Positions 1 to 64,000 of a stretch of DNA of 64,000 nt are shown here, in pieces; position 1 is the stretch's first letter; each line of letters begins with the position of its first letter. The notes below the pieces were generated by a model. That model made no database searches, was not told the origin of the DNA, and saw only the letters and a list, made by a program, of their open reading frames with translations. This stretch comes from a virus (taxonomy: Duplodnaviria; Caudoviricetes), in IMG/VR virus record IMGVR_UViG_3300043447_000710, positions 88,641-152,640 of that record. One strand, given 5' to 3'. Position numbers and translations under genes: made by a program.

Positions 1-3000
1 GACTAAAGGAGTAAAGCTAGACGCAGAGTCAGAAACTTTGACTTCCGTTCTTCTAGGCATACTTAATAAGACTCAATCTTCGAACTACAGTAAAGATTCT
101 GAAGAAACGATCGTATCTCAATCTGCAAATCTCAGATCGCTATTAATTCGAGAAACACTAAAATCAGCTGTCGATCTACATCTGCGTTCGGCAACTCGCC
201 GCGACACGCTAGCGACCAACTCTTCTAATTATACGATTGCCGCTCAGCCTACTAATTTAGGCTTTATGCAGTTAGCGATCGTTCAACGTACCGACGCTGC
301 TAAGCAGCGAACTAGTTACTCCTTTGGGGTACAGCTGTTCGCTCTTGCAGGTACTGGAATGAGCCCGGTACTCCCAATCGGGATTGGAACTAGATTGCCA
401 AATGAATGGAAGCAAGCATATCTGCAGAGGCTAAACCGAAACTCAGCGCACCCTAATTCATTACCCGATAGTATGGGCGAAGCGTTACTTACCCCATTTG
501 GGTTTTTAACTTACGATCCTAACTCACACGTTAGTAAATCGTTAATGGCTATAGGTTCTCTGACGTACTTACAATCTGCACTTACTTATACTGACGACAA
601 GCTTGCTAAATATGGAACTCCATTAGCTAACAAATCTAAGAATCAATTAGACTTAGATGACTTTAGAAAAGTCGCTAAGTTAGGTTTGCATCTAACCGAA
701 GCCGCTTTAAGATACGGGTTGGCTTTGTCAGACTTTCTACCTAAGATGGCAATCTCAGGTTTAAGAGCTGGACTCAAAGATATTCCGAGTCCTAAAGATA
801 TAGGCGTTCTTAGAGTACTAGGAAGATCTATTTACCGCCACCGCTACGGAATCTTAGGTTACGCAATCGGCGTTGCTATGACCGATCCAACTTTAGGAGT
901 CGAATCGGTAGACGAGACCGACTCTAGAGTACTGCAACACCCGTTTGCGACGGGCGGCGCTAGATTTACGGCTGCGGCTTCTGCAGCAGTATTTGGTTCT
1001 TTATTAGCTGACGATCTAGGGCTGACAGGAACCCGACCTAATTCGCTAACTGCTAGAATCCTACCTAAGATATTTAGTTATCAGCAAACTTTAAATTCTG
1101 TTGAAGCCACAGCACTTCAAAAGTCCGCCGCTAAAGTAGGCGTTATTGCGGCTGGATTATTTGCTGTCAATATTACAGCTTCAGCAATTTCGAGAACTAT
1201 CGGTCAAATTGGAGGCGAGGCGGGGTTAGAAGCTGCGTATCAAACTGTAGGGCTGCTTCGTTTATTATCAGGTGTTTCTGCTAGTGAGTACAGACAGCGC
1301 AAAGGTAACGTCCTAGGAGATCTAATTGGCGATGTAATAACTAAGATTCCTTTTATCGGCCAACCGTTAGCAGATCTTACTGGCTTCTACTCCAAGCCGC
1401 CCAATCCTTACCTACCAGTATTCGGCACTCCATTTGGATTTAGTTACGGAGAAGACGGTAATAGTAGAGCTTACGCCCAGTCTCAAAGCGGTACTATCGA
1501 CTTAAGCGCGTCAGCCTATTCTAAAGGCAAGGGTGATGAATCTAAATCTCTGCTGCAGTTATTTCAAAATCTCGAACGCGCGAACCTAGAAAACGTTACT
1601 AACCCAGACGCTCTAGCTTATGCGTTATTGTTAGGCGGCGCGCCAAGAACCAAACGAATCAAAGTCTCTCAACTTTCTCGTTATGGAACATCTACTTTGC
1701 GTAGTTCTGGTTTACAAAGAGCGCTGAGACTGAGACAAGCACTAACAGAAAATTTAATCAATCAACGTCCTGGCGAGTACTTACTTAAAGAAATATACTC
1801 ACAACACAAAGTAGGGCTGGCAAATATTTGGAACGGCTCTGGTTACGACAGAGTAACTAGCGTTCTAGGAATGAATTGGGGACAGCAGATGAATTTCGTT
1901 CCAGTTGTTTCTAAAACCCTGGGAGCTAAAACCAGTTATGAAGTTTTTGCTGCGTCTATTGAAGGAGAAACTGCAAGTGCTAGAGTCCAAGAGATTACAA
2001 ATCCTTGGCACAGTCTGCAGGGTATGTATGATTCGTATACTCCCAGTAATAAAAAAGATTCGCCTAATGCAATCGGTGTCGGCATTCTTAGTGCTGTAGG
2101 TACCGGACTATCTATCGTAGTGGCGGCTAGTACTACTGTAGGTTTATTAGAAACTGTTGGTGCTGTTGAAACGGTTAAGTACGGGCGCTCGTTAAATAGA
2201 ATTCAAAGTCAAAGATTAGAAAGTGTCGATGCCTTTCTAACTAGAAACAGACTTGACATAAGAGCTGATGTTAACAATTTTGATAAGGCAGTTGCTAGTA
2301 ATAAGTACGACCGTAGTGGCTCTGGCTTTACTAGAGCTTTCGATCTCAAATCCCAACGGCTCAATGTCAAACAACTCCAACAAGCTTACAAACAAACTCT
2401 TAATAGGATCGAAACATACTTTAAGACAGATCCTTCAGACTTACTATACGCCGCCAAACTAAATGGTGCCACGGTTAATGCTTTTGACGAACTACTAACC
2501 GGAAACTATCAATCTGGAAAAGAGATCTTACACTCGAAGTTTCTAAAACTGATTGCAGCAGATTCCGTGAGCGCGAAAAATAGCGGCATTCTTAACGTTC
2601 CTGTAGGCAATACTAACTATCGCAGTTTATTTCTCGACATCGATAAGTCTATGTCTGCGACTGCTTACGCTCAAAGCTTTCTGTCTGTAGAAATTTACGA
2701 CGTTCTAGAACAAAAAGCTAGAGAGTTAAATTTGCGTAAGGACCTGTCGGCTTTTCAAAAAAGAGAGTTATTACTAGCTGCTAAAAATAAGCTAGAAATG
2801 ACTTTACTAGAACGTCATGTTTTAGGAATGCCTACTAATTCCTTAGTAGAAGCAGACTTAGTGCCAGAGATAGCCCCTAGAGGATCGGGATTTTCATCTA
2901 CGTTAAAGCGGGCGGCTTCTGGAGGAGGACTGTTACTTTCTGGATATATGGGAGTTGGAAAGCCGGCTTATGCTTTAGCTGAAAGTACTACGATTTTATT

Positions 3001-6000
3001 ATCGTCAGACCGTCGCTTACATAAATACGCCGCGCGTAAATTTTATGATACTTCTTTAGAACTAGGACTTTCCTTAGCAACTCAAAAGGTAATCTCTAAA
3101 GCTTTTGGCGGAAAGATGTTTTCTTTAGGAACTTTAGCCGCGACTATTGGTGTCAGCCTGGGAGCAAACATATTATTCGATCGCATCAAACAAGCTGCAT
3201 GGGGGAAAGGAATAGCTAGAGGGGAAGAATGGGTCGCACGATTAGCTTCTAAAGGAATCGCTACTGTCGCAGATATTGTCTCTTACCTTCCAGGCATATC
3301 TCACTTGGGTAGCTTTTTTGCCGATACTGTGTTTAAGCCGACAGGCTTAAAAATAGCAGGAGCTTATAATGCCGCCAGCAATAAAAGTCTGGCGGATGGC
3401 ATCATAGCAGAACTACTTTTACCAGAGTCGATCTATAAACGTAATAACTTCATTCCTAAAGGCTCTCGCTGGGGAACTCAATACATCAGTTCGCCTTGGG
3501 TAACTACAGACTTAACCGCTTATTATCAAGCTCAGCGTAATAGTGAAGTGAAAGCTACGATGTACGCAACGCCTGTTAATCTGGGCGTCAACGACTATCT
3601 AGCCAGCGATATTCAAAGTAGCGATTATTATCAAAACGTCCTATACGAACGGTGGTTCAAGCAACGAATCGATGGAACTCCTTCTCCGCTAACCAACTTT
3701 GCAATCCATCAGCACAACCAGATTAGTGAAGGGACTTTGAGAGGCTTACAAAACAGAGCTTCATTAAAAGGGTATTACCAATACGGAAAAGATTTTCGTA
3801 AAGCTGCTTCTCCTTATTATGATTATGTCTCTCAAGCATTATTTGGAACCGGAACTACTAACGAACTATTAAGAATTGCTACTCATGCCAACGCTAGCAG
3901 CGCTAGGGTTTTAGCTGACAGCTATGCAGGCATAGACAAGTACGCAATCGATCCCGCTCAAAGAGTCGTTAAAGGTCTAGGCAGAAGAGCTATTGGCGGT
4001 TATTTAATTGCTATTTCTAAAATACCGGCTAGAACGCCTTCTAGAGTTAAATCGCTGCTTTCGTTACCTAGCAACGTTATAAGCCGCCTGGGTAGTTGGT
4101 TGGGTAATACTTTAGGCGGAGTCAAAACAGTGTCTTCGGTAGTAGCTGGAACTACTGTAGTTACAGTAAGAGATTTGACAGCACAAGCAACCGCAGACAT
4201 CGAAACTAAATTAGCTAAATCAACGGTTTATTTAGAGCGGAACATCGCTCCTACAGCCGCATATATTGGAATTAAAGCTTTACAGGCAACAGCTTTCGTA
4301 CTTGGGAGTGCTAGCAGACTAGCATTGACAGGGCTATCTAAGATTCCTACTAAAGATCTGCCTACTCTACCAGAGTACAATCGCCCGCGCGTTAACTTTA
4401 ACGTTCCTGTAGCTTGGACGAAAGATAATACTAGGCTTATAAATACTGCTAGTGCGACTTGGAAAACGTTTTCAGGTCATTTACCTTTATGGTTAGACCT
4501 AGCTAGCTTGCTACCTTCGACATTAAGTTTGCAGAGTCTTGGAAATCCCAATCAAACTAAGATGGAGGTATTAGCTACATACGAACGGCAAGGTGCCACA
4601 GTGGCAGGAACTCTATCTGGGTTAGCTTTGGCAGCGACACGGGCTAATTTATTAACTTCCGTAGTAGCGGCTCTAGCAACCTCTTACGTAGGAGGAAGGT
4701 TAGCAAGAGCTGCAGGTAGTTCTGACTATGATAAGAACGAAACTACCTATCAAACTTTATTGACTGTGACTGGCTACTTAACTATGGGCTTGAGTGCCGC
4801 TCAGTCTTTATGGGCCTTTCACCGGCGGCTGGCTACTTACGATAATCACGTTGAGATAATTACCGATTCAGACGGTAACAAGACAGCCAGCGTTAACTTT
4901 GACGAAAAGATGTTAAAGCGGCAAGGCTATCTGCAAACTAGACGCCAGAAATTAATTACTTCGCCAAACAGCAGCTATAAAAATCAACAGCTGGCTAGGA
5001 TCGATCGGGAATTGATGCAAATTCATTACGAGAAAGCTCACGAATTCGCACATAACGAACAGTTTCAAGACGGACAATTTAAGTCTATCCCACTTCAAGA
5101 CCCGGTATCTGCTAGAGTCGAACAAAGACTTCGAAGATTGGCTACACTTTCAGCTCAAGAACGGCTTTATCAAGAACCGTTCCTAAACGAAAATAATTAT
5201 AACGAGATTTACGAACGCGAGTATGAAGCTCAACGGCGCGCTTACGCTAATGTAGAACAAAGAATTAAAGCTGGAGATTATAATTTAGCTACTCCAGAAC
5301 GTTACTTAGAACACTATTTAGATCTAACAGAACGCCAACTTACTAGAGCTAGGGGTTTCGAACGCAACCCAACCCCAGCAGTTACTAACGCCGACCCAAT
5401 TACAAAACTGTATTCACCGCTTTCAAACCAAGTCAGTCAGGTGCATACTGGTGTAAACTCAAGCCATTTTGAAAAGTTTGGTAGATTAATTTCTAGCGGC
5501 GCTACTAGCTCTGATAGGTTATTAAGCGGCGCCCAAACGTTAATCGCTTTACCAGTAGCAATTGCTGAAAGTAGTTCCGACCGTGAAAGCCTACAACTAA
5601 TTACAGCTAGTTATTATGGTAGAGCTAACCTCCGTCAAGTAAAGACAGGACTGCAAAACCGCGCCAAGGAAAAAGTTAGATATCAAACGTCAAACGTCAC
5701 CGGGTGGGTACTTGGAGTTACAGCTAAGTCTGCCGTAACTAAACTAGGAATTACTTTGTATTCGAGTCTCGGAGCTTTTGGAGGTAGCGTTCCGTTTACA
5801 GAACTACCTTTAATGCCCACTTTTCTCGGCGACACCATTTCTAATTTTTATACAGATTACCAAGTACAACGTCTAAGAAACGGAAACGCAGCTTTAGACA
5901 TTGGTACTTTACCTTCAGGCTCGCTATCGATGCTACGGCAACATTACATCGATACAGCGCTAGCTGTTAAATCAGGAGAAAAGATTAGAGCTGGACTTAG

Positions 6001-9000
6001 CGCGGCTAAGAGTTGGTTGAGCCATAGCAAATTTACAAAATGGGGAGTATCAGGCAGTGCCGGTTTAGCGACAAAAGGGATTAAAGCTGTAAGTTGGGCA
6101 CTGTCAAAACTTGCCAAGCCGCTAATAGGTCTACTTACCACACCAAGAATCTCTGGAGTTGTCAATAGACTAGCCACTGAAACTATTAGTAGAGTTTCTC
6201 AGTATAGTAAATGGCAAAGACTGTATGCTGCTTGGAATAAAGCTGGGTTTAAAGGTATCGACGCAGTTACCGGGCTTACTAGTAAGTATGCTTCTGCAAC
6301 TATCGCGCGCAGACTTAAACTCGATCGAACTACAGTTTTAGGTTTAAAAATCGCTAGTCTTCCTCAGCGCGGATTTAATTTAGCTCATAACTTGATACGC
6401 AGGTTAGACATGGTTAGGACTAGCTTTGTCGCCAGCATTGAAGATTACGGTCTTAATAAACTAGCTAATTATAGACCAGCTACTTCAAAACCGTGGCTGA
6501 CAGCAGCGATCTCTAAGGCCGGCAATTTTGTTAGATGGTTCGACAGATATCAGCTCCCAGCAAATCAGATAACTACGGCTACGGCTGCTACTTCTATAGC
6601 TAGCCAGAGTACTACTGTAGTCGCCTCCAAATCATCTTGGCTGATTAATAGTGGCAAAGCTTTAATGCCAGTCTTTAAAACCGTTTTTGGTTTAGCTGCT
6701 ATTGCTGCTATCTATCAAACTCAAGGCCCGCAAACTGCAGCAGTTACAGCTTTTGTTGGCGGGATAATTTACGGCGCTGCAAAACTCAGTAAGGGAACTA
6801 TAGTTGGCAAAGCTATTGGAGCGCAAGTTTTAAAAGAAGGTGCCTTTGGTTCCTTACTTAAAGGTGTTAGCGTTGGTATAGACACTAGCGAGATAGTCAA
6901 AGCTTCTCTAACCTTAGCGATCTCACCTTCTCGTAAACTATCTCGTCCGTTATTACAAATTGCTTACAATCAAGGTAGTTCTGGCACGGCTGGCTTGATG
7001 ACTACTTTTACTTACATACCCAGATTTGGTATCGTTGGAGGCTTGACAGCAGGCTTTACTAGCAGCGTAGTAATGGGTGCGGTTTCAGAACGGCAAGCAG
7101 ATTACCGCTACGAACAGTTGCGCCAAGGGGAAATTACTAGCCTTTTGCCCTACGCGAGCAGAGATATTTTACGCCCAGCTATCGAACAGACTTTATTGAT
7201 TAATAGCTTGGGTACTCTTTACGAAGCCGCTTGGAAAACAAAACGCGGACAAAAGCTTAGCGCCGCTATTAATAAGATCAAACCAATAGGAGCTTGGCAG
7301 CGGCTAGTTGATAGATTTCATTTTAGCTTTGTTAAGACAATCGCTCAAAGAGCGCAGCGCGCTTTCGGCGACGGTTGGCGCAAAACTACAGACGCTCTGT
7401 TTAAAGCCGCAGAAAAAGTAGGGCCTTGGCTAAGCAAAGTCGCAGGTAAGATTTTAACAGTCCTTCGAGTCGGCGAGATAGCTTACGGTACGCATCAAAT
7501 ATTTAGCGCTCGTAATTCTAAAGAGCGTAAAGAAGGTTATAAGTTATTAGGTGGAGCGTTAGGTTCGCTAGCCCTTGGTGCTGTAGTAGGCGTTCTTACC
7601 GCGCCGGCAGAAGGCGCCCCAGGTGTAGGTACTGCGTTCCATATCGGAGCTACAATAGCCGCTTCAATGCTCGGTAATACGATAGGAGAAGCTACAGGCG
7701 GTTGGATCGCAGATAGTCACGAGACATTATCTAAAGCTGGAGGCTGGGCTACAAAAGGCATAACAGAATTTCTCTTTGGAGCACCAGCCCAAGCAGCAGA
7801 TTTGTACGCGACCAAGCCCGATCGATCGAACTCTAGAGCATGGTATGAAACAGCTATAGATATTACAGGCTCTACAATCGAACGCGCAAATCTAGGTATA
7901 AAAGCTAAAGTCGATAATCTAGGTTCTCATCTAAGAAGATTTTGGCGCAGCTCTAAATTAGCCTGGGGTAGATTTAATAGAGAAGTAAAAGATAGATTTA
8001 TTACAGGGTATAAAAAAGCTAAAGCTTTAGCCACTACTACAGTAGATAACTTACAAAATACTTTTTTAGGTAGCGGAGGATCTGTTACCGAAGTAACAGC
8101 ATCTACTTACACTCCTGGTGGCGGAGGTATGGAAGGTAAGGAGATAGACGCTCGTGGGCGAAAACTTACCCGTCATGATTATGCAGTTGCGATACCAGCT
8201 CAGAACTTGGTCAAGGATCAAATACCTTACGGGTCTATAGTAGAAATTATTTATAAGGGTAAGACAGTTAAAGCAACAGTTACAGATGGCGGTCCTTACG
8301 TACCCGGTCGGCAGTTAGACATTACTCAAGCTGCTGCTAGAGCGATCGGTTTTAATGGCGTCGATAAAGTAGGAGTTAGATTGGTAAGTATACCTAAGGG
8401 AGCCGATCCTAACAAGACTTATTACTTTGGGGAGGCTACATACCGGCCTAAGTTTGGGCCCAATAACGGCATTTCTATTAGTGAAGCTAATAAAGCCGTG
8501 GCTTCTGTAGTACAAGGATCTAAAACCTTAAGATTGAATTCTAGTGGAAACCAAGGATTTGCTTCGATAAGAAATGGCTCTACTTTACTTAATAGTACTA
8601 GAGCTATTTATATTTCAGCAGGCCACTTAGCAGATGCGAGTACTGGTGAAGGCGGCGCTGTTAACGGTATTAGTTCGACGGTTACCTATACAGATAGAAC
8701 CGGTAGATCTAGAAAAGTAAATGGAGTAACGGCAGAAGGTGTCGCTAACTTAGCTGTGGCCGAACGTTTGATTGAAGTAGGAAGAAGTCGAGGATTTAAC
8801 TTAGTTTCTGGCTTGCCTAGCGAGAGTGGTTTAGGAACTCATCTACGAACTTTAGGCAGCATTAGATCTCAAGGCAATGAAGTTCTAGAAATTCATTTTG
8901 ACGACAGGGATAACGGCAGACCAGGACTGATTGCTAGTCCTAGCAATACTCAATTAGAACGAGACCTAGCTAAAGTTTATGGTTATTACGCAAACAGCTC

Positions 9001-10141
9001 TAAGTTTGGAGCACCTAAAAGCCAAGGAGGTATGTCGAGATTTGCTGGCGGTCTTGGCAGCTATAAGGCTAACGTACCGCTTTTAGAAATAGGTAGGTTG
9101 AATTACAAAGACAAATTTGGAAGCTTAGTAATGAAGTATCAGCAAGCGTTAGCTACTGGAGACTCTGCTAAGATTTCAGCAGCTAAGCAAGCAATGAACG
9201 CTGAGATAGACGCCAGAATATTACCTGGACTTCTCAAAGGTTTAGGTTCTAACGAATCCAGATCTGTGAATACTTCTGTACCTTCTGAGTTAGTTAAACC
9301 AGTAGCCAAGCTGCCTGTAGGTGCTGGTAGTAACATCCCTAGTTTTATGCAGCCAATAATCTCTGGAAAGGTAGTAGTTAGTAGAACCAATCAAACAGAT
9401 GGGAATGGTTTAGAAAAATTGCAAATAACTACTTATGACAAATCTGGTAGAGCTGTATTTACTGGTTTTGTAAATTCTGGTAGAAGCGATCGCCAAGTCT
9501 TTAAGGGCAGCGGCCAAAGTCAAGCAGGTTCGCAAATGCCGTTGGAGTACGGTACTTATAATATAGGTAAGGAAACGGCTGGCTTAAGTAAGTCAGTAGG
9601 TAAAACTTTCGTACCGATAACTCCGCAGTTTGCAAGTCAGCGCACGGCTCTAGGAATACATCTAGACGCAGATCGTCAGCTTAAGCCAGGAACTGAAGGC
9701 TGCTTGGCTTTTGCGAACCAAGCAGACCTCGACGCTTTCAGAAAATCTCTAGCAAGCACTGGTGTAAGACAACTAATCTTTAAAGACGTACTGGAACGCT
9801 CTTACGAACGGATCTCTCAACAGCAGGTAAATAAAGCTGTTGCTAATGGTAACGGCAAGTTAAGAGAACCGTTTAAACCCGTTCGTAATCGTTCTAAGGC
9901 TAGCTCTAAAAGCAAGGCTACTGTCGTAGTTTCTGTAGGTAAGAAACGTTCGGCAGTTCCACTACCAGCAGATAAACCAAGACAAGCTTCAGCTACTCAA
10001 ATTAAAGCTTCTGTTTCGATAGACAACGGAGAGCTATTAGCTACTGCGAAGTTAGACATACATCCTGATGCCGCTCTAATTAACGTTAATCAACCGGCAA
10101 GCTATAGAACTATCGGCGATTACACCGTACCTTTAGCTTGA
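1..10141 (+). CDS. Giant virion (tape-measure/ejection-like) protein, 5'-truncated, with C-terminal RlpA-like DPBB, Amidase_3-like and YkuD/L,D-transpeptidase-like domains
   Basis: Frame is open from base 2, so the start lies upstream of the window. Long Ala/Gly/Leu-rich helical body. DPBB motif TASTY...IPYGS...VTDGGPY...RQLDIT (~8090-8390). Amidase motifs IYISAGH/E/LEIHFD/LLEIG (~8600-9250). GIH...GTEGC (~9420-9790). Confidence 0.75.
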   Translation, partial: TKGVKLDAESETLTSVLLGILNKTQSSNYSKDSEETIVSQSANLRSLLIRETLKSAVDLHLRSATRRDTLATNSSNYTIAAQPTNLGFMQLAIVQRTDAAKQRTSYSFGVQLFALAGTGMSPVLPIGIGTRLPNEWKQAYLQRLNRNSAHPNSLPDSMGEALLTPFGFLTYDPNSHVSKSLMAIGSLTYLQSALTYTDDKLAKYGTPLANKSKNQLDLDDFRKVAKLGLHLTEAALRYGLALSDFLPKMAISGLRAGLKDIPSPKDIGVLRVLGRSIYRHRYGILGYAIGVAMTDPTLGVESVDETDSRVLQHPFATGGARFTAAASAAVFGSLLADDLGLTGTRPNSLTARILPKIFSYQQTLNSVEATALQKSAAKVGVIAAGLFAVNITASAISRTIGQIGGEAGLEAAYQTVGLLRLLSGVSASEYRQRKGNVLGDLIGDVITKIPFIGQPLADLTGFYSKPPNPYLPVFGTPFGFSYGEDGNSRAYAQSQSGTIDLSASAYSKGKGDESKSLLQLFQNLERANLENVTNPDALAYALLLGGAPRTKRIKVSQLSRYGTSTLRSSGLQRALRLRQALTENLINQRPGEYLLKEIYSQHKVGLANIWNGSGYDRVTSVLGMNWGQQMNFVPVVSKTLGAKTSYEVFAASIEGETASARVQEITNPWHSLQGMYDSYTPSNKKDSPNAIGVGILSAVGTGLSIVVAASTTVGLLETVGAVETVKYGRSLNRIQSQRLESVDAFLTRNRLDIRADVNNFDKAVASNKYDRSGSGFTRAFDLKSQRLNVKQLQQAYKQTLNRIETYFKTDPSDLLYAAKLNGATVNAFDELLTGNYQSGKEILHSKFLKLIAADSVSAKNSGILNVPVGNTNYRSLFLDIDKSMSATAYAQSFLSVEIYDVLEQKARELNLRKDLSAFQKRELLLAAKNKLEMTLLERHVLGMPTNSLVEADLVPEIAPRGSGFSSTLKRAASGGGLLLSGYMGVGKPAYALAESTTILLSSDRRLHKYAARKFYDTSLELGLSLATQKVISKAFGGKMFSLGTLAATIGVSLGANILFDRIKQAAWGKGIARGEEWVARLASKGIATVADIVSYLPGISHLGSFFADTVFKPTGLKIAGAYNAASNKSLADGIIAELLLPESIYKRNNFIPKGSRWGTQYISSPWVTTDLTAYYQAQRNSEVKATMYATPVNLGVNDYLASDIQSSDYYQNVLYERWFKQRIDGTPSPLTNFAIHQHNQISEGTLRGLQNRASLKGYYQYGKDFRKAASPYYDYVSQALFGTGTTNELLRIATHANASSARVLADSYAGIDKYAIDPAQRVVKGLGRRAIGGYLIAISKIPARTPSRVKSLLSLPSNVISRLGSWLGNTLGGVKTVSSVVAGTTVVTVRDLTAQATADIETKLAKSTVYLERNIAPTAAYIGIKALQATAFVLGSASRLALTGLSKIPTKDLPTLPEYNRPRVNFNVPVAWTKDNTRLINTASATWKTFSGHLPLWLDLASLLPSTLSLQSLGNPNQTKMEVLATYERQGATVAGTLSGLALAATRANLLTSVVAALATSYVGGRLARAAGSSDYDKNETTYQTLLTVTGYLTMGLSAAQSLWAFHRRLATYDNHVEIITDSDGNKTASVNFDEKMLKRQGYLQTRRQKLITSPNSSYKNQQLARIDRELMQIHYEKAHEFAHNEQFQDGQFKSIPLQDPVSARVEQRLRRLATLSAQERLYQEPFLNENNYNEIYEREYEAQRRAYANVEQRIKAGDYNLATPERYLEHYLDLTERQLTRARGFERNPTPAVTNADPITKLYSPLSNQVSQVHTGVNSSHFEKFGRLISSGATSSDRLLSGAQTLIALPVAIAESSSDRESLQLITASYYGRANLRQVKTGLQNRAKEKVRYQTSNVTGWVLGVTAKSAVTKLGITLYSSLGAFGGSVPFTELPLMPTFLGDTISNFYTDYQVQRLRNGNAALDIGTLPSGSLSMLRQHYIDTALAVKSGEKIRAGLSAAKSWLSHSKFTKWGVSGSAGLATKGIKAVSWALSKLAKPLIGLLTTPRISGVVNRLATETISRVSQYSKWQRLYAAWNKAGFKGIDAVTGLTSKYASATIARRLKLDRTTVLGLKIASLPQRGFNLAHNLIRRLDMVRTSFVASIEDYGLNKLANYRPATSKPWLTAAISKAGNFVRWFDRYQLPANQITTATAATSIASQSTTVVASKSSWLINSGKALMPVFKTVFGLAAIAAIYQTQGPQTAAVTAFVGGIIYGAAKLSKGTIVGKAIGAQVLKEGAFGSLLKGVSVGIDTSEIVKASLTLAISPSRKLSRPLLQIAYNQGSSGTAGLMTTFTYIPRFGIVGGLTAGFTSSVVMGAVSERQADYRYEQLRQGEITSLLPYASRDILRPAIEQTLLINSLGTLYEAAWKTKRGQKLSAAINKIKPIGAWQRLVDRFHFSFVKTIAQRAQRAFGDGWRKTTDALFKAAEKVGPWLSKVAGKILTVLRVGEIAYGTHQIFSARNSKERKEGYKLLGGALGSLALGAVVGVLTAPAEGAPGVGTAFHIGATIAASMLGNTIGEATGGWIADSHETLSKAGGWATKGITEFLFGAPAQAADLYATKPDRSNSRAWYETAIDITGSTIERANLGIKAKVDNLGSHLRRFWRSSKLAWGRFNREVKDRFITGYKKAKALATTTVDNLQNTFLGSGGSVTEVTASTYTPGGGGMEGKEIDARGRKLTRHDYAVAIPAQNLVKDQIPYGSIVEIIYKGKTVKATVTDGGPYVPGRQLDITQAAARAIGFNGVDKVGVRLVSIPKGADPNKTYYFGEATYRPKFGPNNGISISEANKAVASVVQGSKTLRLNSSGNQGFASIRNGSTLLNSTRAIYISAGHLADASTGEGGAVNGISSTVTYTDRTGRSRKVNGVTAEGVANLAVAERLIEVGRSRGFNLVSGLPSESGLGTHLRTLGSIRSQGNEVLEIHFDDRDNGRPGLIASPSNTQLERDLAKVYGYYANSSKFGAPKSQGGMSRFAGGLGSYKANVPLLEIGRLNYKDKFGSLVMKYQQALATGDSAKISAAKQAMNAEIDARILPGLLKGLGSNESRSVNTSVPSELVKPVAKLPVGAGSNIPSFMQPIISGKVVVSRTNQTDGNGLEKLQITTYDKSGRAVFTGFVNSGRSDRQVFKGSGQSQAGSQMPLEYGTYNIGKETAGLSKSVGKTFVPITPQFASQRTALGIHLDADRQLKPGTEGCLAFANQADLDAFRKSLASTGVRQLIFKDVLERSYERISQQQVNKAVANGNGKLREPFKPVRNRSKASSKSKATVVVSVGKKRSAVPLPADKPRQASATQIKASVSIDNGELLATAKLDIHPDAALINVNQPASYRTIGDYTVPLA

Positions 10142-10317
10142 ACGTTACCTTCGGCTTTTAATCTGTCAAAAGCAGCGTCTTCAACAAAAGTTTTAAGTTT
10201 TAAAGCAGCTTGTGTTTCGTTATCGCCTTCTTCAAGCTCCACACTCGCCTCAAATTTACCTGAGTTAAAATTACCCAGGTTTACGGTACGGGAATAGGTT
10301 AGGGTTTTAAATTGCAT
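10120..10317 (-). CDS. Small conserved phage hypothetical protein
   Basis: ATG ORF; the RTVNLGNF motif is typical of small phage proteins. Confidence 0.6.
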   Translation of the reverse strand: MQFKTLTYSRTVNLGNFNSGKFEASVELEEGDNETQAALKLKTFVEDAAFDRLKAEGNVQAKGTV

Positions 10318-10366
10318 AGTGTCAAAATGTAGTAATGTTGAATTGAAAAAAAAGCTATTTATCGCC

Positions 10367-11371
10367 CTAGCTTAAAAGCAGCTTAAGAGCGCGGGCGTGT
10401 AAATCGTTATCTTTAACAAACCATAACGACCGAACTTGAAGTTCTAGCTTACTTTGAAATTTAGACTTAACTCTGCGACGTTCTAATGTATCAAAGGTAC
10501 AGTAAGCACAAATAGCCTTGTACAAATCCCAGGCAGTTGGGTGCACTTTACCATACAAAGCAAGTCGAGCTTTGATTCTAACAACTTCAGGCAACTCATC
10601 TACAGTCCAGCGTTGCTCGCCATTGACTTTCAAAGCTTGAAGCTTACGTTCGAATAGAGTAGAAAATAACCAGTCCAAGTTAGTTGGAGTCAGAACGATT
10701 GACATTAACTTTTCGTAATCTGCTGCATCAGACTGCAAGCCTTCTTTAGCTTTTTCCACTTCCTTCTGCGTTTTAATTAATTTGTCCTTAACAGATTTAG
10801 TCTGTCTAATTTTTATAAACCTTAGCGAAAGAGGATTGAGAGAAGCAAGAATCGACTGTTCGCTAGCTAGCGTATTTAAAACGATAGTTTCTGCAGAACG
10901 ATCCGTATTGTGACAAAGAGTTAATAAGACGCGCTGTTCTAAACGATCGCCGTCGCTAAGAATTATTTCAGCACTATCTGTAAGCCGACAAATCAACCAC
11001 ACTATTCGGCCTTTTGCAAACATTCCTGCCGATTCAATATAAGCGACACCTTCTTCAAGGTACGGTTGAAACCCTTTAAAGGCTTCATGATTTTGAACTA
11101 AAGTAAACCCCTCACCGACGTCGCCTAAGTAGTCGTTGGTGTCAGCGCGGTGAATTGCGTACTTGCGCGTGTCTGTAAACTCACTAAGAATTCCTGTCAA
11201 CGGATCTGTAATCCAAGAATGTAATGGTGTTTTGTATACTTCCCACGCTGCTCCCGCTAAGGCTAAAGCTTCAATTGGATCGGTAATATTCGCATCCACT
11301 ACAGTTGCCAAGTCATCCCAAATAGGTCTGGCTCCTTCACGGACAAAGCAAGCTCGGTCTAATAACTGCAT
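10367..11371 (-). CDS. DUF932/LGT_TIGR03299-like phage protein
   Basis: EAL..AG..W.V.K, R.DT...LG.VG..F..VQN.EAF and IESAG....GR.VW motifs. Confidence 0.8.
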   Translation of the reverse strand: MQLLDRACFVREGARPIWDDLATVVDANITDPIEALALAGAAWEVYKTPLHSWITDPLTGILSEFTDTRKYAIHRADTNDYLGDVGEGFTLVQNHEAFKGFQPYLEEGVAYIESAGMFAKGRIVWLICRLTDSAEIILSDGDRLEQRVLLTLCHNTDRSAETIVLNTLASEQSILASLNPLSLRFIKIRQTKSVKDKLIKTQKEVEKAKEGLQSDAADYEKLMSIVLTPTNLDWLFSTLFERKLQALKVNGEQRWTVDELPEVVRIKARLALYGKVHPTAWDLYKAICAYCTFDTLERRRVKSKFQSKLELQVRSLWFVKDNDLHARALKLLLS

Positions 11372-11473
11372 AATTTTCCTTTTGAAATAGTAATAATTGT
11401 CGATCGACAGTTGAAAAGCTGCACTCTGGCTTACAACAAGTATTTAGCTGTACTTCTCGTTGCAGCAATAAAT

Positions 11474-12445
11474 TTACTCTTTGTAATTAAGTTGTCTAAA
11501 AACCCTTGAATTTTCATTAAAGTCTTTAATTTCAGCAGCTAAGCTTAATAAAGAAATCGGATCGTCGCAACTAGAAAGATAGTTAGTAAACTCAAAACTT
11601 TTTAAGTTTTTATCGATAAAGGAACGTTCCTGAACCGGCTCTACTTCAAGATTTGTTTGTGTAATCCAACAGACTTTTCGTACTGTTTGCTTGAAATAAA
11701 GATAAGCCTCAACTTCGTCTACAGGTTGCCCAATCTTTTTACCTTTAGTAATAACATTTAGAAAAGATATGCCGTTATCGACGACAAAATCTGCAAAAGA
11801 TTTAGTTAAGTTAGTTCTAACGCAAAAGCCTGTAGTGCTTTGATTAAAAGCTGCCAATATTCCTAATTTGCTGTAGAAGTAAACGTTATCAACTAAATGA
11901 ATTGCCCCTTCTACTTCTAAAAGATCGTTTAGAAAATCATGTGAAAAGCCATCATCTACAAACTCAAAGCCGTAAATTGCTAAAGTTGTTGCATAGCCAT
12001 AGCGCACACACTTAAATACTTTGGCTTCTAGATCTAACTTTAAACTTCCAATTATTGCGGTGGACTTAGACAACGCTAGTCTATGCAAGACGTTTAATAG
12101 ATATTGAAGCTGTGAAGTTTCATTTGGTTCGAACTTATCCCAATAAGTAGCTTCGTAAAATAAGAAACATTCGTTGCTATATTCAGAAATATTGACAATA
12201 CTTTTTATTTCATCACATACCGCTCCTAAGCAATAAGGAGAGATTTCTTTTAAGTTAATACCTTCTAAATCGAAAGTATCTAAACACAATCCAAACCCTT
12301 TTAAGTAGCTTTCTAAAGCTTCAATTTGAAACTTCGGTAACTTACTTAAATACGTGAATTTAACTATCCCATTTCTGCAAGTAACTACATGCGGTAAAGC
12401 TAGCTCTTTTAAAGAACCTACAAACAGTTGTCTTAATAATTCCAA
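11474..12445 (-). CDS. Hypothetical protein
   Basis: 323-aa ORF with no recognised motif. Confidence 0.6.
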   Translation of the reverse strand: MELLRQLFVGSLKELALPHVVTCRNGIVKFTYLSKLPKFQIEALESYLKGFGLCLDTFDLEGINLKEISPYCLGAVCDEIKSIVNISEYSNECFLFYEATYWDKFEPNETSQLQYLLNVLHRLALSKSTAIIGSLKLDLEAKVFKCVRYGYATTLAIYGFEFVDDGFSHDFLNDLLEVEGAIHLVDNVYFYSKLGILAAFNQSTTGFCVRTNLTKSFADFVVDNGISFLNVITKGKKIGQPVDEVEAYLYFKQTVRKVCWITQTNLEVEPVQERSFIDKNLKSFEFTNYLSSCDDPISLLSLAAEIKDFNENSRVFRQLNYKE

Positions 12446-12494
12446 TTAACTTCTCCTAAGTAGTTTTGCTATCAATTTACGGATGAGAATTTTC

Positions 12495-13643
12495 TTACTC
12501 GTATAGAGAGTATTCGTTTAGATCCTTGTTTTTAAGCTGACTGTTAAAGAAGTTAATTTCTGCCCAGATAGCTGTCATTTCTGTAAGGTTAAAGTAGGAA
12601 TCATACGCTGCTGCTAAAACATCGCGAAAGTAAAACTGCGGTCTCTGTTGCCAACTGGGTGCTTTTACTTTGGTTGAGATGCGCTTTAGACTAAAAGTCG
12701 TAAAAGCTTTAAAGGAACACAGCAAACCTCTATTTCTGTATCGTGCCAGCCAGCTCGCAGCTCGAAATTCTACTTCATTGCCAGAAAAATGAGTTTTAGA
12801 TAGAGCTAAGGTTAGTAGATCGTCGATAACATAACGTTCCGACTGTAACAAGCTTGGGTGATAAACCCAACAATCTATAGCGTCTACTTCAAAAGCGAGT
12901 TTTTCTAGATCTGTTTTACTCGCAGTTTTGAAGTTTTTGCGGGCGACGATTGCAAAGTCTGTAAACACATACATGTAGCCATCATACAAAAACGTTCCTA
13001 TAGGCGTTAAAGCTAAGTTGTTATAATTTACAAAATCTCTATCGCTGGTAAGAACTGACGCAAAGTCCTGTGCGTGCAAGCTCAAGTGTTTGCTTCTACT
13101 GTCCAAAAACTCCAGACATTCGTAACCTAACGACATCCAAACTACACATCCGTGATGAGCTACGGTATTTCTAGGGCGCACTAAGCGCGTCAAATAAGTT
13201 AAGATGTGTCGAATTTTAAATTCGTGCTTTATCTGAAAGTCGTAATCTTTTGGAAATGACGTTTTGTCGTTTAGCCATTGGCGCTCTTCGTTAAGTTCAT
13301 CTAGATAACATTCAACGTCGCTGTTTGCATCTAACTCGGAGAGTGTCGCGCATATTCCGCCTAAGGTTGGTTCTAGTAAAAGCCCGCCTGTATTAGAGAC
13401 GATTTTCCATCCATCTACTTCAAACTTGAGAATCTTAGTGGATGGTTCTAAAGTCTTAAAGTTAGCCAGCAGCCATGATTTAAGACTGTTATGTCTGAAC
13501 GCTGGTAGCTCGGGGCTAGTATTTAGAGTATCTGTAGAAAATTCGTACTCTAGTTCGAAGGATTCACCCTCTATAAAACTTCTAAGACTGTGGATTACTA
13601 GACTTTTGTTTACGTCGTCGAAAAGGATTTGATTATTTAACAT
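12495..13643 (-). CDS. Hypothetical protein
   Basis: 382-aa ORF with no recognised motif. Confidence 0.65.
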   Translation of the reverse strand: MLNNQILFDDVNKSLVIHSLRSFIEGESFELEYEFSTDTLNTSPELPAFRHNSLKSWLLANFKTLEPSTKILKFEVDGWKIVSNTGGLLLEPTLGGICATLSELDANSDVECYLDELNEERQWLNDKTSFPKDYDFQIKHEFKIRHILTYLTRLVRPRNTVAHHGCVVWMSLGYECLEFLDSRSKHLSLHAQDFASVLTSDRDFVNYNNLALTPIGTFLYDGYMYVFTDFAIVARKNFKTASKTDLEKLAFEVDAIDCWVYHPSLLQSERYVIDDLLTLALSKTHFSGNEVEFRAASWLARYRNRGLLCSFKAFTTFSLKRISTKVKAPSWQQRPQFYFRDVLAAAYDSYFNLTEMTAIWAEINFFNSQLKNKDLNEYSLYE

Positions 13644-13654
13644 TTTATTTAACG
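13633..13654 (+). repeat. Candidate integrase arm-type sites, left pair (TTATTTAAC x2, 12-bp period)
   Basis: Direct repeats at 13633 and 13645, resembling the pair on the other side of the att core. Confidence 0.55.
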
Positions 13655-13711
13655 TAAAAGCTTTCGTGCCTGCAACGGTTTAACTGCAAGGGTTCTCAGA
13701 AATGAAGCGTC

Positions 13712-13756
13712 GGACTGAAAATCCTCGTGTCCGGAGTTCGAGTCTCCGTCCCGGCA
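13712..13756 (+). other. attP core: 3' half of tRNA-Phe(GAA)
   Basis: GGACTGAAAATCCTCGTGTCCGGAGTTCGAGTCTCCGTCCCGGCA gives the anticodon arm, T arm and 3' acceptor strand. There is no D arm or 5' acceptor strand. It lies immediately upstream of the integrase. Confidence 0.9.
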
Positions 13757-13869
13757 TCACGATTATAGTTAGATCTTAGAATTGCGTTAGGTTGCATTTA
13801 GCAGTTCGAGAAATCTACTTTTGCACGCTTCACGTATTTTACAAAAAATGTGAAAATCGTAAAGCAGAT

Positions 13870-13891
13870 TTAATTAACGGCTTAATTAACG
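13870..13891 (+). repeat. Candidate integrase arm-type sites, right pair (TTAATTAACG x2, 12-bp period)
   Basis: Perfect 10-bp direct repeats at 13870 and 13882. Confidence 0.6.
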
Positions 13892-15027
13892 TGGATTATA
13901 AGAGGATCGATAAAGAGCTGATCAAGATCAATCACGAACTGACCGCCAGAGGCTCCAAAATTAAACTAGAGCGGCTTAGAGACAGCCTTTGGGCTAGAGG
14001 AACGTTTCCGCCTAAACCTGGAGAGACTAAATCTAAGCAACGTAAAGTTTCATTAAGTATTTCAGCTCGTCTACACAACTTAGTAGACGCAAAGCAGCTA
14101 GCGTTAAAACTTTCCAACGATTTAGAGTTTGGAAAGTTTGTTTGGCCAGAATCACCAGTTAGTGATTTTGAGCCTACCGTTCCAGTACTAACAAAGGATT
14201 GGATTGAAAAGTTACGGCTGCGTTACTTTGAAACTAGAATCGAAAATGAAGACAATAGACTTAACTGGCTAAAAGATTACGGTTATATTTTGACAGAACT
14301 CCCAGCAGATAAACCTCTAACCTTAGAAATCTGCGAACGTACGATCTTAAATAACCATCCTGTAATCGAAGGTAGTTCCCCGAAACAACGCAACCGGATG
14401 GTGATGGCGTGCGGGCGGCTACTAAACCTAGCTCAGATCGACGCTAAAGATTTAAAAAGACTTAGAGTAGACGAACGCGATGCTCCGATTAAACTTAGCG
14501 AAATCCCAGACCTAACGCAAATCATTGAGTGCAAAGATCGAATACCGGTAAGATGGAAGTTTACTTACTCCCTGTGCGCTGCTTATGGCTTGCGGCCGCA
14601 TGAAGTTTGGTTGTGCGACTTTTCAGAGCTAAGCGTAGACCGGGCATTGATTGTAAATCCAACTAAGACTAATAGAACTAGATTTGTTTATCCATACCCG
14701 CCCGAACTGTTCGATCTATTCGATCTAGGGGCGACTCCAGCAATTCCGGAAAGTAACAGTAAATCTCGTAAAGGTCGCGCCGCATTAATTTCTCAAGTAC
14801 TTCGCAGAGCTAAATGCAACTTTACTCCTTACGATTTGCGCCATCAGTACGTATATCAAATGTGTAAAGCAAACGTACCAGTTGCCTATCAATGCGATAT
14901 GCTAGGACATTCTCCGGCAGTTCATCATAAACACTACAGGCTGTTTACAAGATCCCTAGACAGAGTAAGGGAAATTAGAGCTGCGATTCTCGAATCCAAT
15001 CAATCCGTTCCCATTCAAAGTAGTTAA
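13891..15027 (+). CDS. int: Tyrosine integrase (likely GTG start at 13891; ORF track starts at 13792)
   Basis: YGLRPHE (R), PTKT (K), PYDLRH, MLGHS, HHKHY (catalytic Y); adjacent to the tRNA fragment. Confidence 0.92.
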   Translation: MDYKRIDKELIKINHELTARGSKIKLERLRDSLWARGTFPPKPGETKSKQRKVSLSISARLHNLVDAKQLALKLSNDLEFGKFVWPESPVSDFEPTVPVLTKDWIEKLRLRYFETRIENEDNRLNWLKDYGYILTELPADKPLTLEICERTILNNHPVIEGSSPKQRNRMVMACGRLLNLAQIDAKDLKRLRVDERDAPIKLSEIPDLTQIIECKDRIPVRWKFTYSLCAAYGLRPHEVWLCDFSELSVDRALIVNPTKTNRTRFVYPYPPELFDLFDLGATPAIPESNSKSRKGRAALISQVLRRAKCNFTPYDLRHQYVYQMCKANVPVAYQCDMLGHSPAVHHKHYRLFTRSLDRVREIRAAILESNQSVPIQSS

Positions 15028-15268
15028 TGTAATACCGGCTGTTAACTATTTTATAGTGAACGTTTTCTATCAAGGGTGAGTACTCACCGTTTAAATCTTT
15101 ATTTATAATTTCTCTAACTTTGTAGGCGCTCCAAACTCCCCCGCTTAGCTTAGCAACCTTAGCAGGGGACACCCATTCCAGATTCACATCTGCAGCTTCT
15201 AGCCTGCGTTCTAAACGTTTTAGTCTTTGCTCTAATTGTTGAACTCTTTCTTCTACTGATGAGAACAT
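14975..15268 (-). CDS. Putative excisionase / recombination directionality factor
   Basis: 97 aa: coiled coil followed by winged-HTH-like WVSPAKVAK...HY...RYYIN; overlaps the 3' end of int. Confidence 0.55.
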   Translation of the reverse strand: MFSSVEERVQQLEQRLKRLERRLEAADVNLEWVSPAKVAKLSGGVWSAYKVREIINKDLNGEYSPLIENVHYKIVNSRYYINYFEWERIDWIRESQL

Positions 15269-15286
15269 ATCACAAACCTTTAAAAA

Positions 15287-15364
15287 CTATCTCAGGGCTA
15301 TAAGGACTAAAGCTAAAGTTAAACCTACACTTACACCTATTAAAAGAGCACTTAAGCAAACCAT
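15287..15364 (-). CDS. 25-aa single-TM peptide MVCLSALLIGVSVGLTLALVLIALR
   Basis: Translated by hand; below the ORF-track length cutoff. Confidence 0.4.
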   Translation of the reverse strand: MVCLSALLIGVSVGLTLALVLIALR

Positions 15365-15388
15365 AAAATTTTAATTTAGATTTTATTG

Positions 15389-15432
15389 TTAATAGAAAGC
15401 TGGGTATTTAGATATACCCAGCTTTCTATTAA
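15389..15432. terminator. Long perfect hairpin, probable intrinsic terminator downstream of nrdA
   Basis: TTAATAGAAAGCTGGGTAT-ttagat-ATACCCAGCTTTCTATTAA. Confidence 0.75.
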
Positions 15433-15433
15433 G

Positions 15434-17161
15434 TTACTGACAGACTTTACACTCACTAGTACTGTAATCAACATTAGCTTGTGGCTTCAATGCATTTGCA
15501 GTCTTACAGTAGTACAGTGACTTCAAACCTAGCTTATAAGCTAACCAGTGATCTGCATGTACTTTAGCTGGGTCTGGCTCGTGATTGTAGAATAGATTTA
15601 GGCTTTGCCCTTGATCTATATATTCACCACGTTCGGCAGCTAACCGGACTAAAACTGACTGATCTAACTCGCGGGCGGTGCGAAACACTTTGCGTTCGCG
15701 TTCTGTAAGAAAGTCTAGGTGCTGAACGCTACCATTATGAGCAGCAATAGATCTCCAAATCAAATCGTTGTTTAATCCATGTGACTCTAGAACGGTTTCT
15801 AAGTATTTATTGTAATAACGAAAGTTGCCTTTTGCTCCGTCTACAAAACCAGCATAACTTTCATACGGTTCGATAGACCTCGATACCTCGCCACAGACAG
15901 CAGCATTAGTTAACGTCGGAGCTACGGCTAGTAGATGAGTGTTACGCCGTTGTACTTCTTCGCACCAGTCTGGAACTCCATAAACTCTACCGAGATCGAT
16001 ACTAGCTTTCGTAGCTTTTGCAGAGATACCTGAGAAGATTTCCTTGTTTAAGTTAAAAGCTTCCTCACTATCAAACGGAATCATCTTGGATTTGAGATAG
16101 CTGTCGAAGCCCATTACGCCTAGACCTAAAGCTCGCGAATTCTTAGCAAATGCTAACGCCTTTTCTAAGCCCACCATGCCTTCGGCGCGTTCGATAAACT
16201 CACTCATTACAGCATCGAGAAAGTAGACAGCTAATTCTACAGTATTAGTATCTTTCCAGTCATCGTATAAAGCAAGGTTGAGACTAGACAGACAGCAAAC
16301 AAGAGTGTATAGTTCGCTTGTAGCCAGCATTACTTCACTACAAAGATTACTGCCGTTTACTTGTAATCCCAATCTTTTATAACTAGGAGGGTTGTCGCGG
16401 TTAGCTGCGTCTTCAAACAACAGGTAAGGTTCGCCGGTTTCAACTCGGAGCTTCAAGATCTCCTGCCAGGTTTCTAAAGCTTGTGCGTCGCGAGCTTGTA
16501 ACTTATGTGCCCACTCCTCTGTAATTACAACAGCGTGATGGACCTTATTAAATCTACGTTCTGCTGAGATTTCCGGTTCTCGCATATGCAGAAAAGTTTT
16601 AATGTCTGGATGATCTACTTTCAAATAAGTAGCGATCGAACCGCGCCGCATCGAGTTCTGAGAAATCGAACTGATGCTAGAGTTAAGCATAGATAAAGGT
16701 AAAAGGATGCCGTTGGAAACGCCGCCTGATTTAATTTGGGCTCCTATTCCTCTAAGGTCTGACAAGTGGGAAGCGACTCCGCCGCCGCGCCAAGTTAGGT
16801 GTGCTTGCTCGTTAACGTGAGACAATATCGAAGGCATATCATCCTTACAAAACGCTGAATAACAAGAGATAGGTAATCCGCGCTCCGCCCCGAAATTGGA
16901 AAGCACTGGGGACGAAGGACCGAGCCAACCCTGCCATAAAATATTAAAAAACTCAGCTTCTAAATCAGCCCGCTCTAGATATTTGGCAGCAGCTTTAGCA
17001 AGTCTGAGGTATAAAGCTTTAGGTGTCTCGCCATCTAAAAGATAGCCGCGCTCTGCAGCAGAGCCGAGTAAGGTTCGATAACCTATAGGTGTCATCCAAA
17101 TAGGAGCCTCGGTACGTTCTTTTAAGGCTTGTAGTTCTGAGTCTGTTTGGTGAAAGAACAT
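15434..17161 (-). CDS. nrdA: Ribonucleotide reductase class I alpha subunit (no ATP cone)
   Basis: SPVLSN, GLPISC, GSNLCSE, CCLSSLNL, APT, DQGQSLN, GLKSLYY and a C-terminal CxxC. Confidence 0.97.
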   Translation of the reverse strand: MFFHQTDSELQALKERTEAPIWMTPIGYRTLLGSAAERGYLLDGETPKALYLRLAKAAAKYLERADLEAEFFNILWQGWLGPSSPVLSNFGAERGLPISCYSAFCKDDMPSILSHVNEQAHLTWRGGGVASHLSDLRGIGAQIKSGGVSNGILLPLSMLNSSISSISQNSMRRGSIATYLKVDHPDIKTFLHMREPEISAERRFNKVHHAVVITEEWAHKLQARDAQALETWQEILKLRVETGEPYLLFEDAANRDNPPSYKRLGLQVNGSNLCSEVMLATSELYTLVCCLSSLNLALYDDWKDTNTVELAVYFLDAVMSEFIERAEGMVGLEKALAFAKNSRALGLGVMGFDSYLKSKMIPFDSEEAFNLNKEIFSGISAKATKASIDLGRVYGVPDWCEEVQRRNTHLLAVAPTLTNAAVCGEVSRSIEPYESYAGFVDGAKGNFRYYNKYLETVLESHGLNNDLIWRSIAAHNGSVQHLDFLTERERKVFRTARELDQSVLVRLAAERGEYIDQGQSLNLFYNHEPDPAKVHADHWLAYKLGLKSLYYCKTANALKPQANVDYSTSECKVCQ

Positions 17162-17164
17162 AAT

Positions 17165-18130
17165 TTAAAATTGGAAGGAATCTACATTGGGGTTAAACCG
17201 ACCTTTGGTGTAGGTAGTCGGCGTACGCGCGAACGTATCTGTAATTGGAGATACGATGTTAACTAAATCGAACCAAGTAGCAATTCGGTCGCTTGCTTCT
17301 AGATCGAAGGCGATCTTTTCTTTTGAGCCGAGTCTTTCAAGCATAAAGTTAGCGCGGCGCTTGATAAATTCTTTAAGGTCTCCAGCATTTAGGTCTGGTA
17401 AGGTTCGCCCATTAAGAACGCTGTCGATAAAAGCCGACTCTAAGTCGATCGCTGTTAAGGCCGCTTGATGGATTTGGGAACGTAGAATAGACGTATCTAG
17501 CTGAGGACTGTCTAGCATTAACGTTTTAAACAACCAGCAGCCAGCTTGAGAATGTAAATCCTCATCTCGACAACCGTACTCTACAACTGAAGTCACTCCA
17601 GGCAATAGGCTTTGTAGTTTTAGCCATTGAATGATAGCGAACGAGGAAAACAGAGTTACACCTTCTGTAATTCCAGAAAAGATAGCAAGGCTAATAGCTA
17701 TTTCTTCTGCGGTGTCCTCTTTAGCATTACGCAGAAACTCGATCTTAGCTAAAGCCGTGGAGTCTTTTTTAAATGACGTATACGTATCTAGTCCTAAAAC
17801 TGTGGACAGTTGATTGTAAGAAAGAGCGTGAACTCCTTCCATGTCTCCTAGTCGCCGCGCCATCAAACAGATCTCCGGATGCGGAAACCACCTTGGAATG
17901 TTGCCAGACCAGTATTCTCCAACAACGTGTTCTGTCTGTACGAACCCACGCAGAACGCCGCTGATGACGTCTTTAACTGTAGGATCGATAGACTGCCATT
18001 GGACGACGTCCTTATCAAAATTAATGTCCGATAACTCCCAGCGGGCGGCTGTTTGTTTCTCGTAATATTCCATCGCCTGCGGATAACAATAGGGCGTGAG
18101 ATTATCGCGCCCTTGAAAAAGACTGACCAT
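17165..18130 (-). CDS. nrdB: Ribonucleotide reductase class I beta subunit
   Basis: Ferritin-like ligands QTE, EGVH..SY, EG..LFSSF, RDEDLH. Confidence 0.96.
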   Translation of the reverse strand: MVSLFQGRDNLTPYCYPQAMEYYEKQTAARWELSDINFDKDVVQWQSIDPTVKDVISGVLRGFVQTEHVVGEYWSGNIPRWFPHPEICLMARRLGDMEGVHALSYNQLSTVLGLDTYTSFKKDSTALAKIEFLRNAKEDTAEEIAISLAIFSGITEGVTLFSSFAIIQWLKLQSLLPGVTSVVEYGCRDEDLHSQAGCWLFKTLMLDSPQLDTSILRSQIHQAALTAIDLESAFIDSVLNGRTLPDLNAGDLKEFIKRRANFMLERLGSKEKIAFDLEASDRIATWFDLVNIVSPITDTFARTPTTYTKGRFNPNVDSFQF

Positions 18131-18144
18131 TAGATTTTGCTACA

Positions 18145-18870
18145 CTATTCAGTGAATTCTCTACTATCAAAGGCACTCAGGGCTTTAACTGCTACTGCAG
18201 TTGGATCTCCAAAGTCCTTGAGCAATCGTAAAACTTCTTGCTGTTGGTCTGGCGTGCAAACGCTTAAAATTACTTGTTTGACTGCCTCTTGAAATCGGCG
18301 GCGCTCGAATAATTCTCCTAGCTTAATTTGTAAATCTGCAGCTAGTTTGATCGTTTGTCTTAGTTCGGAGATATACTTGCTATGATTTTCTTGCTGCTTG
18401 GGATCTGTAGAATATTGCAGCCTTCCTAACTGCGAGTTAATCTGAGCCAGTAGCTTTTCTAATTGCGTAGATGTATCGAATACGGAAGTAGTTCTAACTT
18501 TTACCCGTTCTCCATAGCTAGAGCTTTGATACTTTTCGATGAAAGCTCTAATTGTAGAAGCGTTAATGCTAATTCCGCGTTCTTTAAAACGTTGAGAAAT
18601 TTCCGTAGCTCCTAATTTATTACTAGCTAAAGCTAGTACTTCTTTACTCAAGCCTAGCTTTTCAACCGATCCTCTGGCCGCATAAATGTCTAGTTCTCCA
18701 GCGACTGCGGGTAAAAGTGCAGAGCTATCGAATAGCACGAGGGCGCCTTTAAGTTTAGCAATTGAAATTTCTAATTCTTGGGCGGCATCTTTAGAAAGCG
18801 TTGCTTGCAGAGAAGTAAGCGCTGTGGCAACAGAATCTAATTGTTCGTATATTGTAATCTCTCGTGCCAT
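18145..18870 (-). CDS. HTH plus coiled-coil protein, possibly terminase small subunit-like
   Basis: ATEISQRFKERGISINASTIRAFI looks like an HTH and is followed by coiled coils. Confidence 0.4.
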   Translation of the reverse strand: MAREITIYEQLDSVATALTSLQATLSKDAAQELEISIAKLKGALVLFDSSALLPAVAGELDIYAARGSVEKLGLSKEVLALASNKLGATEISQRFKERGISINASTIRAFIEKYQSSSYGERVKVRTTSVFDTSTQLEKLLAQINSQLGRLQYSTDPKQQENHSKYISELRQTIKLAADLQIKLGELFERRRFQEAVKQVILSVCTPDQQQEVLRLLKDFGDPTAVAVKALSAFDSREFTE

Positions 18871-19475
18871 CAGTTATCGATCCTGTAAAACTTTTGAATC
18901 GTATCTGTTTCTAAGTCTGGGTGCAGCAATAACGTAAGAATGGCACTAAGCTGTAGGTCGCATCTGCGTTTGAGAGCGCTCTCTGACGAGTTAAATACGT
19001 ACGATGTTCGATCTAACCTGCGCGCTTGGAGGACGCGAGCGTAAAACACATGATAGTCTAAATCATCAAGTCTTCGAAGTTTGGTAAGTTGTGCGCGTAC
19101 TTCTTGGTAGCTAAACTTTCTGCCGTTCGGGTGTTGCCACGGCTGCTCCAACGGAAAGTCTAACTGTAAGTAAGTAAACAAAGACTGCCGGATTACATCT
19201 CGATGATTGTCGATGTGAATTCTAACATCTCGTTTTGGCGGCACTGGAACTTTGGGTGCAGAAAGCAAGCTGTTATAAATCTTAGAAGCTTCAAAGTTAA
19301 GTCCTTCTTCTGAAAGTACTAATTTACCGATTCTTGGAAGTTCGATCTCGCCGTATTGCTGTAACGCTCCGACAATAGCGCATCCCAACTCTTTAATAAT
19401 TCGACGAGTTTCGGGTTCGCTTGTATTAAAGTGCAAGGCGATATGATCGAACACCAATTGTAAAGGTGCTGCCAT
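18870..19475 (-). CDS. HU/IHF-like N-terminal domain fused to a sigma-region-4-like HTH
   Basis: ETRRIIKELGCAIVGALQQYGEIELPRIGKL matches the HU pattern. C-terminal LDDLDYHVFYARVL...SESALKRR resembles sigma region 4. Confidence 0.55.
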   Translation of the reverse strand: MAAPLQLVFDHIALHFNTSEPETRRIIKELGCAIVGALQQYGEIELPRIGKLVLSEEGLNFEASKIYNSLLSAPKVPVPPKRDVRIHIDNHRDVIRQSLFTYLQLDFPLEQPWQHPNGRKFSYQEVRAQLTKLRRLDDLDYHVFYARVLQARRLDRTSYVFNSSESALKRRCDLQLSAILTLLLHPDLETDTIQKFYRIDN

Positions 19476-19485
19476 GATTTAAAAT

Positions 19486-20556
19486 TCAGAGATTGAGGGA
19501 AAGTGGATCGAAGTGAGGCCAGCAGGTTGGGACTAGCTTACAAACTCTGACATCTTTACCAAACTTACGCGCGCAATTACTGTGATAAATATTAGTAGGC
19601 GGCTGCCGATGCCATTGTCTGTTAGGTTGGCAGATTTCTATTGCTAGTCCGCAATAATAATCATATATCTCTTTTGATAAATTGCGGTCTAAAGATACAG
19701 AAATTATTTGTTGTGTGGGCAAACTATTAATGCCGATAGTGTCCGCCCACACGCCAGTAGTTAAATAGTAAAGATAAGCGTAGATGTTGAGTTGCTCGTG
19801 GTGCATTACTAAGGCTTCAGTCGGTAAAGCTTTAGAAGTTTTATGATCGATTAGATGCAAACCATCCTCGTCCGTGTAAATCCAATCGATAAACCCGCGC
19901 CAGATAACGTCAGGAGCTGCTTCAATTCGTTCTACACTAAGATCGTACTCGATAGCTACAGTGTTAGCGTTCGATGCTGGAGTAAAATTCAAGCCAAAAT
20001 GTAAACCTCTAGCGGCAGCGCTAGTCAGTTTAACATCGCTAGTAAAGTCAGGATCTAGGCGCCCAGCAGTAACATCTATACACGAACGCAACGAGTCGAT
20101 CTTAAGTTTGTCTAGCTCCATCCGAAAACTGATAGACGGATAGTTTAAGGGGTCTGCTAATAGATCGCCACTCTTAGATCTAATCGTGTCTTCATAAGAA
20201 TACCAGCTAGCACATCTATCTAATAGACTAGAAATTTGACTAGCGCAGTCGTACAAAGATTGCAGGTCGATACCTACGCCCAAATCCATCTCTGAGTAGC
20301 TTTCAGAAACAGCCAATTTACAATCATCTTTCAGCCAAGTAGACAAGACATTTAAGGTTTCTGCCTGGTCTAAATCTCTTTGAATCTCTAGTCTGCGTTC
20401 GATCAGTAAGTGGGCAAGAGAGCCTTGAAGGAGAGGCTCCTGCTTGGCAGAGGCAGTTATTGCTGGGTCTTTTAGTACGTACTTATGATAGAACAGTCGG
20501 GGGCATTTAAGATAATCTTCAAAACGACTGAAAGAGACTGAAGTAATTGGTTGCAA
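19486..20556 (-). CDS. PD-(D/E)XK exonuclease, RecB/AddB/Cas4-like
   Basis: SFSRFEDYLKCP, G..AH, GFIDWI, IDHKT, QL.IY and a C-terminal Cys cluster. Confidence 0.88.
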   Translation of the reverse strand: MQPITSVSFSRFEDYLKCPRLFYHKYVLKDPAITASAKQEPLLQGSLAHLLIERRLEIQRDLDQAETLNVLSTWLKDDCKLAVSESYSEMDLGVGIDLQSLYDCASQISSLLDRCASWYSYEDTIRSKSGDLLADPLNYPSISFRMELDKLKIDSLRSCIDVTAGRLDPDFTSDVKLTSAAARGLHFGLNFTPASNANTVAIEYDLSVERIEAAPDVIWRGFIDWIYTDEDGLHLIDHKTSKALPTEALVMHHEQLNIYAYLYYLTTGVWADTIGINSLPTQQIISVSLDRNLSKEIYDYYCGLAIEICQPNRQWHRQPPTNIYHSNCARKFGKDVRVCKLVPTCWPHFDPLSLNL

Positions 20557-20561
20557 AATAA

Positions 20562-20891
20562 TTATACGATAGGGGATTCGAGAATAGTAGTGCCGATCAG
20601 TTTAACGTTTTCGTCGTTGATATCTTTATCTGAAAGCAAGAAGATCCGCCAACCATTTGCAGACGCTAGGTTTTGCTTTTCGTAGTCTTTTTGAACGCCA
20701 GTGCCGCCAGAATGGCCGGATCTTGCCATCCAAATCCCACCTTGAACTTCAATAGCAATTTTAGTTTCTAAGTGAGCGAAGTCAAACTTAAAGCGACGAT
20801 TGGCAAGAAATTTGTACTCTGAGTGTAAGTCGATTTGGGGATAGATATGCACCCACAAGTCTGCGAATTTACGTTCTAAATGCGTTGACAT
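20562..20891 (-). CDS. Vsr/DUF559-like endonuclease
   Basis: EYKF...RRFKFDFA...KIAIEVQGG...D.EK.N.A...GWR. Confidence 0.8.
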   Translation of the reverse strand: MSTHLERKFADLWVHIYPQIDLHSEYKFLANRRFKFDFAHLETKIAIEVQGGIWMARSGHSGGTGVQKDYEKQNLASANGWRIFLLSDKDINDENVKLIGTTILESPIV

Positions 20892-20927
20892 ATATAAAAA
20901 GAGTTTTACTACAGACTACTAAAACAC

Positions 20928-20956
20928 TTAACCGCGCGTAGTTGTCGCGCGGTTAA
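20928..20956. terminator. Hairpin / terminator
   Basis: TTAACCGCGCG-tagttgt-CGCGCGGTTAA. Confidence 0.55.
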
Positions 20957-20960
20957 CTGC

Positions 20961-21638
20961 TCAATCAACCCAAGGAGAGTGAGTATTAGGAGCGTCGATG
21001 TAGTTCTCGTGCCAGTCGTCAGCCATCCATTCCCAGTGGCTTGTTTGCACGGAGCCTAGACCCCACTCGTTAGAAATGTCCTCGTGCGCGGGCATGTTCC
21101 GAGTCTCGGCTAAAGTTCTTCCAGCTCTAACTGCGTACTCCCAAAAAGCTTCGCTGGGCAGGCTATAGTCTAGATCCACATGTTTAGCTAGTCTCTTACT
21201 AAATTCGTCTGCTTCTAGCCATGAAAAGTGACTAGCTTCAGCTTTAGGATCGGCTTCTTGTTTAGAAACATTAAGCTCGTACTCAATTTTTGGTAGATTT
21301 TTAGCTACCCAATCCCATAAATCGTTTTTGATAGGATGAATGCTAATAAAAAAGTCAGGTATAGAAACTAGATGAGCTGGCCGTTCTGATGAATCTCCTG
21401 TTTCGTCATCGTCCGGCGAGCCCATTAAAAAGACATCACCTTTAATCTTTATTAGCTCTAGGTAAATGCCGTCCTCTTTAGAAATTTCATGTACGTATTT
21501 GTAGCCTTTGCGAGTTACGATGGTTTTAGCATCTGGTAACATTACTTCAAATTTATGAACTCGGCGTAAAAAAGGGAGTTTTGGTTTGCGATTACTGGAT
21601 TTGCGAACTGACGTATTCGTGGACTTGCGGTCTGACAT
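20961..21638 (-). CDS. C-terminally truncated FGE-sulfatase (CLec-fold) domain protein
   Basis: FLMGSP, E.P.H.V, LPSEA.WEYA.RAG, N.WGL, WEW..D.WH.NY..AP. Lacks the RGGSW...GFR end. Confidence 0.85.
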   Translation of the reverse strand: MSDRKSTNTSVRKSSNRKPKLPFLRRVHKFEVMLPDAKTIVTRKGYKYVHEISKEDGIYLELIKIKGDVFLMGSPDDDETGDSSERPAHLVSIPDFFISIHPIKNDLWDWVAKNLPKIEYELNVSKQEADPKAEASHFSWLEADEFSKRLAKHVDLDYSLPSEAFWEYAVRAGRTLAETRNMPAHEDISNEWGLGSVQTSHWEWMADDWHENYIDAPNTHSPWVD

Positions 21639-21945
21639 GTTGTAAATAGCGGTTGAGTAAATAGTGTAATTCGTAAAAGTTGTTGTCGTTTACTGCAAGG
21701 TTAGGTACTTGTAGTAGTCCGTATGTAGAAACTTGCTGTTGAAGTTCTGACGGTAAATTAAGATTTTGATTGGCGTACAATCTATCTAAGTAAGCTATTA
21801 CTTGAAAGTAATAGCGGATCTCTAACGATGTATCGGCGCGAATCACTGCATGAGTTAACAAACGATCGAGGTATAAAATCTTTGCAATTGGATTGTTAAA
21901 GGGTAAGGTTTGTAGATAACGATCTATCTCCTGTGTCTTATCCAT
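21592..21945 (-). CDS. Hypothetical protein
   Basis: Coupled ORF within the operon. Confidence 0.55.
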   Translation of the reverse strand: MDKTQEIDRYLQTLPFNNPIAKILYLDRLLTHAVIRADTSLEIRYYFQVIAYLDRLYANQNLNLPSELQQQVSTYGLLQVPNLAVNDNNFYELHYLLNRYLQHVRPQVHEYVSSQIQ

Positions 21946-22645
21946 CTAGCAGCTCCCCTTTAGCAGTAATTTTGTAAGCTTTCTTTAGCCAATCGTCCCC
22001 GCATTGGCGTTTACCGTACTTAGTTAACAGAATAGACATAGTGGAAAATTCATGTTTTGAATACCAGTGCCACCACGGTACTGCAAACATCTGACGCCAC
22101 CAACGAGGTGGATAAAGATGCCAGTTAGATTCGATCGTGCTGTAGTCAGCTTCTTGCAACAACCACAGCCAAGTGTGTGGCAAGCGGCGTAGATAAGATC
22201 TCCGCATCCCTAAAATCGGGCCGAGATCGAAAATAGTTTGTGGCAAGAAAGGATAAGGATGATTGAGTTTTGCTAGAGGGTATTCAGGTCTGCTAGCCAT
22301 AAGATGCTGTAGCTCTAAACTATACGCACTTTTGGCTAAAGCAATAGCTTTAGTCATCCAGCGATCGTTAGATACTTTAGCTGGCGTACCCAAGCGCCCG
22401 AGTATGTTTGGGCGGTCTAGGTAAACGAGATCGATATTGCCGGCGTAAAGCTGTAAATAAGAACTAAGATAAGCACTACGGCTACTAAGTAAGCTTGGTA
22501 AATGGCGGGTAAAGTCTAATTCGATTTGATTTATATGAATTAGTTTACGCGCTATTAACTTTTCATTTCTTACTAACAATCCTGCCAGCCAAATTCCGAC
22601 TAGAGCTTTATCTATTCCGAAGCTACCAATATAAATACAGTCCAT
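21938..22645 (-). CDS. Hypothetical protein
   Basis: Coupled ORF within the operon; Trp-rich C-terminus. Confidence 0.6.
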   Translation of the reverse strand: MDCIYIGSFGIDKALVGIWLAGLLVRNEKLIARKLIHINQIELDFTRHLPSLLSSRSAYLSSYLQLYAGNIDLVYLDRPNILGRLGTPAKVSNDRWMTKAIALAKSAYSLELQHLMASRPEYPLAKLNHPYPFLPQTIFDLGPILGMRRSYLRRLPHTWLWLLQEADYSTIESNWHLYPPRWWRQMFAVPWWHWYSKHEFSTMSILLTKYGKRQCGDDWLKKAYKITAKGELLDG

Positions 22646-22646
22646 C

Positions 22647-23738
22647 TTACAAAAAATAATCAGAAAGAGTTTTTAGCCAACCTCCATGCGTTAGAACTTT
22701 AGCTTCGATAGCTTGGCTTTCAAGCTCTGTAATAGTCAAGCCAGCAATGGCCTCTAGTAATGTTTGCAAATCGTGAATGGTTTCAACAGCTAAGGTGGGA
22801 ATAGATCTTAGTCCGCGTTGGTAATGGGCGTAAAGACTTTCTGCGTGCCAATTATAGTATTTGCAAACGTCAAAGCAGTCGGTAGCCCCTGAAATTGTTG
22901 GTAGTTTCCAACAAGAAATTTTTAGATCCGGTCGTTGGCGTTGTAACCAAGCTAGTTGAGGTAGTACGTACTGCCAACTTTTAGTCCGTTCGCCGCAACT
23001 GAAATCTTGATAATCACAATCGTAGACTGCGACTAAAGGCCGTTCTAGTTGTAGTAGTAGGTCTAAAGGCAAACGTTGAATTCCAAAACTGCCTAGAACT
23101 TCAATCCCTAAAACTTTAAGGGCTAAAGCGTCTGTAACGCCCTCGCATAAAAATAACGGTTCTGTAGATTTAAGATTTACTTGTTGAGGAAAGTAGAAAT
23201 ACTTATCGATCGAACCGTAAATGTTTGGTTTTGATGCCAGCCATTTGACTGGACTATCTTCTACAGCTCTAGCTTGAAAACCAACTATCTTGCCTCTAAA
23301 GTTTTTGACTGGAAATACTACTCTATTGCTAAATAACTCGCCTTTTTCAGAAGCCAGGCCGGCTAGTTCGATAGTTTTTCGATCGATACCAGCGGAGCGT
23401 AGGGTGTTCCCCTCTGGCGCATAACCCCAATCTACATCTAGCTCTGTCGGGTAGCCCCGCGAGACACTCCATTCCTTGGCTAACGAGTCGTGTTGTTGAT
23501 ACGCGCGCCAAAGGGGCAACATATCAAAAGATGGGAAGCTTTGTTGAGGAGCTTTTAACCCTAGCAGCTCTAAGCAGTCTAAGATTCCACCGCTAATGTT
23601 ACAGCGAAAGCATTTAAACGCTCTTCTGTAAATTTTGAGACTCGCCCCATGCTGCTTGCCGGGGTCGCACTTAGGACAGTGCAGTCGTTTGTGCGACTCC
23701 CCGTTAGCTTTAAGTAGTTCTGGAAGATCTGGCAGCAT
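22647..23738 (-). CDS. DnaG-like DNA primase
   Basis: Zn finger CPKC...FKCFRC, F.NRVVFP, GFQAR, TOPRIM LCEGVTDAL and YDCD. Confidence 0.92.
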   Translation of the reverse strand: MLPDLPELLKANGESHKRLHCPKCDPGKQHGASLKIYRRAFKCFRCNISGGILDCLELLGLKAPQQSFPSFDMLPLWRAYQQHDSLAKEWSVSRGYPTELDVDWGYAPEGNTLRSAGIDRKTIELAGLASEKGELFSNRVVFPVKNFRGKIVGFQARAVEDSPVKWLASKPNIYGSIDKYFYFPQQVNLKSTEPLFLCEGVTDALALKVLGIEVLGSFGIQRLPLDLLLQLERPLVAVYDCDYQDFSCGERTKSWQYVLPQLAWLQRQRPDLKISCWKLPTISGATDCFDVCKYYNWHAESLYAHYQRGLRSIPTLAVETIHDLQTLLEAIAGLTITELESQAIEAKVLTHGGWLKTLSDYFL

Positions 23739-23940
23739 CTTTTAAAGCTTCTTTGCTAAAAGTATTTAGAATTGGTAGCAACTCCGCTACATAATCAGCG
23801 ATCTTTGAAGAACTATCTGGCGCATCGAGGTTGGCAAACAGTTCGCTAATCTTAGCTTTACTAGAACTTTTTGTCACGCCCAAAGCATCTATTAGGTCTG
23901 CTACTTCAAGTACGGTCAATAGTAAAAGTAAATTTCCCAT
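23710..23940 (-). CDS. Hypothetical protein
   Basis: Short ORF within the operon. Confidence 0.5.
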   Translation of the reverse strand: MGNLLLLLTVLEVADLIDALGVTKSSSKAKISELFANLDAPDSSSKIADYVAELLPILNTFSKEALKDAARSSRTT

Positions 23941-23953
23941 TAATTTACAACCG

Positions 23954-25399
23954 TTATAAGAGTTCGATAAGTTTGGTTACAGAAGGTAGGATCTTACAGC
24001 AAGTGTATCCATATTTAAGCTGATTCGCTTCAAATCTTCGCTCTGCTCGCCGCCGAAAGAAATAATCGCCGTCTCTAAAGTCGATAATTACAGACCTGGC
24101 TTTTTGATAGGACGCATTAGCTCTAAGGGCACGGCCGACCTGTTGCCAAGTAAGACCTTCGGCAGAACGAGACCCAGCTAAAATTAAAAACTCTAGTTCT
24201 GGAAAATCGACTCCTTGTTTTAAGATCGAACTACCAATCAAAACCTCTGTTTCGCCAGTAGTAAAAGCGTCGATTATTTGCGTGCGCTGTTTCTTTTTAG
24301 TCTTGCCATCTACTAAAGGAGCTGTTACTCCTCGGCGTTCTAGCTCTAGTTGAATTGCTTCGCCATGATCTCTATAGTCGAACAGAATCAAGATATTTCC
24401 TTGGCGGCTCGTAAGCTTTTGTAGTTCTAAAACTAAATCTACGATCGTCTTGGTTCTGGCGGCATTAGTAGTAATAGCGTATTTGTAAAGCTTGAGAATC
24501 TCTAGATGACTTGGAGCTTTAGGAATAAGCGGGGGGTTGCGACGTTCTACTTTGTAACGATCGGGCAGTTCGATTTGGTAATAATCGGGCAGAATAATAC
24601 CGCCGCACTTTGCTACTTGTTGGGGAGAGACCTTATAAATAGTCGGTCCGCACACGCCTTCTACAATCAGATCGGCGCCATCATTGCGCTCTGGCGTTGC
24701 CGATAAACCCATGACTCGACTCTGAGTTGTTAAAGTGATTGCTAGTGTCAGATAAGAATTAGACCCTGCTGAATGAGCTTCGTCGTGAATGCAAATCTGT
24801 ACTCCTTGTAGCTTAGGTTCTCTGCTAGTAGCTAGTGCTACTAGAGAGTTGATTACGCCGATAGTAATTCGTTGCCAATCACCATGCCCGTTGCCTAACC
24901 TACCGATCGGCTCGTTAAAAGCTTCACTAAAAGTACAGTAAGTTTGCTCTAGCAAATCTACTGACGGGACGGTAAACAAAATCCGGGCGTTAGGAAAGTG
25001 TTTTAGGTACCAGATCGCCGTTAAAGTTTTACCAGACGCGGTTGGCATCTCTACCAAGCCGCGTAGGTTTTCTATCATTTTGCTAATCGCAGTAACTTGG
25101 TAGTCGCGCAAGTACTCTGGTAATTCTACGACACTAGGATTGACTATAGGATGTAAGTTGCGTCCGTTAATCTTTAAACCCATAGAGGAAAATTTAGTTA
25201 CTACCCTTTGCAGCAATCCTGTTGGGAAACAGTCTTCTGCAAAAAGACAGAAACGGCTTTCGATATTTCGATGTAAAGATTTAGCCTCGTAGGCTAAGGC
25301 TCTATTTGTAAACGTAAGCTCGGCTTCAATCCGAGAGCGCATTTCCGGATCGAGATCCGTAAAACGCGCTAAGGCTCCATCAAATTCAAGAGTGGACAT
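23954..25399 (-). CDS. Superfamily II (UvsW/XPB-like) helicase
   Basis: LRDYQ, MPTASGKT, DEAH, GLSATPER, GVDFP, QQVGRALR. Confidence 0.93.
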   Translation of the reverse strand: MSTLEFDGALARFTDLDPEMRSRIEAELTFTNRALAYEAKSLHRNIESRFCLFAEDCFPTGLLQRVVTKFSSMGLKINGRNLHPIVNPSVVELPEYLRDYQVTAISKMIENLRGLVEMPTASGKTLTAIWYLKHFPNARILFTVPSVDLLEQTYCTFSEAFNEPIGRLGNGHGDWQRITIGVINSLVALATSREPKLQGVQICIHDEAHSAGSNSYLTLAITLTTQSRVMGLSATPERNDGADLIVEGVCGPTIYKVSPQQVAKCGGIILPDYYQIELPDRYKVERRNPPLIPKAPSHLEILKLYKYAITTNAARTKTIVDLVLELQKLTSRQGNILILFDYRDHGEAIQLELERRGVTAPLVDGKTKKKQRTQIIDAFTTGETEVLIGSSILKQGVDFPELEFLILAGSRSAEGLTWQQVGRALRANASYQKARSVIIDFRDGDYFFRRRAERRFEANQLKYGYTCCKILPSVTKLIELL

Positions 25400-25410
25400 C
25401 GTTAAAATTG

Positions 25411-26646
25411 TTAGCTGATATTTCCGAACAGTTTTCCGGCTGCGGCTCGTGCTGCTAGATCTTTAACGTCAGCAGAGACGCTACTAGGTTCTGAAGTCAG
25501 TTCGATCGCAGCCGCCAGTTGTGTTGTCGGTTGAGAAGGCTCTGAATAAACCTCTAAAGCTTTATCTGTTTTAGAACGTTCGTCAGAGTAGGCTGTTAAG
25601 GCCTTATCTAACATTGCATGGCGCGCACCTAAGTCTAGATTCTGCTCTAATGGTGAAGTCGAATACAAAAAGCAATGACTGGTTTTGCCAACGTTGTCGG
25701 TAAGTTTGGCTACAAACATTTGAGTGGGGTAAGCAAGAGTTTGAAATGGTGTATTTTCAAATTCAATCAATAAAGTCGAATTAGGTTCTTGCTTTTGATA
25801 CAAGTTTGTAACGTATTTGTTTGCATTAACGGCACTGCTAGGGACGTGAGAATTAATCTTTGCTACTAAATCTACAAGCGGTTTGGAATAAAGGTCTGGA
25901 TAAGCAACTTTATTAACCAAGACGAAACCGTCGCCTAAAGACTTGATTCCTAAATCTTTAACAGTTACCCATTGAAGCTTGCCCTCGCGACCTTTAAAGG
26001 CAACTTTGTAGATAAAAAAGGCAAATTCACCGCTTGTTTTACAGCTTTGTTCGCCGTATCTGTCTTGATTGTTAGCAAGACATTCGCTGCACTTTAATTG
26101 TAAAGGGCGGCCGGTTTTCTCAGCGAACTCTGGGCTTGCAGTACCGTACGTGTCAAAGTTTTTACCGGCATAAACACCTGGTGCATCTTTGTCTTCGTTG
26201 TATTTCCGAAAATTGTAGGTAATACCAGTACTAGATTGGAGCGGAAATCGCCCCAATACGGTTTTCGATTCGCCGTTTCCCAAGTGCAAAACCGCCTTAC
26301 TAGTCTGACAGTGCCCTCCTGCTTTGCGCTCGTTAGGAAGTTCTTGTTTGTAATTGCTTAGCTGAGCTCCGATAAAGTAACCGATCGGCATTCCTTCGAG
26401 CGCCAGAAATTGATGCAGAATAGTTTCGCCGTTGACGTCAGTTAACCCAAATACATCGTCTGGAGTAAATGGTTCTTCAGGTTGACCGCCTTTTACAGGT
26501 TTGTTGATAGTAACGTAACCAGCACTTAAGTCACTACGATAATGATCGTAGTAACGAGGACAGATACCGAACCCAGTATCGGCTTCAGCAGCTTGTTGGG
26601 TGTAAAAAGACTTTTCAGTTTGGATGACTTTAGTTAGAAAAGACAT
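25411..26646 (-). CDS. Hypothetical replication-module protein (possible SSB/annealing protein)
   Basis: Likely start MSFLTK at 26646. Suggested only by its position in the replisome cluster and a low-complexity tail. Confidence 0.4.
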   Translation of the reverse strand: MSFLTKVIQTEKSFYTQQAAEADTGFGICPRYYDHYRSDLSAGYVTINKPVKGGQPEEPFTPDDVFGLTDVNGETILHQFLALEGMPIGYFIGAQLSNYKQELPNERKAGGHCQTSKAVLHLGNGESKTVLGRFPLQSSTGITYNFRKYNEDKDAPGVYAGKNFDTYGTASPEFAEKTGRPLQLKCSECLANNQDRYGEQSCKTSGEFAFFIYKVAFKGREGKLQWVTVKDLGIKSLGDGFVLVNKVAYPDLYSKPLVDLVAKINSHVPSSAVNANKYVTNLYQKQEPNSTLLIEFENTPFQTLAYPTQMFVAKLTDNVGKTSHCFLYSTSPLEQNLDLGARHAMLDKALTAYSDERSKTDKALEVYSEPSQPTTQLAAAIELTSEPSSVSADVKDLAARAAAGKLFGNIS

Positions 26647-26648
26647 AG

Positions 26649-27479
26649 TTAATTGAGATGATAAATGGATAATAATTCTCGCCAACGTTTGAACGCTAGC
26701 AGGTCAAATTCGCAGTAGTACCAGGTTGCATACCGGCTTACGCCTAGCCTTCTTTGAGATGTCGATCTCATAGTAGAGGATTGCAACCACCTGCCAAAAC
26801 TTCTAAGGTACAAGGGATTTAAAGACTTGGCAAATGCAGCTGAAAATGGCTGCATAAAAGCAGCTAGTCCCCGACATTTACCGCGTTTAGGATCCCCTAT
26901 GTAAAGCTGGAAGTTTTGTTTGCCAGCAAATAGATACATTGCTTGAGCTTGGTTAAGATGTGTCCATCTCTGTATACCTTTTAAATCTAGTAGGCATTCT
27001 AAATAGCTTGAATAACCCTGGTCTTTATCCATTACTAGGCTTGTTGAATTCGAACTATAATAAGCAGTTGAAGGAAGGCGCTCCAATCCTTCAGCTATAT
27101 TAATATTCTGAAACTCTTTGAAGTCTTTAGCTAATATTTTAGAGCCAATATTTAAATTCCAAATGCTTGTGTTTTGAGCTAGGTTTGATAGTTTAGAGTT
27201 ATTGATAGCAAAGACTATATTATTAGCTCCGGCTTCTGCGTAGAACCCATTACTTAAAGATAGCTCTAGACAATCGCAAATAGTTTGAGTCGGTCGATCG
27301 TAATCGGTGACTACGGCACTAAGAAACTTATCGATAGTGTCCGTATAACTGTAAACATTTTGAATCCCTGCGGCTCTAGCAGACCACACTAACTGTTGAG
27401 CGTTAGCGTCCGTAATATAAATCCGTCCAGGGTTCTTGTAATAATCTTGTGACAAAAGAGGGTTTGCAGTCATTAGCAA
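26649..27479 (-). CDS. Hypothetical protein, possibly a clamp-loader accessory (delta-like) subunit
   Basis: Directly downstream of the DnaX-like gene; positional evidence only. Confidence 0.35.
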   Translation of the reverse strand: MLMTANPLLSQDYYKNPGRIYITDANAQQLVWSARAAGIQNVYSYTDTIDKFLSAVVTDYDRPTQTICDCLELSLSNGFYAEAGANNIVFAINNSKLSNLAQNTSIWNLNIGSKILAKDFKEFQNINIAEGLERLPSTAYYSSNSTSLVMDKDQGYSSYLECLLDLKGIQRWTHLNQAQAMYLFAGKQNFQLYIGDPKRGKCRGLAAFMQPFSAAFAKSLNPLYLRSFGRWLQSSTMRSTSQRRLGVSRYATWYYCEFDLLAFKRWRELLSIYHLN

Positions 27480-28551
27480 TTGCCTGAGCGAATGTAAGCG
27501 GCCAGTTTAACTGTTTGAGATTGAGAAGCGTGTAAGTAAACGATAGCCTACTAGGATTATTAGCAACTTGGCTTAAAAGTAGCGTCGCACTCCACCATAA
27601 ATCTTCTCCTAATAACTCCCAGTGCTTGTCTAGATCTTCTTGCAGCTTTTCATTAATGTGTTCTACTGACTTATTTGCAATCAAAGAATCTACTGCTTTT
27701 TTAAATTCTGCTGAAATGGGTTTGCTAAGTATCAAGTTCCAAATCTTAAAGGAACTTTCGATATCGTCTAGAGATAGCTTTAGAGATACGGACTCTAAAG
27801 TCACTGGCTGAATAAAGTCTAGACAATCTTTGTAAGCTGCTAAAGCTCCGCGCACGCTGCCGTTTGCATACTTAGCTAGGACCTCACATACTTGTGGCGA
27901 GACTTGAAACTTAGAGTATAAGTACGAACTTAGCTGCGTTTGGGTGGGAGTTTGTAAGTTTAGCACCGCTCCGCGCTGAGATACTGCTTGACGAGCTTGC
28001 GCGTCTAGCTGCTCGATCGCCATAGAGATAAATACTAAGACTACTCTGTCTCGTAACGGATCGAACGCATCACTTCGAGCCAAGCATCTTTGAAATAAGT
28101 GCTTTGGAAGTAGGTGAGCTTCCTCGAAAACAATAAACAAAATATCGGCGTGAGGTCTACCAGTGTAAGAAGGTCCCCTGTCCGCAGCGTGAAGTGCATC
28201 TATTACTGCAGCTTGATAAGTAATTTCCTTATTATCTCCGTCCTTGCTATTTTGAGCGGAAACCCAAACAACATTACCATATCCAGACTCATACTGCGGA
28301 TCGCTGTTACAAATCGCACAGTTGCCACAAGCATCAGTACCTCCTGGCTCTCTGTTCAGGCAATGAGTAGCTTGAACCATTAGTTTCGCACTTACAGTCT
28401 TGCCAGAACCAGTGCTACCAAAAAAGCAAACAGAACTAGGAATGCTGTCCTTCGCAAGCCAGCTTTTGATAGTTGCTATAGCAACGTCTTGGAAGCATAC
28501 TTGTTGTAACGTTCTAGGCCTATTTAGATAAGGAAAGTTAGTAACTGCCAT
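27403..28551 (-). CDS. dnaX: DNA polymerase III gamma/tau-like clamp loader ATPase
   Basis: RP.TL..V..Q, GSTGSGKT, C...ACGNCAIC zinc module, FEEAHLL, SQR, GSVR.A. Confidence 0.9.
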   Translation of the reverse strand: MAVTNFPYLNRPRTLQQVCFQDVAIATIKSWLAKDSIPSSVCFFGSTGSGKTVSAKLMVQATHCLNREPGGTDACGNCAICNSDPQYESGYGNVVWVSAQNSKDGDNKEITYQAAVIDALHAADRGPSYTGRPHADILFIVFEEAHLLPKHLFQRCLARSDAFDPLRDRVVLVFISMAIEQLDAQARQAVSQRGAVLNLQTPTQTQLSSYLYSKFQVSPQVCEVLAKYANGSVRGALAAYKDCLDFIQPVTLESVSLKLSLDDIESSFKIWNLILSKPISAEFKKAVDSLIANKSVEHINEKLQEDLDKHWELLGEDLWWSATLLLSQVANNPSRLSFTYTLLNLKQLNWPLTFAQAIANDCKPSFVTRLLQEPWTDLYYGR

Positions 28552-28602
28552 AGTACGTATAAACTATAATAAGCTGGTATGTACATGTTAACTCAAATCG
28601 AG

Positions 28603-29343
28603 CTAACTCAAAAGAAATTGTTTTAAAGGTTTAAGATCCTCTTTAAATACTTCAACTGGCGTGTAACAGTATTTATTTAAAGGAACTCTATCGACGATAG
28701 TTTTGAGTTTAGTTCTGTAATCGATAACTACGTTAGATTCTATATAACTAATACTCCGAGCGTAAGACGCTGGATTGTAGGTGCAGACCGCAGCGTGTGA
28801 GCCGCAAAAGAAAGACGACCTTAATAAAGAGGACACTGTCGTTCCTGGAATATCTGGATATAACAACCGCAAAGCTTCTAGAGCGCGGGCGCCGGCAATT
28901 AAAAGAGCGGCTTTAGGCGCTGCTTGGTTTAGTAAGTCAAACTCAACTTGCAGCCAATTACGAGTGCAAGTTTGAAGATGCTTGCCGTTAATAGCGGCTT
29001 TGCGCCCATTGTGGCTAGGGTCGCACTTCAGAGCATTTGTAAACCAAATCTGTTCGCGATCGTCGAGGCCATACTCTTGGCTTAAGATGTCGCGAATAAA
29101 CCTGCCAGAATTTGGCTTTGTAAACTTGGCGCTGCGCTTGCGTTGAGAAAATGCCCAATCGTTAGGCACTTGCGGAAAATCAAATTCAGTTTCGTAGGCG
29201 CCTGGATAATCACTAACTACAATTAGTTTGACAGCTGTTAGATCTTGAGGTCCGTTCCCTGACACTGAAAAGTTAGTCGATAAGTTGCAAGCTTTGCACT
29301 GACGGTCGATTGGAATTGGAGACTTAAAATAATAACTTGTCAT
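28603..29343 (-). CDS. Family-4-like uracil-DNA glycosylase
   Basis: CKACNL, VVSDYPG, SG..I, TNALKC.P, C...WL..E, TYNP. Confidence 0.8.
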   Translation of the reverse strand: MTSYYFKSPIPIDRQCKACNLSTNFSVSGNGPQDLTAVKLIVVSDYPGAYETEFDFPQVPNDWAFSQRKRSAKFTKPNSGRFIRDILSQEYGLDDREQIWFTNALKCDPSHNGRKAAINGKHLQTCTRNWLQVEFDLLNQAAPKAALLIAGARALEALRLLYPDIPGTTVSSLLRSSFFCGSHAAVCTYNPASYARSISYIESNVVIDYRTKLKTIVDRVPLNKYCYTPVEVFKEDLKPLKQFLLS

Positions 29344-29345
29344 TT

Positions 29346-29510
29346 TTAATTCTTAACCTGAATATAAGATTCGCACTTATCTCCGCTAGGTTTAAAATCA
29401 CTTACTAAGATATACGGCTCTTTATTAGCTAGGTATGATAGGTACCGATCGCAGCTTTTGGAGCTCGGGCATTCTTTATTAGTACATTTGGAATAGTCGT
29501 TAGGTAGCAT
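29346..29510 (-). CDS. 54-aa Cys-rich phage protein (MLPNDYSKCTNKECPSSKSCDRY...CESY)
   Basis: Translated by hand; fills the gap between the clamp-like and UDG genes with coupled start and stop. Confidence 0.65.
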   Translation of the reverse strand: MLPNDYSKCTNKECPSSKSCDRYLSYLANKEPYILVSDFKPSGDKCESYIQVKN

Positions 29511-30702
29511 TGTTTTCTAAGTTTAAAGAGCACACTACTTCGTCTGTAATTTGTTCGGCTAGGAATTTACCTGCGTATCTACCGTTAAGTTGGCGAATCT
29601 CAATGTCTAAAGGCAGTCCGCTTTTAGATTTAGAAATGGCGCGGTCTAGGGTCTTAATTGTTTTAGTAAGAGCAGCACTTGAAGTATTAAAAGTTAGTTC
29701 TGTAAGAGTTTGGGTTTGAAAATAGCTTACTAAGCTAAACTCTCTAGTTAATAAATCTGCAGCCTTGGAAATTTTAAGTTCGTCTTTACTAAAACTCAAT
29801 CTTACATACTTATTTGGGGAAGTTTTTGGCTGTTGAGCTGTTAAAGCTTCTAGTAACCGTTTAGAACTAACGCTTACTTTTATTAAAACTTCTGCGTTAT
29901 TTAAGCCTTCAAAAGAAGCCGCCACCCCTTTTAAAGCTGCGTACCGATCTAACGACTGGGCCCGGGCTACCACTAATCTACTGTTAGTTAGAGTAGCTAC
30001 TCTCGTGCCCTCAATATTAAAGTCGATACTTTTGGCATCTGTTTTAGATTGCGCTAATAATTCTAAGTCCATTCCTAATAACGCTACGCATTCTTTAGTC
30101 TTAGAAGGTTGTAACAGATTTACGCTTTGTCTGTAGTAATAATTAGGAGCGTTAAGTGCTAGTGCATAAATGTTTAGCGCGCTGGCGCACTCTACTAATA
30201 CCGCGCGATCTCCCATAGTCCGATTTCCGTAGTCACCAAAGCTGATTGCTTTGCTTACTGCTTCAGCTAATTCTGAAGCTGGAGTATTTAAGGGTAGTTC
30301 GGTAGGTAGTTCTGGTGCTCTAAATTCAGACAGATCTCCTGCAAAACAAGGAAGTAGATTGGAGTCTAGTGTTTGGGTATCATCGCTGCTACATCTAGTA
30401 GTAATACGAATGTTATCGAACTCACGTTCTAAGCTTACGTAATAATTAGAGTCTAGGTTTTTGATTAAAGCTTTTGTATCGGCTGCTGGAATTAAAAATT
30501 CGGCTACTAGATTTGGATCTACTTCTAGCTCGCTTGAGTAGGCTGCATACAATCCGCCCCTACCAACACCAGAACATTTTAAGGTGCTGTTGACAATTTG
30601 CAATTTATAAAAAGTATTTACCGATCCAGGCGGTAACAAGATATCGATTTCTGGTAAGGACTCTAAAGCCAAAGACAAAGCTTTAATTGGAATGGTAAGC
30701 AT
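29500..30702 (-). CDS. Divergent beta sliding clamp-like protein
   Basis: 400 aa; IPAADTKALIKNL and ELAEAVSKAISF follow the beta-clamp repeat pattern; close to the clamp loader. Confidence 0.6.
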   Translation of the reverse strand: MLTIPIKALSLALESLPEIDILLPPGSVNTFYKLQIVNSTLKCSGVGRGGLYAAYSSELEVDPNLVAEFLIPAADTKALIKNLDSNYYVSLEREFDNIRITTRCSSDDTQTLDSNLLPCFAGDLSEFRAPELPTELPLNTPASELAEAVSKAISFGDYGNRTMGDRAVLVECASALNIYALALNAPNYYYRQSVNLLQPSKTKECVALLGMDLELLAQSKTDAKSIDFNIEGTRVATLTNSRLVVARAQSLDRYAALKGVAASFEGLNNAEVLIKVSVSSKRLLEALTAQQPKTSPNKYVRLSFSKDELKISKAADLLTREFSLVSYFQTQTLTELTFNTSSAALTKTIKTLDRAISKSKSGLPLDIEIRQLNGRYAGKFLAEQITDEVVCSLNLENNAT

Positions 30703-30773
30703 AGTTATATCTATTAGCGCGGTTTACACAAAGAAAAAACTTTTAGAGTTTAGAAGTTGAGTACTGGGCAGAA

Positions 30774-33700
30774 ATGAATTCCTGGCAAGCAAATTTAACA
30801 GCTGACTCCCAATCGATTGAAATCGTAGCAATCCTTGACGGGGAGACATATCGCAAGGCTATCTACGATTTGGAATCGATCGTCTGTAGATGGTGGGCGA
30901 GCGGCGATTATGAATATGTAGGGCTGTACCACCAAAAGTTAAGCAGTGAAGCTTTAATAATTGTAGATACGGATCCTCAAGGTAACGCAAACAATAGGAT
31001 TTTGGGACTTGCAAGTCCTGCTGCAATTCAAACTGCTTGGGGTAGCATCGGCGGCGCTGGCGCTAGTACTGCAGCTACAGCTAACGCGTCTGCTGTAACT
31101 GCTGGGATACAAGCGTCTGCTAGTATATCTGCAATAGTCGATAATCTAGGAGCTAAGTCCGAACCTGCTTACGACGGGACATCAGATCGGTCTCTATTAA
31201 GTTTGGTAAAAGGCGTATTTAACAAGCTGTTAGATGCGGCTCAGGTGACTACAACTGTAGATAATAGTACTAGGTTAGCGGCTATCGATAGTAAGTTAGG
31301 AGCTATCGTCACTAACACGTCTGGCAATAGATACGAATTTGATTTAGCAACAGACGATGTAGGTACATTAATAGTACGTTATGACAAACAGAGCGGTACC
31401 GTCGCTAACTTCGATCTGAGTTTAAATGCTTACAGTCCTGTAGGTAACGTTAGAGTTGCGAGTAAAGATAACACTAGCGTACAAGCGCAAGAATATCAAG
31501 CTAAATCCTCTAACTTTGGAAATTGGTCTATAGACGACCGCTTGATTAGAATTTATGTATACAACCTAAGCACCGGTGCGGTTGTAGGTGGTTTTTGGCA
31601 CAACGACTCTACAGGTGCAGCCTTATCTATCAGTCCAGTTTTAGGAGTAGATGTTGACGAAGCAGATGCTGCGGAGCTGGCTAGATTGAAGCTTATCTCT
31701 GAAGCAATAGGTAGCATCAACGCTCCTTCCGCAACAGACACTGCAAGTGCTTGGAGTCTAAACTCTCTATTAAGACTTGTAGCGGTCAAGCTTACAGATT
31801 TATTAAGCTTGTTTTTGGGAAGCGGAGCTAACATTAAGCCCGCAGCCGGAGCTAAATTCGTCGGCACGATCGACCAAACCACTCAAGGTACGACTAACTT
31901 TGTTACAGCCAACCAGACCCAGATTGGCGGTGCGGCAGTATCTACGGGTAACGGCCTGGCCGATCCTGGCACTCAAAGAATAGCGATCGCTAGCGACGGC
32001 TACCCAGCTCTACCGACTGGCACTAACATCATCGGTCTAGTGGGTATCGACGGCGCGAATAATAATGTCGAACTAGATCCGGCTCAAGCCGCGCTGCTGA
32101 CCTCGATCGACGGCAAACTCACTAGCGGCAATCAAAAATCGATCGTTCGCAGCGGCACGAAAGGCACTAGCAGTCCAGCGGATATCACCTCGACCCCAGC
32201 AGGCCTTAACAAAGAAGCACTAGATGTTGCCATCATCGACGCTGCTGGCAACCAGATTACAACCTTTGGCGGCGACATTACTACGGCTGCCAAGGGGACG
32301 ACCTTGGCGGGTAGTCCGACATCTACTAATGTTAGTGCCGATCGGCAGGCTCTAGATGTAGACACCGAATTACCTACTCCCATCACCTTAACCGATGCGA
32401 TCGCTAATCCCACTACTCCCATCGTCGGCGCGGCTGAGATGGGCTGGACGGGTACGGTGTGGGAGCGATTGCAGTCAGTAGCGGGGAGTCTAAAGGTCGC
32501 GCTCCAATCGACCACTAATAATATCGGTAACGTGAGAATTACCGATCTAACCAATTTCCTGCCGACGATGGACGATCCGGCGCGGAGAGGATATCAACAA
32601 CTCACCGATGGCACTAATTCGCCTGCGATTAAAGGGGCGAGTACTCCAGCGGCAGGTACAGATCCAGCGTTAGTAGTAGCGATATCACCTAATAGTGGAT
32701 TGGCGAGTGAATCGACGCTAAATAACATCCTGACTCAGTTGCAGGGCGATAGATCGATTTCGTCTCACTTGTTTGTGGACAGTACTGGAACTGTTTATCT
32801 TAGAGCACTAGCGTACAGTCAAACAGCTAATGCTTACGAAAGTGTCAGTCTAGACATTGCTACTGGCGCGACTTATACTCCAGTTCCACCCGAAACCGCA
32901 GTAGATCGATCTGATTTTGATACGACCGAAACGGTGTGGGAAATAACCACCGCCGGGACTGGTTATAGCATCGGCGATGTGGTGTCTCAGTTTACGCTGA
33001 TCTCTCAAAATCCAATCGCCGTAGCGGGAGTACTTTGGTACAACCAATCGACCTCAGCCGCCATCGCCGCTCCACTGGTCGGACATCGCCGCAGGGTTGG
33101 TAGCGTCGGGGCGACCGAAGCAACACTAGCGGCTGTAAATAATAAGCTACAGACTGGCTCTCAGTTGTTAGCACAGTCTGTAGGTGTAGCAGCCCCGCAA
33201 AAAACCATTGTCTCCCTGCCAGCTAGCGTACCTGCTGCCAACACGGATCTGCTTACGGGCACGGTAAATGGCTGGTTCGATGCGCGAGCCTTTGCCGCTG
33301 CTTCGATCGAGGTGTTTTGGGGCTCTCCGCTAACTGGGGGCGGCACGATATTTTTCGAGAAAACTAACGATCCCTCTATCGCCACAGGACTGCAATGGGT
33401 GATGGAAAACGAGGGAGGGGGTAGCGGAACGATCTCAAGAGTAGACGCTCTAGCTGGATCTCCTAATACCAAGGTTTCATTTAGATCGAGCGTCGATACT
33501 GGCTGGGTTCGAGTCCGCTGTTTAGATACGCCTATCGGCGGCGGCACGATTCGATGCGTAGCTGCGTTTAGTCAAATTCCACTGGCAAAAGGTGGGGTTG
33601 GGATTATGGCTAATAGTAATTTAGCCAGTGTGACGACGGTAACTACAGTTAACAATGCTACATTAAGCGGCCTAGCGGCGATCAACGATACTGGCGGAAC

Positions 33701-34358
33701 GATTAACGCCTCAGCTACTTCGCCGACGTTTTTGGTGACTAGTGGGACTAGTTTGCAATTTGAGGTTTCGGTATCGAGCGTATCGGGTACGTCGCCGACA
33801 CTAGTGGTTGTAGTGCAAGAGTCGTCGGATAACTTGAACTGGCGATCGATTTATCGCTTTCCTACGATAACAGCAATAGGTTCCTACCGAAGCCCGGTAC
33901 TGCCTAACAATTGCCGATCGATTCGATACGTGCAAACCGTGGGAGGGACGGCACCATCCTTTACTCGCAATATTTGGCGACATGCTAGCAATATCGGTAC
34001 GGCTACTGCCGTAGGTTCGCAGCGGCTGGGAGGGTTTGCGGGTGGTGCGACTAATATTATCGACTTGCCTTTACACGGCAGAATTCGGCGATTGACTGCC
34101 AACAACCGGACGGCGGGGCTGCTGTTCTTGCAAATCCACGACAAAGCCACGGTGCTGACGGCGGGTAATGTCCCGCTTAATGGCGAAGTTTATCCGCTCG
34201 TGGCAGGATCGAGTCTGCCTTTTACGGCGGCAGACTTCGGAGAGGTCGGGTCGTGGTTTGGTGAAAACCCTCGGATTGGTATTTCTTCGACGTTCGGTAC
34301 GTACACCGCAGCGGTCATCGCCGCGAACCAAGCCAGTCTATTTGTGGAGGTAGTCTAA
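30774..34358 (+). CDS. Tail fibre / virion structural protein with internal duplications
   Basis: 1194 aa, rich in T/G/A/S, with repeated modules. Confidence 0.7.
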   Translation: MNSWQANLTADSQSIEIVAILDGETYRKAIYDLESIVCRWWASGDYEYVGLYHQKLSSEALIIVDTDPQGNANNRILGLASPAAIQTAWGSIGGAGASTAATANASAVTAGIQASASISAIVDNLGAKSEPAYDGTSDRSLLSLVKGVFNKLLDAAQVTTTVDNSTRLAAIDSKLGAIVTNTSGNRYEFDLATDDVGTLIVRYDKQSGTVANFDLSLNAYSPVGNVRVASKDNTSVQAQEYQAKSSNFGNWSIDDRLIRIYVYNLSTGAVVGGFWHNDSTGAALSISPVLGVDVDEADAAELARLKLISEAIGSINAPSATDTASAWSLNSLLRLVAVKLTDLLSLFLGSGANIKPAAGAKFVGTIDQTTQGTTNFVTANQTQIGGAAVSTGNGLADPGTQRIAIASDGYPALPTGTNIIGLVGIDGANNNVELDPAQAALLTSIDGKLTSGNQKSIVRSGTKGTSSPADITSTPAGLNKEALDVAIIDAAGNQITTFGGDITTAAKGTTLAGSPTSTNVSADRQALDVDTELPTPITLTDAIANPTTPIVGAAEMGWTGTVWERLQSVAGSLKVALQSTTNNIGNVRITDLTNFLPTMDDPARRGYQQLTDGTNSPAIKGASTPAAGTDPALVVAISPNSGLASESTLNNILTQLQGDRSISSHLFVDSTGTVYLRALAYSQTANAYESVSLDIATGATYTPVPPETAVDRSDFDTTETVWEITTAGTGYSIGDVVSQFTLISQNPIAVAGVLWYNQSTSAAIAAPLVGHRRRVGSVGATEATLAAVNNKLQTGSQLLAQSVGVAAPQKTIVSLPASVPAANTDLLTGTVNGWFDARAFAAASIEVFWGSPLTGGGTIFFEKTNDPSIATGLQWVMENEGGGSGTISRVDALAGSPNTKVSFRSSVDTGWVRVRCLDTPIGGGTIRCVAAFSQIPLAKGGVGIMANSNLASVTTVTTVNNATLSGLAAINDTGGTINASATSPTFLVTSGTSLQFEVSVSSVSGTSPTLVVVVQESSDNLNWRSIYRFPTITAIGSYRSPVLPNNCRSIRYVQTVGGTAPSFTRNIWRHASNIGTATAVGSQRLGGFAGGATNIIDLPLHGRIRRLTANNRTAGLLFLQIHDKATVLTAGNVPLNGEVYPLVAGSSLPFTAADFGEVGSWFGENPRIGISSTFGTYTAAVIAANQASLFVEVV

Positions 34359-34359
34359 G

Positions 34360-35964
34360 ATGCCAGTACCAATTTTAGAAAATCAAGGCGGGGCAGCTCT
34401 AGATACTATTCAAGTAATTAATTCTGCAGTTTCAGCCACGGTTAGTATCTGGGGCAGCACGATACCTTGTACGTTTACTACGAGCGGCCAAACTTTAACT
34501 TTGCCAACGATTGCTACTAGTGATATCGGTAAGGAAATCACCGTACAGAACGCAGGTATTACTAGTTTCGCACTAGCTATAGCGACTGGTGTTATTACTA
34601 GTGCTATCGGTATCGAGATATTGCCAGCTAGTACCTTTGTGATTAAGGCTGTCGATACGAATACCGCTGTAGTTACCAGTACTAATGCGGCGCAAGGCGT
34701 CTTAGCAGCTTTTGGCAGCGCAGTTCTAGACAATCAAACCTTTACTACTAATACCTTTGTAAATTCAACTAACGGTATATTTGCTATTCCTTCAGCCGGA
34801 ACTTGGCGGTTGCGTTACGACATATCAACGGAAGGAACTGGCGCTAATACTAACTCACACGTTCGGGTAGTGGATAGTCTTGGCGTGCTACAACTGGGAA
34901 CGGAAAGAAGTAGAGGAGCTGCGGTTACTACAAATCAAGTCCTAACGGGTGAGGTAATAGTCACGACCGTCGGCGAAACTACTTACACTCTTCAAGGTAG
35001 GAATGGTGGTAGCGGTACTATGTCTGTCGTAAATACAGGCAATGGGAATTCCACTATTTCTTGGGAGAAGCTTTCTGGGTTTGCTTCGATAAGCTCGGTA
35101 GTTAGTGCTTTACAGGGAGCGCTACAGATCATAGATAGAACTAGCGATTTAGGCGATTGGATCTTGCTTGATGGGCGTTTAAAGTCTACGCTTACCCCTT
35201 CACAGCAAGCTGTAGCTACTGCCCTGGGTTATGGTACGAACATTCCTGACATGCGCGGGCGGTTGCCGATCGGTGCTGGCGGAACGGCAGCGGTGGCTTA
35301 TCAGGGACTGGGCGGCACTAATAATATCCTTCAAAATCAACTGCCTAATGTCACTCTAGGTGGCAGCACTAGCGATCCCGGCGGCCATACTCACACAGTG
35401 ACGAGTTGGACGGGATCTAAAGTAAACGTATCTGGCGGTAGTGGGTTGGGAGTTCTAGATGTTTTAGGGCAAACTTCGCCACCTTCCCAGACCAGCAGTA
35501 GCGCTGGCGGCCACGCCCATACAATTACTACTTCGTCAATCAACGGCGGCGTTACCCAGCAGAATCATTTGCCGCCAGTTCGAGGTTCTAACTGGTTTGT
35601 ATGGTTGGGGCCAACTTCTTCTTCCGTCTCTACTCCCTGGTTGTTACCAGGAGTACAGACCGACACCACGTTAGGTAATATAACTATTGCCGCAAACATC
35701 AATACATTAGTTGTAGATCCTCCATCTATAGCGACTAACAAACAAATCGTGTTGCCGGGACAACTTGATATCGCAGACGGTCAAAGTTTATCTATTTATT
35801 TTGGCGGCGCAGTTCAAGCGTTTAATGCGGTCGTATCGACCCTTTCGATAGTACCTCCAGCAGGAATGACTTTAACAGGAGCTCTAACTCCAGTAGAAGC
35901 TTTGAGTGGCGACTCTCTTACTTATATCAAATTTGGCTCCGCTTGGCGGCGGATCGATACTTAA
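34360..35964 (+). CDS. Tail fibre protein with collar-like domain
   Basis: WILLDGR...IPDMRGRLPIGAG, QLP, GGHTHT and GGHAHT motifs. Confidence 0.8.
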   Translation: MPVPILENQGGAALDTIQVINSAVSATVSIWGSTIPCTFTTSGQTLTLPTIATSDIGKEITVQNAGITSFALAIATGVITSAIGIEILPASTFVIKAVDTNTAVVTSTNAAQGVLAAFGSAVLDNQTFTTNTFVNSTNGIFAIPSAGTWRLRYDISTEGTGANTNSHVRVVDSLGVLQLGTERSRGAAVTTNQVLTGEVIVTTVGETTYTLQGRNGGSGTMSVVNTGNGNSTISWEKLSGFASISSVVSALQGALQIIDRTSDLGDWILLDGRLKSTLTPSQQAVATALGYGTNIPDMRGRLPIGAGGTAAVAYQGLGGTNNILQNQLPNVTLGGSTSDPGGHTHTVTSWTGSKVNVSGGSGLGVLDVLGQTSPPSQTSSSAGGHAHTITTSSINGGVTQQNHLPPVRGSNWFVWLGPTSSSVSTPWLLPGVQTDTTLGNITIAANINTLVVDPPSIATNKQIVLPGQLDIADGQSLSIYFGGAVQAFNAVVSTLSIVPPAGMTLTGALTPVEALSGDSLTYIKFGSAWRRIDT

Positions 35965-35966
35965 TT

Positions 35967-37187
35967 ATGGCTACACTTTCTGAATTACGACGGCTGTTAG
36001 GATTTGGTACTGTAGGATTTACTACTGCTGCATCTGGCGGTCACTCAGCTATAGGCGCGAACATATTAAACACGGCGGCTAATTCCACTACAGTTACGGA
36101 TCTATTTAACATAGACGGTACGGCTACGCAGTATAGCGAGATTAGCGTGCAGATCAACTGCTCTGTAGTTTTATCTAGTGGCGATTTTCAAGTTCGCGCG
36201 TCAAACGATGCGGGCTTTGTTAACTCGATATTAATTCCGTACTCTTTTAACGGGGCTACGCCAACTACCTTTACTGCCAGTCCTTTGTTTGGCGGCACCG
36301 TTTCAAAAACGTTGTTATTTTTTAGTGGCGGTTATCGTTACGTTCGAGTAACTATCGGGGCTGCTTTAGCCCCAGCCGGCGCTACTATTTCTACAGTAGT
36401 TACTTATCTACCGGTAAGTAGACCTTCAAGATGGCTGTCCTGGTTGGCAGCAATAGGTACCGTCAACTCGGTAAGTGCTGTAACTAACGTAACTACAATC
36501 ACTCCAGGTACTGGCAGTACTAATTTAGGCAAACAGCGCGGAGGCTTAAGTGGAGGTACGGATACGTTCGTACCTAGCGGTTCTATCGTCCGCAGTACTT
36601 TTACCAGCCCGGAAAATGCTACTAACGGCAACTATACTATTGCTACAGGCAATCGGATGGGAATGCGGTACGTAGCCCCAGCAGAACTTGGAATGAACTT
36701 TAAGCTGATTACCTATGCAGGTAATGGAGGTTTGGGAATTAGAGGTAGTACTTTTAAAAAGATCCGCGTTCATAAAGTTTGGGCAGAAGGATACTATAAC
36801 GGAACCGCTGCGAGCGTAGCTTTACTTTTAGACGCTTTTAAAGGTACTGGGTTGACGGCTAATATCACTACTCCGACTTTAATCAACTTAGACACAGCGT
36901 TTCCAGTCTCTGTGCTAACTATGGGAATAGATGTCGTAGGCAGCAATACAAATACTAGTCCGATCGCTGGCAGCGTTTTTATCGGTAGAGCTATAGCTAA
37001 TATCATCCCTTTTGGATATGCGCCATCAGCTTCGCAGCCCTTAGCTAATTCGGGTAAGGTTCCGGCTTTAGATTTTGGCTTGACGGGTATGGTTCTTAAC
37101 GGTACGGCAGAAACCTTTGGCGTCTACTGGAATCAATCGACAGCTACAGGACATCAGATAACTATGCTTATTAGCGAAGAATTTTAG
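35967..37187 (+). CDS. Virion structural / tail-associated protein
   Basis: Beta-rich, T/G-rich; likely start MATLSEL at 35967. Confidence 0.6.
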   Translation: MATLSELRRLLGFGTVGFTTAASGGHSAIGANILNTAANSTTVTDLFNIDGTATQYSEISVQINCSVVLSSGDFQVRASNDAGFVNSILIPYSFNGATPTTFTASPLFGGTVSKTLLFFSGGYRYVRVTIGAALAPAGATISTVVTYLPVSRPSRWLSWLAAIGTVNSVSAVTNVTTITPGTGSTNLGKQRGGLSGGTDTFVPSGSIVRSTFTSPENATNGNYTIATGNRMGMRYVAPAELGMNFKLITYAGNGGLGIRGSTFKKIRVHKVWAEGYYNGTAASVALLLDAFKGTGLTANITTPTLINLDTAFPVSVLTMGIDVVGSNTNTSPIAGSVFIGRAIANIIPFGYAPSASQPLANSGKVPALDFGLTGMVLNGTAETFGVYWNQSTATGHQITMLISEEF

Positions 37188-38505
37188 TAAGCTCACACCC
37201 GAATAGAATTCGGGGGCTTTAGCCTCAAAGCGTAGCTACTGGAAAGAGGTCAAGCTGACCTTCTAACCGACAACTAAACCCTGGGCTTTCGGGTTGGATT
37301 ACGGACAACCCCAAGGCGGCGATATTACACGCGGCATTTACATCTGAATCATGCTCGAATCCACAGCTTCCACACTTAAATTTCTTTCCGTGCCGATAGG
37401 ATTTTTTCTTATCGGTATCGGGATGGACATGCCCACATCTAGAGCAACTTTTAGAGGTGTAAGCAGGTGGAACAAATATCACTCGAACGCCAGCAATTAT
37501 CGCTTTGTACTGCACAAAGATTCGCAACTGGTAAAAAGCCCAATTATTGGTTCTGCGTCGCTCGGTTTTAGTTCGAGGTTGTTGATTCAAACTCTCTCGG
37601 ATATTAGTCAAATCCTCAAAGGCAAGTGCGGCGTTAAGCCGTTTGGCTTCTGCTACCAACTTCTTGCTAATATTGTGATTCAACCATTTTTGATACCTAA
37701 CTTCTCTACCTTGGAGCCTTCCCATCAAGCGACAAGCCGAACGGGTGCGTTTGCGTTGAAGATTAGATCTAGTTTTGGAATACTTGTCGCGAAGGGATTG
37801 AATTTCTTTCCCGCTCCAAGCTTTCCCAGTACTGGTAGTTGCTATATCGGTTCTGCCAAGATCTACCCCAATTACCTTCGGAGTTTTACCCGTAGGGGGA
37901 GAGTCGATCTCGACAACAATATTGACATAATAATCCCCCTGTCTGCTCTTGTTCAGAGTTGCACTCGTTGGAGTTTGACCGCGCAACAATGCCAACTGGT
38001 AGCCCCCAATTTTAAGCGGCAAGTTAACTCGCCCGCTCATCAAAGTAACCCCAACTATTTGCTTGGATTCGTCGTATTTAAAAGTTCGAGCATCCAAACT
38101 AATCGAGGTCGGTCGAAACTGGTGGACTTGCTTAACAGCCCTAGCGTTGCCGACCACTCTTCTGAGTGCTTGACAGACATGGTTAGCCTTCAATCCCGTA
38201 GCTGCTCTAACTGGGTGGTAAGTCAGGTGATGCAACTTAGTGACATTCCAGCATTTTGCATCCTTAGCTACGCTCAAAATCTGATTGCAAGCATTAGCAA
38301 ACGCCTCAAGTGTACGGTCAATTTCTCGCCGCAACTCTTGATGGACTATAAGCTTGCACTTTACAGATAGTGATTGAGTCATGAATCTATTATAACTCAT
38401 CCATCCTAGATTTTGCCAAGACCTTGTAGGCGGTTAAAACCGCTTGGGTCGTCGTTCCTCCGCGCGATAAATCGACGCGGTTTCCCAACTTCCCACTACA
38501 TTCTA
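37187..38505 (-). mobile_element. IS200/IS605-family element with tnpB only (IS1341-like)
   Basis: Left-end hairpin follows the target TTCAT and is homologous to the left end at 52092. Right-end hairpin ends in TTAC. Removing the element restores TTT-TAA-TGAAGGAGG. Confidence 0.8.
37225..38382 (-). CDS. tnpB: TnpB RNA-guided nuclease with intact D-E-D triad
   Basis: GVDLG, AFEDL, YTSKSCSRCG, CGSCG, DSDVNAACNI. Confidence 0.95.
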   Translation of the reverse strand: MTQSLSVKCKLIVHQELRREIDRTLEAFANACNQILSVAKDAKCWNVTKLHHLTYHPVRAATGLKANHVCQALRRVVGNARAVKQVHQFRPTSISLDARTFKYDESKQIVGVTLMSGRVNLPLKIGGYQLALLRGQTPTSATLNKSRQGDYYVNIVVEIDSPPTGKTPKVIGVDLGRTDIATTSTGKAWSGKEIQSLRDKYSKTRSNLQRKRTRSACRLMGRLQGREVRYQKWLNHNISKKLVAEAKRLNAALAFEDLTNIRESLNQQPRTKTERRRTNNWAFYQLRIFVQYKAIIAGVRVIFVPPAYTSKSCSRCGHVHPDTDKKKSYRHGKKFKCGSCGFEHDSDVNAACNIAALGLSVIQPESPGFSCRLEGQLDLFPVATL

Positions 38506-38526
38506 ATGAAGGAGGATAGAAATATT

Positions 38527-38793
38527 ATGGATGCGAAGGATTTTGAAAAGCAGGCTAAAGAGCAGCAGGCTTTTATCGTACTGCGGCAGTCGGAAGTCGC
38601 AGCTTGTCAAGCTGCTTTAAGCAAAGCTGGCGCGACCAACATAACAGTAAGCCGCTCGGAGATGGGATGCGATGTACCGCTAGTCTTTATTAGTATGCCG
38701 GGGCTTTCCGCTCATGTTAGGTCTAACGATTTTAAAGTACTAAAGTCTTTCGACGTTAATTCTGTAAAGAATACCGCTTACTGGATTTGCTAA
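38527..38793 (+). CDS. Hypothetical protein (start re-called downstream of the IS)
   Basis: AAGGAGG Shine-Dalgarno precedes MDAKDF. The ORF-track N-terminus lies inside the IS left end. Confidence 0.6.
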   Translation: MDAKDFEKQAKEQQAFIVLRQSEVAACQAALSKAGATNITVSRSEMGCDVPLVFISMPGLSAHVRSNDFKVLKSFDVNSVKNTAYWIC

Positions 38794-38811
38794 CTCTTAA
38801 AAATAAAAACA

Positions 38812-39111
38812 ATGCTGAAAAAACAAATCAAAGGTGTTAAGATTGCTGGTTACGCTCAGCTTCAAGACGTAGAAGTTGAAGTATTATCTATCGTCCTAGC
38901 TGGGACTGTAATGACAGTACAGTACAAAGTTCGGCCAGAAAGCGTGGATGGTGTAGTTCTTCCTCCTATTAAAGAAGGTAACGTCGCCATCGATACACCA
39001 GCTCAATTAGCGGCGGGAATTTCTCAAGTCTTCGATCTATATCTTCCAGGAATGCTTGCCAAGATCGGCCAAGCTCCAGAATCAGAATCTACACCACAAG
39101 TAGCTGAATAA
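38812..39111 (+). CDS. Hypothetical tail-module protein
   Basis: ORF within the structural operon. Confidence 0.55.
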   Translation: MLKKQIKGVKIAGYAQLQDVEVEVLSIVLAGTVMTVQYKVRPESVDGVVLPPIKEGNVAIDTPAQLAAGISQVFDLYLPGMLAKIGQAPESESTPQVAE

Positions 39112-39113
39112 AG

Positions 39114-39623
39114 ATGAGCTTCTCTTTTTCCTTCGATTTAGTAAATCCTCCAGACCCTCAGTTTGAAACAGTCGGCGGAGACAAAAAAGTCTTAGTTACA
39201 GCGTTTGACTTCAAACTTCCGTTTTGGCTGCGCCAAATTCAGTTTAGAATTCCTGCAGGATATGTTTCTGATGGAGCTTCGGTACCAAGGCATCTTCGTT
39301 GGATTTACGATCGAGCTAGTCTGGGTACGTTAGCACCTTTAGCTCATGACTGGGGCTGCGAGTGGGAAGGAGTGATTATCAATCTTAGAGGTGAAGTATT
39401 ACAATTACCTTGGTACGTCGTGCACGCTTTCTTCTTAGTGGCTATGTTGTTAGACGGCGTACCTTGGGGCCGCGCCAAAAACTGTTTCTTAGCGGTGTTA
39501 TTAGGCGGACCTAAATGGTCTCAGTATTCAAGAACCAAAGTTTTGGCAATCGCTGAGGCTATGGTAGTAAAGTATCCAGAGCTTAAAATTTTTGAAGCTA
39601 GTTCGGGATTAACAAGCGAGTAA
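39114..39623 (+). CDS. DUF1353 family protein
   Basis: IPAGYVSDGASVP...AHDW motif. Confidence 0.88.
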   Translation: MSFSFSFDLVNPPDPQFETVGGDKKVLVTAFDFKLPFWLRQIQFRIPAGYVSDGASVPRHLRWIYDRASLGTLAPLAHDWGCEWEGVIINLRGEVLQLPWYVVHAFFLVAMLLDGVPWGRAKNCFLAVLLGGPKWSQYSRTKVLAIAEAMVVKYPELKIFEASSGLTSE

Positions 39624-39634
39624 CTTAATTTGTT

Positions 39635-39677
39635 AGCAAAGAAGGTGCTAGAGAAAATCTCTAGCACCTTCTTTGTT
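39635..39677. terminator. Bidirectional intrinsic terminator between convergent blocks
   Basis: CAAAGAAGGTGCTAGAGA-aaa-TCTCTAGCACCTTCTTTG. Confidence 0.8.
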
Positions 39678-40090
39678 TGGGTTTGATAAGTAAAGAAACT
39701 TTATCTGAAGATACCCGATAGCCGCAAAACCCCGCTCTGAAGAGTCGGGGATGTAGCGGCAACGGCGAATTTATTCGCCTACCGCCTTTCATCCAATGAT
39801 TTTCCTTGGTCGATTTCTTGCACTCTTATGACAAAACTCCATTTTCCTTTAGGTAGTTGATAGCTACGTTGTAGGCTTCCAACGCTGTGGAATAGAAACC
39901 TAAGCTTACCGTACTTTCAGGTAGGGTGAGCGAATGCGAAACCTACCGAGTGCGGGGAGTGTCAAAAATTTCCATAATATTCGGCCATTGCCGCATGAGT
40001 AATCTCGTTAGTACAAGGATGAACCCAAAGCTGAGATTCTCTTGAGATTCTCAGAACTGCGGTGGACTTCAGATACAAGCCATTACTCAT
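39648..40090 (-). pseudogene. Small ORF interrupted by the PATE-like element
   Basis: MSNGLYLKST...EYYGN joins in frame to LYLQIKF...RDFL* when 39715-39965 is removed. Confidence 0.5.
39715..39965 (+). mobile_element. PATE-like non-autonomous IS200/IS605 miniature
   Basis: Left-end-like hairpin shares GCGAATTTATTCGCCTAC with the 52092 element. Right end finishes GGGGAGTGTCAA. No transposase gene. Confidence 0.7.
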
Positions 40091-40108
40091 TTTTGTTTTA
40101 CAACCGTT

Positions 40109-40140
40109 GTAACAGAAAGGCATAGAAGCCTTTCTGTTAC
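40109..40140. terminator. Hairpin / terminator
   Basis: GTAACAGAAAGGC-atagaa-GCCTTTCTGTTAC. Confidence 0.65.
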
Positions 40141-40141
40141 T

Positions 40142-40483
40142 CTACATTTCGTAGGGTTCGAAAACGTGATAAGCAGCTTTCAACTCTACTTTAGTAGCAG
40201 GTTGTGTAATATGTGTTAGTAAGTTTCCAGGATTTAGTCTTTCTGGTAAAGGATGTTTACCTTTCAAAACTCTTAATGTCATCAGTTCGACAAACTTCCA
40301 TTCATCGTCTGACACGACAGCTCTTAGATTTAGTATTAGCTCGACTAAATCTGCCTGAGATAAAGTATCTACGACTGGACTAGTTTGCTTTTTAAAATGA
40401 ATTAGGATAGCGTGCGCTAGTACCCTGGCGTTTTCAGTCGTTAGCTTTAAAAACGCCGACTTACTACAGGTAAGGTGTTTCAA
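40142..40483 (-). CDS. Hypothetical protein
   Basis: Coupled ORF. Confidence 0.55.
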   Translation of the reverse strand: MKHLTCSKSAFLKLTTENARVLAHAILIHFKKQTSPVVDTLSQADLVELILNLRAVVSDDEWKFVELMTLRVLKGKHPLPERLNPGNLLTHITQPATKVELKAAYHVFEPYEM

Positions 40484-40791
40484 GCAAGAGCTCCGTTGTC
40501 ATCAAATGGAAAGTCTGCGTCTTGAGTCAAGCGATCTAGCCGTTCGTTAGTCCAATCTTGACGATCGTACCAGCACCGCTCGATCGTATCTAGATACATA
40601 ATACAGCGGCCGATTACGTAGGTGTCTGTTTCGTGATCTAACCATTGGCATTTAAGCTCTACGCATTCACCGTCTATAGCTAATGGTACGCCCCGGTAGG
40701 CATCGCCATTACTTTCAAGATAGATTTCCGTTCCTTCTTCAATTGCAGTTTTAATACACCGAATGATTAGATTAGCGGCTTTCTTACCCAT
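40480..40791 (-). CDS. Hypothetical protein, possible Sm/LSm-like fold
   Basis: Helix followed by IYL....YRG.P...D..CVEL...I.LD.I strand pattern. Confidence 0.45.
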   Translation of the reverse strand: MGKKAANLIIRCIKTAIEEGTEIYLESNGDAYRGVPLAIDGECVELKCQWLDHETDTYVIGRCIMYLDTIERCWYDRQDWTNERLDRLTQDADFPFDDNGALA

Positions 40792-40827
40792 AAGACTGGC
40801 TCCTATTAAATTACTTATATTTATTGT

Positions 40828-41469
40828 CTAATCACTACTGTTACGTACGAGCTTTATATAACCCGTACTTTTCGAATAGTTAGCTGCTAAAGTAGCAATT
40901 AAACTTTTAGCGGATTCTGGATACACCGCGCCCTTTGATGTATTGTTAGGCTTGCGTTTAAACTGACTTCTATAGCTAGCTGCAACGGTTTTACCAAAGC
41001 CTTTTAGAATCCCAGGGCTGCTACACTCATAGCCTAGATTCTGCAACCATTCTAGCAATGACAACTCTATGTCTGAACTAATTACTAGTTTAGTTGTTGC
41101 GTTCGAGTCATTAAGTTCGGCTTGTCTTCCTTTAATAGCATTATAAATTAACTCCTGCAAGTAATTTTCACGCTCTGGATCGAGCTTTAACGCTTTGACC
41201 CGTTCGTAAGCTTCTATTACTTTTAGTACGTGGTCTAAAGAAGTTTTAGGTGCTAGGGGCGCCAACTTAGTTACTGGTGTAGCCGTTAAAGGTATGTCTG
41301 TGTTATCTATACTTTGAGATATAAACTTGTGAATTAGATTTACTGGCTCGATTGAAGTTTCCCGAGCTTCTCGTCTTACTTCCAATGCACAGTTGTAACA
41401 AAGCTCTGAATCTTTAGCGAACGCAGCTTCGTCTTTATAGAACTGACATTTGCAACATCTTTGTTTCAT
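40828..41469 (-). CDS. Zn-finger DNA-binding protein
   Basis: Likely start MKQRCCKC; CxxC...CxxC. Confidence 0.55.
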   Translation of the reverse strand: MKQRCCKCQFYKDEAAFAKDSELCYNCALEVRREARETSIEPVNLIHKFISQSIDNTDIPLTATPVTKLAPLAPKTSLDHVLKVIEAYERVKALKLDPERENYLQELIYNAIKGRQAELNDSNATTKLVISSDIELSLLEWLQNLGYECSSPGILKGFGKTVAASYRSQFKRKPNNTSKGAVYPESAKSLIATLAANYSKSTGYIKLVRNSSD

Positions 41470-41489
41470 GGTTTTGTTAACATCAATTA

Positions 41490-41814
41490 TTACTTGCTCC
41501 AATAGGGCGCAATCGTAGGCGCACCAACGCCGCATTGCAAAACGCCGCCGATATAATCGGTGCCGGCCTGTGCCATAGTGGCTTTTAATAATTCAGCAAT
41601 TTCCAAAGTCTCGCTAGGAATTTCCCAGTAAGGCTTAACTATCGTTCCGTTTTCTACTTTTGACTTTGCTAGATCTAAAGTCAGTAACCCTGGTAGTTCA
41701 AAAAGAACTTCGTCATGTATTTGGCCGATAATAGAAACGTCGGGAAACTCTTTCTTAATTAATTGTTGGCATTTGATTAAAGCAAGCTTACACATTTCTG
41801 CGCCGGAACCTTGG
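41490..41814 (-). CDS. polA: DNA polymerase A, C-terminal subunit, exon 2
   Basis: QGSGAEMCKLA and motif C QIHDEVL. Confidence 0.92.
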
Positions 41815-42076
41815 CAAGATTGTTATCCGTAAAGCTTTTTATCTCTACGTTCTCTAACTCACGCTAGAGATCAGATCATATCATCACCTATTAAAGGTGT
41901 CGGGATTTCGTGTCGAGATTATTGTTGGTACTCACTCGTTGATCGTTCGACCTTCCTAGCTAACTAAGACCTGCTAGGCTTGGTACGGGATTGACTTACA
42001 AACATATTAATATTATAAGTGGTTCCCCGTTTAACCCGATTATTCGATAGACCTTACGGTCTAAAGCCACCCGTCG
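41815..42076 (-). ncRNA. Group I self-splicing intron (262 nt, no homing endonuclease)
   Basis: 5' exon ends in U, paired to G in P1 (GCCAU/GUGGC). Intron ends in G. P7 GAUCA/UGAUC; GNRA loops on P2 and P9. Splicing restores NFAIQGSGAEM. Confidence 0.93.
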
Positions 42077-42687
42077 ATGGCAAAGTTCGCGCCCATAATA
42101 CCCGGCGATTCTTTTTCTCCCTTTGAATTTAATTCGTCGCAAAACCGTTGGCGGCCACTGTAATCTAAACGTGCCCAACCTCTAGCTTCTGTCTGTTCTT
42201 TTATCTCTTGCGCCCAGCGATGGAACTGAGGGTAGAAAGCCTTATGTTGCTTGATCCAGTTCTTTGTTTCCTCTTCTTTAACATAGGTTTGCTGAGACAG
42301 GGAAGCCGCAGTAATAAAATAGATGATCCCAAAGTTTATAATTTTAGCGTAGTCTCTTGCAGATTTAGTCTTACCTATTCGTTTAGGATCTTTAGCAACT
42401 TCAACCCAATCTTCTTTGGGCAAAACTTTGCCGTTCTCAATAAATGCATTTGGAAACACTGCCTTAGCTGTTTGCGTGTGCATGTCGGCGTCAGGGTTGC
42501 TAACTTCATTTCCATTAGTATGAATTATCTTTTCAGGTTGTCTGAATACATCTAACATTACTGGGTCTTCAGACATTACTGCAGCCAATAAGAGTTCTTG
42601 GCTCGAAAAATCTAAACTTAAAATACATCTGCCTTTAGGAGCCCAAAAGCAGGTTCTTGCGCCTACGGACATTTTGAAATTTGTCAT
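42077..42687 (-). CDS. polA: DNA polymerase A, C-terminal subunit, exon 1
   Basis: R.CF.AP.G, motif A LDFSSQEL, DMH..TA, motif B R..AK.INFGIIY. Confidence 0.93.
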
Positions 42688-43093
42688 GTTTACAATTCTC
42701 TACGTTTGATTTTTGCGGCCAAATTATTAAGTAGATATTTGTCGCTACTCCTTTAGTCTTAATGTGTTTGAACTGGAGTTGAAAAAGTTCGCCCTTTTCC
42801 AGCTTACGACTATGTACTTCAGTTTGGAGCTGGTAGCATTTAGCTCCGGCGTTTCTTTGTAAATTTAGCAAGAAGTCCAGATAGCTACCAGCGTGAAACT
42901 TTGGTTCTAGTTGTAACTCTTCGATATATCGGGCATCGTTTTTCTTAAGTTTGTCTAACTCCAACCGCTTCAGATATACATAGTGGTGGTAATTAGCAGA
43001 CAGTTCCTTAGAACCTTTATCTATCCTAAGTGATGTCTGTTGCTTGAGTCTTTTGTGTTTGGTTGACTTTACAAGCAGCGTAGTCTTTGACAA
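42635..43093 (-). CDS. Hypothetical protein between the polA halves
   Basis: Basic 152-aa ORF overlapping both neighbours. Confidence 0.5.
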   Translation of the reverse strand: MSKTTLLVKSTKHKRLKQQTSLRIDKGSKELSANYHHYVYLKRLELDKLKKNDARYIEELQLEPKFHAGSYLDFLLNLQRNAGAKCYQLQTEVHSRKLEKGELFQLQFKHIKTKGVATNIYLIIWPQKSNVENCKHDKFQNVRRRKNLLLGS

Positions 43094-43292
43094 AGCGCAC
43101 TCCTTTTTTAGTAATTCTGTACAAGGGTTTACTAGTTACGTAACCTTTTCTCATAGCTATAGCGTAAACGTCGCGCCAACATGGAGGTATATTTGACAGC
43201 CACGTTTTATTCCAACTAGTAAGCCAGTTATAAACTAAATCGTTGTTTGGGTCAAAGCCTATCATAAAAACCTCGGAATGATTGGAAACCAA
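43026..43292 (-). CDS. Hypothetical protein, possibly winged-helix
   Basis: KGYV...YRITKKG wing-like motif. Confidence 0.5.
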   Translation of the reverse strand: MVSNHSEVFMIGFDPNNDLVYNWLTSWNKTWLSNIPPCWRDVYAIAMRKGYVTSKPLYRITKKGVRFVKDYAACKVNQTQKTQATDIT

Positions 43293-43324
43293 GAACGACT
43301 CCTAGTTTTAGCTAGTAGGATGTT

Positions 43325-43555
43325 TTAATCTTTCTCGGCACGAAGGAGAAAAGTTATACCTTGTGGGCAGTAGCAGCCTATACGCAAGTCTAGTTCTACA
43401 TCTTGTAGCTCTAAACTTAAGTCTACCTCAGGGTTGGTAATCATAAATCTAACTGAAGATTTACTAGCGTGAGAAGCAATATTGTTTCCGTCGCAGCCGA
43501 TCTCAGTTTTGTACTTCTGAAGTAGATCGATCAATTCTGTTACTGTAAGTTCCAT
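43325..43555 (-). CDS. Hypothetical protein
   Basis: LTVTELIDLLQKY N-terminus, common in small phage proteins. Confidence 0.6.
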   Translation of the reverse strand: MELTVTELIDLLQKYKTEIGCDGNNIASHASKSSVRFMITNPEVDLSLELQDVELDLRIGCYCPQGITFLLRAEKD

Positions 43556-43630
43556 GCTTATAAATTAGTGCGGTTTTCAGGCGCACCTGTTAATGTTAAT
43601 ATTCTTTATCAAATTGATGGTACCCCATGT

Positions 43631-44929
43631 CTACGCCTCCAATCCGCTTGCGGATTGATTAGCTAAGACAGGGGATTCATGCACAGTCCATAGGCGAACT
43701 CGCAAAGGTGTCATCAAAGCACCACTACCAACTCCCCGAAGGCATAGCCCCAAGGTTGTCGCTACTTTCCTAATTATGTTTGCCGCGCCGTTGCAATCAG
43801 CATTGATATATTGATTGTTGGCAGTACGATACAATCCTCGTTTTACTCGCTTGCCGCTTTGTTGCCACCCATCAGGTTTCGCACCGATAGTAGGTAGCAC
43901 ATCAAGATCGACAAACGATGCTTTAGAGGTATATGATTCCTCAGTTTCGACGAACTTAATTCCGTATGTCTCCGCTAGTTGAGCAATGCGATCTTTAAGT
44001 CTACCTGTAGGGATTTGGACGAACTTTTGATTGGTCTTGGCTCCCATGTTGGCACCATCTTTTTGACCCTTGTTCCAACCAAATACAATCGTTCCAATTT
44101 GATTGTCGATGCAATGATTAATTACCAGTCTAGCCGCTTTATTGACAGCATCTCTAACTTGTCTATTGCGCTTCTCAGTGATAACAGCTAACTTTTTAGA
44201 CCAAAAGCCTTGTGACTTATCTTCCTTGATGCTGGCAACTTGTTTGTTATAGAACTGATTGAGTGATTTAAGATGACGACCATCAACAATAAAGCTACTA
44301 CCTATATTATTAACGCAAGTTAACCAGTTGTTGATACCATGATCTATCCCTAGTACTCGACTAGAATCTACATCTACTCGATCTGTTTCAACCTTATAGA
44401 CTAGCTCCAAATAAAAACAACCATTGCGAGGTAGAATACGATACTCTTTGATAGATTTGTAGTCTAAATTCGATGGCATAGGCATATAAAAAGCATCAAT
44501 CCCAAACCAAGCTTTAACTTTGCTCCCCAACGGGAAACGCAACCCTTCAGCCTTGAGTTTGACTGCTTGACCTGGAAATGTTATCAAAGCTAGCCCACCC
44601 TGACGATAGCTAGGTAGCTTAGGTTTTTGAATTACAGTTCCTTCTTTAATACCTTTCAATAGTCCGATAAACGACCTAAAAGACTCAGCAATAGTGGTTA
44701 AGCACTGCTGGGCAACTTGAGAATGCAATGCCTTAAAATGTGGATTAACAGCTAATTCTCGGTGAAGATCGTACTTAGTTGGTATCCGACCAGTTTTAAA
44801 GTACAACTGTCTGGAATAATATGTGCCGCAGTTCCCTAATTTAACAGACTCGCTACACACGAATTCCAGAATTGCTTTAAGGCTGGAGTCTGGATTAATT
44901 AATATTTGCTGGCATCCATAATTAGACAT
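43631..44929 (-). CDS. tnpB: TnpB (rearranged RuvC type, no zinc finger)
   Basis: Likely start MSNYGCQQ; GIDHG, IVFGWN, EESYTSK, NADCNGAANI. Confidence 0.93.
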   Translation of the reverse strand: MSNYGCQQILINPDSSLKAILEFVCSESVKLGNCGTYYSRQLYFKTGRIPTKYDLHRELAVNPHFKALHSQVAQQCLTTIAESFRSFIGLLKGIKEGTVIQKPKLPSYRQGGLALITFPGQAVKLKAEGLRFPLGSKVKAWFGIDAFYMPMPSNLDYKSIKEYRILPRNGCFYLELVYKVETDRVDVDSSRVLGIDHGINNWLTCVNNIGSSFIVDGRHLKSLNQFYNKQVASIKEDKSQGFWSKKLAVITEKRNRQVRDAVNKAARLVINHCIDNQIGTIVFGWNKGQKDGANMGAKTNQKFVQIPTGRLKDRIAQLAETYGIKFVETEESYTSKASFVDLDVLPTIGAKPDGWQQSGKRVKRGLYRTANNQYINADCNGAANIIRKVATTLGLCLRGVGSGALMTPLRVRLWTVHESPVLANQSASGLEA

Positions 44930-45119
44930 TCGACACTTCTCCCCAGACTCTAACGGGTTCGCCATAAACATACACAACACCTGCGTTGCGCTTCTTTACA
45001 GTACCGCCACCACGATTTTTCAACCAACACTCAGCTTCCTCTAAAGTCCAAAAGTATGCTGCTCTGTGGTCTGGATGTTTATTGTTATCTTGGGCAAAAA
45101 ATGATTTCTTTCTAGACAC
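44922..45119 (-). CDS. 65-aa accessory ORF inside the IS
   Basis: 8-nt overlaps with both the tnpA stop and the tnpB start. Confidence 0.6.
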   Translation of the reverse strand: MSRKKSFFAQDNNKHPDHRAAYFWTLEEAECWLKNRGGGTVKKRNAGVVYVYGEPVRVWGEVSNV

Positions 45120-45507
45120 TTTTCTGATCCTGAATATACTTTTTAATAGTAGCTAATGGTGCGCCTCCAACGGTACTAACAAAATATGAATTTGTCCACA
45201 ATGTAGGGAGACGACTCTTTAGCCAAGGAAACTCTTGTCTAAGCAATCTTGAGGAACGACCTTTCATGTACCTAATTAGCTTGTCAATCCCAAATTGTGG
45301 ATCGCAATCAACCAGGAGATGTACGTGGTCAGGCATTACTTCAAGTTCGATTATTTCAGCTCCAAACTCATCACCAACAGATATGATAATTTCTTTGAGG
45401 CGAACATCTACGTTGTGAATCAATACCTTTCGTCGATACTTAGGGCACCAAATAACGTGGTATTTGCAAGAGTAGACAATATTATTATTTGACTTGAATT
45501 TACTCAT
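45112..45507 (-). CDS. tnpA: Y1 HUH transposase TnpA
   Basis: YHVIWCPKYRR, PDHVHL, KGRSSR, LWTNSYF, KKYI. Confidence 0.97.
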   Translation of the reverse strand: MSKFKSNNNIVYSCKYHVIWCPKYRRKVLIHNVDVRLKEIIISVGDEFGAEIIELEVMPDHVHLLVDCDPQFGIDKLIRYMKGRSSRLLRQEFPWLKSRLPTLWTNSYFVSTVGGAPLATIKKYIQDQKSV

Positions 45508-45593
45508 GCTACTATTATACAGCTCTGAGCTAAATAACAAAGCAGTAGATAGATACGAATCTCTTATATACTATTTATGAGCGCATACTGGGG

Positions 45594-45992
45594 CTAAAGC
45601 CCTATAATCGCTTCTAGGCGGCTAAAGCCGCAGCCGCGTTCATCCCCAGCCATAAATGGACGGGGCTTTCCGCTCGTTTTCCGGTAAGCGTATTCATAGT
45701 TGTTGCTTAGCTTAAAACCTTCGGCGCTCGCCCAGAATTTAAGCCGCTCTAAAAGCCATTTATATTGGCGTTCGCTTATAGGCAACGGCAAAATTAACGG
45801 ACATTTAGAAGGCTTGTCGTAACACTTTTTAGAATCTGCATAGATAGTATATTCCGTTATACAACCTTCAACTCCTTTACCTTTAAGAAGATACTGTACG
45901 CAAGAATCTTCTAGAAGAGTTACTTCGTAACCTTCAAAACGTAAGCGGCTGACTAAACTAAACAGTTTTCGATCTTGGTTTGTTAGCTTCAT
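45594..45992 (-). CDS. Hypothetical protein whose C-terminus is replaced by IS left-end sequence
   Basis: Native sequence runs to YEYAY (45684); the original FDKEY* lies at 43613-43596. Confidence 0.7.
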   Translation of the reverse strand: MKLTNQDRKLFSLVSRLRFEGYEVTLLEDSCVQYLLKGKGVEGCITEYTIYADSKKCYDKPSKCPLILPLPISERQYKWLLERLKFWASAEGFKLSNNYEYAYRKTSGKPRPFMAGDERGCGFSRLEAIIGL

Positions 45993-46332
45993 AAAGAGTT
46001 GCTAGACCAGAATCTAGCATTAGGTCGGAGACGTTGGCCGTATTCAGAAAGACTTCGGCTATAGATCGGCCGTAAATGTCTAAGGCTAACGAACGGACGA
46101 AGACCTGAGCGCCCGCGCCTAATAGTTTGCTTAGGTATTGTTTGGCTGCCACAGCTTTCTCTTTGTCGTTCGTATCGCTAGAGTTAAGTTCGGCGCAGTT
46201 AATTCTCGCTAGCCGCGCCCGAACTTTTTTTCTAATCTTAAAGCCAAGGTCTACGTCTAAGTCAATAGTATCACCATCGATTACTTTAAGTACTGTAGCT
46301 TCAAATTCAAACTTTTGTTTCAGATCCGTCAT
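45958..46332 (-). CDS. Thermonuclease (SNase-like)
   Basis: VIDGDTI, RLARINCAE, DIYGRSIA. Confidence 0.93.
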   Translation of the reverse strand: MTDLKQKFEFEATVLKVIDGDTIDLDVDLGFKIRKKVRARLARINCAELNSSDTNDKEKAVAAKQYLSKLLGAGAQVFVRSLALDIYGRSIAEVFLNTANVSDLMLDSGLATLYEANKPRSKTV

Positions 46333-47740
46333 TGTCTGGTTCGGGTAATTTTACGTTGACTAAAGAATAAATAACTTCAGCAGGAAGTTCGATCGGTAAC
46401 TCTAGGCGCGCGGAAACTTGTTGGATATTAGGACTGTTTACAGAAAATCTTCCTGTAGCAGCTCTTAGAGGTTGATAGTTAGGATGTATTCGACCAGACT
46501 CTGGATTTACAAAGTCAGACAGAATCATACCTTGCTGTTTGAGTAATTTTTTGTACCTAACTATCTCACCACAGACTTCAATGCCTAAAGAAATAAGTTC
46601 GGCGCTTAAGTCCTCTAACTGTCTGTAAACGTCTAGTTCTGTGTCGAGTATCTCAGTGTCTGAAGAAGTCTCATCATCTTCTTGTTTCGAGCCTAATGCA
46701 TTTAACAAGTTAACTAAACGTTCGAATAAAGCGTTTTGAGCTTTCGGTAAGGCAATGCCGCATTTACTTTCGATGGTGGAGACTAAAGCTTTAGGGTTAT
46801 TTAGTAGCTTAAGAGAGGTAGGGTCTGGTACTAAATCTCCCCATAAACCTTGCGTAGTTAGAGGTAAATCTAACATCTGACAAAGTTTTACACCGGACTT
46901 TAGCAACTCATTATCGACGCTGGCTGCAAAAGCTTTACCAATACGGTCGTCGTAAGGAAGTCCGGCTATTTCCATGCTTGCAACAATTGGAGTTAGCGAT
47001 GATTCCAGACTTACTGCTGGTGCCATGCCAAGCCCGCAACCGTTAGCGTTAGACCCAGAACTAATTAAAGGAGTATTTGGTAAAGGCATATCTAACATAT
47101 ACCTAAAAATATCATGTAAGGAAAATAAATGTTTGACATCATCAGCCGCATAACTTAACTTGACGAACCAGTTAGGATTATCTAACCGGCGGCTGGGCGG
47201 GTCTGAATACCACTCACCAATCTGCGTGGTACCTTTACCTTTAAGTTCTACTCCCAGCCAATCTCTACAGCAAGAACCTAGATCCATGCCTCTAGTCTGC
47301 CAAAGCTTACTTCCAGTAGCATTGGCGTACAAATTAGCTAACGTATAAGTGCAAGCAACGTTTTCAAACTCTCCTAGTAATGAAGACAGCATGGCTAGGT
47401 CGAACTTGGCATTGTGAGCGATTAGGTATCGCGCTCTTTTTAATAGAGCTGCCAACTTTTTAAAGTCACAACCTAATGCTTTGAGACATATAACGTCAAA
47501 TACGTAAGTAGTAGCTTTGACATTTGGGTCTAAAGCGACGCTTAATAGCGAAACGTCTCCTGTGTGAGGATTGGTACGTAATTTGGCGGAAGCATAATCA
47601 AAAGTTCGATACTTATCTTTTGTGTAGGTTTCAGTATCTATAGCTAATCTGTCTGTGTAGTCTGTTAGTAGATCTAAGTGCAAATCATAATCTTCGCTAC
47701 TGTTTATATAGATAAAATCTGGCGTTAAGTTTGCTTCCAT
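46307..47740 (-). CDS. polA: DNA polymerase A, N-terminal subunit (3'-5' exonuclease plus thumb)
   Basis: ExoI AIDTET, ExoII HNAKFD, ExoIII YAADDV, GRIHP, TGRFS..SPNIQQ. Stops before motif A. Confidence 0.93.
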   Translation of the reverse strand: MEANLTPDFIYINSSEDYDLHLDLLTDYTDRLAIDTETYTKDKYRTFDYASAKLRTNPHTGDVSLLSVALDPNVKATTYVFDVICLKALGCDFKKLAALLKRARYLIAHNAKFDLAMLSSLLGEFENVACTYTLANLYANATGSKLWQTRGMDLGSCCRDWLGVELKGKGTTQIGEWYSDPPSRRLDNPNWFVKLSYAADDVKHLFSLHDIFRYMLDMPLPNTPLISSGSNANGCGLGMAPAVSLESSLTPIVASMEIAGLPYDDRIGKAFAASVDNELLKSGVKLCQMLDLPLTTQGLWGDLVPDPTSLKLLNNPKALVSTIESKCGIALPKAQNALFERLVNLLNALGSKQEDDETSSDTEILDTELDVYRQLEDLSAELISLGIEVCGEIVRYKKLLKQQGMILSDFVNPESGRIHPNYQPLRAATGRFSVNSPNIQQVSARLELPIELPAEVIYSLVNVKLPEPDNDGSETKV

Positions 47741-47749
47741 TTTTAGTTT

Positions 47750-48169
47750 TTAAAAGAAAATCTTTTCAAAAGGTTCTTCTAAATCCTGATCGTAAAAACA
47801 AGTTACGTTAGAAGTCGGGTCGATTTGAACGATATTGCTTCTGTCTGGTTCGAATTGAGAGTCAATTGCTTCGCACATTGCAATATAACGATCGCGGTCT
47901 ATTACCAATCTCTGTGAAAAATCACGATTGGATCTACCAGCGCGTTGAATAATGCAAGTAGGTTGGTTGTAATGGTACATAATATCTAAGTACCAACCAC
48001 GCCGACTATCGTATTGATGGGCTTTAATAACTCTAAGTTCTACTGAAATCTTAGATCCGTCTAAATCTTCGAACCAATCTTCTCGTAGGTCTAAAAGTTC
48101 TAGCACACTATAAGATATGTCTTTTGTCGTACGTAGCGGCTGTACCGTAAGTAGTTCTTGAAAATTCAC
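47750..48169 (-). CDS. Hypothetical protein
   Basis: ORF within the operon. Confidence 0.6.
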   Translation of the reverse strand: MNFQELLTVQPLRTTKDISYSVLELLDLREDWFEDLDGSKISVELRVIKAHQYDSRRGWYLDIMYHYNQPTCIIQRAGRSNRDFSQRLVIDRDRYIAMCEAIDSQFEPDRSNIVQIDPTSNVTCFYDQDLEEPFEKIFF

Positions 48170-48196
48170 GATCTGTAATTTAAAATTTTTTGTAAA

Positions 48197-48631
48197 CTAT
48201 GGCTCAAAAATATGAGCTTCTATTACTTGGAACTGTCTGACTTTTATAGTGTCACCAATTTTAGCTTTACCTCCTGGATATGTTTCGACAACTAAAACGT
48301 TCGGCTCATTTTCGTCTAACGCAATAACATCTAGTTCGACAAACTCGTCCCACCATTGCTTAATCTCTTTAAAGTTATTTCCAGTCCAGACAAATTCGTT
48401 ATTGCCAAAATTAATCGTTTGGTCTGCTTCTAAATTGCCGGCGTTGAGTATTGCTAAGTCTCTGTTAGGAGCACTTACTAAATACCTTTCGTAAAACTCT
48501 GCATCTGTAGTAATGTCATTTTCATAAGCAACTCTTTCCTGGGTAGAAAGCTCTGCGAGTTGAGCTTTAGAAAGTCTTGGCAGAACCTTGACTCTATTAT
48601 CAGAAGTCAGCACGTAATAATCATTCATCAC
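48197..48631 (-). CDS. Hypothetical protein
   Basis: WTGNN..EI and A.IGD.I motifs, typical of small phage proteins. Confidence 0.6.
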   Translation of the reverse strand: MMNDYYVLTSDNRVKVLPRLSKAQLAELSTQERVAYENDITTDAEFYERYLVSAPNRDLAILNAGNLEADQTINFGNNEFVWTGNNFKEIKQWWDEFVELDVIALDENEPNVLVVETYPGGKAKIGDTIKVRQFQVIEAHIFEP

Positions 48632-49007
48632 TTTTAAAGTCTTTTGTAGTTAAATTTAGTTCGATGCCCCGATTTGTAAGAGCGGCTTCTAAACTGTAAT
48701 AGAGTTCTTCTAAGCTCCACCCAGAGTCTCGATCTCCTTGGTTGCTAAAGTGTTCTAGAACTTCTGTTAGGAAAGGCGTGTCGTTACAAAGCTGTTCGCG
48801 TTGTAAGGAGGTATCACTGTTAGTATCGCTATTAATTGCGTCGATTACATCTTGCTGCGACCACGTACAAAAAAGTTCGTGTTCTGGTAGATCTCGAACT
48901 TTAGTGGCTATAGCTCGAACTGGCGCCGAGTTAATTCCATAACGATCGAATAACGCAGTCAGTAGAATCTCTTTTTCTTCCGGCGTTAAAAAGCTTTTAA
49001 TGTTCAT
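48621..49007 (-). CDS. Hypothetical protein
   Basis: Coupled ORF. Confidence 0.6.
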   Translation of the reverse strand: MNIKSFLTPEEKEILLTALFDRYGINSAPVRAIATKVRDLPEHELFCTWSQQDVIDAINSDTNSDTSLQREQLCNDTPFLTEVLEHFSNQGDRDSGWSLEELYYSLEAALTNRGIELNLTTKDFKSDE

Positions 49008-49953
49008 CCTTGTAGCACCATTTAGTAAAGCTTAGATTTGATTCTAAGGACTGCTGCAAATACTTGGCTACGTGCCAAGCAAGTACTGGTGGAACTGCAT
49101 TTCCTATTTGACGTTCTATTGCGGTTCTACTTGTTTGCTTGAAGCAAAACCGATCTGGGAAAGATTGCAGGCGCGCTAACTCTCTGCAAGATATCCTTCT
49201 GTCTACTTCGTAATGCCAAGGAGCTTTACCGTGTAAACCTGCTGTAACCGTAGCAGCAGGGAGGTTGGCTTCAAGCTTACGGCCGGCAAGTTGTTTGCGG
49301 CTTGCGTATTTGCTCCACACATGAGAGATACTTTCGTCTTCTGGTAGATATTTGAGGTCGTCAAGTGCTTGTTTGGTAGTAACCCAAGGAGAATTAAGCA
49401 GTAAAGGTGGGGGCGGAAAGAATTGAAAACCTAAAGTACCTACTATAAAAACTCGGCGCCGAGTTTGAGGAACTCCGTAATTAGCCGCGTTGAGTAAGTT
49501 AACGCTTACCGTATAGCCTAGGCTGGCAAAGCTGTCTACAATTTGTTTTAAGTCTCGGCTGTGGATTTCTAACAGACCAGCTACATTTTCTAATACGAAT
49601 GCTTTAGGTCTTAAAATTTCTACGGCCTTTAGATAATGAACGTAAGCGCCGCTTTTGCCCTTTAGTCCTAACCGTTGTAAGTTGTTTGAGGAAAACGATT
49701 GACAAGGCGAACCACCTATAATTACATCAGTTGCAGAGGGAAGTTTATTTAGATAGTCTTTTATATCGCCTACCTGTATATGACTATCATGATTCCTTTT
49801 ATATATTGCCGCTGCTGCTTTGTCGATCTCATTAGCCCAAATAATTTCAAAAGGCAGCTTAGAATAAAAACGTTTTAAGTATTCAAAGCCGCCTTGAAAT
49901 CCTAGGTCTAGTCCACCGCAGCCAGAAAAGAGAGATACTACAGAGTAAGTCAT
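48997..49953 (-). CDS. C5-cytosine DNA methyltransferase
   Basis: SLFSGCGG, GGSPCQ, ENV, PQTRRRVF, RELARLQSFP, QIGNAV. Confidence 0.97.
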   Translation of the reverse strand: MTYSVVSLFSGCGGLDLGFQGGFEYLKRFYSKLPFEIIWANEIDKAAAAIYKRNHDSHIQVGDIKDYLNKLPSATDVIIGGSPCQSFSSNNLQRLGLKGKSGAYVHYLKAVEILRPKAFVLENVAGLLEIHSRDLKQIVDSFASLGYTVSVNLLNAANYGVPQTRRRVFIVGTLGFQFFPPPPLLLNSPWVTTKQALDDLKYLPEDESISHVWSKYASRKQLAGRKLEANLPAATVTAGLHGKAPWHYEVDRRISCRELARLQSFPDRFCFKQTSRTAIERQIGNAVPPVLAWHVAKYLQQSLESNLSFTKWCYKDEH

Positions 49954-49974
49954 TATTTGGGTCAGGCAAGCTGA

Positions 49975-50193
49975 TTAAATTTTTGCGGTTTGAAAACTGC
50001 AGATTGGAAACAACTTTGCAGCTAATTCTCTATCTTCGTTTTGAAAATACTCTGGTAAGGCGTCTTCAATTACGTTGAACCACTGGCGCACGAGGTTTAA
50101 TTCTTGTTCGTTTAGAACTTTTTCTCCGTCGGGTTTGTAAAAGAATTTTGTCTCTAGATTATAAGTCCAATCACCTTTTGGCAGACCTAATGC
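49975..50193 (-). pseudogene. Orphan 3' gene fragment cut at the IS right end
   Basis: 73 open codons (ALGLPKGDWTYNLE...TAKI*) with no start codon. Confidence 0.6.
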
Positions 50194-50259
50194 TTGACAC
50201 TCCCCCTGTTCGGTAACTCTCGCTACGCTCGCGTCACCTGAAAACAGGGGGATTCTTGA

Positions 50260-51513
50260 CTAAGCCCACAAAGGGACTCTCAAAGGCATTGACAATGTGC
50301 CTCTACTGATTCCGCTTAGATCTAATCCAAGCATCATCGCTACTTTTCGTCCGATATTCGCCGCACCTTGGGCATCGGCATTAATCAACCATCCTTGAGC
50401 AGTACGATATAGTCCTCGCTTTACTCGTTTGCCGCTTGGTCGCCACCCTTCAGGTTTTTCGCTGAATTTAGGTAGCACATCAAGATCGACAAATGATGCT
50501 TTGGATGTATAGGATTCCTCTGTTTCGACAAATTTAATGCCGTATTGTTCGCATAGTTGAGCAATACGCTCTTTTAATTTACCAGTTGGAATCTGGACAA
50601 ACTTTTGATTGGTCTTCTTGCCCATATTGGCGGAATCTTTTTGACCCTTGTTCCAACCAAAAATAATTGTACCAATCTTGTTTTGTAGGCAATGATTGAC
50701 AACTTTTCTTGCAGCTTTATTAACAGCATCTCGCATCGTTCGATTTCGATTCTCTGTTAGTTGCTCTAGTCGCTTAGACCAATACCCGTTGTCTTTCCTC
50801 TCCATTAGGAAAGCAACACGTTTGTTATAGCCTTGATTGATAGATTTGAGTTGCTTTCCATCAATAATAAAACTAGTGCCAATATTGCTAACACAAGTCA
50901 ACCAATTATCCACCCCGTGGTCGATAAACAAGGCGTACTCTGAATTAACATCAGCCTGTTTGATTTCTGTTTTATAAACCAGCTCCAAATAGAAGCAACC
51001 ATTTCTCGGTAAAATTCGGTACTCTCGAATTGATTTATAATCAATATTTGATGGCATTGGTAGATTAAATGAATCCAAGCCAAACCATGCTTTGACTTTA
51101 TTGCCAAGTGGAAACCTAAGCATACCGTCTTTAAGCTTTACCGAGCGACCTGTAAACGTCACTAATGCCATTCCACCTTGCCGATATCCAGGTAGTTTAG
51201 GTCTTTGCTCTACAGTTCCATTTTTAATACCTTTTAACAATCCTAGATAAGACTTAAAAGATTCAGCGACACCAGTTAGAATCTGCTGTGCAGTATCTGA
51301 ATAGAATGCTTTGTAGTGCATATTTTGGTTGTCAGTACCCAACACCTTGTGTAACTCTGCACGATTAGGAATTTTGCCAGTCTTAAAAAAGATTTGGCGC
51401 GAGTAGTAAACCCCACAGTTGATTAACTTAGAAGCTTCACTGCATAGAAACTCCAAGATTCCTCTAAGATCGTGGTCTGGACTGATTAGATTTTGTTGAC
51501 AGCCATACCCCAC
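50260..51513 (-). CDS. tnpB: TnpB (rearranged RuvC type), close paralogue of the copy at 43631
   Basis: Likely GTG start after GGAG; FIDHG, IIFGWN, EESYTSK, NADAQGAANI. Confidence 0.93.
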   Translation of the reverse strand: MGYGCQQNLISPDHDLRGILEFLCSEASKLINCGVYYSRQIFFKTGKIPNRAELHKVLGTDNQNMHYKAFYSDTAQQILTGVAESFKSYLGLLKGIKNGTVEQRPKLPGYRQGGMALVTFTGRSVKLKDGMLRFPLGNKVKAWFGLDSFNLPMPSNIDYKSIREYRILPRNGCFYLELVYKTEIKQADVNSEYALFIDHGVDNWLTCVSNIGTSFIIDGKQLKSINQGYNKRVAFLMERKDNGYWSKRLEQLTENRNRTMRDAVNKAARKVVNHCLQNKIGTIIFGWNKGQKDSANMGKKTNQKFVQIPTGKLKERIAQLCEQYGIKFVETEESYTSKASFVDLDVLPKFSEKPEGWRPSGKRVKRGLYRTAQGWLINADAQGAANIGRKVAMMLGLDLSGISRGTLSMPLRVPLWA

Positions 51514-51594
51514 AGTTAATTCTCCATGTCGATAGCTTTGTTGATTTCTCTGATACAATAACATATAAATGTAGATTAATGCAAGCAATCAACA

Positions 51595-51999
51595 ATGAGA
51601 AGCCCGTCTTATGAATATCGGCATTACAACCATTCGGTGGGGCTAGCAGTTGTCCATCTGATTTGGATACCCAAGCGACGACGGAAAGTTTTGGTTGGAG
51701 ATGTCAAGACTCGACTGATTCAAATATTCCAAGAATTGGCAATTGAGAAAGAGTGGGCAATTAGAGCCTTGGAAGTGGCACCAGACCACATTCATTTGTT
51801 TGTTGAAGTTCATCCAACCGATGCAATTAACCAAGTAGTAAAGGCATTTAAGGGGCGGTCAAGCAACTATCTAAGGAAAGAGTTTGAGCATCTAAAGAAG
51901 ATGCCATCGTTATGGACAAACAGTTATTTCTTTTCGACAGCAGGGAATGTCTCGGCGGACACAATTGAACGGTATATCAACGATCCGCATCATGGGTAG
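51595..51999 (+). CDS. tnpA: Y1 HUH transposase TnpA
   Basis: HLIWIPKRRR, PDHIHL, KGRSS, LWTNSYF, ERYI. Confidence 0.97.
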   Translation: MRSPSYEYRHYNHSVGLAVVHLIWIPKRRRKVLVGDVKTRLIQIFQELAIEKEWAIRALEVAPDHIHLFVEVHPTDAINQVVKAFKGRSSNYLRKEFEHLKKMPSLWTNSYFFSTAGNVSADTIERYINDPHHG

Positions 52000-52092
52000 A
52001 ACTTGGGATTTTGTAGGCGAATAAATTCGCTCGTGTCGTCGTTCCTCCGCGCAATGAATTGACGCGGCTTCCCGACTTCCCGCTCTCCTCTG

Positions 52093-52139
52093 GTGAAGTG
52101 TCAAGACTCTCCGCCCTAGAAGGGCGGAGAGTATGTCAA
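52093..52139 (+). mobile_element. Orphan IS200/IS605 right end
   Basis: TCAAGACTCTCCGCCC-taga-AGGGCGGAGAGTATGTCAA. Confidence 0.7.
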
Positions 52140-52591
52140 GTTACTGATTCTTTGTAGAACACGTTGTAATAAGCAACCAATCGATCGAGCTCACCAGCGA
52201 CGAACAAATCGTAGGGAGTAGTGTCTTTAAAAGGTTTCCAATTTTTACTATCGAATGGGCGGCGAACGTAGCCTGCCTGAGTGACTGCTGCATATACCAA
52301 TCTTTCGGCTTTGAAATTAAAGCTTGTTTTCTGTCGTTGTAGGCGATCTTCCGCTGTTGTCGGCACTTCTACATTCCAGCAGATTAAAAAATCGTCGTAA
52401 CCATCGTAACCGTTAGGGTTGCCTGCAAACGAAGCGTTGTCTGGAATTCCGTGTTCGTGCATGAAGGCGGGAATATCGATCGGATCGACATCGAACACTG
52501 ACAAGCTCTTTTCTACTTGCTTGGTTTTTGGCAAGCTCGGATCGATACTAGCTAGTAGCTCGGTCAACACTGGTTGGATTATTTCTAGCAT
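52136..52591 (-). CDS. Hypothetical protein
   Basis: 151-aa ORF; its stop codon is supplied by the orphan right end. Confidence 0.6.
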   Translation of the reverse strand: MLEIIQPVLTELLASIDPSLPKTKQVEKSLSVFDVDPIDIPAFMHEHGIPDNASFAGNPNGYDGYDDFLICWNVEVPTTAEDRLQRQKTSFNFKAERLVYAAVTQAGYVRRPFDSKNWKPFKDTTPYDLFVAGELDRLVAYYNVFYKESVT

Positions 52592-52594
52592 TTG

Positions 52595-53014
52595 TTAACC
52601 CCTGTTTAGTCTTCTCTCAAAATCAACGGCGGTTTCCTTGGTATTTAACCAAAGCAAAGCTTCTACAAACGTAGCTGAAGAAAAAGCATCTACAGTACCA
52701 TAGTTATCAAAAGACGAGAAAAAACACATAAAGTTATCCTTTGTAGAGATGCTCCTAAATTGGACTTTAAGATATTTATTATTAGAAGTGGAAGTGTCCG
52801 GTCTCTCCCATCTAATACATAACTCATTAGAACCGTTTAGAAAAACGTGTGGTTTTGGCAAAGACACTAATAAAGGTGCGCCTTCAGCTAAGTATTCAAT
52901 AGCACAAGCTATGGCATAAGCTGTAGGTTTGTAATTTTCATCGAGGTACGGGTTGTCTAAATCTATTAGTTCCTGAATAATACTTTCTACTGAAGACATA
53001 GAAGTTTTATTCAT
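52595..53014 (-). CDS. Hypothetical protein
   Basis: Coupled ORF. Confidence 0.6.
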   Translation of the reverse strand: MNKTSMSSVESIIQELIDLDNPYLDENYKPTAYAIACAIEYLAEGAPLLVSLPKPHVFLNGSNELCIRWERPDTSTSNNKYLKVQFRSISTKDNFMCFFSSFDNYGTVDAFSSATFVEALLWLNTKETAVDFERRLNRG

Positions 53015-53907
53015 GCTTCAAAACCGCTAGCATTAACATGGCCTCCGCCGTTGTAGTGTTCGGCAATTTTGCTAACGTCGTAGTTGCTGCCTTTTTTATT
53101 ACTACGTAGAGACCATTTGTTCCCGCTAAGCACGCACGCTACAAATTGAGCGTCTGGTTTTATATCTGAGTACAATTTACTACAAATATCAGACACCAAT
53201 CGATCTTCGCTACCATCTTCAGCGCAGAAGACGACGGGAATTTCAAAATCTACAGGTGCTGGATCTGGAAGTTTACACATTACAAATCTAGAAGCTGCTT
53301 GTAAAACCTGTTTGCGTTTTGGTTCTAGGAGTTTTATGCCCTTAGGTGCAAGGCTTTGCAAGAGTTCGTTCCGATCGAGCAAACATAAAAGTTCGAAGAA
53401 TTTAAAGACTAGCGCGTGGCTTGGTAAGTTAAATGCTCTAGCAAGTTCTGTAAGTTCGTGGCGAGAATTAGCGATTGCTTCGTTGATCTCTTCTGAAAGT
53501 TCTAACTCCCAGTTCCATAGATCTCGATCGCGTACGTAGTTTAGAAACTCTGGTACTGGTTCGTCAGGAAAAAAGTGTTTCCATGTTAACGTTGCACCAC
53601 ATTCTTGTAGTTCAAATTTAGCTTCGACTCTAGCGCTTAAATTGGCAAGATTTTCCCAGGCTGTTTTGTGATGGTCTAACACAGTAACCTTACAACCTCG
53701 GTCTGCTAATGCTTCAAGATATTCTCTGGGAAATGAAAAATCTACGATGATTACGTTTTCTCCATCTTGGCAAGGTGGCATCGGGTCGCCGTAGACGCAT
53801 CCGACTAAAGTAGCGTCTGGGTAAGCGCGAGCGGCACAAAAAGCTGCAGCTAAACCATCTGGGCACGCAGTACCTGGTTTAACTTCGTGATAAATAATTA
53901 AGGTCAT
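53011..53907 (-). CDS. DHH/DHHA1 phosphoesterase
   Basis: IYH..C.DG, IVDFS, LDHH, DRDLW, SLRS, GGGH. Confidence 0.93.
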   Translation of the reverse strand: MTLIIYHEVKPGTACPDGLAAAFCAARAYPDATLVGCVYGDPMPPCQDGENVIIVDFSFPREYLEALADRGCKVTVLDHHKTAWENLANLSARVEAKFELQECGATLTWKHFFPDEPVPEFLNYVRDRDLWNWELELSEEINEAIANSRHELTELARAFNLPSHALVFKFFELLCLLDRNELLQSLAPKGIKLLEPKRKQVLQAASRFVMCKLPDPAPVDFEIPVVFCAEDGSEDRLVSDICSKLYSDIKPDAQFVACVLSGNKWSLRSNKKGSNYDVSKIAEHYNGGGHVNASGFEA

Positions 53908-53979
53908 GAGTTTTTTGGTAAAAAGATATTCGGTCAGGTCTTTAAGACCTGACTTGAAAGTTGAGGCAGAAGCTATACG

Positions 53980-54222
53980 TTACTTGTTTAATTGCTCTGT
54001 AAGCTTGTAAGGAAGTTCTTGATTCAACGTAGTGATACCTTCAACATCTAGGCATAGAGAATCGTCAACATAGCTAAAATGCTTTGGCAGGTAATCGGTA
54101 TTAAAAATTATACCTTCAAGATCGTCTAGCGTCGAATCGTCAGAGACGTCTATCTCGTACTCTCCATAAGACTGCCAAGTAACACCTACTTTAATCTTCA
54201 TTGTCGGCCTCGTCGCTTTCAT
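53980..54222 (-). CDS. Hypothetical protein
   Basis: Short acidic ORF. Confidence 0.55.
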   Translation of the reverse strand: MKATRPTMKIKVGVTWQSYGEYEIDVSDDSTLDDLEGIIFNTDYLPKHFSYVDDSLCLDVEGITTLNQELPYKLTEQLNK

Positions 54223-54553
54223 TTCGATCGTCCGTAAATTCTAGATCTCGAAAGTAAAAGATCGTGTCGTATCTACCCATACTATCCATATCTACATTCC
54301 TTAATTGTCGATAGACTAATTCGTTAAGCTCGCGGGCAGAAGCGTAAAGTTCGTCGGTTGAGCCGCAAGCTCTAGACACCATTAAGTCTGACGCTAGCCG
54401 GTTGACTAGATTAATGACTTGTTCCAGGTAAGAATTGTAGGTAGTTACGTAACCCAGACACGTCTTACCAAACATATATCGCCCTGAATACGAACGCGGT
54501 TCTAGTTCGAAGTTTTGGAGAATGATTTCTAATACTTCTTTTTCTCTTTCCAT
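54191..54553 (-). CDS. Conserved phage hypothetical protein
   Basis: RSYSGR.M.G..CLG...DSMG...I.YF motif. Confidence 0.65.
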   Translation of the reverse strand: MEREKEVLEIILQNFELEPRSYSGRYMFGKTCLGYVTTYNSYLEQVINLVNRLASDLMVSRACGSTDELYASARELNELVYRQLRNVDMDSMGRYDTIFYFRDLEFTDDRNESDEADNED

Positions 54554-54635
54554 ATTACAAAAACTTAAAGGTTCTAACTTTTACTTCGTTACCGACTGAA
54601 TAATTGACTTCAATCCCTCCTAGAGGCCGTTCCCG

Positions 54636-54689
54636 GTGAAGAGAGAAGCCCGTGCTCTATTGCGTAGCAATGAGCGTCGGGTACTTCAC
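54636..54689 (+). mobile_element. Orphan IS200/IS605-type right-end hairpin
   Basis: GTGAAG-AGAGAAGCCCG...CGGG-TA-CTTCAC long stem ending in TCAC. Confidence 0.55.
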
Positions 54690-54695
54690 GATCTA

Positions 54696-55691
54696 TTAAC
54701 ATGGTTTAAATGCTTCTTTAATAGCAACTTCTAAGTTTGATTTGAACTCTACATCTTCAATCAACTTTTGATATAGTGCTGGTAAGCCGTGGGCTTTAAA
54801 AGGTTCGGTAGAGCCTGGTAAAGTAACTACGTAGCGGCCTGCAGTTGCAGAGATAGAACCAGCTAGCTTGCCCAGACGAATTAATTGAATGATAGGATCG
54901 TAGCCAGTTTGTAACAAATCGATAGTAGTTTGACGCCCGAAAGAACCAAAGCGAGACTTGGCAACTTCGATATCTACAGACATAATTACTGGGTAAGTAG
55001 CCGGCATCGGTTTGAGATCGTCGTCAGGCTTTTTACCCTTACCTTTAATGTGCAAACTAAGGCTGGCAATTTGAGGAATCGTATTACCGCCTGGTTTGGA
55101 CACGCTGCTAGTATAAGGGGATAGATTAGTCATTACGTGATTGGTACAGATAACTACTGTTTTAGACTCGCGCGCGAGATCTACTAGTACTCCATGTTGC
55201 GCCGACCAGACGCGAGCGGCTGAAGCCATTAGTGCTGCTTCAGGATTTTCTTCAATCTTTGAGATTGCGGTTTCTGGTTGCAGCCCTTTAACAGTGTCAA
55301 AGATAAAAGCGGCGGGTTGGTATTGTTCTGGCTGTGACAGAATCTCGTGATAGAAGCTTAAAGCTCTGTTGATACTTGCTGTTTGCTGGATTATTACTCT
55401 CGCTGGGTCTAACCCAGCTCTTTGTAAATAACCTTCATCGATGGAGTTCTCACTATCGACTATATATATAAAGCCTTCAGTAGCTACTGCTTTTGCAAGC
55501 GTTAAGGCTAACAAAGACTTTGAAGTATGCGTAGCTCCGTACAGTTCGATAATTCTTCCTAATGGGACGCCGCCTCCGCAAGCGTAGTCTAGGGCGACGT
55601 ATCCGGTCGGTTTCATTTCTACTGGTTCGAGATTGTTTCCGGCGGAAACTTTGAAATCTTTAAGGCGCTTGCTAATCTCTTGGGGATTCAT
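54696..55691 (-). CDS. recA: RecA/UvsX-like recombinase
   Basis: PTG..ALD.A.GGG.P.GRIIELYG, VDSEN, FIFDTV, PGG, KSRF. Confidence 0.92.
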   Translation of the reverse strand: MNPQEISKRLKDFKVSAGNNLEPVEMKPTGYVALDYACGGGVPLGRIIELYGATHTSKSLLALTLAKAVATEGFIYIVDSENSIDEGYLQRAGLDPARVIIQQTASINRALSFYHEILSQPEQYQPAAFIFDTVKGLQPETAISKIEENPEAALMASAARVWSAQHGVLVDLARESKTVVICTNHVMTNLSPYTSSVSKPGGNTIPQIASLSLHIKGKGKKPDDDLKPMPATYPVIMSVDIEVAKSRFGSFGRQTTIDLLQTGYDPIIQLIRLGKLAGSISATAGRYVVTLPGSTEPFKAHGLPALYQKLIEDVEFKSNLEVAIKEAFKPC

Positions 55692-56154
55692 CGTTTAAAA
55701 TGTTTAAGATTGAAATAATTCTGTAGTAAGTTGTTTGAGGCAGCACGTAGTAAGTTTCTTGTCGTTGCTGCAATTCTATTTCAAAGACGTCTATGGCTTG
55801 AACTTTGGCTTTATCCAGTTCTTGCGAAGTGATAGTGAGAGATTTAGATTTAAGGCGAAGTTTGTGTTCGATTCGTAAGTCTTCTAAGTGTAAGCCGTCG
55901 CCGTCATGTTTGACTCTACCAGAAGCTAAGGTTGCCTTAGCTATTTTTTGCAGAGCCGCACGCTCTGATTTTAAAGCCGCTTTTACCTCTTGTCTTTTGC
56001 GCTCGTTTTTAGTTGGTAAAGGAGGTATTGGTAAGGTCTCGTCTATAGGTCGATATCTATCCAATTTCCCTTTGCCGATGCGAGCGCATAAATGACACTC
56101 AAAAGACCGCATTCTACACGTATTAGAAATCTTATCAGGGCAGACTCTTGGCAC
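55672..56154 (-). CDS. Zn-ribbon plus PD-(D/E)XK nuclease, putative Holliday junction resolvase
   Basis: T.ASG....GD......IEHK; coupled to recA. Confidence 0.6.
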   Translation of the reverse strand: MPRVCPDKISNTCRMRSFECHLCARIGKGKLDRYRPIDETLPIPPLPTKNERKRQEVKAALKSERAALQKIAKATLASGRVKHDGDGLHLEDLRIEHKLRLKSKSLTITSQELDKAKVQAIDVFEIELQQRQETYYVLPQTTYYRIISILNILNDESPRD

Positions 56155-56213
56155 GCTGTTTGACCTCTAGAAAGGTTTAGTTTAGTTTAGGTAAAGTATT
56201 AGCGAGAGAACTG

Positions 56214-56600
56214 ATGTACGGAGCTAAGTATTCATTAAGAACTGCCATCGCTCATAGTAATGGCGAATCTAAACTAGATATTCCCTCTGGAAATTTAGTG
56301 GCCGAGAGGGGCGTGGCGTTGAGTTATAACTTGTTACCAGGTCAAGAAGTTGAAGTACTAACTGGATTGATCGGTTCTAATGGTTTAGTTACGATTAGAA
56401 TGTATGCTATCGAAGCCAGCGAAGCTATATCTTTAGCAGTTAGCAGCGTCGCCGCTACACCGGCCGTACACGATCGACCGCTTGGAAACGTGCATTTTTG
56501 GACTGCTGCTACCGGCGGAAACTATGCGTCGTTAAAGTTGAGGGCGCCGAGTAGTGCCAGCGGAACTGTTAATGTCGATTTGTTACTAGCTTTAGATTAA
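56214..56600 (+). CDS. Hypothetical, probably structural protein
   Basis: Beta-rich plus-strand ORF. Confidence 0.5.
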   Translation: MYGAKYSLRTAIAHSNGESKLDIPSGNLVAERGVALSYNLLPGQEVEVLTGLIGSNGLVTIRMYAIEASEAISLAVSSVAATPAVHDRPLGNVHFWTAATGGNYASLKLRAPSSASGTVNVDLLLALD

Positions 56601-57061
56601 AGTTGTTTATTTCTAAATAACTCTTTTGCTAAAGCCCAAGATTCGCGAGTTTCTAACTGGGCGTAGTCAGCTCCTAAGGGAAGGCGATGAATTTGAAACA
56701 AATCTAATGTTGCTGTGTAGAAAGCTTTAGGATGTTCCCAAGCCAAACCTTGCGTGTAAATTTCTGGTACTTTACAGAACCAGTCAAAGTCGTCTTCAAA
56801 TTCTAGTGGCGGCGTCCACCAGGCACATACTGCAGTGTACAAATGGCTTTGATCTAAATCTTTGGCGAGACTGTCGAATAAACTAGGCGTTGTAAGCTTA
56901 GTAGTTATATAACAAAACCGGAATTCTTGCTGGTACATTTTTACGGCTTCGTTAAATGTTGGTGGGAGTTCTGAGACCGGCCACGGATTGCAGCTTGCTA
57001 GTTCCTGAGCTTTTACAAAAAAGCTACGAGCGTTCCATTTTTCGACTGGGAATCCAGACAT
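56597..57061 (-). CDS. Hypothetical protein
   Basis: 154-aa ORF. Confidence 0.55.
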   Translation of the reverse strand: MSGFPVEKWNARSFFVKAQELASCNPWPVSELPPTFNEAVKMYQQEFRFCYITTKLTTPSLFDSLAKDLDQSHLYTAVCAWWTPPLEFEDDFDWFCKVPEIYTQGLAWEHPKAFYTATLDLFQIHRLPLGADYAQLETRESWALAKELFRNKQL

Positions 57062-57110
57062 GTTTTTTATGGTAGATAGCGTACCGGCTTACGCCAATTT
57101 ATAACTAGAT

Positions 57111-57842
57111 ATGTATCCTGATACTCCAATTATTAGAATTTCAATCGAGCAGCTTCAGCCTTTAGGGCGGTGGGCGTTTAGGGTAAACGAAGTTGAAAAC
57201 TCTCCAACATTAGAACTGGTGCGCGGTTACAGCTACAACTTTATCGTAGATGTAGATCCGGTACATCAGCTTTGGATTAAAAGTAGTTTGGGAGTAGGAA
57301 TGCAAAACGCTTATCAGAACGGCGTTTTAGGAAATGGAACTTCTAATATTCGCTGGCGCGTCGCAGAAAATACTCCTGCGCGCTTGGCTTATCAAAGCTT
57401 TAGCTTTCCTGAAATCGCTGGCTGTATTTCCATAACCGATAAACCGCCGGCGCTGCCCTCTGGAAATCTTACGTTAGGAGATCTGGAACGTCAATTAGAT
57501 AGATTGGAAGCTAATCTGCCTAGCTCTCCTAAAGAATTGGCGGGGAATGGTTTGAGGTTAAATGGTTACTCTTTAGAATTGGTAGAACCAAACAAAACTT
57601 TTCTAACCGATGAAAATGGCATACCTTACACGACACATTCTAACTTTAGCGTTAGTAGTTCGCGTTCGATTTACGCGCCAGCACCGGTAAGTTTGCAGGA
57701 CTGGTTAGACGCTTTAGCTTCTGAAATAGCTAAAATTAAAGGCGCCCAGGCTTACAACCAGCAAGTTTCAACGTCTCTTAAAAATATTAAGGAACGTCTA
57801 GACAGTCTGGATTTAGAACTTAGCTACCTAGAAAATTTATGA
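57111..57842 (+). CDS. Virion structural protein
   Basis: PTLELVRG.SY.F...H..WI...P..L.Y module of the type seen in phage structural proteins, plus coiled coils. Confidence 0.6.
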   Translation: MYPDTPIIRISIEQLQPLGRWAFRVNEVENSPTLELVRGYSYNFIVDVDPVHQLWIKSSLGVGMQNAYQNGVLGNGTSNIRWRVAENTPARLAYQSFSFPEIAGCISITDKPPALPSGNLTLGDLERQLDRLEANLPSSPKELAGNGLRLNGYSLELVEPNKTFLTDENGIPYTTHSNFSVSSSRSIYAPAPVSLQDWLDALASEIAKIKGAQAYNQQVSTSLKNIKERLDSLDLELSYLENL

Positions 57843-58069
57843 TCTTTGTGAAAATCGTTCTCTCTGTACTTTTGGCTTGCGTCTGCTACTTAACCATGAC
57901 ATTCGCTGTTTACAGCAGCGCTTGTAGAGTAATGCCGGAGATTTTTGCAGCGTTTTTAGGTTCTGGCTTAGGATTCTGGCTGGCTTCTACTGTTTTCAGA
58001 ACGATGATTAGAATTTGTTTTAACAAATCGAAGCTGCTTGTAAGGGTTTTTATTTATTTCATGACCTAA
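57839..58069 (+). CDS. Small two-TM membrane protein
   Basis: Two hydrophobic segments. Confidence 0.5.
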   Translation: MIFVKIVLSVLLACVCYLTMTFAVYSSACRVMPEIFAAFLGSGLGFWLASTVFRTMIRICFNKSKLLVRVFIYFMT

Positions 58070-58195
58070 AGTCGGGGCGGTATTAGTACTTTGCAACCTG
58101 GATAATGACAAAAGTGTTTCATGGTTTTATCTTTTAATGCGATGTGTGTCTAAACCGCTCGATATTAAGAGTACTGGAGCTGCAATGATCTTGCT

Positions 58196-58522
58196 ATGAC
58201 TTTAAGGCACCGATTACAACAACGTATTGAAAACATAATAGCAAGGACTAGTGAGCTAAGCGCGCTTAGTGCTGTGCTGCCATTAATAAAACATGGAAAT
58301 ACTTGGTACATAGACTATCAACAAGGTGTCTACGTAGACCCTGACTTTATCGAACTTAAGACCGAACCTAAAGGTAACCTTTTAACTATAGTGACTTTAT
58401 TAAAAGGCGAACTTACCTCTCTAAACGACTGGCCTACCTCATTGACGGTTTTAGACATTAGACTTAGAGCCTTAGAAGCAAGACTGCAAGCCCTTAAAAA
58501 CAGGAAAAATGGCGAATTTTGA
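58196..58522 (+). CDS. Hypothetical coiled-coil protein
   Basis: Coupled to the tail fibre gene. Confidence 0.55.
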   Translation: MTLRHRLQQRIENIIARTSELSALSAVLPLIKHGNTWYIDYQQGVYVDPDFIELKTEPKGNLLTIVTLLKGELTSLNDWPTSLTVLDIRLRALEARLQALKNRKNGEF

Positions 58523-61500
58523 CAATGGATTGACTCGGATCGATACCTCTTTAACTAACGGTACTCCAGGCGCGGACAATGCTGCCGTCGCCGTTGCTAA
58601 AATTAATGCTAATTTTCAGCAGTGTGCGCCTCTTAACGGAGCGTGGTTGGGTAACGGTTTGCGTTGGTTGAACGGGAAGCTAACAGTTGGCGCCCAACCT
58701 GGTACGGTACTAGTAGGTGAGACTGGTTATACTCTTTCTGATGAGTTTCTACTAAATAACGGGCGGCTTAGTTTAGGCAACGTTCCTACTAGTAAATTAA
58801 GTGGAACGATAAGTGTTGCTAACATTGGTTTGAATAACGGTAGTTTGGTCGTAGGCGGAAGCGGCGGCTTTGGGCGCGAAGTTCAAATCGATACTAATTC
58901 GTTTAGTCTCGCTGGTAACGTCTTGTCACTACGAACTGCTTCTAGCAATACTATCAGCCCTAATACTTTGGCACTACCACCAAATACGGTTGCGATTGGC
59001 TCTGCCTTAGGCGGGGCGGATGCAGTCGAATTAGGGCCGATGTTTTCGATTGCTAGTAATAAACTAAACGTTAGTTTGCCTAATGCCGTAGGTTATGCTG
59101 GCATATCTACAAGTCAAACTGTCGGCACAAACTCTAGATTATTAGTCGCTACTACTGATAACGGTAACGAAAATCTAAGTTGGCAGGCTCCGAGTACGGC
59201 GATCGCTGCTACGCTAAACGAGCGTCTTAGTAAAGAAACTAACTCTAAACGGTTATACGTAAACCCAGTTAGCGGTGACGATAGTTTAGCTAATAGAGGT
59301 CAATCGATCTATTCGCCGTTTAAGTCTCTGGAGCGGGCGTGTTTAGAAGTAGCTAGATCTAGTTATAGAAGTAACGGGCAGGCGACTAATAGCGATACTG
59401 CAATTTACTTAGAAGTAGGAACGATTCCTGTAGATAATCGTCCAGGAGCGGCTGCAGTTACAGTTACTACTCAAGCTGCCTTAGAAGCTTTACTTACTAC
59501 TAATGCCTTAAATTATTTCAATCCAGCTGGCGGCGGTTTGATAGTACCGCGCGGGTGTTCGATCATTGGTGTTGACGTCCGCAGGTCTAGCTTGATTCCA
59601 ATTTACGTGCCCGACCCATTTGGGTCTGGGCAAAACGCTACTGCTTTATTAAGGTTAACTGGTAACGCTTTCGTATCGCAATTCAATCTAGCTGATGCAC
59701 CTAACGTCAATCGTTCTCATCATCTACTTAGAGCGTTTGAATTTGTTTCTACTGCAGATTTAATCCTTTATTATCAGAAAGTTTACGCGGCTTTTGCTCA
59801 GCTTGATAACCTAACTGGAAATAATCTCGCTCCTGTTGCTGGTGAGACTCAGATAGTAGTAGACCAAAACGTAGTGCCTGTAGATATCAATGGCTTTAAG
59901 CTAGTAGACTCTGCTAATAATTCCTCTGCTTACATTTTTAGTGTTTCTTTGCGCTCGCGCTTTGGAATGTCTGGAATGTATTTAGATGGCAGCAAGGTAA
60001 CTGGCGTTAAGTCAATGGTGGCAGCGCAGTTTACTAACGTTTCTCAGCAGGTAGATCCTAACGCTTATCAGGCAGACGTTACAGATCCGCTAACCGGTCA
60101 AAACTATAAACCTAACTACAAACATTTTGCTTTTAAAGCTACTAATGACGCCTACGCTCAGCTAGTAAGTTGCTTTACGATTTGTTCGGCCGAACATTAC
60201 GGAGTAGAAAGCGGCGGCGAGTTGTCGATTACTAATAGCTGCAGTAATTTTGGCGGCACTGCTTTAGTAGCGCGGGGATTTTCTAGCACCTCTTTGTTGC
60301 AAGACCGTGGTTATGCTGGCGTAAGATTGTTACCGCCGTTAGCGATCCCTGCTGACGAGCGGGAGTTTATAGTTGGAACTTTAGATACTACTGAGGTAAC
60401 TGCGACTGAAATAAAGCTAGGTTTAGTAGGTAGTTTGGGCTCGCTGCAGTTTGTCAACGACAGTTATGTATACGTTCGAGTTGCCAATCCGGCGAACACC
60501 TCAGCGACATTAGACCTGCAGGCAAAATTAGTATCGACGGGATCTACTTTTACAACTGTTGTAAATAAATTAGCTACGGTTAACGGCACGACAGCAAATG
60601 ATGAAAATGCTATTTATCAATATCTCAACTGTATTGGCAACTACGAATTTCAATCTACCTGGTACGATCCTGGCAATCCTCCACCAGGGGGTTTAGCTGC
60701 AGCTAAAACCGCTGAGATGCAGTTGCGCGCACAGATATTGCTGAACGCTAACGTATTTGTCAAAAGAATTTACGAGGCGCGTAACACTAGAGATCGCAGT
60801 TATCGTCTCTTAATTACAGTTCCTAGTAGTGCTAGAGCGCCAGTAACTAATTTTGTACTGGAGTTAGCACAAGGAGTACAGCAAGCGCAAAGATTTTTTG
60901 TTACTGACGTAGAAGAAATCGATCCGGCGCGACTGGCTGGGGATACTAGTTGTACCAGTCTACCAGGAAAGATTTACGCTGTGACTTTACTCAGAGTCAA
61001 CAATACAGGCAACGGCGACTATAGTGATAAGTTAGAAGACTTAGAACCGAGTACTAGCTACGCTGCAAAATTAGCAAATCTCGACCCGAGACTCTACTCT
61101 ACCGAAGCATTACGCAAGGCAGCTAGTTTCGATCCAAATAGTGCGTCGAGACTAACGTTTGTAGCTTTATTAAGTGCGTTAGGGTACGATACTGCTACAG
61201 CTACAAGTTTGTTGGAGCCTACTGCCGGAATCGTTTTAATCGACCGGTATCGTTGCCTTACAAATTTAGGCGGAACGGTAATTAATTCTAGCTTCCCCTT
61301 TGATTTATTAAGACCCAGCCGCATTCGCTGTTCGGGGCATACTTGGGAGTGGGTTGGTTATCGGAATTACTCCACAGCATTACCAGCTTTACAAACTCAG
61401 TTATTAAGCTATGGGGCGAGACTTGCGGCGATTCAGGCGTCGTTACTGGGCGGCCGGGTGTACGCTACTGGTATGGATGAGGAAGGTGCTTTATATCAGG

Positions 61501-62375
61501 GCGAGACTAGAATCGACTTAGCTAGTAACTCTCAAGAAAAGGTTCGTTACGACGGTCAAGCGATCAAACCTAGTGGGGCGGGCAGTTCTCAACAGCGCTT
61601 TCAAGACATTACTATTACGGGAGCATTAACTGCTGGCCAAGCTAATATCGATAACTTGACAGTGGGAATGGAGATCTTTAAAGCTAACTCTCAGCTCCGC
61701 GTCAATACTCCTACTGGACTATCTTTATTAGTAGATGGTGCGATTCCTGGAGGTCTGGTAGCCAATCCTACCCAACAAACATACGGACTGGTGCGGCGGG
61801 CATTCAGTAGCGAACTCGACACTTTAACAGGTAACGGTTATATCTCTCCTGCAGATATCGTTAACTTTATGGTTCCGGTAGGGGCTGTTTTCCCTTTTGC
61901 TGGGGCTACAGCACCAAGCAGTTATCTTATCTGCCAAGGTCAGAGCTTACAAATTTCTATTTATCCAGAGTTATTTGCAGCTATCGGCTACACTCATGGG
62001 GGAAGCGGTACCACTTTCAACTTGCCGGACTTAAGAAACAGAGCTGCGTTTGGTGCCAATGGAAATTTAGGTTCTGTATACGGTAGCGCTACGGTAACAT
62101 TAACTGGTACTAACATTCCGGCGCACGAACACTCCCTTTTAGGAGCCACTCTTCAAGGCAACGCAGCAACTCAAGGTTTGGCAGCAATTTTAGGCGGTGG
62201 AGCTAATGGAGATCAAGGTCTAGTAGTTAACTCTACTGGGGGCGGAAACCTTTACGCTTCAGTCAACAGTAATTCAGAGCCGTACGTAGGTTCTCCTCTA
62301 ACTCCTGCAGACCCGGTTAGCATTCAACCTCCAGCAGTAGCATTGAACTACATTATTAAGGTTAGATTTAACTGA
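58509..62375 (+). CDS. Tail fibre/spike protein with C-terminal collar domain
   Basis: YV.P..GDD...PFKSLERA, PVGAVFPFAG...YLICQG...YPELFAAIG...FNLPDLR, LNYIIK. Confidence 0.88.
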   Translation: MANFDNGLTRIDTSLTNGTPGADNAAVAVAKINANFQQCAPLNGAWLGNGLRWLNGKLTVGAQPGTVLVGETGYTLSDEFLLNNGRLSLGNVPTSKLSGTISVANIGLNNGSLVVGGSGGFGREVQIDTNSFSLAGNVLSLRTASSNTISPNTLALPPNTVAIGSALGGADAVELGPMFSIASNKLNVSLPNAVGYAGISTSQTVGTNSRLLVATTDNGNENLSWQAPSTAIAATLNERLSKETNSKRLYVNPVSGDDSLANRGQSIYSPFKSLERACLEVARSSYRSNGQATNSDTAIYLEVGTIPVDNRPGAAAVTVTTQAALEALLTTNALNYFNPAGGGLIVPRGCSIIGVDVRRSSLIPIYVPDPFGSGQNATALLRLTGNAFVSQFNLADAPNVNRSHHLLRAFEFVSTADLILYYQKVYAAFAQLDNLTGNNLAPVAGETQIVVDQNVVPVDINGFKLVDSANNSSAYIFSVSLRSRFGMSGMYLDGSKVTGVKSMVAAQFTNVSQQVDPNAYQADVTDPLTGQNYKPNYKHFAFKATNDAYAQLVSCFTICSAEHYGVESGGELSITNSCSNFGGTALVARGFSSTSLLQDRGYAGVRLLPPLAIPADEREFIVGTLDTTEVTATEIKLGLVGSLGSLQFVNDSYVYVRVANPANTSATLDLQAKLVSTGSTFTTVVNKLATVNGTTANDENAIYQYLNCIGNYEFQSTWYDPGNPPPGGLAAAKTAEMQLRAQILLNANVFVKRIYEARNTRDRSYRLLITVPSSARAPVTNFVLELAQGVQQAQRFFVTDVEEIDPARLAGDTSCTSLPGKIYAVTLLRVNNTGNGDYSDKLEDLEPSTSYAAKLANLDPRLYSTEALRKAASFDPNSASRLTFVALLSALGYDTATATSLLEPTAGIVLIDRYRCLTNLGGTVINSSFPFDLLRPSRIRCSGHTWEWVGYRNYSTALPALQTQLLSYGARLAAIQASLLGGRVYATGMDEEGALYQGETRIDLASNSQEKVRYDGQAIKPSGAGSSQQRFQDITITGALTAGQANIDNLTVGMEIFKANSQLRVNTPTGLSLLVDGAIPGGLVANPTQQTYGLVRRAFSSELDTLTGNGYISPADIVNFMVPVGAVFPFAGATAPSSYLICQGQSLQISIYPELFAAIGYTHGGSGTTFNLPDLRNRAAFGANGNLGSVYGSATVTLTGTNIPAHEHSLLGATLQGNAATQGLAAILGGGANGDQGLVVNSTGGGNLYASVNSNSEPYVGSPLTPADPVSIQPPAVALNYIIKVRFN

Positions 62376-62755
62376 TGTTAGTAATACTTCGAAGTGCGAC
62401 TATCGATAGTAAGTTTTCCGATCTTTTAGCTAACGAGCTAAAAAGAAAAGGTATTGAGTTAGCAACTCAAGGAAATATCAGCCACGGCGATCTTGAGATT
62501 TATTTAGCTCAAGGCGATACTGTAACATTCATCGCTCAGACTTTGGCGGCTAGAATATATCGCAGCGAATTACGCAAGCGTTATGAGGTCGATTGGGGTA
62601 AAAAACTCCTGGGTAAAAAGTGCCACCAAGAAATTGCTGCGAGTACCTCAGCAATTTTAACTTTGCCTTCCACGTTGAGTGATGATGAAAAATATCAGCT
62701 AGCTAACTCGCTAGCTGAAGCCATTGCTGAAGTTAATAATACTGTAATTAATTAG
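62375..62755 (+). CDS. Hypothetical protein, possible degenerate amidase-like fold
   Basis: LANELKRKGIEL and LANSLAEAIAE helices; no Zn ligands. Confidence 0.35.
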   Translation: MLVILRSATIDSKFSDLLANELKRKGIELATQGNISHGDLEIYLAQGDTVTFIAQTLAARIYRSELRKRYEVDWGKKLLGKKCHQEIAASTSAILTLPSTLSDDEKYQLANSLAEAIAEVNNTVIN

Positions 62756-62761
62756 AAACCT

Positions 62762-63091
62762 ATGCCCTTAAGCTGTAATCCGAATCCAATTCCATTACAT
62801 AAATCCGCGACTGCTAGAGTTATCGTAGGTTTGTTTGCTGTTGCTATCAGCGCTCAGGCTCCCGCTATTAGTAAAGCTGTGGAAGACGGCAAGTTTACGC
62901 GAACAGAAGCTTGGATGTTACTAACAAACATTGGCTTAGGAGTAATCGCAGCAGTCGGAATCAAGTTGAGAATTGCAGACACTAATCCAGTCTACACGCA
63001 TCCTAAACTTCCAGGTCCTAATCTTAGCGATTATCAAGAGCCGGAATCTACTGTAGTGGAAGCTGAAGAAACTAGTACGAATCGTCAATGA
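62762..63091 (+). CDS. Putative holin (two TM segments)
   Basis: Two hydrophobic helices and a charged tail, at the end of the late block. Confidence 0.5.
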   Translation: MPLSCNPNPIPLHKSATARVIVGLFAVAISAQAPAISKAVEDGKFTRTEAWMLLTNIGLGVIAAVGIKLRIADTNPVYTHPKLPGPNLSDYQEPESTVVEAEETSTNRQ

Positions 63092-63488
63092 TTGCATCTG
63101 GGTATTCGCAACAAACTAAGCACAAACTTCTAAGCTTCTCGATTAAGTCTTTTTGACTTCCCCAACCGTTCTTTGGCTGCATGGGCAAATACAGGGTTGG
63201 GTTGTCCTCTATTTCTTTTCTCAAAAGAATCAAAGTTGGAAGTACTTCTAAGCAAGTCCGCCCGTGCAGCCAAGCTCCAAAGCTTTCAACTTCTAGACCT
63301 AGCTTTTCAAACGCTTTGTAAATAATTGGTGCGAGATTGTGCGTTATATAAAGCGCTGATTGAGTTTTTAAAGGCTCTAGCAATTCGTTGCATTGATAAG
63401 TTCCTTCTCCGACAACCGGAAAGCAATCTTTTACCTGGCTGTCATTACGAACTAAAGTGATATTGTGTCCCATAAATTGTAATAGCAA
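63072..63488 (-). CDS. Hypothetical phage protein
   Basis: ITHNL...P.NGWG...C.EYPDA motif. Confidence 0.6.
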   Translation of the reverse strand: MLLQFMGHNITLVRNDSQVKDCFPVVGEGTYQCNELLEPLKTQSALYITHNLAPIIYKAFEKLGLEVESFGAWLHGRTCLEVLPTLILLRKEIEDNPTLYLPMQPKNGWGSQKDLIEKLRSLCLVCCEYPDAIIDDSY

Positions 63489-63513
63489 AAAGCAAGCCGA
63501 TCGGCTTGCTTTT
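63487..63513. terminator. Palindromic terminator-like hairpin
   Basis: AAAAGCAAGCCGATCGGCTTGCTTTT. Confidence 0.6.
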
Positions 63514-63519
63514 AAGTTG

Positions 63520-63999
63520 TTAATTAGACCGATCGAGCGCGTTAGGCTCTTTGGAATTGTCTTGGTTGTTAAAAGTAGTAGGGTTGAAATTAAAGCTGGG
63601 AGCGGACGCTTTAGCCTCCATGATTTTGGCGCCTTCAGCTTTTAAGCCAGCAGCTTCATAGATTCTGGAAGCAGAGACTACATCTAACGCTGTCTTTGTC
63701 TGCGTGTCGGGAATAACTGTCAGTGCGATAAAGTCAATAGAAATACCTTTAGCTTTAAGCATTCTGTTAGTTTCTTCGAGCACTACAGATTCGACTTTTT
63801 GTAAGTCGTAGTCTGTGATGTCTTGCTCGATAAAGACTTTGGAAGTAACTTCTCGAATGGTTTTGTCAATAATCGTGTTCTCAGCTATTTCTAAGGAGTT
63901 AACTTGAGAATTAGCTGTAGTGGAGTCCGCATTGTTAGCGTTCGGCTTGCCTAAAAACCTAGCGTTTTGGACGTAAGAGATGGGATCTTGAATCCGGTA
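63520..63999 (-). CDS. SPFH/Band-7-like protein, 5'-truncated by the window
   Basis: Frame is open to the window end: YRIQDP...IIDKTIREV...LKAKGISIDFI. Confidence 0.5.
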   Translation of the reverse strand, partial: YRIQDPISYVQNARFLGKPNANNADSTTANSQVNSLEIAENTIIDKTIREVTSKVFIEQDITDYDLQKVESVVLEETNRMLKAKGISIDFIALTVIPDTQTKTALDVVSASRIYEAAGLKAEGAKIMEAKASAPSFNFNPTTFNNQDNSKEPNALDRSN

Positions 64000-64000
64000 C

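What the first reader, a model, noticed from the sequence alone, without database searches (positions are those of the whole stretch)
41490..47740. Family-A DNA polymerase split into two genes 3.6 kb apart, with a nuclease, small ORFs and an IS in the gap and an intron in the second half
Seen in sequence: the 477-aa ORF carries ExoI-III and the thumb and ends ...TGRFSVNSPNIQQVSAR-LELPIEL...KV*. The catalytic half restarts with its own ATG as MTNFKMSVG-ARTCFWAPKG...DFSSQEL. Established: in PolA the motifs TGR.S...PN.Q and R..F.AP.G are only about 10 residues apart. Between them here lie a thermonuclease overlapping the N-half stop, an IS-hit ORF, an IS605 element and three small ORFs. Both halves keep their catalytic residues. 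I see no intein motifs and no intron core at this junction. Inference: this is a true two-subunit PolA. The added tails LELPIEL and FKMSVG alternate hydrophobic residues and may be the two strands of a beta-hairpin split at its tip, forming the dimer interface. The spliced C-half would be 311 aa.
Basis: partly seen in the sequence, partly recalled or inferred. Interest (0 to 1): 0.85.

Follow-up and report, generated by a model that had tools for sequence, protein, structure and literature searches.

The report
Split phage DNA polymerase with cargo gap
This cyanophage encodes its only DNA polymerase as two separate genes, cut at the tip of a small hairpin; many related phages, including the published Ma-LMM01, share the cut, so it is an inherited multi-piece enzyme whose gap has filled with mobile DNA, not a one-off.

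Summary
On the minus strand lie a 477-aa PolA N-half (exonuclease, thumb, TGR..PN.QQ motif), a 3,619-nt gap, and a C-half (motifs A, B, C) with a 262-nt group I intron. The spliced C-half is 311 aa.

The two-subunit reading is supported, but the split is not special to this phage:
- All 11 related split loci I examined break at the same place, including Ma-LMM01 gp180/gp178.
- At least 43 protein clusters at 50% identity look like the separate C-half.
- The break maps to the Taq 590-594 loop.
- Fused relatives in the same clade carry a strand-helix-loop-strand insertion there. An AlphaFold model of one is confident (pLDDT 93). The window's tails match its two strands, so the cut lies in the loop.
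- No intein motifs or ribozyme core were found at the junction, and no other polymerase in the 152.6-kb record.

The gap is an accessory-gene hot spot of 0.1 to 6.8 kb in relatives. Here it holds a nuclease gene and a recent IS200/IS605 insertion (TTAC target, empty site in a 98% relative).

One "small ORF" (ORF88, 43026-43292) is new: a probable winged-helix gene found in the gap of 10 of 11 split loci and near none of three fused genes.

This scan noted the same layout earlier on another Ma-LMM01-like phage (e1-5365776). No biochemistry exists.

The parts
46307..47740 (-). polA N-half gene (477 aa): 3'-5' exonuclease motifs I-III, thumb, and the TGR..PN.QQ..R motif. R445 aligns with Taq R587.
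   Evidence: ORF. Pfam PF01612 and PF00476. Alignment to Taq 528-590. Invariant D35, E37, Y197, D201 in alignment A2.
46310..46405 (-). N-half tail, residues 446-477: beta-strand LELPIEL, helix PAEVIYSLV, then a disordered end. Proposed docking element.
   Evidence: The tail pattern is conserved across N-half-only homologues. In fused P0034 it corresponds to strand 426-429 plus helix 430-436. In the N-half folded alone it has low pLDDT.
45958..46332 (-). Staphylococcal-nuclease-like gene (124 aa); gap cargo.
   Evidence: Pfam SNase, E 4.6e-9. phrog_452 endonuclease, E 4e-24. Found only in the 98% relative L033 among the relatives examined.
45594..45992 (-). ORF132: a 110-aa gene of unknown function whose 3' end was replaced by the IS insertion.
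   Evidence: Comparison with L033 13197-13529. No Pfam or PHROG hit.
43614..45683 (-). IS200/IS605 element, 2,070 nt: TnpA 45112-45540, ORF65 44922-45119, TnpB 43631-44980.
   Evidence: Pfam Y1_Tnp E 5e-44; OrfB_IS605 plus Cas12f1-like_TNB. Inserted 3' of TTAC, right end ...TCAA, empty site in L033.
43325..43555 (-). ORF76, a small gap gene of unknown function.
   Evidence: Conserved in L033, and in L034 at 51% identity, E 5e-22.
43026..43292 (-). ORF88: a small, probable winged-helix protein, conserved between the two polA halves across the split clade.
   Evidence: Homologues lie in the gaps of L033, L034, L035, L037, L038, L039, L040, L043 and L044. Not found within the DNA held around three fused polA genes, about 2-6 kb per side. 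Only weak winged-helix matches.
42635..43093 (-). ORF152, overlapping ORF88 and the C-half start. Possibly a real gene.
   Evidence: 32% identity over 129 aa to an ORF in the L034 gap, E 1e-6. Not called in L033. No family hit.
42077..42687 (-). polA C-half exon 1. Head MTNFKMSVG (42661-42687) is the proposed partner strand. Also motif A (DFSSQEL) and motif B (R..AK..NFG..Y).
   Evidence: ORF. Pfam DNA_pol_A E 1.5e-25. A10-R11 align with Taq I594-R595. Head conserved in split C-halves.
41815..42076 (-). Group I intron, 262 nt, without an ORF.
   Evidence: RF00028 at 41.2 bits, E 2e-9, full model. P1 with U-G at the 5' splice site and a terminal G. MFE z-score -3.6. Intron-less alleles exist in relatives.
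41490..41814 (-). polA C-half exon 2: QGSGAE..K and motif C (QIHDE).
   Evidence: The spliced product is 311 aa, reading ANFAIQGSGAEM across the junction.

Best explanation
The phage's only DNA polymerase is a family-A enzyme made from two separately translated polypeptides.

- The N-half supplies the proofreading exonuclease, the thumb and the primer-contacting TGR..PN.QQ..R motif.
- The C-half, after self-splicing of a 262-nt group I intron, supplies palm motifs A and C and the fingers. The active site is therefore composite.
- The gene is cut in the loop of a clade-specific strand-helix-loop-strand insertion in the Taq 590-594 loop.
- I infer that the N-half's C-terminal strand and helix pair with the C-half's N-terminal strand and so hold the halves together without any covalent joining.

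The split is old and inherited. The space between the cistrons tolerates insertions and has collected a conserved small winged-helix gene, other small genes, a nuclease gene and, very recently, an IS200/IS605 element.

Shown: gene anatomy, conservation, fused homologues, the intron and the IS insertion. Inferred: physical assembly, polymerase activity and any role of the small gene.
For: 1. Same break point and homologous tails in relatives.
- Ma-LMM01 gp180 ends ...AQQISNVELMVDIE... and gp178 starts MTKIKMNS..; they lie about 100 nt apart.
- 20 of 22 homologues of the N-half are N-half-only proteins ending in the same strand pattern.
- Dozens of C-half-only clusters begin with an alternating strand followed by (T/N)PR.
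- All 11 split loci examined have N then C on one strand.

2. Fused relatives.
- P0034, P0038, P0081, P0090 and P0139 have an insertion at exactly this site.
- AF2 of P0034 (pLDDT 93.4) gives strand 426-429, helix 430-436, loop, strand 450-453, with pLDDT of about 90 or more.
- The N-half alone leaves its tail poorly ordered.

3. Tree. A clade with 99% support holds 43 split and 7 fused rows.

4. Catalytic motifs are intact in both halves.

5. No PolB, Pol III alpha or second PolA is found in the 152.6-kb record.

6. The intron is supported. The recent IS insertion is supported.
Against: - There are no expression, interaction or activity data for any member of this family.
- I could not co-fold the two chains. 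The tool also returns no coordinates, so pairing of the two strands is inferred from secondary structure and adjacency only.
- The viral record is about 83% complete, so another polymerase cannot be fully excluded.
- 'Split' status of library proteins in the tree is inferred from length and alignment start, not from genome context.
- The IS element between the halves could disturb co-transcription in this particular isolate.
Confidence: 0.8

Rival explanations
1. The 3.6-kb gap is removed at the RNA level, as a giant or bipartite group I/II intron spliced in cis or trans, giving a single-chain polymerase.
For: The same gene does carry a genuine group I intron. Relatives carry up to three introns, at motifs A, B and IQG.
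Against: - Sensitive Rfam scans of both junction flanks found no ribozyme core.
- The tails are conserved as protein sequence with a start codon across deep divergence.
- The gap is only about 100 nt in Ma-LMM01, too short for an intron.
- Gap content is unrelated between relatives and is packed with genes.
Confidence: 0.03
2. The halves are ligated after translation by a split intein (the 'fractured gene' arrangement of PMC2677866).
For: Inteins do invade this family. P0010 has a mini-intein inside TGR..PN and P0027 has a LAGLIDADG intein after IQG. Fractured genes with a nuclease gene between the halves are known.
Against: - The tails are only 32 and 9 residues long.
- There is no Cys/Ser/Thr at the would-be junctions. 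The tail starts with L after R445, and no terminal HN motif precedes A10.
- Pfam found no Hint or intein domain in either half, while it did detect the real inteins in relatives.
Confidence: 0.02
3. The gene is a disrupted, decaying polymerase, and replication relies on a host enzyme or another polymerase.
For: The locus is riddled with mobile DNA: an IS element, an intron and a nuclease gene. The record is only about 83% complete.
Against: - All exonuclease and polymerase motifs are intact.
- Both halves are conserved down to about 25-30% identity in phages with the same split.
- The record contains no other polymerase.
- The IS lies between cistrons, not within either half.
Confidence: 0.05
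4. The halves act separately, the N-half as a stand-alone proofreading or repair exonuclease, and no stable complex forms.
For: Ma-LMM01 gp180 is annotated simply as a 3'-5' exonuclease. T7-like cyanophages of clade B do have a separate exonuclease ORF (PMC12695635).
Against: - Here the cut is not at the exonuclease/polymerase domain boundary. The N-half carries the thumb and the primer-terminus motif, so the C-half alone lacks about a third of the polymerase domain.
- The complementary strand-like tails are conserved.
Confidence: 0.07

Closest known systems
Microcystis phage Ma-LMM01 gp180 / gp179 / gp178 (NC_008562; also MaMV-DC, MaMV-DH01 and others)
   Same: Same PolA clade and the same break point after PN/AQQ(I/V)S. 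Same type of tails (..VELMVDIE.. and MTKIKMNS..). Same gene order and strand. Similar replication-gene neighbours: dUTPase and UDG in the annotation; a clamp and clamp loader are reported in PMC3201878.
   Different: - The halves lie about 100 nt apart with one 51-aa ORF, against 3.6 kb here.
- The C-half has no intron.
- gp179 is not detectably homologous to the window's ORF88.
- Identity is only about 25-28%.
- The papers I could search treat it as an ordinary A-family polymerase and do not discuss the split.
Genes-in-pieces phage enzymes: Aeh1 NrdA-a/NrdA-b split by mobE, and T4-related gp43A/gp43B (PolB)
   Same: An essential replication enzyme is encoded as two cistrons cut inside a catalytic domain. 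The polypeptides reassemble without RNA or protein splicing. In NrdA, unique C- and N-terminal tails are essential for activity (PMC3045599). The 43A/43B halves co-purify and are active (PMC2988022).
   Different: - A different enzyme family (PolA).
- The tails here correspond to a pre-existing hairpin insertion seen in fused relatives, not to sequence brought in by the inserting element.
- No homing endonuclease lies in this window's gap, although L034 has an RRXRR-HNH gene there.
- The split is spread over a much larger and older clade.
Split PolA of T7-like cyanophage clade B (S-TIP37) and OM43 phages MEP401/402
   Same: A phage family-A polymerase encoded by two ORFs.
   Different: In clade B the exonuclease domain is a separate ORF, so the cut is at a domain boundary. 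Here the cut lies inside the polymerase domain, between thumb/motif 2 and palm motif A.
Group I introns in phage polA (SPO1/SP82 type)
   Same: A self-splicing intron sits in a highly conserved polymerase motif. Relatives carry LAGLIDADG- or HNH-bearing introns at motifs A and B.
   Different: The window's intron is ORF-less (262 nt) and scores below Rfam's gathering cut-off (41.2 against 50 bits).

Membership tests
Family A DNA polymerase (Pol I-like, with 3'-5' exonuclease) | Exonuclease motifs I-III (DxE, N..(F/Y)D, Y...D) | tested here: met
   PF01612 E 1e-9. D35, E37, Y197 and D201 invariant, N110 nearly invariant, in alignment A2.
Family A DNA polymerase (Pol I-like, with 3'-5' exonuclease) | Polymerase motifs A (D.S..E), B (R..AK..NFG..Y) and C (HDE), plus TGR..PN.Q | tested here: met
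   Sequence. PF00476 on all three pieces. Alignments to Taq.
Family A DNA polymerase (Pol I-like, with 3'-5' exonuclease) | Single polypeptide carrying the whole polymerase domain | tested here: not met
   A stop follows residue 477 and a new ATG lies 3,619 nt downstream. The same holds in 11 related loci.
Group I intron | Match to the covariance model with the P1-P9 core | tested here: inconclusive
   RF00028 full-length match at 41.2 bits, E 2e-9, in a 311-nt scan, below the gathering score of 50. It was missed in the 7-kb and 64-kb scans.
Group I intron | U at the end of the 5' exon paired with G in P1, a terminal G, and precise restoration of the reading frame | tested here: met
   GCCAU / GUGGC pairing and a ...UUG 3' end. 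The spliced sequence reads ANFAIQGSGAEM, matching intron-less relatives.
Group I intron | Self-splicing activity | not testable with these tools
   Needs in vitro transcription and splicing, or RT-PCR.
IS200/IS605 | Y1 transposase TnpA plus TnpB | tested here: met
   PF01797 E 5e-44; PF01385 plus PF07282.
IS200/IS605 | Insertion 3' of a TTAC-type target without target duplication, and an empty site in a relative | tested here: met
   ...GCTTAC | IS ...CATCAA | TTTGATAAAG in the window, against the uninterrupted ...GATTAC TTTGATAAAG in L033.
Split intein / fractured gene | N- and C-intein blocks with nucleophilic junction residues | tested here: not met
   No Hint or intein Pfam hit on either half. 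The tails are 32 and 9 aa with no C/S/T at the junctions.
Genes-in-pieces enzyme (NrdA-a/b, gp43A/B type) | Two cistrons from one ancestral catalytic domain, each with its own stop or start and extra tails | tested here: met
Genes-in-pieces enzyme (NrdA-a/b, gp43A/B type) | A homing endonuclease gene at the break | tested here: not met
   The window's gap has an SNase-like gene and an IS but no HNH, GIY-YIG or LAGLIDADG gene. L034 has RRXRR-HNH right after the N-half.
Genes-in-pieces enzyme (NrdA-a/b, gp43A/B type) | The halves reassemble into an active enzyme | not testable with these tools
   Needs co-expression and an activity assay. Only indirect support from conservation and the fused-homologue model.

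The most novel reading that the evidence does not exclude
The split enzyme may really have three parts. The small winged-helix gene sits between the halves in 10 of 11 split loci and was not found in the DNA held around three fused genes. It could encode a third subunit, an assembly factor, or a regulator that became indispensable once the gene was cut at the hairpin tip. The protected space between two essential cistrons would then act as a landing pad for accessory and anti-defence genes: IS elements, nucleases, Acb3, tRNA-repair genes. The tree needs between 3 and 6 changes between split and fused states. That pattern would fit repeated re-fusion by loss of the small gene.
Probability: 0.3. 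Interest if true: 0.65.

Novelty: new variant of a known kind. Interest (0 to 1): 0.5.

Why it matters
Naturally split polymerases show where a catalytic domain can be cut and still work. This family gives dozens of natural examples of one cut site inside the PolA polymerase domain, with matched fused controls. That is useful for understanding polymerase assembly and for designing split polymerases.

It also shows how an ancient gene fission becomes a hot spot for mobile and accessory DNA in large cyanophages.

For annotation, the halves should be named as subunits of one PolA and not as "3'-5' exonuclease" plus "DNA polymerase". The small conserved gene between them deserves a test as a partner.

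Tried and rejected
- Rfam over 64 kb and over 7 kb found nothing. The intron appeared only in a 311-nt scan, so the long-range negatives are filter artefacts. I therefore re-scanned both junction flanks in 421-nt pieces. One gave only a chance hit (rli36, E 2.9) and the other nothing.
- The viral contigs pattern scan with the N-half returned only distant fused PolAs that lack the hairpin.
- The promoter/terminator scan of the locus gave counts equal to shuffled expectation, so it says nothing about transcription across the gap.
- Folding the N-half alone did not order the tail strand. This fits a need for a partner but proves nothing.
- Homology of Ma-LMM01 gp179 to ORF88 looked plausible by eye but failed when gp179 was left out of the profile, so I dropped it.
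- Literature searches found no discussion of the Ma-LMM01-type split.
- A split intein, a giant intron and translational bypass over 3.6 kb were all considered and rejected (see rivals).
- I could not co-fold the two chains, because the fold tool takes one natural chain only.


Full report
**What is there.** The window is the 3' 64 kb of a 152.6-kb IMG/VR virus record, about 83% complete. On the minus strand lie the following features.
- A 477-aa ORF (46307-47740) carries the PolA 3'-5' exonuclease domain and the first part of the polymerase domain.
- A second ORF starts with its own ATG at 42687 and carries the rest of the polymerase domain.
- That second ORF is interrupted at 41815-42076.
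- The two genes are 3,619 nt apart.
- The gap holds an SNase-like gene overlapping the N-half stop, ORF132, an IS200/IS605 element (TnpA, a 65-aa ORF, TnpB), and three small ORFs of 76, 88 and 152 aa.

**The intron.**
- Exon 1 ends ...GCCAU, which pairs with GUGGC six bases into the intervening sequence, giving U-G at the splice site.
- The intervening sequence ends in G, and the join restores ANFAIQGSGAEM.
- Rfam's Intron_gpI model matches it end to end at 41.2 bits, E 2e-9, in a 311-nt scan. That is below the gathering score of 50, and the match was filtered out in the longer scans.
- The fold z-score is -3.6.
- Relatives L035, L037, L038, L039, L040 and Ma-LMM01 read straight through N..IQ(G/S) without an insert.
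- The 60% relative L034 has an intron at the same site.
- I accept it as a group I intron. Splicing itself is untested.

**Where the polymerase is cut.**
- Alignment to Taq polymerase puts N-half PNIQQVSARLEL on Taq 579-590, so R445 corresponds to R587.
- It puts C-half A10-R11 on Taq I594-R595.
- The break therefore lies in the short loop that precedes the strand leading to catalytic D610. It is inside the polymerase domain, not at the exonuclease/polymerase boundary.
- The N-half has 29 residues beyond that point and the C-half has 9 before it.

**The split is inherited and widespread.**
- tblastn against phage genomes hits the Ma-LMM01 group of Microcystis phages. There the homologue is annotated as gp180 "3'-5' exonuclease", then the 51-aa gp179, then gp178 "DNA polymerase".
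- gp180 ends ..AQQISNVELMVDIE.. and gp178 begins MTKIKMNS...DFSSQEL. This is the same cut with the same kind of tails, about 100 nt apart.
- A search of 5.8 billion proteins with the N-half returned 22 hits. Twenty are N-half-only proteins of 355-484 aa, or 610 aa with an intein.
- Most of these end in PN.QQ(V/I)(S/P)AR followed by an alternating strand, such as ARLDLELEF, ARLYVEAEF or ARLEVWVEV. In the closer ones a helix T.(D/E)EL..LVD(I/V) follows.
- An exhaustive search with C-half exon 1 found that 66 of the best 150 cluster representatives start near the C-half head. Some are fragments, and 43 are at least 280 aa.
- Most of those begin with an alternating strand followed by (T/N)PR.
- In all 11 split loci whose DNA I fetched, the N-half precedes the C-half on the same strand. 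These loci are Ma-LMM01, L033-L035, L037-L040, L043 and L044, plus the window itself.

**Fused relatives explain the tails.**
- Five fused proteins in the same clade carry an insertion exactly at the break site. These are P0034, P0038, P0081, P0139 and P0090; P0090 is close to Microcoleus phage My-WqHQDG.
- Each insertion reads strand, variable middle, strand. An example is KVVTL-KDGR-KTSL.
- More distant PolAs have only 4-8 residues there.
- I folded P0034 with a 61-sequence alignment and obtained pLDDT 93.4 and pTM 0.92.
- The model gives strand 426-429 (VSLP), helix 430-436, loop, a short helix, and strand 450-453 (KFSL), directly before QRECF. Confidence over this element is about 90 or more.
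- The whole model matches Klenow-type structures.
- The window's N tail (strand LELPIE, helix PAEVIYSLV) and C head (strand FKMSV) map onto these elements, so the gene is cut in the loop.
- Folded alone, the window's N-half leaves residues 441-477 at mean pLDDT 42-77 with no strand formed, as expected for an element that needs a partner.
I could not inspect contacts or co-fold the two chains, so strand pairing remains an inference.

**Evolution.**
- On a tree of C-half regions, a branch with 99% SH-aLRT support unites 43 split and 7 fused rows.
- The states need 6 changes on the tree, and well-supported branches force at least 3.
- The state has therefore changed several times. The direction of change is not resolved.

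**Rivals.**
- RNA splicing across the gap:
  - No ribozyme core flanks the junction.
  - The tails are conserved as protein.
  - The Ma-LMM01 gap is too short for an intron.
- Split intein:
  - Pfam finds no Hint domain in either half, yet it does detect genuine inteins in relatives P0010 and P0027.
  - The tails are too short and lack nucleophiles at the junctions.
- Decay:
  - All catalytic motifs are intact.
  - The record contains no PolB, Pol III alpha or second PolA.
- Misassembly:
  - An independent NCBI assembly, 98% identical, shares the N-half/SNase and small-ORF/C-half junctions.

**The gap.**
- Comparison with that 98% relative (L033) shows the IS is a recent insertion. Its limits are 43614-45683.
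- It lies immediately 3' of TTAC, its right end is ...TCAA, and the site is empty in L033. The insertion replaced the last 7 codons of a 110-aa gene.
- L033 in turn has a different TnpB element after the SNase gene and an extra 1.2-kb LAGLIDADG intron at motif B.
- Across relatives the gap ranges from about 0.1 kb to 6.8 kb, with unrelated cargo:

| Locus | Gap cargo |
|---|---|
| L038 | thymidylate kinase |
| L034 | RRXRR-HNH, Metallophos, Acb3, BubE, an exonuclease |
| L044 | PNKP and T4-type RNA ligase |
| L039, L043 | small ORFs |

**A conserved small gene.**
- ORF88 (43026-43292) has homologues in the gaps of L033, L034, L035, L037, L038, L039 and L040.
- A profile built from those also finds gap ORFs in two other subclades: L044 at E 4e-7 and L043 at E 2e-5.
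- The profile finds nothing in the DNA held around three fused polA genes, L006, L041 and L042.
- It does not find Ma-LMM01 gp179 when gp179 is left out of the profile.
- The shared motif is KG(Y/I)V..(A/P)PY.LTKKG.R...Y.
- The only database similarities are weak and all to winged-helix proteins:
  - eS10, eS25, PadR and AspA in the PDB, E 0.004-0.5.
  - Pfam HTH_45 and wHTH-PRTase_assc.
  - MarR and HTH_45 by predicted structure, from a low-confidence model.
- I read it as a probable winged-helix protein tied to the split state. Its role is unknown; it could be a subunit, a regulator, or a domesticated remnant of the element that caused the split.

**Comparison with the known.**
- The closest sequence relative with the same layout is Ma-LMM01 gp180/179/178. 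The papers I could search treat it as an ordinary A-family polymerase.
- Mechanistically the closest cases are the genes-in-pieces enzymes of T4-related phages:
  - NrdA-a/NrdA-b, whose tails are essential (PMC3045599).
  - gp43A/43B, which co-purify and are active (PMC2988022).
- Split PolAs are reported in T7-like cyanophage clade B, with the exonuclease as a separate ORF (PMC12695635). They are also reported in OM43 phages (PMC10580990).
- The case here differs in three ways: the cut lies inside the polymerase domain, at a clade-specific hairpin, with a conserved small gene between the halves.
- This scan noted the same three-piece layout earlier in another Ma-LMM01-like phage (e1-5365776).

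**Verdict.**
My confidence in it is about 0.8.
- I rate it as a new variant of a known kind, with interest 0.5.

Noticed in passing
P0010 (relative's N-half; locus L039 800-2632) and P0027 (relative's C-half): Inteins occupy the most conserved motifs of this split PolA in relatives. P0010 has a mini-intein inside TGRFA|C...HN|SSNPN. P0027 has a LAGLIDADG intein right after IQG, within a codon or two of the site that holds the group I intron in the window.
   Followed up: partly
L033 14782-15981; L035 12205-13780; L034 10997-11262 and 11545-11787: Relatives carry further introns in the C-half, so there are three recurrent insertion sites. At motif B (K-I-I-NFG), L033 has a 1.2-kb LAGLIDADG-bearing intron and L034 and L039 have short ones. 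In L035, motif A (DFSS|QEL) holds a 1.6-kb insert with LAGLIDADG and HNH genes.
   Followed up: partly
window 50260-51999 and 37225-38400; repeats at 52013-52098 and 38426-38511: Two more IS200/IS605-type elements lie in stretches absent from the 98% relative L033: one TnpB plus divergent TnpA, and one TnpB alone. About 86-nt repeats beside them resemble one end of L033's own TnpB element. IS activity in this phage lineage looks recent and high.
   Followed up: partly
L034 4077-10651; L044 977-2925: The inter-half gap of relatives carries candidate anti-defence or repair cargo: Acb3, BubE, a metallophosphatase and an Rv2179c-like exonuclease in L034, and PNKP plus T4-type RNA ligase 1 (tRNA repair) in L044.
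   Followed up: no
window 40828-41535 (-): A 235-aa Cys-rich ORF overlaps the last 46 nt of polA exon 2. It has a weak PHROG hit to endonuclease VII (E 0.0026).
   Followed up: no
window 44922-45119 (-): A 65-aa ORF bridges tnpA and tnpB inside the IS element, overlapping both. I did not examine it.
   Followed up: no
L043 4328-5677: In this more distant split locus the called N-half ends at ...TGRLSSSNP*, inside the PN.QQ motif, and about 450 nt of uncalled DNA follow. This may be another intron or a different break point.
   Followed up: no
window 41790-42100: Method note: the group I intron was invisible to Rfam scans of 64 kb and 7 kb and appeared only when 311 nt were scanned. A negative Rfam result on a long stretch should not be read as absence of an intron.
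   Followed up: yes
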